Part shown: piece by piece, positions 1 through 64,000 of the stretch | Position numbering within the stretch: position 1 is the stretch's first letter | How the letters are laid out: each line of letters begins with the position of its first letter | NCBI RefSeq assembly: GCF_016433145.1 | Contig: NC_058133.1 | Span: 284,364,202 to 284,428,201, forward strand | Source: Gracilinanus agilis | Taxonomy: Eukaryota | Direction: 5' to 3' | Length of the DNA stretch: 64,000 bases | Translations under genes and position numbers: made by a program | The notes under the pieces: model-generated | Seen by the model: the letters and a program-made list of their open reading frames with translations, nothing else | Databases searched by the model: none | Told to the model about the DNA's origin: nothing

Positions 1-239
1 TCAGGGGATCACAAATTTCCTGCCATATGATGATCTCAATGTTACAGAAATGACATTGACACCCTCCATTCGATATGTTTTATGTTTACTACCTTATGTT
101 TATTAAATCCCCCATAAATAATGATAATAGCTAGCATTTAAATAGCACTTTAACATTTTTGATTAACATTTTTTTAACATTTTTCTTTAACATTTTGCAG
201 TGCTCTACAAATATAATAGTTATATAGTCACAATAATCC

Positions 240-410
240 TGGAAGGTAAGTACCATTTTCCTCTCATTTTAAAGAAGGGAAAATTAAGGTTAATAAAAGC
301 TAAGTGACTTGCCAAGGTCAAAAAGCTAGTTAAGAATCTGGGGCTAGATTTGAATTCAGGTCTTCCAAATTCTAGGTAGCATGAATCTATATCATGAAAG
401 CATGGAGAGT
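240..410 (+). mobile_element. MIR/MAR1-like CORE-SINE fragment (core sequence in reverse-complement form)
   Basis: aagtgacttgccaaggtca...gatttgaattcaggtct core motif. Similar decayed copies lie near 5560, 8420, 15890, 16980, 19600, 21350, 25580, 31830, 33210 and 39780. Confidence 0.7.
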
Positions 411-1559
411 AGAAAAGTTCAACAAAAATTAAACCTATTGAAACTAAATCATTATAGTCTAAAAAGTAAAAAATTCCTAACAATTCCTCTTTCTGTAATT
501 TAAAAAATGTTTTTCTATATATTATTTATATGATAAAGGTTCTAAAAACTTTCAATGACAAATTTTGAATATTTGATATAATTAGATTATATTTACGTTA
601 ATGTTTCTTGACCATAACTTCATATTAGTGACAGGTTAATCACCATTCAAGATGAACCATCATAGAACAGGCAAACTTATGGTCTCAACCAAAAGAGGGT
701 GCACATTTCATTCACGAGAATGGTAAAAAAAAAAAAAAAAAAAAACTTTTAAAAAGAACATAAAAAAACAAGTTTAAACAACATAAAAAAATTTTTTTCT
801 CAGGGTTTATTTGTTTCTCTCCCCAATCTGGCAAGCAATATGGAAAAGAAAACGATCTTAAGGGTCAATTACCTCAATTGTTTCCATTTACCATAATGAC
901 ATTGCTTTGTCAGGTTCAGATAAGATAATATATGTAAAGATCTTTGGAGACTGTAATAGACTATTTTTGCTACATTTTGACCATAAATCAAAGAAGTATT
1001 TGGGGGGGGGGTTAACATAAAAAGCCTTATGAGAATACGCACTATAAAAACATTTAAACTATAATGTATGAGCTACTTAGAAAATATAGTAGGTAAAAAA
1101 ATAGATACTAAATTGCAACAGGAAAAATTATAACCAAATAAGTTAATTAATATATATAGCTAATTACTAATATTTCTGGATTATAAACATAATATGTATA
1201 TATAGATATGTGTGTTTAGATTTCTGACTTTCTTGTCACATGATGGGCAAAATATATTACCAATAATCCATTTTTAATCTTGGTGAGAAACAATCATATT
1301 TTTCTTTTCAAAGAATTTTAAATCACGCTGAATTTAATTTTATATATCTAAACGCTACACTTAGGAATGCCTATTTGTATTAAAATATGGCATTCTGAAT
1401 CTCTGCCTAGCATATAAAATATTGCACTATCATAAATTCACTGGACCCCATGAACTAGGACTTACCTCTAAACATGATTCCTAAAACTATATATATATAT
1501 ATATCTTTAATTTCACTCCTGAATTCCATTCCCATATTATTAAATCCCTTCTGGCCATT

Positions 1560-2400
1560 TCTGCAGGCATCTCAAATCAACACATCCATAATGGAATTAA
1601 TAATTTCTTCCAAACCAATCCCTCATTAAAAGTTTTTCTTCTTTTTGCCAAGAGTACCACTATCCTTCTACTCACCCAGATTTACAACTCCAGTGTCATC
1701 CTCAACTCTTCACTCTTTCAATACCTATATCCAATCAGTTACAAAGTCTTATCAATTCTACTGTCACAATATACATTCATACAATCAGAACTCTAGATCA
1801 GGCACTTCACCTCGCTCCAAGATTACTGCAACAGACTCCTAACAAATATTCCTAAAATCTTACTAATGTTACTTCCTCCTCAAAAAAAAAAAAACATCAA
1901 ACAAACAAACAAAAAAAAACTTCAAGACTTCCATATTGCTTCCTAGGCTAAATTACAAAATCCTCAGCCTAGCATTTAAAGCATTTCACAATGCCTCCTT
2001 CCTCTGTCTCTAGCTTTATTGCCTATCACTTCCCTTCATGTACTCTGTTCTAGCCTAACTAGCCTTGTTGTCCAGACATGCTACTGTATTTCCAATTTGT
2101 ATACCTTTCAACAGTTGTTTCCCTCAGGTCATCTCAGCCACAGACAATTCCCAGCAACCTTCAAGGGATCCAACTCCTCTCAGAAATCTCTCCTAATCCT
2201 CCTCCTCCCTCCCTCCCTGAATGGTAGAGCTCTCTCCATCTGGAAAGTACTTGTTCTATATTTTATAGTCATTTATTTTGTGTGTATTTGGGTATCTTGG
2301 GTAGAACTTAAGTTCTTTCTATGTACTATTTTACTTTTTGCCTTTGTAGCTGCACACATTTTACATGGTATGTGTTTAATAACTCTTTAATTGAACTGAA
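1560..2400 (+). mobile_element. L2 LINE 3' remnant
   Basis: Typical L2 3' motifs (catctcaaatcaacac, atccaatcagtt...caattctac, ctagcatttaaagc). Further L2 remnants at about 7590-8250 (+), 10450-11330 (-), 23200-23720 (-), 36200-36700 (+) and 40200-40500 (-). Confidence 0.7.
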
Positions 2401-3010
2401 TCAACCTACCAACACCACTCACTGTTTATTCTCCATTGCTTCCTTTCTGTCCTAGATTTCCCATCAATCACGGAATTAAGTTTGAAAATAAATTTTTCGT
2501 ACAACTTCACTGATGGGAGGTTTACTAGAAGCAAGCAGGAGGGGGATTTGTGCCTTTTCTTTTTTATGCCCATTCTTTGGAAATATCACACAATCCTTTT
2601 TCAGTTTAGGGATTTTTTAAAAGGATTTTACAATTTAGTTTTTAGGAAGTTAGAAAACAAATGAAAAGATGATAACAGGCTCTAATGATGTGATAAGCTT
2701 ATAATAGCTTTAAAGATGTAGTATAAAATTTTAAATAAAAAAAAGGTTTAGTTATTTGAGTAAAGAATTCCATTAAAAGGGAACAGATGGAAAGAAGATC
2801 ATCTGGAAACCAGAAAAGCAGAGAAAGATGGGGGTAGAGAAATGAAATGACATTTCCAAACAGCAGTCATCACAAATGAAGGTTAATCAAACAAGGAGAT
2901 GCAGGTATGAGGAAAGAGGATGAGTCCTAAACCAACTTTTATATGGGCTAGAGGAGGAGGGACAAAAAAAAAAAGAGAGAGAATTTAAATACTAGTTTTA
3001 TTATATCAGT

Positions 3011-3013
<3 letters not shown>

Positions 3014-3073
<60 letters not shown>
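3014..3073. repeat. (CA)n microsatellite, about 30 units
   Basis: Uninterrupted AC run seen directly. Confidence 0.98.
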
Positions 3074-3075
<2 letters not shown>

Positions 3076-3729
3076 GTGGTGGAACTTTGTGGTTAGTGGG
3101 CTTGGATTATTATAAAATTAGATTTACCTGTATTTTCATATGGAAAAAAGGTGAGTCTTATTACATATTATAGAATACACATTTCTATCTCCCTCCAGTT
3201 ATGCACTACATGTTGACCCAGATGGCCTCTGACAAGTCTTTCAGCTCAAGATTTGTAATATTATAAACTACAGAACTGATTATATATCAAAACTCAATAA
3301 TTTGATGTTTGTAAGAAATACATCTAAAGCACAGGGATTTATTCAATATCATTAATGAATGCAGAGGTAGAATAAGATTTGCTGTGCTTTGTCCACTTCT
3401 AAAAAAGCAAGAGCTGCAGTCATGACTGGAGAGTAAGACAATGGCAAACACAGTTGCCATTATGAAAGATGATGAGGGAAAATGCATTATAATTAAAAAG
3501 CACCTTAGATAATGAAATAAGGGCAATATTCAATAGAGGGGAAAGGTTTCTTAGTGGGCAATGTCTTCAATGAAGACAGAATCAGGAAGTCCTGCCTCTG
3601 CTACACAATAAGCCCTGCTGCAAATGACTTAATCTCTCAGTGCTCTAGGTAATTTTCTAAGACAATCTGTGGCAGAGATGGTGCCAACATGTATTAGGAA
3701 AGGCAGCTCCTCAGTAGATGCTTGATTAA

Positions 3730-4400
3730 ATTATGGGTCCAGGGAAGGGGGGGAAACACACATACACAAATAGCATAGCAACAATATTCTAGGGGAAAAA
3801 ATAAAACATAACTGCAATTAAAAAAATTTAGATAGTAAGACATTAATTCTACAAAACCTTAATGTTCCACACACAGAATGAACAATTCCTCAAAAGACAA
3901 ACCAGAACAAACTACAAACCTGAATACAATGTTAGGAAAATTTGATATGCTAGACCTCCAGAGCCTTATGAATTAGAGCCTTAAAGAATAAGTCTTGTGG
4001 CCTATGATATTTAAACATGTGCTATTAACACAAAGAACTCATAAATGAAGGTAGAAATGCTGGGAACATCCTTTATAAATCAGAATGTAATATAAATTAT
4101 AATAAAGGAAACATGAATAAAAGATGCAGATACTAAATAGAAACTAAAAAATAAAAGTATCTTTCAAAAATGAGTAGGTAAAAGAATAAATCATAGAATT
4201 TTTAAAAAGTTACACTAGAGTGAAAAATAATAAGACAATAGAGGAGAATATATGGAATGAGGCAATTCTAGTAGGAAATGTATATGCATGAATATTTATA
4301 CTGAAAAGAGATCCCCAAACAAGCATTAAAGTGATTTTAAAAATTAAAGGCAACCTAAATAAAACTGATTTTTAAAAGGAAATAATAAAGTTTTGAAGTA
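3730..4400 (+). mobile_element. Old, decayed L1 ORF2 fragment
   Basis: A-rich sequence with remnants of the endonuclease-downstream region of L1 ORF2; no intact ORF. Confidence 0.5.
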
Positions 4401-4458
4401 TTAAATAAAAGGATAAATTACCAAAAAGACCATGTTTTTATCAATGTGATATATATTA

Positions 4459-4701
<243 letters not shown>

Positions 4702-5789
4702 TTATGTAGATGGCATGCAATGAAAAAAATGCTTATTCTACATATGTTAGAATATTCTCATAATAAATAAAAACAATATTTAAATTGTTATTTCAGATTA
4801 ATATGAAGTAAAACTAAGACAAGAATATTTGACTTATTTTAAATGCAACATATGAAAATGCTCTCTCATACACATTTAAAAAAAGAGCTTACTGGCATTA
4901 TAAAAGAAATCTCCATTTTATAGCAGGTTCTTGTTAAATAATTTCTTTCATACAACTAAAGTAAAATTTACCTTACAAAAATTTGATGCATGTTAACTTT
5001 CCAGTTCATTTAACATATAGTACATATAAGAAAGAAGAAATATATATTAAAAGTTGAAAAAAGCATTCTTACTATACTAGGACAATAATTTGTTTCCTTG
5101 ATAAATCTGCAATATTATTTGGTATTAATGAACGACTAATTTATATGTCAGATAAAACTAAATAAAAATACAAATGTATTTTTCATAACATTTCACTAAT
5201 AGATTTATTAGAATGCATTTTTGAAGTGTCTTGTTACCAAGTGCAGTGATTCTATACTAATCTATATACAAAATGACATTCACAAGTCAATTTACCCATT
5301 AAGAAAGACAAAAATAAGAGACATGATGAAAAGTAAATTTGTTAAATGACACAATGTCTATAAAGCACTTTGAAAGCTTTAAAATACTACCTAAGCAATA
5401 ACTTTTATTATTAAATCTTTATCTTTGTGTCAGATCTATAATTTAATTTCTATAAGGAACACCCAATAAAGATATTCCTTTAACAATGCAGGAGAGCATT
5501 TGTTCTTTATATTCTTTATAAATCTGCAATTAATACTCCCCCAAATTGCCTGTGATTAGAAATCAAGTGACTTGTCCAAGGTCACTCAGCCAGAACGTGA
5601 CAGAGGTAGGATTTGAATCCAATTCTTTGCTGACTTCAAGTTCAGTAATGCTTCTCTTGCTCCATGGTACTGCCATAGATGAGTGGTTCAGAAAGTAGAA
5701 AGCCAACAAATACACAACTACAGTAATATTTTAAGAAATTCATGCAAGAGTACTAAGATACTCTTGAGTGAATGAGTGAAATTTAACAA

Positions 5790-6320
5790 ACAGGTAAAGT
5801 GTGACACATTTCTCCAAATAAGATCGTGTTTTATTTATTAGGGTCAGTAACCTGAGAATAAGATGGGCCTCTATTTATGCCAAAGACCCAAAGAATAGCT
5901 TATAGATTTTAGGTAGTACAAAGAAATCAAGGTAGGTGACATCATGGAATTGAGGACAACATGACTGGTTCTAAGGGAACAATTGACTGATGGAAGTTTA
6001 GGAACAAACTCCTTCCTTTCCTTGCTATGACTAAGAAATGTTCATTATTTAAGTGCAGTGTAAGTTTTAGAGATAGCAAACCAGACGTTCTGAAGGATAG
6101 CTTGGTGATAGAAGGATAAGAGGCCAGACTCCCTTATGTCCAACAACATCCCTCAAGGTTTGCAAATTTCCTTGAGGCAAAAATAAACATCAGCAAGAGA
6201 ACTGGATTTCTGAACTTAACCCATTACAGGTCAGCTAAATTTTGAACTAAGTTCAAAGGCAGAGAATCATGACTAAAGCAGTTACAGGACAAAATCAATT
6301 AACTTTATAGGTCCAATGTT
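5790..6320 (-). mobile_element. Probable solo LTR
   Basis: Composition shift, minus-strand AATAAA (tttatt at about 5830) and LTR-like sequence. Termini not verified. Confidence 0.35.
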
Positions 6321-6631
6321 GATTTTCTCACTATAAATAAATCAGAAATACTAATACATTAAAAGAAATCCTTAATCTGCCACTTACAGAGCACATCATA
6401 AACAAAGTCATTTTAATTCAAATAGATGGTGAAAATGTCATCATTTTCATAACAAATATTATCTCACTCACATATTTTCAATGAGATTCAAACAGAAATC
6501 GACAAGGAAAAAGTCATTATTTGCCTTTGTTGTTTCATATTTAAGGGCCTACAGACTATTATATAGATGGGCAAAATAACATTTTCATATTTGAATAAAA
6601 AATATTAGAATGTTTTTTAAAAAGGAAGTAA

Positions 6632-6789
6632 CAGGCCTAGAGACAGGAGGTCCTAGGTTCAAACCCAGCCTCAGCCACTTCCCAGGTGTGTGACCCTGGG
6701 CAAGTCACTTGACCCCCATTGCCCACCCTTACCACTCTTCCACCTATGAGACAATACACCGAAGTACAAGGGTTAAAAAAAAAAAAAAA
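6632..6789 (+). mobile_element. Young SINE1_Mdo-like SINE, 5'-truncated
   Basis: Body plus poly(A). TSD aaaaaggaagtaa at 6619-6631 and 6785-6797. Confidence 0.92.
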
Positions 6790-7165
6790 GGAAGTAAATT
6801 TGCTTTTAACATCCCACTTCATTTTAAATGAGAACTTTTTGGGAAATTAAAGTTCTAAAATGGTAAATCCTCTTGAAATATAATTGTGCTCATGCATAAG
6901 CTTCAGTTTTATTTCCTTCAATTACTATTTCAATAAAGAAGTATGTGCAACTATAAACTAGATTTTATTCCAAAGTTTCAAATTCCAAATTTCATTAACC
7001 AATTTCCTTGTTATCACCAAGACAGAAAACAGAGAAAACAATCTAGTATGATATTTATATGTATTTAATCATTGATTTTGCTAGATGCTAACATTCTCTC
7101 AGAATTTTTAAATTTTCCCCCATCATGTTACAAATGCAGAATAGGTCACATATGAGTTTTACTCA

Positions 7166-7324
<159 letters not shown>

Positions 7325-10197
7325 CTATATAAAGAAATTTAAAATAAAAAAATAATTATTCAAAATGAAGTGACTGTCCAAAAAAAAGTAATACAACTTT
7401 AAGATGAATAAAGTAAATTGTATGAGTTTAATTTGCATTCATAGTATAGTGCCAGAAAAAAGTAATATTTTTCTATTCTATTTATCTCATGTTAAATGTT
7501 GTTCAATAAGAGAGGCATTTATAAGGTGGACTGTATGCAGAAGGAGGAGGAACAGATGGTGAGGAAACCTGTAGTCACATCTTATCATTTCTGCCCCTTT
7601 TCCTAAATACCCTATTTCTGTTGAAGGTAACACCATACTTTGTCACCCTGATTTGCAACCTCAGGGTCACTGTAAAGTCTTCATTCTTCCTCAAATCCAA
7701 CTAGTTTCCAAGTCTATTTGATTTTATTTCCATAACTTATCTCATATCTATCCTTTTTCTCAAATCACAAAGCCTTCATTCTAGTTTCCATATTTATCAT
7801 TTTTAACCAAGCTTTTAACATAGTTTCCTAACTGCCATCCTAGTGTTATTTTCTCCCCCTCTCCAATCCACACTCCACAAAGCTAGCAAATCAGTATTCC
7901 TAAAGCATAGGTCTGTTATCCCCATGCTCAAGAAACAGCATTGTGCCTTTGGTTTCTCAAACATAATATTCCATTTCCTATCTCCATGATTATATACAAG
8001 TTGCCTCATAGAACCCAGACCTTCAAATCTCAAGTAAGTACCTCCTATAGGAAACCTACTTCCCGTACTATAGTCTTTCCCAAAAAATTACTTTATATCT
8101 ACTTTAGATACTTTTTGAAATTTTTATGTGCACGATTTCCCCCATCATCCCCAATGAATGTAAGCTCTGAAAGCAGGGGTCCCATTTTTGTATTTATATC
8201 CCAGTGCCTAGCAGAGTAAATGCTGAATGAATTACTGAATGAATAATATATGAAAATTGTTAGAGAAATTGGCAATCTATACTCAAGAGAAATTAATAAT
8301 CAGAAGAAAATACAATTGCTAACTTTAAATATGTGAATGGCTCACATATGGAATAGGGATTTGACATATGTGACTAAAAAGAGCAGAATTCTAATCAAAG
8401 GGTATAAACTGAGGAGGCTAAGAGCTAGGTAGTGTAATGAATGGACTTGGAAGACTCAAATTCATATCCTGACACAGATTTTGTGTGAACTTTGGAAAGT
8501 CACTCAATATCTCTCAGCATCAGTTTCCTCATCTGTAAGGATAGATCTGATAATGCCTATTTCATTGGGCTGTTAGAAGAATTAAATCAGAGATGTGTTA
8601 ATAGCTTTTTAAACTTTAAAGTGCTACATTAATTTTTACTATTATATTATTACTATTATTGGTGTTGTTAACTATTATAAGATAAAAAATGAATACTCCA
8701 AGTATTTAAATTTTATAGGATTTAATAACAACAAAAGTGAGAGAGAAAGGGGTTCCTTCAGCCAAGTGAGCAGAGCAAAGAGTCAGAGACCCAGAAGCCT
8801 GCCACGCTGGAGCCAAAGGAAAAAAAGCACCACAGCTTGGGTTTTAGCAAATTTATAAACAAACCCATGCCAGGGCAAAAGACAGGGATGCCAGATAAGA
8901 GAACCCTGGAAAGAATAAAGAATGCTGGGAAACAGCAGGGTACAAATTTTTAAAACACACACTATGGAGAGTCAGATTTTGGCTCAATCTATGAAAAGTC
9001 TTCTTAAAATTTATAAAAGGCCCATCTACAGAAAGAACTCCTATCACTGAAAGTGTAAAAAGAGAGGCCAGATGATTACACATCAGAGACACTGCAAGGA
9101 GTTTCTGTATCAGGTAAAAAGCTGAATTAGATTTCTTTTATGTAGTGTTTCAAATTCCCTAAGAAATTAACCTTTGGGATTCAAGAACAAGAAATCTGAA
9201 TTCTGTGAATTTTGGGGAATTTCTGAGATTATAAATAATTTTGTATTATTTCATATCACTTTGAGTGTTTTTAAATAAAAACGAATGACCAAAAAATATA
9301 CAATGAATCATTTTTTCTGTGACAGCATTATACTATGTTTCAAAGGTTTTCTACCTTTAAACCACATAATAATAAATGTGTGGTTTCTTATCATTTTGAA
9401 CCAATATATTAAGGCAATGATTTAAAGCACATCTGGCAACGAGATGACTAATTTCCTTTACCTTTATTGAAATATTTAAAAAATTCTTCATATATTTACT
9501 CATTATTATAGATATAGGAAAAGTAATTAATAAGGAATGTTAAGTTTAGTAGCATTTACAAAAGACTATACAACCTACATACTAGATATGTTATATACTA
9601 TATAACCCAAATACTCTAACACTGGAAAATGACAATAAATTTTATTGTCAGATATGCAGATCTCCTAACAAGGTTAACAGAATTACAGAGAAAGAATCAC
9701 ATCTAACTTGTCAATTTAAGGATTTATGTTGCTTCTAAAATTTATTTCTTGGAATACCATTTATATATGCATAAAGCATACTTTGCTATAAATTTAAGAG
9801 TTATTTTATTGGCAAGGATGGCTTGCCACTAGCAGCAGACACAAACTTATATAGAAACCGTTACAAGCAAGAAGTTATAGGTAAAATGACTGATTCTATT
9901 TTCCTGAATTTTTGACTCTGCATGTCAGTATTTCCTGCTTTTGCTTCTGACTTGGTCAGTGGATTCCTTAAAACTAGCAATATCTCTATATTGATACTCT
10001 CTTTTAATTCTTACAGAATTATTATACTCTTTTCCAATTTCTTGACTGATTTTTTTCTCACTATGTGGAAAAAACAAAGTTCCTGAGAAATGCAGGGAAA
10101 ATTTTCTGCAATGAAAACATTATTTTTATGGTTCCTTCCATTGGCAATACCCTTTGTTTCTGTGAGGTTAGAGAGTATATCAAAAAGTAGAATATTA

Positions 10198-10404
10198 GGG
10201 GGCAGCTGGGTAGCTCAGTGGATTGAGAGCCACGCCTAGAGACGGGAGGTCCTAGGTTCAAATCTAGCCTCAGACACTTCCCAGCTGTGTGACCTTGGGC
10301 AAGTCACTTGATCCCCATTGCCTACCCTTACCACTCTTCCACCAAGGAACTAATACACAGAAGTTAAGGGTTTAAAAATATAAAAAAACAAAAACAAAAA
10401 AAAA
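10198..10404 (+). mobile_element. Full-length SINE1_Mdo-like SINE
   Basis: ggggcagctgggtagctcagtgg tRNA-like head and A-rich tail. TSD aagtagaatatta on both sides. Confidence 0.93.
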
Positions 10405-11891
10405 GAAGTAGAATATTAGAAAAGTAAAAAGAGAGTAAGCATAAATGGTTTGGGATCTCTCTTCCTGAAGCATGAAAGAATAGTAATATTGGGAAATAAA
10501 ACCAGAGATGACTGATTACAGGGAGTACTGAATGTCAAACTAACAAGTCCTTTGGTAAGGGGCAACATAAGAAGAGCTTAAAAAAAGCTGTATTTTAGGA
10601 AGATTAATGTAATCTGATATTCAGTATAATGTATGCAGAAAGTAGGCACTCAATAAGTGTGAACTAAATTACAGAAATATACAAGATAGATCTGAAGGAG
10701 AAAAAGACCAAAGGTATAAAAATAAGTTAAGAGATTACTGCAATAATAATCCAAGTATGTGATATATAAGACTATAATGATAGCATCAAGAATGGAAAGG
10801 AAGGAAGGCTGCTAGGTGGTTCAGTGGATAGAAAGCCAGGCTATGTGACTCTGGGCAAGTTACTTAATGCTAATTGACTAGCCCTTACCGTTCTTCTGCC
10901 TCAGAACTAATACTTGTAATACTTGTATCAATTCTAAGATAAAAGGTAAGGGTTTAAAAAAGAAAAAAAAGAGAGAAAAGGAAAGGAAAGGAACTATAGG
11001 TTAGGACTGTGTCAGGTTCATAGTAAGAACTAATTAAATTTTCACTGACTGGCCGATCACTTACAAAGAAAAACTGAAAGGATTTAGTGACTTGGAAATA
11101 AGTAGGGAAAGTAAAGGAGTTTAAGGATGGAGTGAACTTCTTTCAATGCTGAATGACAGGGGAAATGATCATGGTATTGATAGAAACAGAAAAATCCAGA
11201 AGGAAGATTATGAGTTGGGTTTTTAAATATGTTAAGTCTGAGAGGAAGGTAGAATGCCTAAGGAGAGAGATTAAGAAGTAGTGGAAATTAGTACTGGAGT
11301 TCAGGAGCTAAAGGAGTAGATTACAGAATAACCAGGCCAGGAAAAAGATAGGAAAATTGAAAGAAAAAAAAAACCAGGTTAATAATTAAACTATGTTGGA
11401 GAAGAGGTAAGATTAATTTATTTGTAGAAATTTATCCACTTTCTCAAAAGACGATAACAGAACTTGTGGTACTGATTTTAAGAAGTCAAAATGCAAATTT
11501 TAAGTTACTAAGATCTATTGATACCTTATATGTTAAAAGCCACATTAAAACTTTCAATATGACTTTTGAAATTAAGATACTGTCTCTGTCCTTTAGGATC
11601 TTGAATCTAGTTAAAAAGGTGTGGGATATGCACACAAAAGTGACTTACTAAATGTTAATTGGTTCATTAGTTGTTAATTTGAAGTTTCAGAAAATTTAGA
11701 TATTGCATCTCTGATATTAAGCAATTTTATGTGACAACAGCTCATGAGAAAAAAATAATCTAAATATAGTTTTGCCTATGTCAAGTACTTTGTAATTTTT
11801 TTGCTATTACTATAACAACATTTTTATCTTTACAAAAGTAATTTGACTCTAAAAATGATACAAACTGTTTTTGTATTTTGAATTATTATTA

Positions 11892-12073
11892 TTTTTTTAA
11901 CCCTTGTACTTCAGTGTATTGTCTCATAGGTGGAAGAGTGGTAAGGGTGGGCAATGGGGGTCAAGTGACTTGCCCAGGGTCACACAGCTGGGAAGTGGCT
12001 GAGGCCGGGTTTGAACCTAGGACCTCCTGTCTCTAGGCCTGACTCTCACTCCACTGAGCTACCCAGCTGCCCC
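11892..12073 (-). mobile_element. Full-length young SINE1_Mdo-like SINE
   Basis: Reverse complement of the full consensus. TSD tgaattatt. Confidence 0.93.
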
Positions 12074-12199
12074 TGAATTATTTTTTAAAAGAAAAAGAAC
12101 TTATTAAGGTAATTATTTTCTTTTTTAAAGTGATTGCTATAGTATAAGTAATCAATAATTTATTTACTTATAAATTTTAAATTCTACTTATTAGTTTTT

Positions 12200-12377
12200 T
12201 TAAACTCTTAACTTTCAGTGTATTGTCTCATAGGTGGAAGAGTGGTAAGGGTGGGCAATGGGGGTCAAGTGACTTGCCTAGGGTCACACAACTGGGAAGT
12301 GGCTGAGGCCGGGTTTGAACCTAGGACCTCCTGTCTCTAGGCCTGACTCTCACTCCACTGAGCTACCCAGCTGCCCC
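12200..12377 (-). mobile_element. Full-length young SINE1_Mdo-like SINE, about 65 nt from the MMUT exon 3 donor
   Basis: Near-identical to the 11892 copy. TSD ctacttattagttttt at about 12184 and 12377. Confidence 0.93.
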
Positions 12378-12386
12378 TACTTATTA

Positions 12387-12875
<489 letters not shown>

Positions 12876-13399
12876 TTACAGGGAAATCAGTTAGGCTGGA
12901 ATTATTATAGTTCCCAAAGTTTTTTTTAGAATTCTTGAACATTAAAGCAACTTAAATTACAGAAGACATCTCATTTTCTAATATACTGGGCCTTTCCCTA
13001 AAGGTAGCACCTTTGAGTTCCACACTTCATTACTAACACACTTACTCAATATCGTCACAAAATAAATGTTCCATATTAAGTGAATTTTTTTGGATAACAG
13101 CCTTTAAAGAATCAAAACTATTTTATATTTGATAATTTTTAATAGAAGTATTTTGAAAATAAATTGCAGTTACTTACCTTGTAAGAGTATATTGAATGTA
13201 GTGAATGTAAAATAACTCTTAGGACTCAAGGTTATCATTACTTATCATGCTAGTATCATTTGTACCTATATAAAATGTCCCTAAACTTTTATGCTTTTTT
13301 AGTTGATGACTCTTTTGTTTCCTCCCTGTTAGTTATCACTGCTGATAATCTTCTATAATAAAAAAAAAAAGAACTAAGATGACCAGAGGAAACCAAATA

Positions 13400-14760
13400 A
13401 TCAAATCTGTTAAATCAGTAATTTTAATTGTATACATAAGTGTCAATACTAAGCTTTAGCCTAAAGGTGGGTGTACTTTGGCATGTAGACTTACAACAAT
13501 ATCATTTGGTCAAAGGTACGCACAGTGTAGTAACTTTTGGGACATAGTTCCAAACTACTTTCCAGAATGGCTGGATTAGTTAACAGTGCCAACAGTAGAG
13601 TGATGTATCTGTTTTTCCACATTTACTCTAGCATGTCAATTTCTGTTTTTGTCACCTTAGCCAATTTAATGGATATGAGGTGATACCTTGGAGAGGTTTT
13701 AATTTTCATTTCTCTAATTATATGGTTAATGAGATTGTATAATTCTTCCTCTAAAAACAGCTTATCCACATTCTTTGACTATTTATTAACTGGGACAAGG
13801 ATCTTACTCTTTTATAATTTGACTCAGCTCCTTATACATATTAGAAATGTTATCTTTAGAGAAAAAAATTTCCCCATTTCCCTAATTCTAATATTTGATC
13901 TTGTTTGTAAAAAAAATTTAAATTTCATAAAATCAAAGTTACTTGTTTTGCCTCCTATGAACCTCTCTGTCTTGGTCATGAACTCTTTCTCTATCCATAG
14001 AACTGACAGGTCATCTTTTCCCTGTTCCACTGGTTTGCTTATGATGTCACCCTTAAATAATTAATTTAATTTAATTTAAAAATAAAAATAAAATAATTAA
14101 AATAAATTAAATAATGTACACATTTTAAGTTTAAGTTGTTATTTTGGGTGAGATGTTCACCTATGCCTAGTTTCTGCCAACTCTTTTCTAGTTTTCCAAA
14201 GAGTTTTTTTTAAACATTTATTAATATTTATTTTTAACATGTTTACATGCTTCATGCCCCTACTTTCCCCTTCACCCCCCCCTCCCCACCCATGGCTGAC
14301 ACACATTTCCACTGGTTGTAACATGTGTCCTTGTTCAGGGCCTATTTCCAAATTGTTCCAAAGAGTTTTTAAATGAGTTCTAGTCCCAATAGCTGGGATT
14401 TTTGAGTTTATCAAACATTGAATTACCATGCTCATTTGTTTCAATGTATTATATATATTAATGTGCTAATTAATATATATATATATTAATCTGTTCGACT
14501 GATCAATCTCTCCAATCTCTCCATTTCTTTATCTAGTACCAAATTGTTTTGAAGACTATACCTTTCTTGTATAATCTCTCATACTATTAGTATCCCTACT
14601 TTTTTTTTTTCAATGATTCCCTTCATATTTTTTTATCTTTTTGTTCTTCCAGGTGAATTTTGTAAATTTTTTTTTAATCTATAAAGTAATAGCTCTAAAA
14701 AGTAATTCTTTGGTAGTTTGGTTTGGCACTAAATAAGAAAATTAATTTTGGTAGCATTGT
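13400..14760 (-). mobile_element. Decayed L1 ORF2/3' fragment interrupted by a younger L1 3' end
   Basis: T-rich antisense L1 sequence. Inner insert 14210-14355 is flanked by TSD ttccaaagagttttt (14194 and 14356). Confidence 0.7.
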
Positions 14761-14954
14761 TTATGTATCTTTTTATTTTATCTCCCCATTCTACACGTGA
14801 TATTCCTCATGTTAATTTTGATAAAATTAACAAGTTATTTTTTTTACCTTTAAAATTTGAATATATTCATTCTATATAGCATTACCCCGACTTCAGTTAT
14901 AAATACATTTCTTGAATCCTCTAACTAGGCTTTTCTCCATTTGTTCTGCTAGGC

Positions 14955-15148
14955 CAGTGATTCCCAAAGTGGGTGCTACTGCTCCCTGGTGGGTGCTGCA
15001 GTGATCCAGGGAGAGCGGTGATGGCCACAGGTGCATTTATCTTTCCTATTAATTGCTATTAAAATTTTTTAAAAATTAATTTCCAGGGGGCTAAGTAATA
15101 TTTTTTCTGGAAAGGGGGCAGTAGGCCAAAAAAGTTTGGGAACCACTG
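14955..15148. mobile_element. hAT (Charlie-type) MITE, 194 bp, 30 nt inside MMUT intron 2
   Basis: TIRs CAGTGATTCCCAAA / TTTGGGAACCACTG. Degenerate 8-bp TSD tgctaggc / tactaggt. Confidence 0.88.
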
Positions 15149-15178
15149 TACTAGGTAATGGGAGATAAAACATCTTAC

Positions 15179-15563
15179 CCTTGATGTTGTCCTTATAGAA
15201 TTTATTACTTTCTTCCACAGTGCTAAATCCAGCATATTGGCGGATGGTCCATGGTCTAAAGGTATACATGGTGGGATATGGTCCACGAGTAAATGGATTC
15301 ATTCCTGGTAACTCTTCGGGTAAATTTTTGGTATCTCTGCTGGAATACAAGGGCTTTATGGAAATTCCTTCTGGGGTGTGCCATATCAAATCTTCTGGAT
15401 TCTTGCCTTTCAGCTGCTTTTTAGCCAAAGTAGCCCACTCTGGATGTAGGGGGAGTTGCTGATGAAGAAAGCGTTGGCATGTATGCCTTAGAACTGTAGA
15501 CTCTTTTAGTTGTTTCAGGTAATGTGGAGGAAACAAAAGGAGTCCAATTTTAGTCCTTAACAT
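15179..15563 (-). CDS. MMUT: Methylmalonyl-CoA mutase, exon 2 coding part (start codon, mitochondrial leader, [16 protein letters not shown]...KFYKDNIK)
   Basis: ATG at 15563-15561, 385 coding nt, donor G|GTAAGA at 15178. The exon extends to 15599 (36 nt of 5' UTR) after a polypyrimidine/AG acceptor at 15600-15601. Confidence 0.98.
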
Positions 15564-16409
15564 GACTATTGAAGTTACTTAGTAGGATCAGGAGACAATC
15601 TGAGGAAAAATAAAAATACTTCAAATAAACATCTAAGGAATAGAAGTTTCATGAGAATCTAGTGAAAAAGGTAGATGAGAAAAATACAAGAAAAGTTTTT
15701 CACATTTTGCATGCGGGAATTGACCATTTTCTCACCCCCATCCCCATCACCTTATTAAGAAACTATGCACAAGGAACTATTCTTAGGATTCCTTCCAAAT
15801 CTTTTCCTAATAAAATAATTTAATAAAATCCCTTTCTATTCCTAAGTATGATCTTTCAAAGAATAATACTATATAGTGCTAATACCACTCAATGGAAAGA
15901 GCAAAGGATCGAGTTCAAGACTAGATTCAAATCCTGGCTATGCTGCTTTCTAATTGTGTGACCTTTATGATCTAAAGAAAGAGGAATTAGATTTGGAGCC
16001 ATTAGGCCTTAGGTTTTGAATACTGGTTCAGCCAGTCTTACTCAGTCCTTAAAAAAGCGATTTAACCTCTTTGTATATTGTTCCTCATCTCTGAAATGAT
16101 GATAGTCAAGGTTCCTTCAAGCTTTAAAATCCTGATTATGTACTATTTTTATTCTAAGTCTATTATTGAGTTTTACTTATCTGTTTCATTTACTTTCTGT
16201 TTTCTTCTCGATTTTAACTTTTTGATTACAAACTTTAAAATAACATTAATTTGATGTTAGATTCTGAATAATTTTCTTGTATATCTTTATACTTTTAAGT
16301 TTACTTAAATAACCAAATATTTTATTAACCAATAGGAGTCAGCCAAAGAAAATACTTGAGCACTTCACAGATCTGTATCCTAATTTTTTATGGATATTCC
16401 CTTTATTGT

Positions 16410-16560
16410 AGGGATTTTTAACATATTTCGAGTAATGGGCCCCTTTGGAAGTCTATGGAACCCTTCTCAGAAAATGTTTTGAATATATAAAATAAAATAT
16501 ATAGTATTGTAAAAAACTAATTATATTGAAATATAGTTATCAAATCTTTTTTTAAGAAAC
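16410..16560 (+). mobile_element. Older hAT/Charlie-like MITE family copy
   Basis: Shared core ataaaata(c/t)atag...aattatattgaaatatagttatc. Further copies at about 20820-21025 (+) and 37440-37570 (-), and weaker ones near 17970 and 28790. Confidence 0.55.
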
Positions 16561-18632
16561 AATTTTATGAGAAATACAAAGTAATGTTCTATAGATAAAT
16601 ATTAGAAATTATATATACTTTTGGAATTGATATAAAAATAGTAATAACTAACATTTATCCAACACTTTAAGGCTTACCCTGTGCTTTATAACTATCATGT
16701 CACTTTATCCAATCCAGAAAAACTCATTATCATGTGGTCAATTTGATCATGGGACGTTCTCTAACAAGATAATAAACTAGTGCTAGGAAAACAGAGACAC
16801 ACAGCCTGTCAATGCATTTTTAAAGATGTTTTTATAAAACTTGATTATGTTTTATTGGTAATAATCATTATTTACCAATTGGATGAAATGAACTAAAGAG
16901 AGGTTAGAATGCATTTCTCTAAAATATAATCATAGTTAACTTTTATATAACATGTACAATGTTAAAGGTACTATGGTAAATGCTTTAAAATTATTGTCTC
17001 ATTTGACCCTCACAATAACTGTAGGAGAGAAGTGCTATTATTATCCCTATTTTACAGTTGGGAAAACTAAGGCAGATTTTTTTTTTTAAAGTGACTTGCC
17101 CAGAGTCACACAGCTAAGTGTCCGAGGTTACATTTGAATTCAGGTCTTCCTAACTCCAGCTTAAGTATCCTTATCTACTGAGCCACCTAACTAGCAAAGA
17201 GGCTTTTTCATATTCACATCTTTTCCCAAGCTATAATCTCTATTCTAGTTTTATCAATAAGAAAATAAAGATGAAAAAGTCCAAAAATAAAATCTTCACT
17301 GTAATAATTCAAGAAGTTATTCTGAAAACCGTCTGAGGACAGTTCATATAGGCACAAAGAATAAACAAGTATCACACACATCACATTTTATTGGGATACA
17401 CTTATGACCATTCTATACTTGGGGAAAATTTGTTCACTAAGCTGAGGAGTTCATTTTCATATATGGACATTTCAACAATTTTTCATTTGATGAGAAATTT
17501 TTGATGCTTTTATTTCAGTATTTAGAACATGGTTGGGAAAAGAGACTTCAAGAAACAATTAATGAAAATATAAACCAATACAATTCAAGTTATTAATGAA
17601 TAGGAAGTAACAAGAGGCTCTAGCTTACAGCCAAAAGCTGCACAGAGAAGCAAAAAACATAGCTAGGTAATGATATGAACCATAAATCAACTTGTGATCA
17701 TCCACATCCCAGTCATCCACAGCAAAATTCTAATTCCATGCTATCTTGCCTCTGCCACTGAGCAGGGTTTTGAGTCAAATAATCATTTTAAGGAGAGCAA
17801 AAACAATTAGTTATGTAAATGTGTTGTGGAAAATGTATTTAAAATATTAATAAAAATATTAAGTTAGTTTTCTACTGTTTGGGATTCTCTATTTTACTGT
17901 TCCCTCTTTAAAGTCCCTTCACTTCCCATTATTAAAGAGAAGTAGTTCCAAAGTTGGGATCCTACAGAGTTGTTTTGTTTTTTTAATTTTCGATGAGTGT
18001 ATTTTAATGTAATAAATTTCCTTTGTAATCTTAGGCTTTTTATTTTATGAATTAAAACATTCCGAGATTTCCCCATACTCCCAAAGAGAAGCTCATGACA
18101 CATAAAAGAAAAAAAAACAACTTCTAGATAATCAAAAGTTGACTACTTTTTAGTAAAACTGGTGCAGCCAAAGCGTTAGGGTCGGCCACACCTAAGTCAG
18201 GTTATCTTGCGGGGAACGGAGTCATCTTTTACTAGAAGCACTGACAGAAACTTCTTTACTGCAGAACAGTGATAGCTACCGGTAAGTATATATGCTTTAC
18301 AATATCGAATTAAGTTACATGGGGAAGGAGAAGGGTTAAGAAAACTTGAATAAAATCCAGTAGCTTATGATAAGAATAGGATGCTCAATTAACCTTTTCT
18401 TCTTAAATATCTGAGAATGAAGGAACAAGCCTGGAACTTTCATTTCAAGGGTTAGAAGGGATGAAAAGGAGGAGGAGGTAAAGAGAAAGGGAGAGAAGAA
18501 AACAGAGGATTAAAAGGGCGGGGAAGTGGGCTGTCAAGAGGGAGAGAGTGGGTGGGGGGAAGTGGGGCAGGGGTAGGAGGGAAGAAAAGAGAGTCATGGG
18601 AAAAGGAGAGAGACAGTCGTGTGCTTACTTAC

Positions 18633-18830
18633 CGGTACCTATTTAATGGGCCTTTTTGGCCTTTATGGCCTTTCCCCGAGTGGAGTTAGGGTAAGACACT
18701 TAACCCTAAACCTATACCCAGCAAGGTCCAGGCCAGACCAATCACTTGGTCCCTCAGCCCTCCTACCAAGGACAGGAAGGGATTGCCCGAGAAAATGTCT
18801 TCTGCGCATGCGCAAGAAGAATGTGGGTTG
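18633..18830 (-). other. MMUT: Probable non-coding exon 1 of MMUT (5' boundary approximate)
   Basis: Strong minus-strand donor CCG|GTAAGT at 18632-18627 at the edge of the CpG-rich promoter. MMUT has an untranslated exon 1 in mammals. The TSS cannot be determined from sequence. Confidence 0.6.
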
Positions 18831-19130
18831 GCAGGAGCTGGGAGTACAGGGGGAGGAGGCTGGTCGCATCCATACAGCTGCAGGGGCGTGGCCAGCCAGC
18901 CAATCGAAGAGCTTCCCGTACAAGGAAGGGGCTTCATTCTCATTGCTGGGGAGGGGGGGGTTGGGGTGACAGACCGGAAGACGCCCTTGTCTCCGCCCAC
19001 TGTTTTTTTTTTGTTTGTGTTTTGTTTTGTTTTTTGATGGTTTGCGAGTGAGTTGGGATCCATCTAGGGCGCCTGCGTAGCAAATACGCATGCGTCACCG
19101 GAAAAACCTTTTGGGACTGTTTAAAAGAAG
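18730..19130. promoter_or_regulatory. Bidirectional CpG-rich promoter shared by MMUT and CENPQ
   Basis: Main CpG-rich island of the window. Perfect NRF1 palindrome TGCGCATGCGCA at 18803-18814 and a second NRF1-like ACGCATGCGT at 19086-19095. CCAAT boxes at 18738 and 18900. GC boxes GGGGCGTGGC at 18883-18892 and CTCCGCCCA at 18991-18999. ETS-like ACCGGAAG at 18973-18980 and CACCGGAAA at 19096. Confidence 0.9.
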
Positions 19131-19148
19131 GCGGTGGAATTTGACCTG
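19100..19148 (+). other. CENPQ: Probable non-coding exon 1 of CENPQ (5' boundary approximate)
   Basis: Donor CTG|GTGAGT at 19149-19154 at the right edge of the CpG island. Confidence 0.7.
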
Positions 19149-22100
19149 GTGAGTAATTTATCTAAGAGTCCAGATTTCCCAGCGTTTTGGAGCTCAAAGG
19201 AAAGGGAGAGGGTAAAGTTTGGAGAAGCAGAGTTGACTGATTGTGTGGCAACTCCCAGCGTGCCAGAAAAGGCCGTTTTAGCAACCACCTATGGGGGGAT
19301 ATTTGTGGTGACCAAGCCCTTTTCATTAGAGAGGAAAGTGGAGGTTGTAGGTGATGCGGGGTCAGTAATGGTCTACTTGATGCTTTCCTATTGACCTGTA
19401 CGTAGTTTGTACGTAGTAGCTACCATTATTTATAACATGTATGTATACAGCATGACCCCAAAGTCTTAGTGCTGTTTTAAACTATTAAACCTTGGACAAC
19501 GAAACTATTAAAGTTTAAAACTTTCGGGACACCCTTTATAATGTTGTATTTGCCTATATGTGTAGCTGACTAGTTTGCTTAATGGATAGTATTGGATTTG
19601 GTGTAATGAAGACTTGAATTAGAATGCTGCCTCAGAGACTTAAGAGACTGTGACCCTGGGCGAGTCATTTAATCTCTGCTTTATTTTCTTCGTTTGTAAA
19701 AAAAGGAATGTTGATAGCACTTACCTCACCCAGGTGTTGTAAGGGTCAAAAGAGAGAACCTTTGAAACACTTTGCTGTATTAGTGCTAGAAATCGAGAAA
19801 TAAATATTACCTATGTGCCAGCTGTTGTGCGAAATCCTGGAAATACAAAAACAGAAGACAACCCCTGCCCTCCAGAAGCTTATGATCTATGCACTTATCC
19901 TCCCCAATAGAATGCGAGCATCTTTTTCGTTGCAAACTCAGTACCTGGTATATAGCTGTAGGTATTTAGTAAGCCTTGTTATTTAATTGATAAAGGGAAT
20001 CTGATAAGAGAGGGAGAGATGTATAGACTTAACCTCTCTCACTTTTCCCCTCCTCCTTCTACCCCATTCTTCCTTATTACTTGTCTCCTATTGTAGAAAC
20101 TTAATAAAAAGTTTATTGTTAGTCTTTAAAGTGCTCCACAATCTGCCTCCAGGCTAGATTTTCTTACAGATTTTGAGATCCCCTCTGTCACCTTATCTTA
20201 TGTTCTAGCTAATGTAAATTAACAATTGAATTATTAACAGTTGAGTCAGTGAGATTTCTGAAGGTATTTTTTCATTTGGTGTTCCCTTTATAAAGTCCAG
20301 CTTGACAGTGGACCTTTTACTTTGGTAAAAGGAATGTCTTTAAAAGATAAACTCTTTCAAGATTATAACCAGAATGCTCTGGAGGGTCAGTCAGAGAGCT
20401 TCTTGAAAGCAAGTTCCCATGGGATTAGAGTAGATTTAAGGTTTCATAAATTCAGATTGTCATGGGTTTGCTCTAGGTTCAGGGAGTATAAGGGGGTGGA
20501 AAACAGCCCCTGTTCTTAATTTGGACTTTGTTGTTGTTGTGCAGTAGTTTTCAGTCATATTGGACTCTTCTTTACTAATTGCTGTTTTCATTGCAAAAAT
20601 ACTAGAAAGGTTTGTAATTTTCTTCTCTCGAAATTGAGACTTTATTTACTGATGCTGATTCTTATCTCTATATCCCTCTATCAGTCATTTCATGAACTCC
20701 CATACTATTATTTCAATAAAGATTACCCTCAGTAAGTATAGTCAAGTCCAATGGTTCCCACAGAATATACTAGCACCAGGTGTATCATGAATTGTCTAGA
20801 ACTTCACCATGTCTCAAATCTCCCATAAAGTAAAAGTTCTGAAAAAAATGTTTTTTGATTTCATAGGCCCCTTTTTCATTCTGGTGAAACTTTTGGGCTT
20901 CTAGAACTTTTTTGAAGGTATAAAACAAAATACATGTGATTACGATGGAAATTAATTATATTGAAATGTAGTTATCAAATAGCTAACATATTTTAAAAAT
21001 TCACAAATACCAGGTTAAGAACTTTGTGTTTAATATTGTACAGAAAGTAAAGAATTTGAGAACTATTATCCTAATCTCTCCTCAGTTTCAGCCCTTTATC
21101 CACCAGTATGGCTAAGGCTCCCAGATAATAAAAACTTAAGTTCTAGTTAGAATTCATTATCTACTTCCCATCCCCACAAAAAATGGTACTCTTACCTACA
21201 ACTAAATATGACCATTACCTTTATTATGTTCACCAAAAAAAAATATGTAAAGGTAACCCAGGATTCTCAAAAACCAAGCTTGTAGAGCATAAGCTTTTGC
21301 CTATTCTACTTGGCTAGAAATACTAATAGAACATCTAAATAGCACAGTGAATGTAATACTAGGCAAGAGGACTGGTCCTCCTGAGTTGAAATCTGCCCTT
21401 AGATTCTATTGTGAGCCTTGGAAAGTCACTGAACTTGGTTTGCCTGAGTTCCTCATCCATAAAATGATCTGGACTGGACAAAGAAATGGTGAAATCCCTC
21501 CAGTATCTATCACAGAAAACCCCAAATAGGATCAGGAAGGGTCAAAAGTCCAGACCTTTGTCCAAAGCTTTTCTTTTCTTTCATCTTTACCCTACTGTGA
21601 TGAATTATTGATACACCAAAATTTCTGAAGAAAGTAACCACTAGGTGGTGCTTGAAGCCTTTTGCTTTTAAATTTAAAATAAATGTATAAAAGTTTAGAG
21701 GGATTAAATTTACTTTCAGAGCTTTCTCTCTTGCCAATCTCTGAAGCAACTTTGTGAATGTTAAAATACTTTATTGGAGAATGGAATTTATATTGGTTGA
21801 AAAGTGCTTTTAAATAGAATTTGAGAGAGTTTTATAAAATAAAAATATTTTTTAACACTAAATCCAAACTTTCACTTAGTACAAGGATCAGCAACTGTTT
21901 CTTTTTTTGGTCAATCTTCATGCATTCACTTCCTTGCAAAGGGATGATGGTGATTGTAGTGAATAGGTATTCTATATCCTTGGTATATATTGACAGAAGG
22001 GGGAAAATTAAGTACTGAATCAAAAATAGAAAAGTAGAACAAATTAGAGAAGCAGGAAGTGGTTAAGAAGAATGAGCAGAGGAGTGGGAAAATAAACTAG

Positions 22101-22651
22101 TTATCACAACTTTTATGGACCTCTACCCCTAGTAATGCTTCTTTATACTACCTTGGCCTTTAACACAAATGTTTAAAGCTGTAGACAGAAGAAATTTTCA
22201 TTTTGTGAGTTGAGAGATCTTCATTTTATTTTATGTTCATTTTGAGAGTGCTTAGCTTTGGGACCACGGGCAAGACATTTACATTTTCCATAATTATTTG
22301 TTAAAAAACTAGACATAATAATGACAGCTCCACATATACATAGTTGTTTGTCTAAAATGAAAGACATATAAAAACACTTTTGAAAATGTAAACAGTACAA
22401 ATGCAGAGATTTTTAGAAGTTAAAAAAGGAACAAATTATCTAGATGAGCCCCTAAACATATTTCATTTTTTTATTATAACTTTTAGCATGATGAGAGAAT
22501 CCAAAAGTAAAATAGACTTATTTATAATATTGATTTGTATTTTGCTTATTTTAACTGATTGAAGTCTCATGATATTTTCAGAATTTTCCATTTATATTTG
22601 TTTTTTTCTCCACAGATAATTGAACTATTAATTTGTTCTGCGTAAGTCAAG

Positions 22652-22780
22652 ATGCCTGGCAAAGCAGGTACAAGTAGAAAAATAGGAAACAAATCGACAC
22701 AGGAGAGTAAATCTGAATACCATACAAAAACTGGAAAAAGGAAAGTTGATAATGGAGATACTAAGGATGCAGAAAAAGAG
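22652..22780 (+). CDS. CENPQ: Centromere protein Q, exon 2 coding part (MPGKAGTSRK...DAEKE)
   Basis: Acceptor ttttttctccacAG at 22614-22615, ATG at 22652, donor GAG|GTATTG. Basic N-terminus resembles human MSGKANASKK; about 9 aa longer than human as recalled. Confidence 0.88.
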
Positions 22781-24309
22781 GTATTGACAAAGTCATACTT
22801 AACCATTCAGAAAAAAATTGAGATAAAAATGTGTTTTCTTCTTTCTTGGCATTCTCTATGAAACAGAGTAATAGGGTATATAAAGATAAAGCCAGTTTAG
22901 TATTAGAATTGAAAAAGTGAGAAAGGGAAGGCTAAAACTATTAAGTAATAAAATTTTAGAGTTAAAAACTGTCTTGAAACTTGTCTAGTCCCAGACTTTT
23001 TAATTTAGAAGTTCAAAATCTAAGGCTCACATTAAACAACTTCTCCAAGTAAAAAATATGTAGTTATTGACAAAGTCAGAGAACTAGAATCCAGATCTGA
23101 TTTTACAGTGGATTTTCTTTACATTATATTACATTTCTTTCACCTGACATATGTGTTTATGTACAAGAGGAAAATGTTGCCCAATAATAACTAAACCAAT
23201 AAGTATTTATGAATCATTTGCTGTAGGTCAGACATTTCATGTACCAGAGATAAAAATCCAATGGAAGCAGGCCTTTCCCTCTAGTAGCTTACGTTATAAA
23301 TAGGGAGAAAACAAATGTACATATAAGTGCTTCATATGTACAAAATGAATACAAGACAGTTTTGGAAGGGAGGACACTAATAACTTGGGGCTATGGAGTA
23401 TTCCAAGAAAGGCCTTATGTAGAGCTAAGTCTTAAAGGAGACTAGGAATATCCAGATTTGAGAAGAAAGTGAAACTTAAGTTTAGGGAGTTTAGGGAACA
23501 CTTGGTGTAAAGACATAGAGATGGGAAATGGGACTAGCCTATATGAAGAATAGCAAGTAGGCTAGTATGAATGGATCATTGAGTATGTGGAAGAGAGAAA
23601 TAAAACTACAGGAGAAGTGGAAATCATGGTTGTGAAGAACTTAGAATACTGAAACACATAGTTTATATTTAATTCTAGAATTTATAAGAAACCCCAGAAA
23701 TTTTTCAGGCTAATTGGTGATATCACTTATCTGTCCAAACCTCTATATCCCCCCCCTTTTTTTAAAGCTCTTTTGTGACAAGTAAGCACACAAGTGCTAT
23801 GGGCAAAGTGTTTGTCTTATTCTCTAATTTGCCTCTATTCTTCTTAGTCGGGAAATCTTTTTCACTTTTTTTTCCCCCAGCATAAGCCTTTATTTGTCAA
23901 GTTATTGTTTTTTACCTAAACTTCAGACTTACCAATATGAAACTTAATTTTATCAGATATAGCCCCTTGTTCTAAAATGCTGAGATCTTTTAGGATTCTG
24001 GCCATGTCATCAAACGTGTTAATTATCCCTTCAATTTTAAGGTTATTGGAAAATTTAATAAGCCTTCCTTTATCTCTGTCATTGATTTAAAAAATATACA
24101 TATGTATATATGTATATTTTTTAAATCGCATATTCCCTCCAAGTTTACATTGACCTGTTAAAGACTGTTTTGGAGGTGTGTTCAATGATAACCATTTCTA
24201 ACTACTGTCTTCTAGTACAGAAAGACTTCATTAGAAGTCTTTAATGTTTCATTAAAATCTAAATTCAGTATACACACAGCAACTTCCTATAATCTACCAA
24301 TATTAGATT

Positions 24310-24450
24310 CTGTGTTTGAATCTGACCTCAGATTCTTCTTAGCTGTATGACCCTGGGCAAGGCATTAACTCCCTGGAGCCAAGCCCTTACCTCCTTGTGC
24401 CTTTGAACCAATATATATTCTGTCTTGAAATCAATGGAAGGTAAAGGTTA
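24310..24450 (+). mobile_element. Older marsupial tRNA-SINE (SINE1-related) copy
   Basis: agctgtatgaccctgggcaag...cccttac...ggaaggtaaaggttaaaaaaa. Similar copies at about 10805-10960 and 37585-37770. Confidence 0.75.
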
Positions 24451-24576
24451 AAAAAATTAAAAGTTGAGTTTATTTTTCCTCTACCTAACTAGAAAAGTCC
24501 TGGATAAGTATCAGGGTGTCAACATATGTCGAATTTTGTTAGAAAATTGTTTTTCTAACTTTTTTTTTTAATCTAG

Positions 24577-24628
24577 GTAAGACTGTCAACCAAACAAATG
24601 AAGAAACAACCAAAAAGTCCTTTACAAG
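24577..24628 (+). CDS. CENPQ: CENPQ exon 3 (VRLSTKQMKKQPKSPLQ)
   Basis: Long T tract plus AG at 24575-24576, donor AG|GTACAA. 52 nt, phase 0 to 1, matching the flanking exons. Starts with VR as in human VRNTVKK. Confidence 0.8.
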
Positions 24629-25344
24629 GTACAATTTTTCACCTTTTTTCTAAGAAATTATTTAAAGAGATTACCCCAGACTATATAAAAATATTAAAAT
24701 TAACATTTTATAAATTTGATATAAAATTAGACAAGATAATATTCTTTTTGGTTGCTAGTAGTAGTGGTGGTGGTAGTAGCAGTAATAGTATCTATTACAA
24801 TATTAATTCCAACTTTTCTTCTTAATTAGGCAGTTCTGAAGTTTCCTAGCATCCTTTAACCAAGTGCTATTTAGAAATTTTACTCTTAATTCAAGTTTTA
24901 CTCTGTTATAAATTGTAAAAGATTGAATAGTGTGTTTTTTTTAATTCTTTAAAAGGAATAGGCTAAAAGCTACCTACAGTTGTTATTAGTAGTAATAATT
25001 GTTCTGCTGGCCTTGAGTCATGGTTGGTAGAAGGGAAGAATAAGAAAAGAACACTTGTTAGACATGTGGCAACAAATTCTTTTCCTAGCACTGACCTCAC
25101 CCCTGCTTTTAGATCACAAGTTTGGGTATGGGTAAATAAATAATTGAGGAGGAAGTATGGAAAGTGACAATGTAACAGAACAATATTGTCTGCATCAGAA
25201 TTGTAATCTAGATGGCAGTTGAATCATGGCTAGGATTTTCCCTCCAAAGTCAAATAATCACATTTCTAAAAATATGTATTTAGGAGGGCACTAACTATAT
25301 GAGTTTTTAAAAAATAAAATATAACATAAGAAAATACTCTAGAA

Positions 25345-25529
25345 CAGTGATGGGCAAACTTTTTAAACAGGGGCCAAAGGAAAGGAAATCCTCATCTGTC
25401 AGTCTGTTTCTACGGCAACTCTTTCGAAGTTTCATTATATTATATCCTACTCCTTGTATTCGTCAGATTAGGAATAATGTTGCAGGACTGTGTTGAACAT
25501 TTCAGGGGGCTGCATCTGGCCCATCACTG
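25345..25529. mobile_element. hAT MITE, 185 bp
   Basis: Perfect 11-bp TIR CAGTGATGGGC / GCCCATCACTG and perfect 8-bp TSD ctctagaa (25337-25344, 25530-25537). Confidence 0.93.
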
Positions 25530-26139
25530 CTCTAGAATATACTACAATACAAGAATTCAAGAGAAATAGTGTGACATAGTTGGTAGAGGGGGTAGTCCTG
25601 ATTTCAAGGCTTACCTCTGACACAGACCAATCTATGTGACTATAAGCAAGGTACTTAATTTCTTTGTGTCCCCAAACAACTCTATAAAAGTTGTAGATGA
25701 GTTGTCAATATGCATTATTGGGGTTGGCTTATACCAAGAATTGTCTAGATAGTTAACACAAAACTGGATTAAAGATAAAAATCTAAAATATTCCTTTCTC
25801 CATTTCCTGTTTTAAAGAACACCTTCCATGGATGTATTTTTCAAGTTCTGCCTGGGTCCATTGACTAGCTAAATTAGTCATCATTCACAGAGGCAGAGTT
25901 ACTATGGCTTATTCCCTCAGAGTGATATACATTCCATCAGTAATTGATGGACATTTGTATCCCTTATAATTTGGGTAGCAGAATTTGTAACATGAGACAA
26001 AGAGGGAAAAAAATTGTTGCTAATTGCAATGCAACTGATAATAAAAAGAAAAAACATAGACTTGCTAAGGAGAACTTATATCACTAGTTAAGGAATATGT
26101 CTTCTTTTGGTATTGGTCTTTTCTCTGGTTGCCTTAGAT

Positions 26140-26325
26140 CCATGGTGGCAAACTTATAGCACCTTCTCTGTGGGCAGGCATGTCATCACCCAAGCACAGA
26201 ATGCCCTAGAGTTCATTACTAGAAAGCCAGAGGGATGCAGGTTGGGCTGCTCCCCTCTCCCTCTCCACTTACACCTGAGGACATTTCTCACATTACCCGC
26301 TCCTCTAAAAGACTGGCCATTACTG
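26140..26325. mobile_element. hAT MITE, degenerate
   Basis: Ends ccatggtggcaaac / ggccattactg. 8-bp TSD ccttagat / ccctagat. Confidence 0.7.
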
Positions 26326-26580
26326 CCCTAGATCAAAGATGTACTTTGTCACTTATCACTTGTGAGACTAGGTAAAAAAGGAGGAGTTGACATCCTTAGG
26401 CAGTTAAAACTGTCTTTTCTTAACAATTAATTTGACTATCATAATGGTCATTCTAAAGGGAAATTCAAAATTTTTTAAAAATGACAGTATTGTGATGCAT
26501 GTTTAGGTTCAAGATGACTTATAAATGGATTAATACATTTGGATATTTTTCTATATGTCTGCATGTTTTTAGTCACAACT

Positions 26581-26731
26581 NNNNNNNNNNNNNNNNNNNN
26601 NNNNNNNNNNNNNNNNNNNNNNNNNNNNNNNNNNNNNNNNNNNNNNNNNNNNNNNNNNNNNNNNNNNNNNNNNNNNNNNNNNNNNNNNNNNNNNNNNNNN
26701 NNNNNNNNNNNNNNNNNNNNNNNNNNNNNNN
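26581..26731. other. Assembly gap (151 N)
   Basis: Run of N. Confidence 1.
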
Positions 26732-29234
26732 GAGAAAGTTCTCGACCTGTGATTCATTGCTCTGGGGAAAGGCTGGTGCAAAAACTCCCTCTATGGATTC
26801 AGATTAGCAGCTCATTTCTTAAAGTCTTAGAGACTTGCCTGGAACAATGAGTAGCAGTGAGTTAAATAGCATAACCATACCCAGCTAATAACTATTAGAA
26901 ACAGACATGAATCTAGCTGTTTTCTTCAGTGCTGGCCTTCTACCCACTAAACATATTATGTCTTGTTCATAATATAATAAACTTTTAACAATTAGGATTC
27001 TCCCTTTTCCCTGTTTAGTTATTACCTCAACTATATCATTTATTTTTCTGGGACAGGAAGCCTTAAAGATTCAGGCTTTACTTCTGCACTATTTCTTTAT
27101 ATATCTCACTAATTTGTCCTCCAGACGATAAAGATTGTACAGTGAAAGATGTTAGTTGGCTCTTTGAAAGAATAAGGACTAGTGGTTCATTAAATATTTG
27201 AGCCACTTAAAAGTCAACTTTATTTTAATGAGATACTCTAGAGGGGCTGCTTGTCCTAAGTTTCTGGTACTATTTCTAATGGCTACAGAGGCAGTTGTAA
27301 CTGCCTTCCTATTCCTCAACATTTAGCAACAGATATTCTCTAAAGGAATAGGGAATAGCTTGTGGAAATTATTATGCTTACACCAGTAAAAGAGGAAACC
27401 ACTCACTTATATTCTATGAAGAATTTTAATTACAGCTAGCTGGATGTAAAGCAAATATAGAACAGATGAAAAGCAAACATAGAAGGCACAAGAACTCTTC
27501 AGATACTTGTGCATGAGGAGCATGCTTTTTTAGACTTGTAGAATTTCTGTTTCTGCACTAGCTTTCTCCACACTAATACAAATCACCTGTATCTCTGGAT
27601 CACAGAATAAGTTTTTGGCATCAATGCAATTTAAGGCCATTTTGCCCTGTTCCTGAAAGCTTTTCTGCTTCTGACATTTATTCACTATTGGTAAGGGACT
27701 TGAGGTTCTTTTGAAAATTTAAGAGCTCTAACTGGATGAAGTTCATAACTTGTCAACACTCTTTTCTCTGAATTGGTCTCTGAGACAACATGACTGTAGC
27801 ACACAATCCAGACCCTAAACCTTGTAGGCACTTGATTATTGGAGGGAAACTTATAATTAGCCTAAAGGTAATTTGCAATCAAGGACATTGGGAGATGTAA
27901 CTTATCTCATGATGGATAATATGCTGAACTTGAGGAATAATGAATATCCTGAGGATAATCTTGACAGAAACTACAGTTACCTTAGAATAATGGTGAGAGC
28001 AAAGCTTTTTGTAGAAAAGAAAAATTTTACAAGACTACAAATAACTAGGTTTCAAACTATTACTATATATTAAACTATATTAAAATGCTTACTCCAAAAG
28101 AATTACAGTAAATTATAATAAATGTAAAAGTTTCTTCTATTTAAAAGAGGTGTCTCCCAAAATGGGAGTTAAATGAAAATGCCAGTACACAAAGAATAGT
28201 AGTAAGAATAATGATGGTGACTTCCATGATGATAATAAAAATAGCTTAATACTATCACAGTCACACTTCTATAATTAGAAATTCATACTTTCCATAAGAT
28301 AGATGATTATGGTCAAATGATCAAAATATAATTCTTGCCTGATGAAAAAAGTAACCAAGGACTTTACTGTAGCAGTTACTCAAAAAAAAATTAGAGCAAC
28401 TGGGAAAGAATCTTAACAGGTAAAAGATGTGTGCCTCTAATGCAGATGTGTTTACATTTTTTTACCCCTTGGTTTGATGCTATCAAGCTATTTCACAGTT
28501 GTCACTTACATTAGAGAATCTTGAGCCACTCTCTTGTCATTCAACTTGATCAGCTGAATCTTCATTGAACAACGGTAACTGATTAGCATTCTTCCCCCTT
28601 GGTGCATATTGTCTCAACTTTTTCAGCTCTTCTGAGAACCAAAGTTCCATGTCAATTTTGAATGATTTATAATATTCCTTATTATTTCAGTTTGAAGGTT
28701 CATATTTTAGGCATCTATCTGAATTACCAGTTATAAAATACTAACCTCACCACAGTCCATAAACTTTTTTTGTCATTTCAGTTTTTAAGTTTGATAACAT
28801 TTCTGTGTAATTGGATTCTTTGTTAATCCTATGTATTTTGTTTTATGCATTTACTTATATACTATTGTATATATTATATATGTTATAATTATATAATATT
28901 TGTGTTACATAATTATGTAATATAATATTATATAATATATACATAGTTTCCCTCATACTTGCAGAGGGGTCCATGACATAAAAAAATGAAGAACTCTACC
29001 TTTATTGGGTGTCTTCACAGACAGCATAATATGTGGGCCATTTTTACTATAAATATTAGGTGATTTTATATGATATATGTATCATATATAGTATATAATA
29101 TAATGTATAATATATGATTTTATAAGAATGATAATTGAATTCATATAATTCTATGAGTTCTTTAGTTTTAAAAATAAAATGAAATACATTTTCAGCAAGA
29201 ACTTACTGTCATACTCTTTCTCTTTGCTTACCAG

Positions 29235-29349
29235 CAACTAAGAAAAATACAAATACAAAAAAGAAAACCTTGAAAAATAAAGTAACATGGCAGCCTCTTT
29301 CAAAAGACAGTCAAGGACATTTTGAAGATATGGTGGAGTCTATAATATT
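29235..29349 (+). CDS. CENPQ: CENPQ exon 4 (ATKKNTNTKKKTLKNKVTWQPLSKDSQGHFEDMVESIIL)
   Basis: Conserved TWQPLSK motif. Acceptor ctttctctttgcttaccAG, donor TT|GTGAGT. 115 nt. Confidence 0.93.
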
Positions 29350-29689
29350 GTGAGTATGTAGGCTTTCTGAAAGTGTCACTATTTTTGCTTCAGTTTTTCC
29401 TTTTTTCTATAGCTTGTTTAATTAGTTATTAATTAGTTATCTAGCATAATTAGAAACGGAGAGATAAATACCAGAGAAAGGATTCTTTCCTTGTCCCTGT
29501 AAGGCACAGCCAGGGAAAAATCATAGTGGTCACTTTAAGGAAGATTTGCATGCTGGTAAGACTGTTAGAGAACTCTTGACCACTCTCTTGAACTCACTGT
29601 CTTGAGAGGTGGTTGGTGACTTTTCTCTGGATACTATCAGTTAGTAATTTTAGTTAAACTTAACTTTGAAATCTTAAAAGAACATCTTG

Positions 29690-29910
29690 TGAAGATAGGA
29701 AGAGTTTTGTTTGGTGTGAAAGCTATTCTCCTGAAGGGAGAAGCAACTGCATCAAAAATCTGTGCAGCTTGTAGAACATGTCAAGCATACAACCAACATG
29801 TATTTAGACAAAAGGCATTTGATGGGAGACCTCTAGCTTACATCCTGTTTGGAAATTTACAGATAGACTTTATTTCAATGCCAAAAGCTGGGAACTATAA
29901 AAATTGTTAA
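29690..29910 (+). mobile_element. Isolated ERV integrase fragment in CENPQ intron 4, preceded by LTR-like sequence (about 29460-29690)
   Basis: CAACRTCQAYN...GRPLAYILFGNLQIDFISMPK corresponds to the CxxC of the HHCC finger plus the LQIDF catalytic-core start. Same clade style as the two ERVs to the right. Confidence 0.85.
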
Positions 29911-30501
29911 AGTCCTCTCTTTCCATTTCAAAGCTAGCTTCTTCCCTTTACAGATGTCTGCATTATGAATCTAGAAGAATTTTCAAGGGAACTTCTAAAA
30001 ACCCTTTTGAGAGGAATTCTGGCTGCTCTCTTCTAACTTTAGATGCAAGGAAAGAAATACCTTGTGGTCATTTTGAGGCTGCTATTTTGTGTTTCTATTA
30101 AGTTTTTATAATCCCTGTGTCCCCACATGTGGCCATGTGTCTATGCTTATGATTGTAGTAATGCAGTGGTTAAAACTTGGGCCCATACAACAAAATCCGG
30201 GAGATGCAACACCAATTCCATGTTGACATTCAAAAAAGTCACTAGTAAGAGATTATTTTAATTAGCAAAATGGAGAATCATCTAGAAATGGAGAGAAGAT
30301 ATGGATAGAAAGAGCATTTGGAAAAAAGATGAGGTAATTCAGATATGAAAAAGATAGACAAAGGACTAAACCAAGGATTCCATCTAGAAATGTAGAGATA
30401 AGGATGGTTTATCTCAGAGATCAGGGAAAATGCACTTAGTTTAAATTAATGTTCAAAAGTCTGTTTACTTTTTCTTTAATTGTATTTAATTGCTATTTTA
30501 G

Positions 30502-30570
30502 ATCTGTTTTGAGAGATGAAGTAAAAGAAAAGGAAAACATTCAAATTCATCTTAACTGCCTAAAGGAAAG
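30502..30570 (+). CDS. CENPQ: CENPQ exon 5 (SVLRDEVKEKENIQIHLNCLKER)
   Basis: Aligns with human ILSNSIKEKEEIQYHLNFLKKR. AG/GT boundaries, 69 nt, phases consistent. Confidence 0.93.
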
Positions 30571-30703
30571 GTAATAGTCATGCCATTGCAAAGAGTTAAA
30601 AAAAATAAAGATTTTTGTCCACTGCTCCCTCCACTAAGACAGAAGAGAAAATTGATAACAGCTGTGATAAAAACTAATTATGTTCTCTTTTCCATTTTTA
30701 AAG

Positions 30704-30833
30704 ATTTCTTCAATTGTGTGAAAAGCAGAAAGTCTCTCTAGGAGAGTGGAGCAGTCTAAAGAAAGTATCAGATCTCTGTCTAAAGGAAATGGAGACTCTT
30801 GAGGCAAATCAAGAAGGCTTGGAGTTATTGCAG
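30704..30833 (+). CDS. CENPQ: CENPQ exon 6 (FLQLCEKQKVSLGEWSSLKKVSDLCLKEMETLEANQEGLELLQ)
   Basis: Aligns with human LLQQCETLKVPP...KANEEGLALLQ. Acceptor at 30702-30703, donor CAG|GTATTG. 130 nt. Confidence 0.92.
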
Positions 30834-32199
30834 GTATTGTGAAAATGTAAGTGGGAGGGATTGGCAATACCTACAAAGTAAAGTGAGAGAGAAAAGAACT
30901 GAAAATTTGTCACAAATCAGAGTGATAACTGCTAATATGACCTAGAAAATAGTGTCCCAGTTCCTTGAATAAACTTATTTATCATAAATCCTTTTTCATC
31001 AAGATATCATGTGTACAAAAACTTGGGCTGTTAGTTGAGTAATGATCTGGTATGGTTTTTTTTCCCCCCTTTTATTCCTATAAATATTTTTTAATCCAAT
31101 TGTAGGCTTTTTTTTCCCCAGAATCTTCTTTCTTCCACTTATATTTAATATGCTGTTGGCCAAACAGTGCTAGTAACTGCCAAAATTCACCTCAAATCTT
31201 TTTGTTTGTTTAAACCACTACAACAAGCCAATAACAAACAAATTATAGGATGTATTTAATAGCTATTCTCGGAACAAAAATAGGTTTTTTTTATGTCCTT
31301 GAATTCTGGCTTCCAAATTCTAGTGCTCAATCTGATTTAATCTTTAAATGTGCTTATTTCCTGAGCAGTCAGTGAAATACCATATATTTAGAAGCATAAG
31401 GCATTTTCCTTTTCAGACTGCTTAAAAGCTTCTAATCTAATTGGCAGTACAGAGTAGTACCTAGTCAGTTGTACACATAAATGCAAGGAAGAGGAGTTAT
31501 AGATAATACAAAGTATTAGATATCACAGAAAGAATTTTGAATGAACTCTTCAAAGACATTTATCTTCCAGTATTCTTCTCCTTCCTTCCTATACTTGTAG
31601 GCCACAAACCTTAACTTCTCCTTCCCTTTTTCATTTTGATTTCAGTTATAGCTTGGGTTACTAGAATTCAATTCAAGAAATAGTAATCTACAAATCAGAT
31701 GTTAAAATTGATTATGATTAATTTTGTGATTGAGTATTATGAGAAATTCTGCTGTTATTTTCAGATAAAAGTTCTGTAACTTAGAGAAGACCCTTTTACA
31801 AATATGGTTCAAATTTAAGCCCTACCTGGACTCACATTTAACAATGTTTCTATTATAAATCATCATTTGAAGTTCTCCAAGCTTCAGTTTTCTCATCTGT
31901 AAAATCAGGGTCATGGAATTCAGAGCTAGAGAGGACCTTGGAGATCTCGTCCATTGAGATCCAAACAAGTGATATGACTTCTGTTCTACAATTAGCAAAT
32001 GACAAAGCCTAGATTCAAGGACTGGTCCTGTGACTCTAAAAGTTAATTATCTTATCTGAGTAAAAGAATTTAGGATGGGGAACATTTATATATTGTTTTC
32101 ACCATTTTTGAACCAAAATATGACTAATAGCTGTGAATGTGAATGTGACTCCCATTTATGATTATAATAGTATTACTTTTTATGATTACATTTATATAA

Positions 32200-32890
32200 C
32201 ACAATCATTAGTTTTGAGTTAACAGTCAAAAAAATACAGCTTATGGTGGTATTAAATCTCTTGCTGACAGGCACTTTGACCTTAAGCCTATAATCCGAAA
32301 GTTTCTACCAGGCCCACCACACCCTGCTGCCTATATATAAGACAGTCAGTCAGGAGGTGGAGGGCTGCTTTTGGGTGTGTGACATAAAAGAGTCGGGTGT
32401 ATAGGATGCCATATAGTAGGTGTAATGTCTCTGTCAGTCATCCTTAGCTGTCATATTTAGATACAGGAGATTATTGACTCCTGACATGGGTAGGAATTAT
32501 CAGCAAAAAATCAGACCCTGACCCCTTATTGCAGAGGCCTTGGAAATATCAGTCATAATAATAGATTTTTAGTTAACACCCATAGTGATGATTTCCATAC
32601 TTTCCAGCTTATTCAGTACTTGCATCATTAATTAAGACCTCCCCATGTACAAGATTTGTGTTCATCCTACTTTAATTTTAACTGTATTTTCTGTCTTTAA
32701 CCTGATGCTGTGTCATCAGATTTCTGTGCAAAAAAAAAAAAAAAGGCCATCTCCTAAGGCTTGGTGTCTTTGGTCTTGGTATTGACAAGAGTCCAGCTTT
32801 ACTTTGAGACCAGCCCTCTCTCAGTAAACCTTTTGTCTTGGAGATTTTATTGGTATTTCTGCTGATTGATAATTAATTTTTCACTGCACA
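32200..32890 (+). mobile_element. Probable solo LTR in CENPQ intron 6
   Basis: TATA-like ctatatataa at 32331-32340, AGTAAA at about 32823, LTR-like composition. Termini not verified. Confidence 0.5.
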
Positions 32891-35800
32891 GCTTAATTTT
32901 ATGTGGCAAATTTCAGTGCTACATTAATTTTCCCTGAGTGTTGTCTATTCTGAAAATCTTTATCCCAGATCTTTGTTCTTATTAAACCTCCATGATCTCA
33001 TCCAACCAAAAAAAACAAAAAAACAAAAACACACATGCACATATTTACTTGGCATCATTTACAGTGACCAAATTTATCATTTATCCCAAATAGTATCATG
33101 GCCGACAAACTGCACTGGCTCAGTTTATTCATCTATAAAATCCCTTCAGTTAACATTAATTACCTGTTATGCACTAAGGTTACAAAATGAAGTTAAAAAC
33201 ATCATAGAGTAATGAAAGAGGGCCAACCTTTGAATCAGAACAGCATGAGTTCAAGTCCAACCTCTGAAACATAATGGCTGAGTCCTGAGCAAGTCATTTA
33301 ACTCTCAGGGCCCTCTGACATGTTTCTAAAACCATTAGTTGTAGAACAGTTGCTGTTCTGCATCTCCCCATATCATTGAAATGGCCTGAACCATAAAGAA
33401 AATGTTTTAAGAATCATGCTGGGCAAAATAATATTTTCATCGCTTATTTTTAGTGTTAGAAAAATGCTTTGTAAAGCCATAAGAGCAATACGAAAATGGG
33501 AATTATTACAATAGTTATAATTCAGTGTCTTTCTTGTCAAGGCCATTATTTCAATATCTGTAGTAGGAAATGTATGGCATGAATATTAAGTGGCTTAGGA
33601 TACCCTGGGTGGCATCAGTTTCTGTCAAATAAAACTCTTAGCTCTTTTTTTTCATACAAATTATAATATCATGTGTTATGCAATGCTTTACAGTTAGCCC
33701 CATTAACCATCTTCTTAGTTTAAACTTTTTGTTCTTCACACATCTACCAATCTAATGATCCTGTCTGAAAATCAAATTTGATATGAGTTGCCCTTGTGAA
33801 GCTCTGGCTCCTAGTACTCTTGTATTTTTTTTTTCTTAATGCCTAAATCCAATGTCTGTCAGATGATATCTTGGAGAATGAGAACGGTGACAGAAAATTG
33901 GAGATAGGTATATGTTACTCCATCTGTAATTTAATTTGATAACAATCTTTATTGATTATTGATTTATTAATTATTGATAATTGATAACTCCATCTTTAAG
34001 ATTTAAGTAACATTTGCTCATCTCCAATTTTCTGTTACCTTTCTCATTCTCCAAGATTTCTCAAAGAAGCCTGACATCTTCATATCTTCAGGTCCTTTTA
34101 TTATGCCAAAATGCAGTTCATTTGGACTTGGAACTTATTTAAATTAGCTAGTATTTCTTACTATTTTCATTCATCTTGGGCTCCCTCATTACCACTTTCC
34201 TTGTCAGTTTTGGGTTGTTGTTTTTTTACAGGGAAGAGAGGTGATGTCTTACTTGACTTTTGTCATGACTTGCTTATTAGATTAGATTAGAACAGAGGAA
34301 CAAGGGAATAAAGTGCTGCAAAACCATGTTGTTTGTTAATTATAATGTTCTAAATGGATTTAAGCATGCATCTTCCAGTGTAGAAATGGAAATTGACAGT
34401 TGAGAGGATGTGCTTTGACCCACATTCTCAGGCGTAAGCACCATTCATTTCCTATACCTCCTGGAAGACTTTCACCTGAAAATAGAAGATTTGGGATTGC
34501 CTTCAAATATTTGAACATTCAGTTCATGGAAAATGGGCTACACTTATTCTTTGCAGTGTTTCCATACCCACACTATGCAAAGAGCAACAAAACCACTTGA
34601 ATAATTTTAGAATAGACAGTGGAAAATGATAAATGGAAGAATCTGGAACTTTTTTGTTTGTTTGTTTGTTTATTGTATCTTTTGTAGTAAAAGTCTGGCA
34701 GCAGTACCAGCCCTGAAAGTAGAAATTAGGAAAGACTTCCTCACCAGACATTTTAGCTGAGGATCTTATTTAATACATCAGTGGCAGCAACTTTGAAGAT
34801 CCATCACCTTCCATTTGTCAGCATCTTCTGATTCTGTGTGTTCATCCTTGGTGCTCTTTAACATAGATTTTGCCACTAAGCTGCAGTAATATATTTCTTG
34901 AGGGAACCTACTACAGCTAGAAGCAGCCATATTCCTGCATATCATCTGTGTTTATATCTGGTACAACCAGGACCTTTAATGCTAGAAGCCATGAAGAGAT
35001 GAAGGTAAATAAAAACATAGGGATTTGTAGAGGGAGAAGGGAATGAAAGAGGAATGAAGGGTTGAAGATGGATAACTACTTGACCCACAATAACACACTG
35101 GAAAATCTCACCCAACCCCACAAACATAGGACTTGGAGAATGAGTGGTGACAGCTGAGACCAACTGTCACTTCAGACCAGCTCAGCCAGGAATTTCCTAT
35201 TAAACTATAGTGAGCCCTCTGGCTTGTGAAGAAGGAACAAGAGGAAGTTATAAAACACAGTTTAATAATGATTTTAAGGGTAAAAGACTCTACACTAAAT
35301 AATTATGGACAGACTTCAGGGACTAGAAAAGGGTCAAAATCTACACTGAGCTAACACAGACTATCAGGTCTGGCTTTTGGAGGTTAGAAGGGGATGTGAT
35401 GGTCTCACAGCTAGGTCCACTTCAGCTCCAGCAATGTTCACAGCTTTCCAGGATCCTCAGCAATTAATCCACAAAAGGTAAAGACGGAGCTGAACTAGCC
35501 TGGTATATCCACCACCCAAGTCTGGTCTTGTTGTTCTACCTGAATTTCCACAGGTAGATGTTTCTTCTAGGAGACAAATCCACTTTTCCTGGGCTCTTCA
35601 CTGGGACAGACAAACCTCTAACTGCCTCAGCCACAACAGTCACTCCAGGAAAAAACTCCCTTCTCACCATTCCATGGTTGGAACCCTCCAGCCTTGCCTG
35701 ATTAAGTCTAACTGTCTAAATCTTAATTTATAAATTTGCCTATTACAAAAGTACTACTTGGACAGTTTTCCTGCACATTTTCAGTATTGTTGTTTATTAT

Positions 35801-35941
35801 AGAGGATTCTTTTGTCCCGTTACTCTTATTGTATCACATTTTTTAAAAATTTGTAATTCACATATTTCTTCTGATAAAGTCTTGGCTTCTTAAAAATTTT
35901 TTCTTGAAATGGTACTTTGTTCTTTTCTCTCTCTAACCTAG

Positions 35942-36061
35942 GAAGAAACTAAAAAAGCAGTGAAGGCAACAGAGTTAATAAATGAGAATATTCAGAAACT
36001 TCAGGACAAAATTCGGATTCTTGAGAATGAGTTGGAGGAAGAAGAGGAAAAGGCTAAGCTG
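35942..36061 (+). CDS. CENPQ: CENPQ exon 7 (EETKKAVKATELINENIQKLQDKIRILENELEEEEEKAKL)
   Basis: Aligns with human EEIDKMVETTELMTGNIQSLKNKIQILASEVEEEEERVKQ. 120 nt, canonical splice sites. Confidence 0.95.
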
Positions 36062-36751
36062 GTACTGAAAATAAAATGTATTTTGGATCCTGGAGCCTAA
36101 ATTAAATCTCCCATGTCAAAGCAATTTATTTAAATATGTGATTCTGACTATATACTAGTGAAAGAATAGGAATTGGGTTAATTTTCTTGACAACATGACT
36201 CCCCTATTCATTGAGTTCCAATAACTTTCTCTTGCCTCTAAAATCAATCCCTTAATGTCTCTTTAGCTTTTAAACCCTTTGCAACCTTAAATCAGCCTAT
36301 CCTTCCAGCCTAATTATTCCCCCTATCAAATGGTACATTCCAGCCAAACTGATGATTGTGGAGTCAAACCCCATACTAGAGACTCCATCTCTTAACCCTT
36401 TTCCATTTGCATTAGTTGTCCTCCTTGCCTGGAATGTTGTCCCTCCTCACTTGTACCTCATAGAATGTGTCTTCAAGATCCAGCTTAAGTATCACCTTCC
36501 CTTATCCTCGAATACCTTGTATTAAATTACTTGATATTTATTTGTATTTATCCTATTTATATTTCTTTGTGTATGTACTCTTATGTGCTTTTGTTCTCCC
36601 CTGCTAAAGTATAAGCTCCTTAGGAAGAAGGGTTTATTTTACTCATTGTATTTGTATCCCTACCACCTAGCATAGTACCTGGCATATTTTATATACTTAA
36701 GTTCTACACTCGATTTAGAAAAAAATAAAGTTGTATATTTTCCCTCTGTAG

Positions 36752-36829
36752 GTGCTGCAGAGAGATGATACCAAGGTCCTTTCTCTTCCAGAACTCCCCA
36801 AGGAAAGTATTGAAGCCCCAATACTTCAT
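36752..36829 (+). CDS. CENPQ: CENPQ exon 8 (VLQRDDTKVLSLPELPKESIEAPILH)
   Basis: Conserved VLSLPEL..AP.L motif. 78 nt, AG / GTAAGG boundaries. Confidence 0.95.
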
Positions 36830-38406
36830 GTAAGGATCTATTTTCCTGTTATGAGTGTGATGAGTTACTCTCTACATTGTCCCTATGGAGACTTAGCCAT
36901 AAGGAAAAAGAGAAAGAACTTGTAATAAATGCAAAAAGCCAACTATCTAAAATCAACAGTAAGGGGAAATAGGAGCCCAAAATGGCATGCAAGTGGAAAA
37001 TATTGCAACTTAAAATAGATATATTTGTTTTTAACAAATGCTTGGTTTTATTTTGACACTAGAAATTTCTTTGTTATGTCTCATTCTGTAAGTTTTCTCA
37101 TCTATATGTGAGGAATCTTTTCATCCAGTGTTAGTGTCAGAAATTTCTTTAAAAATGTTTAATGCATTATACAAGGCATTTTGTCTTTCAAAGAGAGAAA
37201 GGAATTTGAAGCTAACCACCTTTTGATGCCCTGAGTCCTAAATTAGAGAATTGAGGAGAATTTAAGGGTGTCTCCATCTCTAAGGAGATGGGTATACATT
37301 TTTTTGGTTATTTTTTTTATGCTACTCCCTATATAGTACTTCACTCAGAATTGTTTGTGGTGGTTAAAATATACATATATATATATATATATATAATGAT
37401 TTGCACCATTTTTTTGCCCATTGGCATCACTTTTTTTAAATTGGGTTAGTATATAGAGCAGAGATTCTAAACTTGGGAACTTGTAGCTTTTTAAAAATAT
37501 ATTTTGATGGCTATTTTTCCATATAATTTGATTTCTTTGTAGTCTTATATATTTTATTTTATACATTTAAAAATATTATTCTGGGGGCAGCTATGTGGTT
37601 CAGTGGAATGAGCCTAGAGATGAGAGATCCTGGGTTCACATATGGCCTCAGATACTTCCTATTCACTTAACTCCATTGCCTACCTTATTATTTATTACTG
37701 CTCTTCTTCATTGGGACCAATGCACAGTATTGATTTTTAAGATAGAAAGTAAGGTCTTTTTTTTTAATAAAATAAAAAAAAATAAAATATTCTGGGGTGT
37801 CCAGACTTTAGATTTCTAGGTAGGTCCTCCACCCAAAAAAACTTAAGAATCCTAGATAAAGATGCTATTAGACCCATACAAATTGCTAATGCTTAATTTT
37901 AATTTGGAAGTGCTGAAAAATAAACCATTGTGATTTATTTTTTTCTATACTTGAAAAACACTAATTTGATCATTTTCATTTACAAAGAAAAACTGAAAAA
38001 GAGGACTTGTACATAAGACATAAAACTTGCATTTTAAAAAATACGTAATTAATTCAGCATGTTAGAGTTTCTTTCTGAATCATTTGCTGTTCAGTTCATT
38101 TATTAAATTATTCATATATACTCTGTCATTTTTGGGGGGGGGGTTGCATTGCGATCATTAGTTTCCCTCTGTTGTGATTTATTCTAATATAGCGTTTAAA
38201 TGCTATGTTGAGTTTTTGGTATACTTCGCAGTGGTAATTGTTATTTTTAGCAGTGCAGAATGCTCAGCAATATAAGTATCTGTGGAGAAGAGAAAATCTT
38301 TTTACTTATTATTTCTCTTTAAGAACATTAGTTGTTATTTTAAGGTAACTTTATTTTAAATTAACTTATTTTTTTGTCTGAATTTTTCTACATTCTTATG
38401 CCACAG

Positions 38407-38538
38407 GAGGAAATTTTGAAAAGAATCCCAAATCAGAAAGATATTCTAAAGGACCTACACGTCATGAATAATTCAGCAGAGATGAAGAACATGTTAACTT
38501 TCATAAAAGAAGCCTATAAGAAGCTGGATACCTCCTAA
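38407..38538 (+). CDS. CENPQ: CENPQ last coding exon (EEILKRIPNQKDILKDLHVMNNSAEMKNMLTFIKEAYKKLDTS*)
   Basis: Aligns with the human C-terminus KEILALIPNQ...EEAYKKLDAS. TAA at 38536-38538. The spliced CDS is 825 nt and open throughout. Confidence 0.96.
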   Translation, partial: EEILKRIPNQKDILKDLHVMNNSAEMKNMLTFIKEAYKKLDTS

Positions 38539-38666
38539 GTTCTTGTACTATATGTTTGTGGACAATTTAACATTTATAAATCAGTGAAAATGACTGTTAA
38601 CTTTAATGACCTGTAGATATTGTAGAGGATATGACAGTCATGGGGATTACAAGTCTCCCGTTCATC

Positions 38667-38798
38667 NNNNNNNNNNNNNNNNNNNNNNNNNNNNNNNNNN
38701 NNNNNNNNNNNNNNNNNNNNNNNNNNNNNNNNNNNNNNNNNNNNNNNNNNNNNNNNNNNNNNNNNNNNNNNNNNNNNNNNNNNNNNNNNNNNNNNNNN
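38667..38798. other. Assembly gap (132 N) in the presumed CENPQ 3' UTR
   Basis: Run of N. Confidence 1.
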
Positions 38799-39478
38799 CT
38801 GAAAATCCAGAGAGGCCCTAGATCATTGCCACAAATGACCACTTCTAGGTGCTGTAGTCTCCCCATTCCACATTTTTCTGCTATGTGCCTTAGAATGGGG
38901 CACTTAAAAATCAAGCTGTTTTCAGCTACTGTGACTTTTCTAGGACCAAAGTTTTAGTGAATATAGCTCAGGTATTTTGAATCATGGGATCAATATAATA
39001 AAATATAAGATACATGTCAATTAATATGTATCTTTCAGAAGTGGCTAAACTTTTGATAGTTGGTCATTTAGAGATTGAAGAACTACCCTATCTTTTTCTA
39101 TCTCTTCTCTCAGTATTTTCCTCTTTCTGATGTCTCTCTGACCTTCCAGTGAGCTTCTTTTACAATTTTCACTGATTATCCATATTTTTGGTAAACTAGA
39201 GAAACTGGGAGATTTTTTTATGATTGTGATTTGGAATGTCTAATTGCATCAGCATTTTATTTCTATGAGTGTATTATAAATGCCAAACCCCTTTTCCTCC
39301 GCAGGTTATCATTGAGGCATAATTGTGTCCCAGAAGACTGATTACTAAAGAAATGCATGTATACTCTGTCCTCTTAGACTGTCAACTTAAATATAACCTA
39401 ACTGCAATACCTGAGGCTTATTTTTTTTTGACACTTTTTTTTGGTTCTTTAATGACACCATATAGTGATCTCAATAAC

Positions 39479-39541
39479 AATAAATTTATTGCTGTATAAC
39501 TGAAACAGTAGTATTTTAAAGCTATTTCAAATAAAAATAAA
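39479..39541 (+). terminator. Candidate CENPQ polyadenylation signals
   Basis: AATAAA at 39479, 39530 and 39536, followed by a U/GU-rich stretch at about 39550-39610. Confidence 0.5.
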
Positions 39542-40509
39542 ACAATTTTACTGTTTCAAATAGATTCTTTGGGGAAATCAGGGCATTGTCTGTTGGGTTT
39601 TATTTGTAAAATAAAGTATATGTAATTAATTTTCTTTCTACTTTGTATATCAATATAAAAGTTATATCTTGTTATTAAAAATAACAAATGTTTAAAATAC
39701 AAACCATGAAAATCACCTAATTCCCCAAATGACAAATTTGCAAATTAATGTCATAAAATAAGAGATTAGTAAAAGAGCATTGAATTTGGAGTAAGACAGG
39801 ATCTGGGTTTAATCTTACCTATACATTAGGTAATCACAGGCAAACCTTTTAAACTCTGAACCTCAGTTTCCTTATCTATAAAATGGAGATAATACTTGCA
39901 GTACCTCTTTCACAAAATTATTGTGAAGAACAAATATATTAGATGCACTGTCCAGCTAAAATTATAAGTCCCTGTATGACTGTAAAGCTATAATCAAAAT
40001 CTGGACATGTCAGGTAGATGCAGCATGATTTTGTGAAGTGTATTGCTCAGGCCACTGATTAGTATTACATAGAGAAGGACATAGCAACCTACTTCCTGAA
40101 AGAGCTTGACAAAACTTCCTACATAGAATTTATTGTGAAGAATAATTTTGGCAGTTATGTGATGTTCTCTTCTACCTGGTTCAGATTGCTATTCTTTTCA
40201 AATCAACAAACATTAAGCACCTACCATGTTACAGGCACTATGCCAAGCTTTAGGAATTCTAAGGATAATGAAAACAGCCTCTTCCTTGAATTAACTTAAA
40301 ATCTAATGGGAGCATATAAAAAACTGCAAGTATGTTATATATAAGGATAAATAAAATCCTAAAAAAGGCACTAGCATTAAGACAGCTAAGAGAAGGCTTC
40401 TTGCAAAAAGTGAGATTTTAATTAAAACTTCAAGGAATCCAGGAAGTAGAGACTAGAAAGGAGTACAGTTGATGAACATACAAAGTTGGAAGATAAAGTA
40501 TTATGTTTG

Positions 40510-43500
40510 ATTATGTGTTGGAAGTTATCCAGCAGCTCCAGGGGTCTGGAAAGGTGCACGGTTTAGGTGAGAATGAAGAAGAAACTGGAACTGTCCAATT
40601 CATTAACTCATGACTGCTCCTGAGTATTATTTATAACAGTTTCTTACAAAGCACAATTGAAATTAAAGAAGTACATCATGATTGGTGTATAGCTTACAAA
40701 AAATTTCTCTTATCAAGATTATCCCCAGATGAGACAAGGTCCAAGGTTAAAAATGAGTCTCACTTAATCTAAGAGTTATTTTAGTAAAAAGCTTCCATGC
40801 TTCAAACGATAGGTTAGAGAATAAGCCTTTAAGATTGTGGGGTGTATTTTGACATTGAAAAGTACCTAAGTGAGAGTGGAATTTGTCTGGGTCTGCCTTA
40901 CAATGTCCTTGGGATATCTGAAGCAGGGAGAAAAAGATACAGGGCAGCTTCTGCTAATTTCTGCTATTTTCGGCTTGGGGGGAATTTTAACTCCTTAACT
41001 GCTGGTTTACTATAGAGTACTTAGAGGCTTTCTATAAAACTTGAAGCTATCCTAAAAAATTAAATTAATACGCTTTCAATAATAAAAGGAGCCACAGAGA
41101 GGGGTCAAAGTTTTTGGATAACCCATACAAAAAACAGTGTAGGGCTTTGCCAAACTATGTTGATTTGATGGGGTCTAGATAAGAGATTCTATTAAAAGAC
41201 CCTATTTCTCTGAGTGACTCCCAACAATTATGTAAGAAAAAGACCTGGGCCAGATTCCCAAGCCAAAGATCTGATTTTTATTTGTAGGTACAAATACAAA
41301 AAACAAAGGTCTGGCTATGCTCAGATTATGGTAGAGACCCCTTCTTGAAGTTGGCTAGTGGTTATATAAGCTTTTGACAGTTGCTTAACAGGTAACAGAA
41401 AAAATATGTAGAACATGTTCCTAAGTGAGAACATTTTGATGAAATAAATTTCTGTTAAAGGGAGGGGGAAGGCTAAAACTGGGTCAAACCCTTTGTCTTA
41501 ATGAGGTAAGATTAAAATTCCTTTTTTGCATTTCCTAGTCAAGGTATTACAATGTCAGAGCCTCTTACCTCAGTGTCTCAGTCTCTAGAATGTGTGGCAC
41601 AGGAAGTGTCAATTTCTAGCATTGCAGAAGCTCTTATTTTATCACTTGCTATTAAATTCTATCCTTACCTATTAAGATTAATAATTTCCTTATCTATTAT
41701 TATACTTATACACAATTCATTTTAATAACTGACTATAAAGCAGTTGCAGTTTATTAACTAAAGGATTATATATGATCACTCAGCTTAGGATTTATAATAT
41801 GAAAGCAATAAATGGCAAATTCCATTTCATTTTTCCCCTTTTGACACATCCTGACTGCATTCAGGAGTGAATTGGTTACAAGTTTATTCATAAATAGCAT
41901 TCCTCAAAGTGGAAAATACAAACCAGAGGGGAAAGTTCCCTTTTGAGACACAAAATATAAGAAATAGGCAATAGCAGTGGCCAATTAATATCTATAAGGT
42001 CAAAGAAACATCTATCAATGACATGTTTAGACAAATGGCCTGATAAAATGATTTGGTTACCTTGATCTAGCTGTAAAAATATTTGTAGTGAACTTTTAGG
42101 TATTGCAAAATTCTTTAAAGCAGTTGCAATTCCAGCAGATACCTATCAAGAAAAAGCTTTTCATATTTTAGACCCCAAACCATTCCTAAATCAAGATACT
42201 TTTTAAAATAATATTGGCATTTCTTTTCCACAAGAGTGATGACACTTCTCAATCTCAATACACACTAATGTATATCATTTAGTGAAATTCCTTTTAAAAA
42301 ACATAGATATGATGCAAACCAATGCTCTAAAAGCCCATTTAGTGGGATGGTCCCCACAGATCTGATAGGTTACTGTGACTGGCAATATTGGTGGGCCTTA
42401 CTTCTATAATAGATGCTATATTACATGATGAAGAAGGTGAGATCTGTCTGAACAGATACAGTTAGCATCGCTTTCTGGGGAACAGGCCTAGGTGACATCT
42501 GGGAGTTTAGACTAGATAAAACCAAAAAAGGGAAGTCCTCTTGCAAGTCAGAGAATTGAATTTCAGGTTATAGACATAATCTAAGAGAACAAACAAAATT
42601 TCTTGATACAAACAAGGAGTCACTAATTAAGAACAGAATACTCTGGTCCAAGATAATTATGAGTTTTCAGATCAAATGGATCACACCTAGGGTATTCATA
42701 TTCATGCCAGAAAATGCCATCACTATCCTTTCTATTTACATAAATCTTCATAAACTGGAGTTTTTGGTTCTTTACTTCAAAAAGCAATTACAAAAACAAC
42801 TAGTTATCTTGGATAGAAACCTGCCACAACAGCTATAACATAAGATCCAAAGAGAATGATAATCAGAACTATAGCTATCTGAATGTGCTAGGGAAAATGC
42901 TTGTTCCTGCTAGCCAGATGAAAACCAGAGGAAAGCCATGAAAAGGGATTCCACAAAAGGTGAGTGTTTGAAGCAGGTGTTTCATCTCTGATCTGGTGAA
43001 TCTTAGCTAGGGCTCCTTGGAGGACATGAACATCGGTAATGATTTCGCCTGAAGGATTGATGTAGGAACCGCAGGACTAGTTAGTAAGAGCACAGACTCT
43101 TCCTTGAGCAACTGAAATGAAGTCAAGAACTAAATTGATTCTGAATAACCACCTGTGCTAAGGGATTCATTTCATTTTGCAAGTTTGTAATAGCATGCTT
43201 AGTGTTTGCAAATCCTTGAGCCATAAGCCTGCTTTTCAAGCCCCACTGAAGTGATTTCTGACTGAATCATAAGGAAGTATATCCCCACTGCAGGAACTAT
43301 TGAAGAGAAAATGAAAGCCCTGTGCTGCCCAGTTATTTGATAAACATATACTTTCAATCTTAGTCCTTTCATGCCAATAAGCTCCTAGATTCCTAAAAAC
43401 ATGCTTTCCTAATCTTGTGGTATGAGTCAAAACAGATGGATAGGGTACTAGATAACCAATACTGCTTATAACACATCAGTTTTCAATGAGAGTAGCATAA

Positions 43501-44490
43501 ACTCTGTTGCTACAGATAAAAAAAAAATCTGCCCTGCATTGACTGGTTCCCATGGATAGTCTGGAAATGTTAGCTGCTTACCAGAGAGAGACATGTTACT
43601 AAAAGTCAGTCAAAGGGACATATATGGAAGTTAAAGTGTATGTGTGGTCCATTTGAAATTAAAGGAGGGGAAAGCCAAGATGGTGATTTAGTAGCAGTGA
43701 AAGCTGGAACTGTTCCAAGAATGCTCTCAAACCAACCTTAAAAGACTGCCTCAAAACAAAAGGAGTCACAAAACAGTTACAGGCCAGCCACAACAAGATA
43801 CACCTGGATTCTTCTGACCTAGAAGGGAAACTGAGGACTGAAAGGCATGGGTGAAAATTAAAGATTAAAATGAAAGAGGCATAGAGAAGATAAGACACAG
43901 AGAGGGAGTTTTTGGAATCAGTGAAAGGCCAATTGATTCTAGAGTGCTTTAGAGGGTTTATTTAGATGTAAATGAATCAAAGAGAGCTCAGCTAATTCAT
44001 AAAACAAAAGGGTACAGCAAATGTTTTTCACATAGGTGTACAAGGTTCTTCACAAAAAGACAAAAGGAAGCTGAAACTTTCTTCCTTCAGGAACCAACTT
44101 TTAAACTATTCAGGTGTCTTTCTTGACTTTCTAGCCTGTTTCAGGATTTCAGGATTTCTAGCCTGTTTATTCAGATAAGAGAGTTAAGTTTTTTTCTGAT
44201 CTCTAGGAACTTTGCAGTCTGCCCATTGCCATTTTAACTATATGAAGTCACATGCTACATGACATCCCTCAAAGGCTGTTTCAGTTCCGTTCCTTAACCA
44301 GATAAGTTCAACCCCAAGCCAATTTCTCTGATAGAATTATTCAATATAAATCAGTCCTGTGAATTATTAAATATATAGATACAAGACTGACTCAAGAACT
44401 CCTTGCTCTTTGGAATCAGCTTTTGAATACAGATTTATCATTCCCATGACTTGTTATGTCTGAACTCCTTCAAAAACCAACAAAGAGACA
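40510..44490. mobile_element. Unresolved mosaic of old LTR/ERV-internal sequence
   Basis: PPT-like ttttccccttttgaca at about 41830 and LTR-like blocks. The segment around 44270-44490 resembles 62720-62930. No translatable retroviral domain recognised. Confidence 0.35.
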
Positions 44491-44559
44491 GAGTGAGGGG
44501 ACTCTCCTGTGGAAAACAACTTGAAAGGTAGACAGAGAGTCAATTTTCATGGGATTAAG

Positions 44560-45255
44560 GAGAACTAGAAGTAAAATTAAACATAAAGGAGTGCTGGTTG
44601 ACCATACTACACCAGGTTCCAAGCCTGGACATAAGCCTAAGCCAAGAGCAGAGCACCCTACACTCCCATCAAGAAGTCCCAGGCCCTGACATCAGCCCTC
44701 AGGGAGGCCTTGAAGTCTATAGCACTTGGCCCTTTCAAGCCTGTGGGACAGCTCTAGCCACAGGGAAAATTAGTTCACAGTACTAAGTCCGCACCCATCA
44801 GCAGAGGAGATAGAATCAGTAGTTTTCAGAATTCCCAGACCACAGGCCAAAAAAAAAAAAAAAAAAAAAAACACTGGGAAAATGAGCAAACCACAAAAGA
44901 ACCACCTAAGCATAGAAAATTTCTATGGTGACAAAGATCAAGGCCAAATTCAATAGAGACTGGTGAGATCAAAGCAAGTACATGCAAAACTTCAAAGAAA
45001 AATTGAAAATGGCTTCAGGAACTAGAAGAACTCAAAAAGGAATTAAAAAATCAAATTATGAGAGGTAGAAGAAAAATGGGGGAAAGTAATGCAAAAAGAG
45101 CAATTTATAAAGCAAAAATTGGTGAAGTGGAAAAAGAAGCACAAAAAATACAGTGAAGAAAAGAGTCCTTTAAAAAACAGAACTGATCTATTTAAAAAGG
45201 TAAAAAAAATCCATTGAAGAAAAGAGTACCATGAAAAGTAGAATGGATCAAATGG
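44560..45255 (+). mobile_element. L1 5' UTR and ORF1 N-terminal coiled coil (host L1, left piece)
   Basis: ATGAGCAAACCACAAAAGAACCACCTAAGCATAGAAAATTTCTATGGTGAC at about 44882 resembles marsupial L1 ORF1 starts, followed by K/E-rich heptads. Breaks abruptly at TG 45256. Confidence 0.8.
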
Positions 45256-46344
45256 TGTTATCAAAAAATGGGCAAATTTAGTGAAAAAAGAGGGATAAAG
45301 GTGATGAGGTGATAGGAGGAGGAATGAAAGGGATAGCTGAGTGTAGGGAAGGGATGAATGAGGTGGCATATTGGATGGCAAGGGAATGAAAGGGAGTATA
45401 CAGGAGGGTAGCTTGAAAAGGCTTAACACTGAGGCTAGAGACAGAGGATACTGGGGGAGATAGGCTGAACCCTTCAAGGTGAGGAAAGGTATCTCTATAG
45501 GTACAAAGGAGTTGGGTCAATCATAAATTATTTAAATCTGCCTTGAGGGCTTCTCTTGTTAGTTTCTAAAGTCCCTTTCAGAGAGGAGTCAAGAGGACTC
45601 CTCCCTGCCAGTGAAACTGATGGCAGGAGGAAGTCTCAGGTAAGGACTTCCTGCCAAGATGGATGCCCACAGTTCCCTCAAGAAATAAAAGAAAATAATT
45701 CCTTCCCTCTTTAGCCCTTGCCTTAATCTTAGACACAATGATTCACCAGAGGGTTTGAGTAGGGGATTATTAATGTCAGGAATAATCAGAAGGAGAGAGG
45801 GGTTTTGGGTTTTCTAATAGCCACTAGAGAGAAAGCTGAAGGTGGGGGAAGAGTCACAGGAGAGAGTTAGACTGAGAGAGCCTACTCTTCAGTCAGGAAG
45901 ATTTGACTGTCTTAAAGTAAAGTATTTACTAGATCGATAAAATAAGGGATAGCTTGATTTAAGGATGTCCTACTTGCCTACAGAAAACTAAACCCACAAT
46001 GTCTAATCACCAAAACCACCCTTCCTCCCAGAGCCCAAAGGGAAATTCAGGGAAGATAACAGGGGTATAATATGGAGAGGTCAGGGAGAGGTCCAGAGAA
46101 ATCAGCTAGGTTCAAATTGCCAGAGACAAAAGCACAGGCCAAGGCCAAAGCTAAAACCAAAAGCAGAGCCTCAGTTGGAACTTCCGCTCTCTTCAAGCCT
46201 CAGGTTCCAACTGCCTTTTTGTGAACATTCTAAGACTTCTAACTGCCAGGATGTTTACAATTGACTCTTGCGAGAGCAAAAGCCTCTGTTGCATCTTTGC
46301 ATTACAGTCTGCTCATTTGTCTTTTGAAAATTTGCACCTTGCAA
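45256..46344 (-). mobile_element. LTR of about 1.09 kb, probable 3' LTR of the minus-strand ERV
   Basis: TG...CA termini (tgttatc / tgcaaca). Pyrimidine-rich U5-like end on the minus strand and minus-strand AGTAAA at about 45930. No TSD and only a weak PPT, so orientation and linkage to the ERV are inferred. Confidence 0.55.
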
Positions 46345-47997
46345 CATTTTCTGGTTGCTAAGATCTAAAGGATTACTACTCTTATTCTAAGCTAAACTAT
46401 AACTATGCTTTTATCCCTAAGTTTTTCAAAATAATAAAAAGGGTTGTTATCTCTTAAAGTATGCTAAGACTAATCATAAGCTAAAACTAAGATGGGTTAT
46501 AGTAAAGGCATAGGAAAGGAATGTGGATTTAAGTTTTGCAAAAATTTTTGAACAGAAAGGAAAAGCAGATTAAATGAAAACATTCACATACAGTCTTAAA
46601 GCTTAACATTTGCTAACTAAAACAAAGTAATAAATTCTATCTATGTACTTATCTAATTTCATGAACTAACAACAAAAGTATCAACTAAGAAAATTTCTGC
46701 AATCTAAATTTCTAAATTCCAATTCACCTTCTAAAGTTAGTATATGAACATGTTAGTACACTTATGTCTATGTTAGAAACGTTAGTAAGAAAAGATAAGA
46801 CTAAAATTATTTGTAAGACTTTTGTTTAAACTATAGACTTAAGCTACGTATAATATTTACAAAGAAAGTTTAGAAAACTCTGTCCCTGTTCTAACTTATC
46901 AAACTAACTAACTGTCCCTGTGTGTTAGTAAAACTTATTGCTAAGGGTTAGTAAGCAAAATTTACATATTTACATTTTTACAAGAAATGTCAGGTGATTT
47001 GAGTAGAAGATTTCTGAACCAAAGTGGAAAATTCTAAGCTAAGGCAGATAAACTTCTCTCTTAGGTGTAAGTTTGTGTTTCACATGTAGATGTGAAGTTG
47101 GAAAAATGTTCTATGTGTTGTCTAGTATGACCTATCCATGTAATGGAGTGTTACATACTTACTCCTCTGGAATTCTTCTGCAAAGTGTATGTACTGCATG
47201 GATAAAATCTAAAGTGTTGGATGCAGTGAGAATTCTGTTGGGTGTAAGTTATGTTTTTCAAATGCATGGGTCCAACGCTGCTCCAATGATCCTCTTCACA
47301 GTGTGGTTGTTGTCCTTTACATTGATTGTGTATTCAGTCACGGATGTCTTTTGTAGTCTTCAGGTTTGCTGTCCTTGTGATGATCTGTGAAGTCAGCAAT
47401 GCCTCACTTGTGTTGTTTGATGTTATCCCTTACTTGTCAACTTGCACTGGAACTGATGTTCTGGTTTGTTGACTTGTGTCATTTGATGTACCCGTGTTTG
47501 TCATGTTGCACTGGAACTGATGTTCTGGTATGTTGACTTGTGTCAGGAACAAAGTTCAAATGTCCATGAAACATGATTAATCTTTTCTTCTTTCTTTTTT
47601 CTTTGTGGTTTAATAAAGATGATTACAGGTAGCAAGATTTCATGATAAAATCTTTTGTGCTTTCATTTATTTGTCGATGTCAGTGTCTAGGTCTTGGATT
47701 GATTGCAAATCAAATGTGTCTTCTTCTGCTGTTGATTCTTTTTCATTGTCATAATGGTTTATGGATGATTCTTTTAAGTTGTAATTGGGTTTGGGATAAT
47801 CATTTGGGTATAAAATTTGGTGTAATATGTGATTGTTCACTGGTTCTTGGTCTAATTGTGGTTCTGATTCATGCTCTCATTGTTGTTCTAATTGCTGCTC
47901 TGGTTCTATGGTCTCATGTATAGGCTGTGGACTTATTTGACTGATTGGTTGGTGCTAATTGATCATTGTGCTGTATAATATCTGGGCCTTGTGGTCA

Positions 47998-50900
47998 TTA
48001 TTGGGACATGTCTTTTGCTGGCTTGACATGAGTGACATGGAACCAAGGATCCCTCCCTTTAACTTTTATTGCACTAGGAGTTGTTAAAATTATCCGAGAT
48101 GGGCCATGCCACTTGGGTTCTAACACAGACTTCCTACTGAAGTTTCTGATGTAAACATAATCTCCAGGTTGGAAGTTGTGCAGAAATCAAAGGGTACTCT
48201 TTGATTTATCAAACCTATTTTTTGAAGTTGATTTAAGTGTTTGCTTGAGTAATTTAATGTACTCATAGAGTTTGCATTCCATTCCCAGGTGTGATAATTT
48301 GTGAATGCTTTGAGGTGACTTGCCATGGAAAGGTGGATGGCTATACAGCATTTCAAATGGTGATAAGTATGTAATGCTGTTGGGTTGGCATCTGAAGTGG
48401 AATAGTGCCAATGGTAAAGCATCAGGCCATTTCATATGAGATTCTGCACAGATTTTGGCTACTAGAGTCTTCAAAGATCAATTCACTCGTTAAAACTATC
48501 CACTGGATTGTGGTCTGTATATTGAGTGAAGCTGTTGTTTGATTCTTAAGGCCTCATAAACTATAACTAAACTCTTATTAGTGAAATGGGACCCAGAATC
48601 TGAAGCAATATGTAAAGGAACAGAGAATCTGGGTATTAATTCTCTCAGTAAGACTTTCACAACAAACGCTGAAGTGTTACATTTGGCTGGGAAAGTTCCT
48701 GGCCCTTAGTTAATCTATCCACTATCACTAATGCATATCTGTAACTTTGACTCCTTGGCATAGTGATATAATTGATTTGTAAGTATTCGAATGGTGTATA
48801 GGCTAGTGGTTTGCCTCCCAGACTGTGGACTTTTGTAATTGTCTGGTTGAATTGCATACAAATTCTGCACCTCTGTGAAACTCTCATAGCAACTTCATAT
48901 ATGCCCCTTGCATTCCAATACCTAGTTATGGAATCTGCCATGCCCATAATACAGGGATTTAGGCAACATAGGTTTTCCATTTGTCCCCAGCCAAACTCCT
49001 TTAGCTAAGTATGCACCTTGATGTTTCTTCCAATTCTTCACTTCCTTTGGGGAGAAAGCATTTTTGAGATCATCTTCTTCCACCAAAGATAAGTTTAGAA
49101 TTGTATTTGGTCCATACTTCACTGCGAATTTGGCTGTGATATCTGCATGTTTGTTCCCTGATTCCAATGGCTCTTGAATCTTAGTGTGAGTCTTGCAGTG
49201 AATGACTGACACTTGGGCTAGTAATTGGATTGTGTCCAACAACTGATTAATTAAATTCCCATACAGTATCTGTTTGGCATTTGATGTAATGAAGCCTCGA
49301 TTTTTCCAGAGTTCACCAGAATGATGCACAACTCCAAAAGCATAACGAGAATTGGTAAAAATGTTCATTTTGCAATTTTCGGCAAGCTTCAGAGTGTGTA
49401 TCAATCCGACCAATTCTGCCCTTTGAGCACTCATGGTGGATGGTAATGATGAACACCAAAGGGTTTCGGAGGCTGTCACTATGGCTGCTCTGGTATATCT
49501 CTGATTGTCTACTATTATATGATGATCCATCTGTGAATTTTGTCAAATCAGGGTTTTCTATGGGCTTATCGTATAAATCTGCCCTTGTTTTATGCACGAT
49601 GTTAAGCGTGTCTTCACAGATGTGTAGACTTTGTCCCTCCAGAGGTAAATCTGGGATCAGAATCACAGGATTTAAGCTTATGCACCAGTGAAAAGTTGTT
49701 TTCATTAGCCAACAAGATTGCTTGGTATTGTGATATTCTTTGGGAGGTGAACGTTTGTAGTGTGGTGTTTCTTAAAGTAGATTCCACTTGGTCTGGGGAA
49801 AATACTTTCATAGGAAGATGCTTTTCTAATCATGATGGCTACAGCAGCAATAGCTCTTAAACAGCTTGGCATTCCACAGATTACTGAATCTAATTTCAAG
49901 CTATAATAGGCGACTGGTCTTAGGGTATTCCCTGATTGTGTGAGAACACTAGAGGCTATCCCTTTATCCTCGTGGATGTAAAGGAGGAATGGTTCATCAT
50001 GATCAGGGATACCTAGGGCTGGTGCTGATAGAGTGAGTGATTTTAATTTCTCTATAGCATGGATATGGTCTTTTGATAGTTTTAATGGTTCTGGAACTTC
50101 CTTCATGCTTAGCTCTATCAGAGGTTTAGAGATAAGAGCATAACCTGGAATCCAGTTTCTACAGAAGCTCGTTACTCCTATAATTCCCCTGAGCTTCCTC
50201 TTGGTCTTAGGCAAGCTTAAACAAGTATATCTTGTGTTCTCTTTTGGGAAATCTTTCTGGAGCCTTATTCTAGGATGAATCCTAAATTATTTACCTCTTT
50301 CATCACAAATTGAAGTTTGGTTTTGGAAATTTTATGACCCCTTTTGCCTACCTTTTTAATTGAGTGTACACTATCTGTATAACAGACTTCAGAAGACGAT
50401 GACATTAGCAGAATGTCATCAACATAATGTACCATTTTGCTGTCTTGGAAAGTGATCGACTCAAGGTCTTTCTAGAATTTGACAGAAGACCAAAGCTGAA
50501 TCTGAAAAACCCTGGGGCAAACGGGTCCATTGGATGGATTTGCCTTCCAATGTGAAAGTGAACAGCTTCTGGCTGTCTCTGTGCAGAGGAACAGAGAGGT
50601 ATGCAGAGCTCAGGTCCAGAACAGTAAACCAAGCAGCTTCTGGTGGTATTGCTGCTATGATTCGTGATGGACTTGGTACCACAGCATAGGTCTTTTGCAC
50701 ATTGTTGTTGATTGCTCTGAGATCTTGTACTAAGCACCATTGAGTCTTCCCATCAGGAGATAATTTGGCTTTCTTTACAGGCATGATTGGGGTGTTATAT
50801 TGTGAGAAGCCATATTTTAATATACCCTGCTTTAATAAACTCTCTATGATGGGTTTCACTCCCTCAATCACTTCTTGGCTAAGTCTGAACTGAGGAATTC

Positions 50901-51440
50901 TTGGAGGTAAACCTTCTTTTACCTCTATTTTTATTGGTTCTGCTGATAAAATGCTGCCCACGTCATTAGAATTTTTAGCCCACACGTAATCAGGAATATT
51001 GTTAGGAACCTCATAGATGTTGTCATTTGATTGGTAAGTTGGTTCCTCACTACATGGGTCTAAAAATAAATTGGGATGGTATTTCAGAGATCTCTTGGGT
51101 AGGTGGAGATAGATTTGTCCATCCGGTTGACATTGGATGGTGGCAGCCAATTTACACAGGAGATCTTGCCCCACGAGGTTCGAAGGACACGATGGCATCA
51201 ATAAAAAGGTGTGTTCGAGAGTTAGAAGGCCAAATTTTACCATTTTAACTTTTAGCTTCGGGACTTGTTGGGCTATCCCAGAATCTCCTCTCGCTCTCAA
51301 ACTACCCTGATATTGGCATCCTTTGGGTGCGTCACATAAAACAGAACATGTTGCACCAGTGTCCAATAATCCTTCATAGTGTACCCCCCCCCAATTTCTA
51401 AGGTAACTAGTTATTCTCCACTGTCATTGGACTTCACTGG
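47998..51440 (-). pseudogene. pol: ERV pro-pol, class I (epsilon-like), fragmented by frameshifts and stops
   Basis: Protease LLDTGATCSVL (about 51366). RT QDLRAIN, TRLPQGF and YVDD (50415-50426). RNase H FTDGSS and IHCKTH...GNKHAD. Integrase CRIC, PFEYLQINYITMP, WPDALPLAL and C-terminal WHGP...WFHVTHVK, with TAA at 47998-48000. Confidence 0.96.
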
Positions 51441-51532
51441 CACTAGGGGTAATAAAGAATCCTCAGTTTTGTGTGTGCACTTATTATTGATCCAGTATCA
51501 CATATGGTCATTTGTATCTAAACCAGAACTTC

Positions 51533-52870
51533 CTATAGTACCATCAGGCAAGTCAAGTTTAGAATCAGAAGAACAATAGAAGGCAGGCTTAGAGAGTTTT
51601 CTCTCTCTCTCTCATTAAGAGCTGGAGAGTCATTATCAGTTGTGCAAACTTCATGTTGGTTTTTGCTAAGGGCTGCAGAAATGGAGGTTTGGTCTGATTC
51701 ACTATCCACTCTGTTATCTAAAGAACCGTCAAAACCCAAATAAGAAGTTTTCCCATTGGTTGTATCTGGGAATGTATGGTAGTTAGTTTGTGTTCCCTTC
51801 AACACCTCTGGTACGACTGCTGACACATGAGCTGACTGAAGTTCCCTACTTTGCCCTGAAGTTTGTGTGGCTGAAGTCAGATGGTTTTTGTCTTCAATCA
51901 CTGAACAAACTTCATTGATGTTACTAAGCACACTGGTTACTGGGGATGACAACTGCTCCCTTTCCCTTCCCCAAGCTTCTGGTTGGAATTCTTCAGCTAA
52001 GGGGTTGAGAAAGGTGGGTTTAGAATTTCCTAAGCAGCTGTCAGCACCCTGCAACTCAGTGGGTTGCACTTTTAAAGTTAAGTCTTTGCCAACATACTGA
52101 TTTGGTTGCTCTCTATCCTCTTTCTGTGACATTGTGTCTGAAGCAAGTGAATGGGATTTGACTTTGGGATCTAACTCCCCCAAGGTTACTAAATGCATTC
52201 TTTTCTGAATACATTGTAAATCCTTGCCATAATGTTCTTTATCCAAGCTGCCCAGTTGTTTTAGACTTGGAATAAAGAGAGGAGTTTGAGGCTTTGATGA
52301 CTTTGAACAAGATTGCAAAGATTCATGATGCAAGCTGTTGCAAATGCTTGTATGATCCTTATGCTTCTCATCCAATGTTTTTGTGATGGAATGAGAAAGC
52401 GGACTCCTTATGTAGTCATCTTCACTATTGCCATATATTTCTCTGCGCATTTGCATTATGTCCTCCCATTGTTGATTATCTGCCACAGACATATTTTTAT
52501 ATTCTGTGCAGCTTGCTTGAGACATCTGTTCTGTTTTGCCCAGTTTTTCAATTTTATTTTCCCCACTCAGACTATATATCCTCACACCCAAATTATAATT
52601 ATTAGACCTTTTTAAATTAGGAATCTTGATTCATAACGACTTTGGCTTCGTTCCCATCTGTATGTATCTTTCCATTTCTTTTAGGGATGGAGATTGACTA
52701 AATTTCTTGCATGAATGGCTACAGCAAGGACCATCATGCTTGCTTTCCTCACTTCTCTTTGTATCATTATTGTTTTTGGACCATTTTGTGTTATAATAGG
52801 TCCATCTTGTACCTCTGTCTCTTTGGCTATAATTGTCATTTTTGATAAAGTCAATTTGTTGTCGAAATTT
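51533..52870 (-). CDS. Long post-nucleocapsid reading frame of the ERV (445 codons, one internal TGA at 52631-52633), unknown function, contains a PAM2 motif
   Basis: ORFs 52631..52915 and 51533..52591 are in the same frame, separated by TGA plus 13 sense codons. S/Q/E/T-rich and probably disordered. Confidence 0.7.
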
Positions 52871-54417
52871 ACAAAATTTGAGATATGACCTGGACATCCA
52901 CAAAGAAAACACCAAGTGGAAAATTATTTTGGTCTTTGGGTGTTAATTGTAGGTTGCCTGTATTGATTATGGCTCTTCTAGTTTGAAGGGCAAAATTTTT
53001 TACCTCTTCTAATTTTTTTATCGTTTTATTTGTTTCAACTGTTTTTTCAAATCTGCTATCAGTTCGTCCTTGTCTGAGTCTGTCTGTCTTGCTACCCTTG
53101 CTTCTTTCTGCTTTGAATCATGGATTTATGAAGCATGCTTTCTTACATCCTCCGGTGGCAGTGATTCCCACTGTGGACAGTTTTCCCTAAAATAATTTTG
53201 GATTGGTATTGATGTTCCTTTTACAAATTGCCTATGGATGTGATCTATGGTTTCCTGGGCATGTGTATCACGTAATCCTAGGATTGTTTCTGCTGCCTCT
53301 AATACTCTATCCAGGAAACTACTAGGATGTTCCTCTTCTCCCTGTTTTAATTTTTCAGATTTTGCCATGAATTTGGCCTTTTTGCATGGATCCTCATTGC
53401 TTCTAATAAATCAGTTCTACATTGGATAAGGTACATAAGTTTGGCATATTGAGTAAAATCTATGTCCTGGTGGACTAATGGCCAGGCTGCTAAATTTGGG
53501 TTTGTCCTCATTTCATTTAGGAATTTTTCCTTTTCTGAGGAAGTGTAAAATTCCTCTAAAAGAAATTCCACATCATCGAAACTGGGATTGAATAGTGTGA
53601 ATACCTTTTTTAATTCTTTAATGCTTTTCAATGATTTCTCAAAAAATTTTGGAAAATGTCTCTTTAGCACCTCCATGTCACTTGGGGTGAAAGCTTTGTA
53701 TGTTTTTACATGCACTACTCCTTCACCAGGCTGTACGATTGTTCTCTCTATGATTGGTAAAAGTGAAACTATGGGGAGCAGCTGGGTAGCTCAGTGAAGT
53801 GAGAGTCAGGTCTAGAGACAGGAGGTCCTAGGTTCAAACCTGGCCTCAGCCACTTCCCAGCTGTGTGACCCTGGGCATGTCACTTGACCCCCATTTCCCA
53901 CCCTTACCATTCTTCCACCTATGAGACAATACACCAAAGTACAAGGGTTTAAAAAAAATCTAAAAAAAAAAAGTGAAACTATGGCATTTGCGGATGGTTG
54001 GTTGTTATTGGCCTTTGATGCGTTAGTGGTGGTATTATTCTCTGGGTATTTGGACTCCACGATCTCTAGCTGGAGAATTGTGTGCTTCTCCAGTTCCTTT
54101 CCTTTCCTTATTTGTTTCAATACTTGGAATAGTAGTTTGATGTTATCTACTAGTTCCCCAGAATGAGCATCTTTCTTTGTTGTTGTAATCGAATTGAAAT
54201 ATTGCCACAGGTGAGAGAAAACATTTTTCGAGACCATTAGATATTGCCAGATTGTTAGGATTATGGCTATGGCAGTTGGGATGAAGCAAATACATTTGGC
54301 CTGGGTCAGAGCACACCATTTATAATAATCATAGATATCCAGAACTTGTCGCACGAAATTAGGGACCCTTATAAAACAAAAATCAATAACACCTTGCATA
54401 AGAGACCATAAAATCAT
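52871..54417 (-). pseudogene. gag: ERV gag (hydrophobic N-terminus, capsid, MHR, CCHC knuckle), interrupted by a SINE and frameshifts
   Basis: ATG at 54417. Capsid YKAFTPSDM...FNPSFDDVEFLLEEF, MHR QGEEEHPSSFLDRV, knuckle CFLCGCPGHI-x-KFC at 52911-52871 with a 1-nt deletion. Confidence 0.9.
53775..53968 (+). mobile_element. Young SINE1_Mdo-like SINE inserted in ERV gag
   Basis: 16-bp TSD aaaagtgaaactatgg at 53759-53774 and 53969-53984. Confidence 0.95.
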
Positions 54418-55392
54418 TGAGATGCTAGATAGGATGAATGTTATCCTAGCTAACTTTTAAAGACCCTTCTTTGCATCACTTCCTGTGCCTTCTCCCCACT
54501 TTACAGGGACCAATTACAGTTTTAGAAGTTTGTTAGGACTGCCCAGGGGGCATCAGTCATTTCTGAGTTGTCACCCACATTAGCATGTGGGTTGAGGACC
54601 ACCCCACACTTAGGAGTTAAGTAGGTAGTATACACTTCTGGTGATTAAATTTAAAAGTAAGTGAGGGGAGAGTTAATCCCATCTTCACAGTCATGATAAA
54701 AAATAGTTTACTCATCATATTACAAGAGGTTGTCAAAGAAAACTGCCCTGATATTCTTGGACAGAAGAGTAAAACAAAAATTTTAAGAATCCACAGATCA
54801 CCTTTTGCAATAAATACCCAATGGCAATTACCAGGAATGTTATAGCCAAAGTAAAGAGCTCCCAGGCCAACGAGAAAATACTGTAAGCAGCCAGAAATAA
54901 ATAATTCAAATATCATGGAGCACAAGTCAAGATTACACAGGATCTGGCAACTTCTACATTGAAGGATTGGAAGGCATGGAATATGATATATATGATATTC
55001 TGTAAAGCAAAGAAACTGGGTTTATAATCAAAAATCACCTACCCATCAAATCTGACTATATTCTTTCAGGAGAAAGTATGGTCATTTAGGTTTCCAAGCA
55101 TTCCTGAAGAAAAGAATACACAGATGGTAATCATAGCTATGAATGTAAATGCAATTAGCTCACCAATAAAATGAAATGAATAGCAGAGTTAAAAAGCAGA
55201 ATTCTGCTATATGTTGTTTACAAGAAACACATTTGAGGCAGGTAAACATGTAGAATAAGGGGAAGGGGATTATGCAGAATCTATTGGGCTTCCACTGAGA
55301 TAAAAAAAGCAAGAATAGCAATCATGATCTTGGACAAAGCTAAAGCAAAAATAGATCTGATAAAAAAGAGATAAGGAAGGTAATTACATCTT

Positions 55393-55588
55393 TTTTTTTT
55401 AATTGTTTTTTTTAAACCCTTAACTTCTGTGTATTGACTTATAGGTGGAAGAGTGGTAAGGGTAGGCAATGGGGGTCAAGTGACTTGCCCAGGGTCACAC
55501 AGCTGGGAAGTGTCTGAGGCCGGATTTGAACCTAGGACCTCCCGTCTCTAGGCCTGGCTCTCAATCCACTGACCTACCCAGCTGCCCC
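55393..55588 (-). mobile_element. SINE1_Mdo-like SINE in the L1 endonuclease region
   Basis: 14-bp TSD ggtaattacatctt at 55379-55392 and 55589-55602. Confidence 0.95.
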
Positions 55589-56273
55589 GGTAATTACATC
55601 TTGATAAAAAATAATATAGACAATGAAGTAATACCAGTACTTCACTGATATACACCAAATGGTATAGCATTCACATTTTTAAAAGAGAAACTAAAGGAGC
55701 TTAAGGAGAAAATAGACAGTAAAACTATACTAAAGTGGGGGACCTCAACTTTCCCCTATCAGAATTAGAGAAATCTAACAAAAAAACAAGAAAGAAGTAA
55801 AGGAAATGAATGAAATTTTAGAAAAGTTAGATTTAATAGCTATCTGGAGAAACTGAACAGAGATTAAAAAGGAATATACCTTCTTTCAGCAGTACATGAT
55901 ACATATACAAAAACCAGTCATAAACTAGGGCATAAAAACTTCACAACCAGTTGTAGAAAAGAAGAAATAATAAATGCAACTTTTCCAGATTATAATACAA
56001 TAAAAATATAATCAATAATGGTTTATGTAATGACAAATTAAAAATTAGTGGGAAACTAAATAATTTAATTCTTCCAAACAGGTGGGTCAAAGAACAAATC
56101 ATAGAAACAAACATAGATTCCATTTTAACAATGAGGAGACAACATTTCAAAATTTATGACATATAGCCAAAGCAATATTCGGGGCAAAATTTATATCTTT
56201 GAATGCTTATATCTAGAGAAAAAGAAGATCAATGAATTGAGTATGAAACTTAAAAAAAAAGTAGAAAAAGAAC

Positions 56274-57037
56274 TGTTGTGAGGAAGATTATTTAGTTATT
56301 ATGTAGGAGACTTAGCAGGAAGGGCTGGAGAATTCCACATGGAATGGGGAAGCAGGAAGTGGTTTGCTCTCTCTCTGAGAAGGACTCCATGGTGGTTGGG
56401 ACAAGCTGTCACTGACCCTGGGAGACCTCAGAGGTAGTGGAGTTGTACCCTGATTCCTTGGGATCTTGGAGTGTGGTGAAGGTTGGAAGCAGAGGACATC
56501 AATCCTGCATGACAGCACTGAGTAGGGGAGTGACCTGTGGTCTGGTGGACAGCTTGCAGACTTCCTCTTCCTACTGGGCTACTTTGAATCATCAGTTCTG
56601 GAAGAGTTGGTTCCTGGCATCCTGAAAACATCTCTGGACTCTGCAGTGAGGGTTCCCACTCCAGGCCTGTTATTCTCTGGGCCCTGCGTGGCTTAGGCCA
56701 TGTTTAGTGTAGATAAGTCCCTTACCTCTCCCTATGATTTGCCCTTACTTTGAAAGTGTAGAAACCCTTATTCCCATCCTTTACTGTTGTTTCCCTCAAT
56801 TAAACTGTTATAAACTTTTGCCTTTTGCCTGCTGGTTCCATAGGCCCTTGCCTAGGTGGGGCTGAGTCACTGTTATGGCCTAACTGCCATTTCTTTCAAC
56901 AGTCACCTCCTTAGCAGTTAAAACCCAGTCTCCCTATCTTGTTTGGTCCTGCCTTCAGACATTCCTGTCACCCTCACACCCCATTGTGAACCCACATTTA
57001 ATATTCAAGTCTACTTCCCTGGTTTTCCCCCATTATA
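56274..57037 (+). mobile_element. Solo LTR (764 bp) inserted in L1 ORF2
   Basis: Starts TGTTGTG and ends cattata (CA mutated to TA). 4-bp TSD GAAC at 56270-56273 and 57038-57041. ATTAAA at about 56798. L1 sequence resumes seamlessly. Confidence 0.85.
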
Positions 57038-59254
57038 GAACAAGTTAAAAATCCTCAATTGAAGACTAAATAGGAAATCCTAAAAAAAAATAATTAATTA
57101 ATAAAATTGAAACTAAAAGAGCTGTTGTACTAGTAATTAAGAGTAGGATTTGGTTCTGTGAGAAAAAAGAGAATCAAATAACCTGTAACAAAAATGAAAA
57201 AAGTGAATTCACCTCCAATGAAGAGAGAATTAAAGTAATGATTAGGAACTATTTTGCCCAATTATATGCCAATAAATCTGACAATCTAGGAGAAATGGAT
57301 GAATATTTTTAAAAATATAAATTACCTAGATTAATAAAAGAGGAAGTAAAACACTTAAATAATCTCATCTCAGAAAAAGAAATTAAACAAGCCATCAATA
57401 AACTCCCCAAGAAAAACTCCCCATAGCCAGATGGACTCAAAAATGAATTTTATAAAACATTTAGTGAACGATTAATCCAAATACTATTTAAACTATTTGG
57501 CAAAATAAGCAAAGAAAGAGCCCTATCAAATTCTTTTCATGACACAAATATGGTGCTGATGCCTAAGGCAGGAAGACCCAAAACAAAGAAAATTACAGAC
57601 CAATTTCCTTAACGAATATTGATGCAAAAATCTTAAATAAAATACTAGCAGAGACTACAATAATAATCACATGGATTATTCACTATGACCAGGTGGGATT
57701 TATACCAGGAATGCAAGACTGGTTTAATATTAGGAAAACTATCAGCATAATTGATCATATCAATAATGAGACTAACAGAAATCACATTATTATTTCAATA
57801 AATGCAAAAAAAGCCTTTGACAATATACAACACCCATTCCCATTAAAAAAAACTAGAAAGCAAAGAAATAAAAAGGCCTTTTCCTAAAATAATAAGTACT
57901 ATCTATCTAAAGCAATCAGAAATTATAACCTATATGGGGATAAGTTAGAAGCCTCCCCAAAAAAATCAGAAGTGAGACAAGGATGCCCATTATTACCACC
58001 ATTATTTAATATTGTACTAGAAATGCTACTTTTACCAATAAAAGAAGAAAAAGAAATTGAAGGAGTTAAAGTAAACAGTGAGGAAACTAAAGTATCACAT
58101 TTATGGATGATAATGTTGGCAAACCTAGAGAATCTTAGAGAATCAACTAAAGAATTAGTTGAAATAATGAATAACTTTAGCAAAGTTGCAAGATATAAAA
58201 TAAATCCAAACAAATAATCAGCATTTCCATATATATTCAACAAAGTCCAGCAGCAAAAGTTAGAAAGAGAAATTTCATTTGAAATCTCTGTAGACAATAT
58301 AAAACTCTTGGGAATCTATTTGCCAAGACAAACAGGAATTATATGAACACAATTACAAAACACGTTACACACAAATAAAGTTAGATCTACACAATTTAAA
58401 AAACATTAATTGCTCATAGTTAGGCAGAATTCTTATAATAAAAATGACAATTCTACTTAAATTAATTTACTTATTAAGTGCCATATGAATCAAACTACCA
58501 AAAAACTATTTTATAGAACTGGAAAAAATAAGAAAATTCATCTGGAAGAACAAAAGATCAAAAATGTCAATGGAACTAATGAAAAAAATTGTGAAGGATG
58601 TTGGCCTAGCAATACCAGATCTTAAACTATAAAGTGCTAATCATTAGAACAATATAATATTGTCTAAGAAATAGAAAAAATGGATCAATGGAATAGATTA
58701 GGAGTAAGTGACCTCAGCAATCTAGTGTCCTGTTATGGGGTAAAATAGTTCAGAGTTAGTGAAGATCAGCAGTATTAGAGTATGGCATCTTTTTAGTCCA
58801 AATGATAAAACAACTTGGAAGAAAAAGATGGTCCTGGCCTCGATGAGGATCCTCTTAATGTGATAATATTGTTTCAAGCAATATTTAAGGGTTTTAATCC
58901 AAACTGGGGAGATGTCATGGATCTTTTTAATACTCTTCTCATTCCAGTAGAAAAGACTACAGTTATTGAGCCTACTAAAAGATTAATGAGAGCAGGACTA
59001 CCAAAATGGCAACATACTCACAGAATTGGCCAACTCAAGATCCTCAATGAACCCTAATGACCCAACAGAGTATGCTACACTCATTCAAGGAAGAAAGACT
59101 TTTATTAGGGGGATGGAAGTTAGGCCTGACAATTTTAGTGGATTTCAGATTACTCAAGAGGAAAAAGAAACCTCTTATCAGTGTTATGATCATCCTTGTA
59201 AAGAAGCTAAAAGGTTTGCAGGTTTAGATCTAATTAATTCTAGAAATGCTAGAA

Positions 59255-59466
59255 GGCAGCTGGGTGGCTCAGTGGATTAAGAGCCTAAACCTAGAGATGA
59301 GAGGTCCTGGGTTCAAATCTGGCATCAGATACTTCATAGCTGTGTGATCCTGGGCAAGGCACTTAACTCCCATTGCATAGCCCTTACCATTCTACTGCCT
59401 TAGAACCAATACACAGTATTAATTCTAAGATGGAAGGTAAGGGTTTAGATTTTTTTTAATTAAAAA
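59255..59466 (+). mobile_element. Older SINE1-type SINE inserted in the second ERV gag
   Basis: TSD aaatgctagaa at 59244-59254 and 59467-59477. Confidence 0.9.
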
Positions 59467-60104
59467 AAATGCTAGAATCTCGAATTCATCCTTTTTTAAC
59501 CAATCTGCCCCTGAAATCAGATATTTCCATAATAATTACCCAGGGTGGCATAAAAAAATGAAAGTGAGCTTGAGACCAAAACATTATACATATTTGAAAG
59601 AGAAAAGAAAAAAGAAGATAAAAAAGAAAGGGAATCAGAGTCAAAGAATATCATTGTACTCACTTCAGAATATAGGTCCAAGACAGATAGAGGCAAACCT
59701 CTTACCTGTTTCTACCATAGTAAAACAGGGCACCTTTTTAAAGAATGCAGAAAGAGGCAGAGGGAAAGTCTCACAACAATGAATTTCCAGGAACAGGGCA
59801 GATCAGTTTTCAAAGACAATATGAATGCAGACTTAAGGAATGAGGTAAATTTTATAGAGAAAACACTTCATAAAGGTGTTGGGAGGAGGGTAAAAGCATT
59901 ACTGGAAGATGATGAGTTTGTATTTACAAATTCTAACATTTTTATTACCTCTGAAATACTTGTCACCACCTCCTCTTGCACTATGGAATCCTATGTCTCC
60001 GTTAAGATTAATTATTCTGTTTGTGATTGTCTAATTAATACTGGTGTTCTAACTACTTTGCCAGGATCTTCAAAGTATACTGGTACTCAATCAACCACAT
60101 AGTG

Positions 60105-60311
60105 CAGGGGTTGGCAACATATGGCTCTCGAGCCATATCTGGCTCTTTTGAGGGCCAAATATGGCTCTTTCTGCAGGAGCCATAAAGTCAATTTTTTTTC
60201 AGGCACTGTTACAGGAGCTCGCACTGTGAGCACTGTATGGCTCTCACGAAATTACATTTTAAAAAATGTGGCATTTATGGCTCTCACGGCCAAAAAGGTT
60301 GCCGACCCCTG
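60105..60311. mobile_element. hAT MITE (207 bp) inserted in the second ERV protease
   Basis: TIRs CAGGGGTTGGCAAC / GTTGCCGACCCCTG. Perfect 8-bp TSD acatagtg (60097-60104, 60312-60319). Confidence 0.95.
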
Positions 60312-62236
60312 ACATAGTGGATGCATTATCTCTGATTCGTGTTACAGTATGCTTACTGTAGATCATTCATTTTTGTTTATGTCTAATGGACCAATTAATA
60401 TTTTAGGAAGATGTTTACTATGTAAATTAAGAGTCACAATTACTCGTGCTGTTGATGAATCATTGTCTTTATATATGCCTGAAGAATCCCTTTCTTGTTT
60501 CCTATAGTATTGGACATTTGTCATTTCACAGAAGAAGTGCCCCTTACTGAGTCCTCCACTATATGTACACTTTTAGGTTCCCATCCAATTCTATCTATAA
60601 TACTAGAATCTTTATAGGCCACTTCTTCCACTGATGTATTGTTAAAATCTCTGACCTGTGACCATAAAAGTGAAGGGTGGGTCCCCTCCTTTTAAACAAC
60701 AATAACCTTTGTCCAAGGAAACTATTAAGGGAATAGAACCAATTATTAATTTACTTATTGACAAGAGAATCTTAATAAAGTGTCTGTCACTCTGTAATTC
60801 TCCTATACTCCCTGTAAAGAAATCTAAATCAGGTCCAAATGGAAAACTAGTTTATCTGTTCAGGATCTCAGAATTATTAATTCTTATATAATACAAGATA
60901 CCCCATTGTACCTAATTTATCCACCTTTGTCTTCACTATTCCTTGTTATGCCAAATGTTTTATTGTTATTGATTTATGCTCAACTTACCATATTATTCCT
61001 ATTTATGAATCTGTAAGTTACCTAAAGCATTCACCTGGAAAGGGATTAAATACACCTGGACAAGATTACCTAAATGATATGTAGAAAGCCCAACTCTGTT
61101 CTCACACACTTTGCAGCAGGATTTAACTTCAATTTCTCTTGAAGTGTCTCCTTTGATACAGAATTTTAATGACTTATTATTACCCTCTTTGAGATGATGA
61201 TATTTGTGGAAGGGATAGTTGTCCTCTTTTAGTGCAATTAATTGAAAGAGGACATAAAGTTTGAAAGCCTAAAGTTCAACGGTTTTCTTTTATAAGAAGG
61301 TTCCTACATGATTTCATCTACATGTGTCTAGATCATACAGAAAATAGAGACTCCAAAGATAAGGAAGCAGCTCCATGCAATATTTGTGATAATTAGATAG
61401 TCAAGACAGTGGGTACCGAGTTATGGTGAGCTCACAAAACCTTTGATAGCCTTAACTAAGAACTTTATTTTAGAACCATTGTGTTTGCAACCTGAACACT
61501 TAACAGCTTTCAAAACTAAAGAAATCTACTATTGGCCCCAGCCCTTGGGCCAAAAGGCCTTTTTTCCCCTCTTTCTTCATGATCAAAAGAATGTGACTTC
61601 CAGGGTGCTTTCTCAGTTTTTTTGGCCTTCTCTTCATCTGATAGTCTACTTTCTGGACAGCTGGACCCTGTGGCTTCATGGGTACCTCCATGTCTCCAGG
61701 GGGAACCTCATGTCTCCAGGGCCACTGCAGCAGCTGCATTGCAAGTAGACAAGTCATGTAATCTGGTATTAGGGTCTCCACTCACTGTATTGTGCCCTGA
61801 TGAAGTAGAGGCTCTGTTGCTAAGACAGTATACTTGGTTTTTTTTAGATCAGAGGCTTGCTAAATACCAGAAAATCTTATTAAGCAAAGAGACTATAACA
61901 ATCAAGAGATGCTACTTTCTTAATCCAGCTACACTACTTCCAAATCTGCCTCTGTCTGATAAGACATCTCTTATACACAATTGTAATATTCTTGTAGATA
62001 TGGCTGAAAATGGAAGAAAAGATCTTATAAATGTCCCTTTTACAGAACCAGATTTGATTCTTTTTTACTGATGGTTCCTCTTTCATGAAAGAGGGAATTA
62101 GCTATATGGAAACTGCTGTGATTTCAGATACTGATCTTATCTGGTTAGCATCCCTTCCTTCGAACCTCAGTGCTCAAGAGGCTGAATTCATTTCCTTGAC
62201 GCATGGATGCCACATTGTTGAAAGTAAGGCAGCTAG

Positions 62237-63060
62237 ATGAAGAGGTCAAGTCCCTTCAAAAATCCTGTGTGGATTCTAATCACTGATGAGGGAAGCCAAA
62301 GCCTGGGAAAACAATTGGGGAACAGGTTTAAGATTGAGGATGGAGACGTATAGATAAAATAAGAGACAAGAGACACAGAGAAAGATGAAGTGTGGTGTCA
62401 GGGAGACAAGTCTGAGAGAGAGAGAGCTTATTTCTGACTGATTTGTCTTTCATATAATTGGGGGTTTCAGGGTGTCCTCTAAACAAAGGAAATGCCAGAA
62501 GTTTTTATATAATATTACAAGTCCAATTACAAAGATAATGAAACAGGTGGTAAAACCATAGTTCATTCAGGTGGCAAGGAAGGTTATTTGAAAGTCCTTC
62601 CTGACTTAAGTTAAACCTTCCTCTTCCCAGAAGCCTGGTCAAAACTTATTCAGATTGTAAAGGTAAGCCTTAGAGATTCTAAAAGACCTTTTTCATCCTG
62701 TCTGCCAGCTTCAACTTCATTTCTTTGAAAGAAAACAATTTCTAAGCCTGACAAATTTTTACCCAATCCAATAGAAAGATTCAGTATTCATCAACCATGT
62801 GAAATATTAGAAATACATCCAGATAAGTCTGATCCATGAATACCTTGCTTATTGGCATCAGCTTTTGAATACATCTTTATTACCTTCATGATTTGTCATT
62901 ACTGAAACTCTTCACTAACATATACAAGATTCTTTCAATGCTTTTAGAGTTTGTCTTGCTACAGGTATATCATGGCTATAATGAAGTTTTCTTACATCAA
63001 CAGGAAAGTTTGTAATGAACTCTGATCTTTTATGATATCTTTGGGAGGTTATTAAACTCT
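62237..63060 (-). mobile_element. LTR-type insertion replacing part of the second ERV RNase H
   Basis: The RNase H frame stops after CHIVESKAA and resumes at ALALIHRAVYTG. The insert is partly similar to 44270-44490. Orientation tentative. Confidence 0.55.
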
Positions 63061-64000
63061 CCAGGGCACTGGCACTCATCCATCGTGCTGTGTATACAGG
63101 AGAAACAGATCCAATATATTTAGGAAACAGCAGAGCTGACAGAGCAGCAAAGGAAGAGGTTGTTGTTAATGGACCAATTTATCTCTTTTCATTAACACTT
63201 TTTTTTATCAGGGTGAATAGTTCCATCATCCTCTCCAAGAACAACTCTCCTATGCATAATGACAAAGAAGTTGAGTACTGGAAAACTTGGTTTAATGCAA
63301 AACAGGTAGCTGGAGTATGAATTACAGATCCTGGTAAGCCACTCCTTCCTAGGAATTTTTATCACCAGATTTGTCAGTATATCAATTAAAAAGGGGCATT
63401 TTGGCTCTTGGGGAATGGTGGACACAATCAAACCAGTGTGGTTTGCCCCTGGCATCTCCTTTTTACTGGCACAAATATTTGCAGCTAAACAATCATGCCA
63501 GTCTTATAACATTTTAAGAAGACTTTTTGTGGGTATCTACCTCCAAATAGATTACATTAACATGCCTAAATCTAACCAATATAAACATTATCTTCTCATT
63601 GTTGATTAGCTTACCAAGTAGGTAGAAACTTTTCTGAGCTCTAGAGCTACTTCAGACTTTGTTATTAAAATTCTTAAATAAATTGTTCCAATATTTGATA
63701 TACTCACACTCATTGATCCTGATAGAAGATCTCATTTTATTGATGCTATGCTGTGCTAATGAGTCAATTCCTATCTAGGTGGTAAGTCTTGTTATCACAT
63801 CCCATATCACCCCTAAGACTTCTGGTCAAGATGAAAGAATAAATAGAGAACTTAAAACTATAATTGGAAAACTGTATACTGAGACTTATTTAATGTGGCC
63901 AGTAATATTCTTTTTCTCTTATTCTTTTTTTGTTTACATATAAAACCTGGAGTGAATAACTCCTCTCACTTTATGAAATACTCTTGTTTAATCTCTCTCT

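Follow-up and report, generated by a model that had tools for sequence, protein, structure and literature searches.

According to excerpts of PMC4798954, class I endogenous retroviruses (ERVs) produce Pro-Pol by suppression of the in-frame stop codon of gag. An excerpt of PMC13517186 reports UGA junctions for SSSV, ZFERV and RMEV, two of which have the context UGA-A, and describes the readthrough signals of epsilon-related retroviruses as lacking experimental verification. In MoMLV and WDSV, the same excerpt indicates, the stop is situated within a few residues of the boundary between nucleocapsid and protease, whereas in the family described here approximately 420 codons separate it from the catalytic aspartate of the protease. 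The layout appears to be a variant of the class I readthrough arrangement, to which the only well-known addition, judging from the available part of PMC1224870, is the betaretroviral dUTPase. As in the dUTPase case, extra coding sequence is located at the 5′ end of pro and would be made only with a Pro-containing precursor; in contrast, the dUTPase is a folded enzyme reached through frameshifting, while the sequence described here lies in the frame of gag and has neither a Pfam domain nor a recognisable fold. The best overall reading, with a probability of roughly 0.55, is that an env-less class I ERV family expresses, through UGA readthrough, a disordered and motif-bearing leader that possibly recruits PABPC, the poly(A)-binding protein of the cytoplasm.

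The element was found in a stretch of 64,000 nucleotides of the Gracilinanus agilis genome (contig NC_058133.1), called the window below, to which all positions refer. It is a decayed ERV on the minus strand, extending from approximately 54456 to 45277, with the following features:

53980 to 54456, minus strand: 5′ part of gag, holding a hydrophobic stretch at about 54238–54294
53774 to 53969, plus strand: SINE within gag (repeat family D1), private to the window copy and a gap in the alignments of other copies
53130 to 53790, minus strand: capsid region, split over two frames (Pfam Gag_p30, E 3.4e-05 and 0.018, both below the curated cut-off)
52871 to 52911, minus strand: single CCHC zinc knuckle, seen in translation, broken by a frameshift in the window copy, with the pattern intact in many other copies
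52634 to 52873, minus strand: Gag tail, 80 codons from the last knuckle Cys (dN/dS 0.17, like the capsid)
52631 to 52633, minus strand: gag stop shared across the family and presumed site of readthrough, TGA with a following A (TGA in 25/27)
51414 to 52630, minus strand: putative N-terminal extension of Pro, about 405 codons, rich in S, L, K, E, T and Q, predicted disordered
52433 to 52477, minus strand: sole predicted helix, extension residues 52–66, with conserved Met codons at 52456 and 52450
51980 to 52015, minus strand: PAM2-like motif TFLNPLAEEFQP (Pfam PF07145, 14.1 bits, cut-off 20)
51773 to 51811, minus strand: conserved block, extension residues 274–286, the top-ranked 12-residue window in two comparisons
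51600 to 51613, minus strand: (GA)7 run, frame break of the window copy, differing in length in 21 of 28 other copies
51498 to 51500, minus strand: TGA, probable recurrent lesion (stop in 8 of 22 distinct sequences)
51411 to 51413, minus strand: TAA private to the window copy (stop in none of 17 others)
51090 to 51410, minus strand: aspartic protease (Pfam RVP, E 3.3e-06), catalytic Asp at 51363–51361
47960 to 51089, minus strand: fragments of reverse transcriptase (RT), of RNase H and of integrase (Pfam RVT_1, RT_RNaseH_2 and RNase_H; translation)
46309 to 47950, minus strand: 3′ region of 1.6 kb without an env-sized frame (longest stop-free stretch 69 codons)
45277 to 46308, minus strand: 3′ LTR (85.7% identical to the LTR located upstream in another copy)

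The domain matches and the layout, on which the assignment rests, point to a class I (gamma/epsilon-like) ERV. Gag, pro and pol share one frame, with a stop between the knuckle and the protease motif, and the nearest named Pol proteins are class I-type sequences from marsupials, turtles and birds (37–49%). Shared with class I readthrough ERVs are a putative Gag_p30-type capsid (the best match in Pfam, with 23.9 bits versus a cut-off of 27.4, on a fragment), one CCHC knuckle, an in-frame stop between the knuckle and DTGA, and the UGA-A context; the differences are that here no structure is detected downstream of the stop and no env frame is found. The 3′ region of 1.5–1.6 kb contains no frame longer than 78 codons in three of three copies, a small sample (69, 78 and 70 codons), and no CX6CC pattern was found in this region of the three copies examined. 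From its sequence, the family looks env-less. The N-terminal stretch of Gag at 54238–54294 (minus strand) is membrane-spanning-like, with a 19-residue hydropathy of 1.96, and of at least 1.6 in all 18 matching copies (24 tested). Env-less IAP elements have an ER-targeting Gag N-terminus, which this stretch may resemble, and the env-less layout together with the hydrophobic start of Gag is consistent with an intracellular cycle.

Tandem repeats with periods of 64 nt and 24/36 nt occupy 47406–47545 and 47840–47917, after the integrase, where env would be. No 5′ LTR matching that of the window copy is left, as judged from the absence of an upstream self-match; with one LTR in the window copy and no full pair in the seven other copies checked, no LTR pair for dating was obtained. 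At its 5′ end, where no 5′ LTR is left, gag borders on plus-strand fragments at 54617–56260 and 57037–58640, which we take to be LINE-1-like. A second, more decayed ERV lies on the plus strand at 58809–63609, with 97 codons from the last knuckle Cys to the protease-motif position, rather than the approximately 105 given in the original prediction.

Translation of the window copy confirms the predicted frame, which extends from the last knuckle Cys and holds a single TGA at 52631–52633. From 52873 to 51536 (minus strand), 80 codons precede this TGA and 365 stop-free codons follow it; the long open stretch had been recognised correctly, but counted as 352 residues. It is indeed longer than any surviving pol fragment, the longest of which measures 320 codons and not 301. 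Near the (GA)7 run the reading passes to a second frame, which continues past the TGA at 51500, the TAA at 51413 and a run of nine G at 51384–51392 (minus strand), the frame break of the protease, into the protease itself. Both runs, the peptides quoted for this part and the two stops (TGA 51500–51498 and TAA 51413–51411) are as had been described. In total, 503 codons separate the last knuckle Cys (52873–52871) from the protease Asp (51363).

Relatives of the element are numerous in its own genome. A DNA search gave 40 scored candidates out of 1000, all matching at 84–100%, and a protein search gave 119 scored candidates out of 1650 with 122 matches, at identities down to 57%; among the candidates scored, the family thus comprises at least 40 DNA matches and at least 122 protein matches. 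In the first 29 other loci the alignment mostly runs from gag into the extension, and often into the protease and RT. To select copies independently of the extension, a search with a capsid fragment was performed, and 20 of its 150 matches were examined, chosen by gag alone. The extension follows the gag tail in 19 of these 20 loci, several of which are truncated, and one locus has no downstream match. Thus the concern voiced in the original prediction, that other copies might lack the region or carry it as a separate insertion, is not borne out. Comparison of the copies indicates that the extension is family-wide and not a private insertion, for which no flanking duplication or separate insertion needs to be assumed. 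The tree built from 66 copies has the shape of a ladder, and its end branches measure about 0.05 (0.045 substitutions per site for the window copy). A third subfamily is 45% identical in the extension and 86% in the protease-RT (PR-RT) region, and lacks approximately 42 extension codons.

The stop at 52633 is a common property of these copies. After removal of three duplicate loci, and with the window copy counted, TGA is present in 25 of 27 distinct sequences. A CpG survives in one, and the opposite-strand deamination product expected of CpG decay is seen in none of the 27, which argues against the earlier suggestion that this TGA is a decayed CGA. Among 45 protein-search loci, 25 close and 20 at about 57–66% identity (seven overlapping with the first set), the junction is TGA in 39 and TAA in one, and was not located in five. 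Of 14 gag-selected loci whose knuckle is intact, 11 reach the TGA after 76–80 codons, and it persists in subfamilies that are only 45–60% identical in the extension. The TGA at 51500, earlier put forward as the candidate true gag stop, is a stop in only eight of 22 distinct sequences. A continuous frame leads from the TGA into the protease in two of 65 natural copies, in which the Asp is residue 420 and residue 375, respectively. The distance from stop to Asp is divisible by three in only 13 of 27 measurable copies, many others being one base off. The distances that are not multiples of three are ascribed to decay at simple repeats.

A sister family in the same genome (loci L095–L114), with approximately 50% identity to the window family in PR-RT and 27–37% in the capsid, shares the knuckle, a similar Gag tail, the UGA-A stop and the protease. 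Five of its nine loci with an intact knuckle (20 examined) show TGA-A 89–90 codons after the knuckle, followed by 54 codons to the Asp; three more loci have the same total length with an earlier stop. The window family, in contrast, has approximately 420 codons from stop to catalytic Asp, i.e. about 365 more than the sister family (about 320 more in the third subfamily), and a PAM2-like pattern, which the sister family lacks. The sister family is close to UniRef entries K7E2C3 and A0A5F8GG34 of Monodelphis domestica, which have 48–49% PR-RT identity to the window element. It is younger, with many near-identical copies and a pro-pol frame open over 1195 codons, and provides a useful natural control. 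Because the TGA at 52633 is common to the copies and the sister family has an equivalent stop, TGA 52633–52631 is assigned as the gag stop and TGA 51500 as a recurrent lesion, both on comparative grounds. Gag therefore would end 80 codons past the knuckle, and the remainder would form an N-terminal extension of Pro-Pol. With the assignment of the stops thus reversed, the stretch is no longer the greatly extended Gag C-terminus that had been proposed, but the 5′ part of pro-pol; that this part stands behind a UGA gag stop is very probable. The expectation that Gag ends a few tens of residues past the knuckle fails locally, also in view of the 89–90 codons of the sister tail.

The selection pattern shifts from gag-like to relaxed exactly at 52633, and the divergence between copies changes as well. 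Four-fold sites differ by 0.36–0.65 in the gag windows (52634–53790) versus 0.07–0.26 in the extension and PR-RT (50480–52630), and mean third-position divergences are 0.42 in gag, 0.19 in the extension and 0.19 in PR-RT, with correlated distances (rho 0.69–0.82). The synonymous divergence of the extension tracks pol and not gag. Our guess is that the jump in gag divergence at the stop reflects repeated exchange of gag by recombination.

The extension is evidently an old coding sequence, as had been foreseen: the frame is stop-poor and integral to the family. At this composition, 343 codons would lack a stop by chance with a probability of about 3e-11; between 51380 and 53150, the two remaining frames of the minus strand contain 52 and 38 stops. 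In DNA-selected copies the extension has 0.67 in-frame stops per 100 codons, versus 6.0 and 10.1 off-frame, 0.42–0.71 in gag and 0.43–0.48 in PR-RT; in protein-selected copies, a set biased toward open frames, the figures are 0.36 for the extension and 0.44 for pol, and in the third subfamily two stops occur in 2577 extension codons. Indels common to copies inside the extension are mostly multiples of three, and drift alone would leave 337 codons free of stops with a probability of only 1e-4 to 3e-3 for each deep branch (0.15–0.25). The amino acid constraint is weak in this sequence, with dN/dS values of 0.6–0.8. Among close copies the extension has a dN/dS of 0.81 (0.64–1.06), which is not lower than in the shifted frames (0.75 and 0.83, a control that covers close copies only), whereas the capsid has 0.14, the gag tail 0.17, and PR and RT 0.31–0.32. 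Across subfamilies the extension has 0.61 (0.51–0.74) and 0.67 (0.51–0.85), versus 0.23 and 0.15 for PR-RT. All intervals are codon bootstraps on non-independent pairs, and the values include post-insertion decay.

Three short blocks, namely the helix (90%), residues 274–286 and TFLNPLAEEFQP, are 83–91% identical to the third subfamily, compared with a mean of 45%. Across the aligned copies, the extension drifts fast and tolerates in-frame deletions, but keeps these blocks. The last of them contains LNPLAEEFQP (52015–51980, minus strand) and fits the PAM2 pattern, L-N-x-x-A-x-E-F-x-P. The likeness to eRF3, Paip1, Paip2 and Ataxin-2 (PF07145) consists of a short motif of the LNPxAxEFxP type in a disordered setting; here the motif scores 14.1 bits, below the Pfam cut-off of 20, is encoded by a retroelement and shows no other likeness to these proteins. 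Its surroundings are predicted disordered and its key positions are conserved: the key columns match in 41–45 of 46 copies, while two spacer columns do so in 23 and 26 of 46. With truncated loci counted, 47 of 65 carry the complete pattern; it is present in nine of nine loci of the third subfamily (45% identical in the extension) and in none of 20 of the sister family. In 200,000 shuffles the strict pattern arose nine times and the loose pattern 212 times, which is to be read with the fact that the motif was picked by eye. The block is not the most conserved window, being fifth in one ranking and behind two blocks in another, and its dN/dS of 0.33 (0.08–1.07) overlaps the 0.75 of the remainder.

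For the motif with the MLLE domain of the host genome, complex prediction gave a score of 0.44 compared with 0.02 for the best control; the runs agree in at least 81% of contacts and the pLDDT of the partner is at least 54. In a benchmark without peptides, 51 of the 78 solved pairs and two of the 108 mismatched pairs attained the mark for this score; at 0.60 or lower it was attained by five of the 78 solved pairs and by all four passing mismatches. Since MLLE-PAM2 is a solved textbook pair, the pass may derive from the solved structures, and the prediction lends weak support to binding. We place the probability that the motif really binds PABPC somewhat below even.

The most serious rival explanation, rather unlikely as a whole, is that the extension is passive filler: sequence gained behind the gag stop would stay open only to let Pol be reached, the protease would remove it, and the likeness to PAM2 would be due to chance. 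In close copies the dN/dS is similar to the values of the shifted frames, which agrees with this explanation, as do the dispensability of approximately 42 codons in one subfamily, the lack of a fold or homologue (see below) and the replication of the sister family with 54 codons. On the other hand, the extension has a dN/dS below 1 across subfamilies, most of its length was kept through a long ladder of subfamilies, the three short blocks stand far above the mean identity, and the key columns of the motif are fixed while two spacer columns vary.

In the preferred reading, that of a disordered leader expressed by readthrough, Gag would terminate at UGA 52633, and a minority of ribosomes would read through in frame, yielding a Gag-Pro-Pol with about 400 extra residues. 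These residues could form a disordered leader between the Gag tail and the protease, acting as a motif scaffold, whose PAM2-like block may bind the MLLE domain of PABPC. PABPC might then be brought to the RNP of the element itself, or eRF3 be competed for it, and the gag-pol mRNA would be helped in readthrough, escape from decay or intracellular packaging. According to an excerpt of PMC5027505, binding of PABP's C-terminal domain to the PAM2 motif of eRF3 promotes termination; therefore a PAM2 motif in the readthrough product could compete for PABPC or tether it to the RNP. The specific version in which PAM2 in Gag-Pol titrates PABPC away from eRF3, raising readthrough at its own UGA-A and shielding the mRNA from nonsense-mediated decay, is unlikely. 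By analogy, the available text of PMC4917968 describes binding of MoMLV RT to eRF1, which increases readthrough. Both cases would share the idea of a readthrough product acting on the termination machinery, with a different putative partner here, the MLLE domain of PABPC, through mimicry of eRF3 or Paip.

RNA signals for readthrough were searched for by folding, in a method without pseudoknots or long-range pairs. No stimulator was seen in the 90 nt after the stop (mean folding z +0.4; 13 of 38 copies), where the original prediction had proposed to look for structure, and none of the ten offsets examined at and downstream of the stop gave a mean z lower than −1.1. A gammaretrovirus-type signal, i.e. 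UAG-G with an H-type pseudoknot, was not found, the context being UGA-A. As no local structure follows the stop, a stimulator would have to be distant, a missed pseudoknot or a protein. Four-fold sites diverge very little (0.07–0.08) over the 112 codons that immediately follow the stop; at about nine columns per window, this was considered as an RNA signal and rejected.

Foamy viruses make Pol from a separate RNA. A comparable arrangement, with a spliced or internally initiated RNA starting at the Mets at 52456 and 52450, would make the extension a Pol leader and the UGA a plain stop. Of 64 copies, 62 and 58, respectively, keep these Met codons, although both lie within the sole predicted helix, which can explain their conservation. 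No structure follows the stop, and codons 1–30 seem unconstrained (dN/dS 0.98). Codons 1–58, upstream of the Mets, are nevertheless as stop-poor as the rest (0.55 stops per 100 versus 0.41–0.50), which is a weak argument, as drift would keep them open with P 0.19–0.33 per deep branch; and the 170 nt that precede the Mets form a purine-rich stretch in which no splice acceptor is apparent. The related copies L018 and L029 have in-frame stops in common at codons 35 and 189 of the extension. Six copies that cluster on the tree are interrupted at codon 35, as a start at the Mets would allow, but two of these also share the stop at codon 189, which lies downstream of the Mets and suggests that defective templates were mobilised in trans. 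A separate pol RNA is decidedly unlikely.

The readthrough leader is predicted to be intrinsically disordered by AlphaFold2 modelling, which, with 14 natural segments (an alignment of 14 rows only), gave a pLDDT of 36.5 and one helix, at residues 52–66. Pfam shows nothing on the 365-codon frame, whereas the flanking frames match Gag_p30 (below cut-off), RVP, RVT_1, RT_RNaseH_2 and RNase_H. A profile of the 14 segments found no homologue among 1.84 billion protein representatives, a word search of longer proteins found no match, and neither did searches of PDB sequences (best E 0.85) and the ESM Atlas; a capsid search for long relatives, weak by its own measure, was empty. No internal repeats and no origin elsewhere in the element were found for the extension. 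Two candidates were discarded. A decayed duplicate of the protease was suggested by one pairwise match (E 0.003), which involves the window copy and the sister protease only; it was reached in 0 of 100 shuffles for the window copy, and fails for 13 other copies or with the family's own protease (7–85 of 100). Divergent copies seemed to have a second zinc knuckle in a different frame, which was an artefact, as the pattern used had accepted stop codons.

The original prediction had also considered a captured accessory domain. A host or viral domain diverged beyond recognition has a precedent in the dUTPase N-terminal of Pro in betaretroviruses (PMC1224870, available part), and PAM2 motifs are typical of host proteins, but since no fold and no homologue were found in the profile, word, PDB, Pfam and Atlas searches (the fold on a 14-row alignment), the extension is not a recognisable captured domain, and no folded accessory domain, dUTPase-Pro or other, is supported by a profile match or a confident fold; this origin is very unlikely. 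That Gag has a long C-terminus which stops at TGA 51500, TGA 52633 having arisen by decay of a sense codon, is extremely improbable, as the stop at 51500 in eight of 22 sequences is outweighed by a TGA at 52633 in 25 of 27 and in all subfamilies without the opposite-strand deamination product, by the equivalent stop of the sister family and by the relaxation of selection exactly at 52633.

No report of a long Pro leader or of a retroviral PAM2 motif was found in the literature searched, including the available parts of PMC11334065 and of bioRxiv 10.1101/2024.07.05.601823; the family may already stand in supplements, subscription papers or Repbase/Dfam. A public marsupial gene model for SASH1 ends in an ERV RT fragment with 58% identity to the RT of the window element; the fragment is either a piece of an ERV that became exonised or an artefact of annotation.

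The presence in one genome of two related UGA-A families, with 54 versus 370–420 codons before the protease Asp, provides a natural comparison. If the motif does bind PABPC, the family would represent retroviral use of a host motif of termination and poly(A) biology, and a route to readthrough without a pseudoknot. If it does not, Gag-Pol would tolerate a disordered insert of 400 residues ahead of the protease, and the annotation of the repeat family would be corrected.

Follow-up and report, generated by a model that had tools for sequence, protein, structure and literature searches.

A PAM2-type motif as a candidate PABP-docking site behind the gag stop codon of a clade of class I endogenous retroviruses

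The window analyzed here (the whole stretch of DNA, 64,000 nucleotides in length) encodes on its minus strand, at 52015..51980, the peptide TFLNPLAEEFQP, precisely as the initial annotation had given its sequence and position. Judged from its residues and their conservation, this PAM2-type motif is real, selected and probably functional, and it is quite likely to bind MLLE domains of the type present in poly(A)-binding protein (PABP). The explanation that best accounts for the observations as a whole, namely that a Gag-Pol precursor carrying the motif would dock on the MLLE domain of cytoplasmic PABP, is likely because all seven consensus residues are present and because the motif is kept clade-wide after the gag UGA, within an extension that otherwise drifts.

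The motif belongs to a single dead, 5′-truncated ERV copy that extends from approximately 54456 to 45277 of the window and that has the following features.

52634..54456, minus strand: gag, interrupted by stops, frameshifts and a SINE, with a p30-type capsid
53775..53973, no strand assigned: SINE-like insertion within gag
near 52911-52870, minus strand: the single zinc knuckle in gag, as placed by Pfam
52631..52633, minus strand: gag stop TGA, read TTA TGA A, family-wide and a probable readthrough site
51430..52630, minus strand: extension of Pol before the protease, ~410 codons here and ~370 in the youngest subfamily
51980..52015, minus strand: PAM2-type motif TFLNPLAEEFQP, with L3, N4, P5, A7, E9, F10 and P12 in PAM2 numbering
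51136..51381, minus strand: retroviral aspartyl protease PF00077 (E 3.3e-6)
48000..51135, minus strand: RT, RNase H and integrase region, broken, with approximate 5′ and 3′ limits
46309..47999, minus strand: region from pol to the 3′ LTR, no env frame seen
45277..46308, minus strand: 3′ LTR (approximate), the 5′ ends of three related copies matching 46308-45277

No 5′ LTR was found in the window, the element starting near 54456, and Rfam gave 0 matches within 45000-56000. The pol of the window copy matched the Pfam families RVT_1, RT_RNaseH_2 and RNase_H; two frames from its integrase region had no Pfam match, and its pol region aligns at the DNA level to L113, a young natural copy whose Pol contains rve and MLVIN_C. 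In L113, the LTRs of which measure 977 bp and are 98.7% identical, Pol is one frame of 1629 codons that runs from the gag stop through integrase. Gag_p30, RVP, RT, RNase H, rve and MLVIN_C follow one another in this order between LTRs, and gag and pol lie in one frame with a stop codon between them, which places the element among the class I ERVs. The family is large, with 990 candidates retrieved by spacer DNA (40 scored) and 9348 retrieved by protease-RT (128 scored). Sense-strand frames of more than 88 codons between pol and LTR were absent from all 10 young copies checked. The N-terminus of Gag contains two hydrophobic stretches with KD19 peaks of 1.8 and 2.4 (window 54456-54230 on the minus strand; L127:1845-2060), which stand where a Met-Gly matrix start would be and may point to intracisternal assembly; such a hydrophobic start is reminiscent of the ER-targeted Gag of IAP. 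Because no env frame was seen and Gag begins with these two stretches, the element appears to replicate inside the cell by retrotransposition.

The copies of the family differ in several further respects. A subfamily without pro-pol (L016, L022, L073 and L076) retains gag, its UGA and the motif-bearing extension; its junction (window 51476 to 48051) is common to 12 of 90 copies, its gag is under purifying selection and its key motif positions are unchanged. In subfamilies B1 and B2 (e.g. L064, L066 and L101) most copies have an in-frame stop in the protease, which, being shared, suggests either that these copies were amplified in trans or that the site is prone to mutation as a hot spot. Synonymous divergence between subfamilies amounts to 0.24-0.29 in gag versus 0.05-0.10 in extension, protease and RT, a gap that points to recombination near the gag stop. 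The LTR of the young subfamily has no match to the LTR in the window. On the small contigs C53668, C53643 and C50123, two element copies are found 7.3-8.9 kb apart, and these represent tandem arrays or assembly artefacts. In the window itself, L1-like fragments flank the element (54600-58300), and two SINE-like copies of 199 nt lie inverted with respect to each other, 1.4 kb apart (53775-53973 and 55390-55588).

The structural definition of PAM2 comprises a hydrophobic residue at position 3, Ala at 7 and Phe at 10, together with Asn/Ser at 4, Pro/Val/Thr at 5, a preferred Glu at 9 and Pro at 12 (PMC2854688, in part), and the consensus has been written as LNxxAxEFxP (PMC7356810, in part). Compared with the published structural definition, the window peptide has 7 of the 7 defined residues, with L, A and F at positions 3, 7 and 10 and with N, P, E and P at positions 4, 5, 9 and 12. 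The peptide is encoded in a frame of 365 codons from stop to stop (52630..51533, minus strand; 352 codons from the first TTG). The strict pattern L-N-P-x-A-x-E-F-x-P was obtained in 0 of 200,000 shuffles of this frame, the analytic value being 1.6e-7; a loose ELM-like pattern was obtained in 343 of 200,000 shuffles of the same frame. The Pfam scan that had been proposed for the motif gave a divided answer. PF07145 was the sole family to match the isolated peptide, which was scored on its own, but at 13.2-14.7 bits, under the curated cut-off of 20, and a Pfam search of the whole 365-aa frame gave no match to PF07145.

The position of the motif between the zinc knuckle and the protease, as annotated, agrees with the Pfam landmarks on both sides, and the richness of the region in Ser, Gln and Glu is present but modest (S 12.6%, Q 6.3%, E 7.7%). 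The assignment of the motif to Gag, however, had to be abandoned. A TGA at 52633-52631, which sits 206 codons upstream of the motif in the window, is common to 75 of 90 aligned copies (several of the remaining 15 do not cover the site), and in many copies the stop is found at a fixed distance after the zinc knuckle. A location within Gag is thereby ruled out, and the frame with the motif is the 5′ part of pol. In the window copy this extension is open from 52630 to 51533 and broken after that. The spacing between stop and motif is mostly 618, 600 or 486 nt, depending on the subfamily, all of these being multiples of three, and in young copies the motif is in frame with protease and RT. Since it lies past the gag stop and in frame with the protease, the motif would exist only in Gag-Pol, which argues against the earlier proposal that abundant Gag coats its RNA through PABP. 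In the wider lineages, TGA was found in 76 of the 78 rows with a stop at this site and A at +4 likewise in 76 of 78, these 78 rows being drawn from 90 that match the upstream landmark, with repeated loci kept in the count. Across lineages, gag and pol are in the same frame in 31 of 49 decayed rows, with 9 and 9 rows in the other two frames.

Gag-Pol with the motif is probably made by readthrough of the UGA. We infer this because frame and context are kept and because UGA-A gag-pol junctions are present in SSSV and in a frog ERV related to epsilonretroviruses (PMC13517186, in part). In 3 of 3 copies, no hairpin after the UGA was better than those of shuffled sequences (z +0.9 to +2.1). We put readthrough forward as no more than probable because A follows the UGA, which by the usual rule makes a weak readthrough context, and because no hairpin beats the shuffles.

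It is improbable, though compatible with part of these observations, that the motif sets the Gag:Gag-Pol ratio, in which case the readthrough product would compete with the PAM2 of eRF3 for PABP, weaken termination at the UGA and so feed back on the making of Gag-Pol, standing in for an RNA structure. The motif occurs only in the readthrough product and no stimulatory hairpin was found after the UGA, both of which would suit such a control, and an analogue is offered by the RT of MLV, which Orlova is said to have described in 2003 as binding eRF1 and modulating suppression. PABP, moreover, promotes termination via its C-terminal domain and the N-terminus of eRF3a (PMC5027505, in part). On the other hand, termination could just as well be raised by PABP that is brought close to the stop, Gag-Pol would be outnumbered by PABP, and little effect of PABP is expected at viral stops before a long coding sequence (PMC13517186, in part). 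Competition with eRF3 in favor of readthrough, as raised in the initial annotation, is thus possible but not favored, because the effect of PABP is expected to be small at stops with at least 1 kb of coding sequence after them (PMC13517186, in part), and here more than 6 kb separate the stop from the 3′ LTR.

Production of Pol and its extension from a spliced RNA or from an internal AUG is quite improbable, and would alter how Pol is made and not the reading of the motif as a PABP ligand. The motif would then stand on a free Pol precursor needing its own way to the RNA, as is the case for the free Pol precursor of foamy viruses. The weak UGA-A context, the lack of a hairpin among the copies folded and the methionines in the extension are compatible with such a route, but a common frame of gag and pol persists across lineages (the 31 of 49 decayed rows), the nucleotides of TTA-TGA-A are themselves conserved, and UGA-A junctions are reported for SSSV and the frog ERV (PMC13517186, in part).

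Selection within the main family was assessed by comparing seven subfamilies column by column in 88 of 100 projected copies, 8 short copies and L025, L082, L079 and L128, which had no clade assignment, being left out. Between subfamilies, dN/dS was 0.13 in protease, 0.15 in capsid, 0.17 in RT and 0.20-0.22 in the remainder of Gag, versus 1.06 in the extension; private variants, which served as a neutral control, gave 0.7-1.25. The number of subfamily-level stops in the extension was 0, versus ~14 expected from 385 fixed changes. The absence of fixed stops together with a dN/dS of 1.06 implies that the extension is translated while its sequence is nearly free. One apparent subfamily stop in the extension was rejected as an alignment artefact, since it disappeared with a closer natural reference, and another lies at a deletion junction of subfamily A2. 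Subfamily changes numbered 0/42 at the seven PAM2 positions and 5/30 at the other five positions of the motif (p ~0.015), and all seven PAM2 residues are present in 60 of 90 decayed main-family copies. When treated as a plain 10-codon window, however, the motif ranks 43 of 339 by conservation in the main family, so that the within-family evidence taken alone is modest.

A crude FoldIndex proxy for disorder was negative in 65% of the windows of the extension versus 24% of those in RT (natural copy L113), the value at the motif being borderline (0.008 in the window, −0.09 in L113). The extension had no Pfam family, no Atlas match and no informative PDB match, and relatives outside this genome numbered 0 among 1978 candidates of 200-639 aa and 0 among 766 candidates of 640-2000 aa, all of these being weak blanks. 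A second patch in the extension (window ~52470-52420, minus strand) reads WEDIMQMRREIYG and is probably an amphipathic helix; it recurs in L247 (MEDDIIEIKERMYG), L272 and L377 (RDVIEIKNRIYG), although the extensions are otherwise unalignable.

Across the genome, the consensus codon pattern had 544 matches versus 4 for a reversed control, and a variant pattern from which the main family was excluded had 37. Among the 30 variant matches examined, 23 are flanked by Gag-like sequence, Pol-like sequence or both, two more can be assigned to ERV lineages from their flanking sequence or relatives, and five resemble host exons. The latter (L143, L252, L254, L260 and L267) are probably PAM2 exons of the host that also fit the pattern, presumably from ataxin-2-like, Paip2-like and TTC3-like genes. 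The SN-LNP start of lineage E2 resembles L254 and L260, which may reflect capture or convergence, and L257 and L258 (G000:C2:337372579 and 337372981) mark two motifs, 402 bp from each other, in a single copy that seems to have undergone a local duplication. The natural variants LNPGAREFVP (L264), LNPTAKEFHP (L255), LNPEASEFLP (L272) and LNPKACDFLP (L351) are located ~600-760 nt before the protease active site, in copies that show 46-58% identity in the protease and lack any tblastn match to the extension of the main family. Pairwise identity among 23 representatives was 0.94 at the key positions, a value that is partly circular because the representatives were hand-picked, versus 0.125 at positions 6, 8 and 11 and 0.11 at 60 flanking positions; the solvent-exposed positions 6, 8 and 11 thus vary like the flanks across lineages. 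In a protease tree with 16 of the 23 representatives, 13 other public rows outside the clade and no WDSV row, the 16 lineage rows and one public protein (P0011) formed a supported clade (100/99).

To lessen circularity, seven sets were fetched by motif-free queries, in which the distinct motif-covering copies counted were 22/30, 27/30, 29/30, 27/30, 19/30, 24/30 and 22/24. Positions 3, 5 and 10 are retained by the majority of copies in all seven sets. Conservation of the key columns exceeded that of the flanks in the two sets that have diverged most (p 0.0026 and p 0.0018) and did not do so significantly in the other five (p 0.09-0.64), such that the motif stands out as a conserved island with significance in 2 of 7 sets. 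At the key positions synonymous codons vary, with six different codons at position 3, and this turnover indicates that the constraint acts on the protein. The expectation by which the initial annotation would be judged, that the motif occurs throughout the family and changes less than the sequence around it, was thus borne out (0/42 versus 5/30 in the main family; 2 of 7 motif-free sets). It should be noted here that the sister lineages were first found via the motif, so that sister lineages without it could have been missed.

Not all lineages adhere to the consensus. In lineage E1, 20 of 27 copies carry Asp at position 4; Ala7 is retained by no more than 6 of 19 E2 copies, many of which have Thr; H has Val7 in 18 of 22 copies, and G has Glu9 in 7 of 24 copies but Glu or Asp in 21 of 24. 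The codons rule out CpG decay as the source of Val7 or Thr7, and those of Asp4, Thr7, Val7 and Asp9 identify these residues as lineage traits. Ala7 has been called invariant and bulkier residues unfavorable at this position (PMC2854688 and PMC7356810, both in part); lineages E2 and H nevertheless multiplied with Ala7 replaced. Given the invariance of Ala7 in PAM2, the departing lineages may bind more weakly, bind another MLLE domain (e.g. that of UBR5) or need no contact at this site. A partner other than PABP for the motif in general, such as the MLLE domain of UBR5, is nonetheless markedly improbable: L3, P5 and F10 stay where position 7 of lineage H or position 4 of E1 has changed, the MLLE domain does also occur in UBR5 (PMC2854688, in part), and the second conserved patch implies that the extension holds other motifs, but the distribution of fixed and free positions across lineages, with 6, 8 and 11 free, fits the PAM2-PABP structure, and the seven residues persist together in the 60 of 90 decayed main-family copies. 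That the motif resembles PAM2 by chance and was passed on by descent in a linker free of constraint is extremely improbable and largely refuted already, for although the extension is neutral overall (dN/dS 1.06), the main-family signal alone is modest and some exact matches would be expected among 250,000 scanned windows, the motif persists where the flanks have fallen to 11% identity without a tblastn match, is also present in relatives outside the search pattern, and shows synonymous codon turnover.

Docking on the MLLE domain of PABP, the reading that we prefer, was also addressed by structure prediction. The host genome encodes MLLE domains (22 matches), and the predicted complex of the motif with one of them (L131) scored 0.42 versus 0.06 for the best control. 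The folding of peptide and MLLE together, as suggested in the initial annotation, thus placed the motif above its controls, but the support is weak since the score lies in the range of passing mismatches: 51 of the 78 solved pairs and 2 of the 108 mismatched pairs passed the mark, but a pass at 0.60 or under was seen for just 5 of the 78 solved pairs and for all 4 passing mismatches. Between runs, at least 76% of the contacts recur, partner pLDDT is 54 or higher, and the score may reflect likeness to solved PAM2-MLLE structures. The window peptide matches the cellular PAM2 ligands (Paip2, ataxin-2, eRF3, Tob and PAN3; PF07145) at the seven consensus positions, ERV positions 6, 8 and 11 vary as the structures predict, and the crude proxy predicts disorder for much of the extension, though it is borderline at the motif. 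Unlike these ligands, the ERV motif is part of a retroviral polyprotein, scores 14.7 bits against a cut-off of 20, and departs at position 4 or 7 in several ERV lineages, its binding being a prediction.

Viral mimicry of PAM2 is already established, the P protein of Hendra virus and the N proteins of HCoV-229E and Berne virus binding the MLLE domain (PMC10132805, in part). These mimics (Hendra/Nipah P/V/C, HCoV-229E N and Berne virus N) share the same pattern with the ERV motif and lie in disordered regions, a setting that is predicted in part for the ERV extension, and their binding has been shown by pull-down and a crystal structure; they belong to RNA viruses without reverse transcription, whereas the ERV motif lies behind a Gag-Pol stop codon (PMC10132805, in part). 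The string 'retrovir' is absent from the main text of PMC10132805. In the mostly non-subscription literature covered, we found no PAM2 in a retrovirus, Gag, retrotransposon or ERV, and no comparably long pre-protease extension in publications on ERV structure; as far as this search reached, the retroviral case is new.

The ERV shares a p30-type capsid, one zinc knuckle, an in-frame stop and an MLV-type integrase C-terminus with MoMLV, WDSV, SSSV and ZFERV, and the UGA-A junction with SSSV and the frog ERV (PMC13517186, in part). It differs from the former four in having no env frame and a hydrophobic Gag N-terminus. The distance from knuckle to protease is 36-178 codons in the 15 public proteins with both landmarks, versus ~460-510 here, and a motif before the protease was found in 0 of 293 public proteins, many of which start at the protease and some of which are gene models. 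The nearest public relatives of Pol are turtle, lizard and opossum entries with 44-50% identity. IAP, unlike this class I ERV, is a class II element that uses frameshifting, and we know of no PAM2 in IAP. The env-less mouse IAP (PMC11334065, in part) is nevertheless similar in its high copy number, the lack of an env frame and a hydrophobic Gag N-terminus.

If the motif acts by docking on PABP, a minority of ribosomes would read through the gag UGA, the motif would emerge on the nascent chain ~200 codons past it, and the nascent or finished Gag-Pol would bind PABP, most simply on the tail of its own RNA. The likeliest use would be to tie the scarce Gag-Pol to its own polyadenylated RNA, with cis-preference and co-packaging in an element that appears to propagate within the cell and in which no env frame is seen. 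PABP held near the gag stop, more than 6 kb from the tail, would in addition limit decay, as PABP tethered near a stop suppresses NMD (PMC5027505, in part). Given binding, we lean slightly towards tethering or stabilizing as the role of the motif, while the tuning of readthrough is doubtful, and interference with host translation or some other role is rather unlikely. In its most far-reaching form, which we regard as tentative and unlikely to hold in full, a disordered Gag-Pol arm of ~400 residues would, throughout an env-less clade, recruit PABP to the RNA of the element and govern termination at the gag UGA as well as decay there, a task otherwise performed by the RNA pseudoknot.

If true, this would be the first PABP-docking motif found in a retroviral polyprotein, as far as the literature search reached, and the natural variants Asp4, Thr7, Val7 and Asp9 would constitute a ready series for mapping the tolerance of MLLE. 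An element of 12 residues would then link two questions, namely how UGA readthrough proceeds without a known structure, as has been described, unverified for the genus, in epsilon-like retroviruses (PMC13517186, in part), and how the scarce Gag-Pol finds and protects the unspliced RNA.
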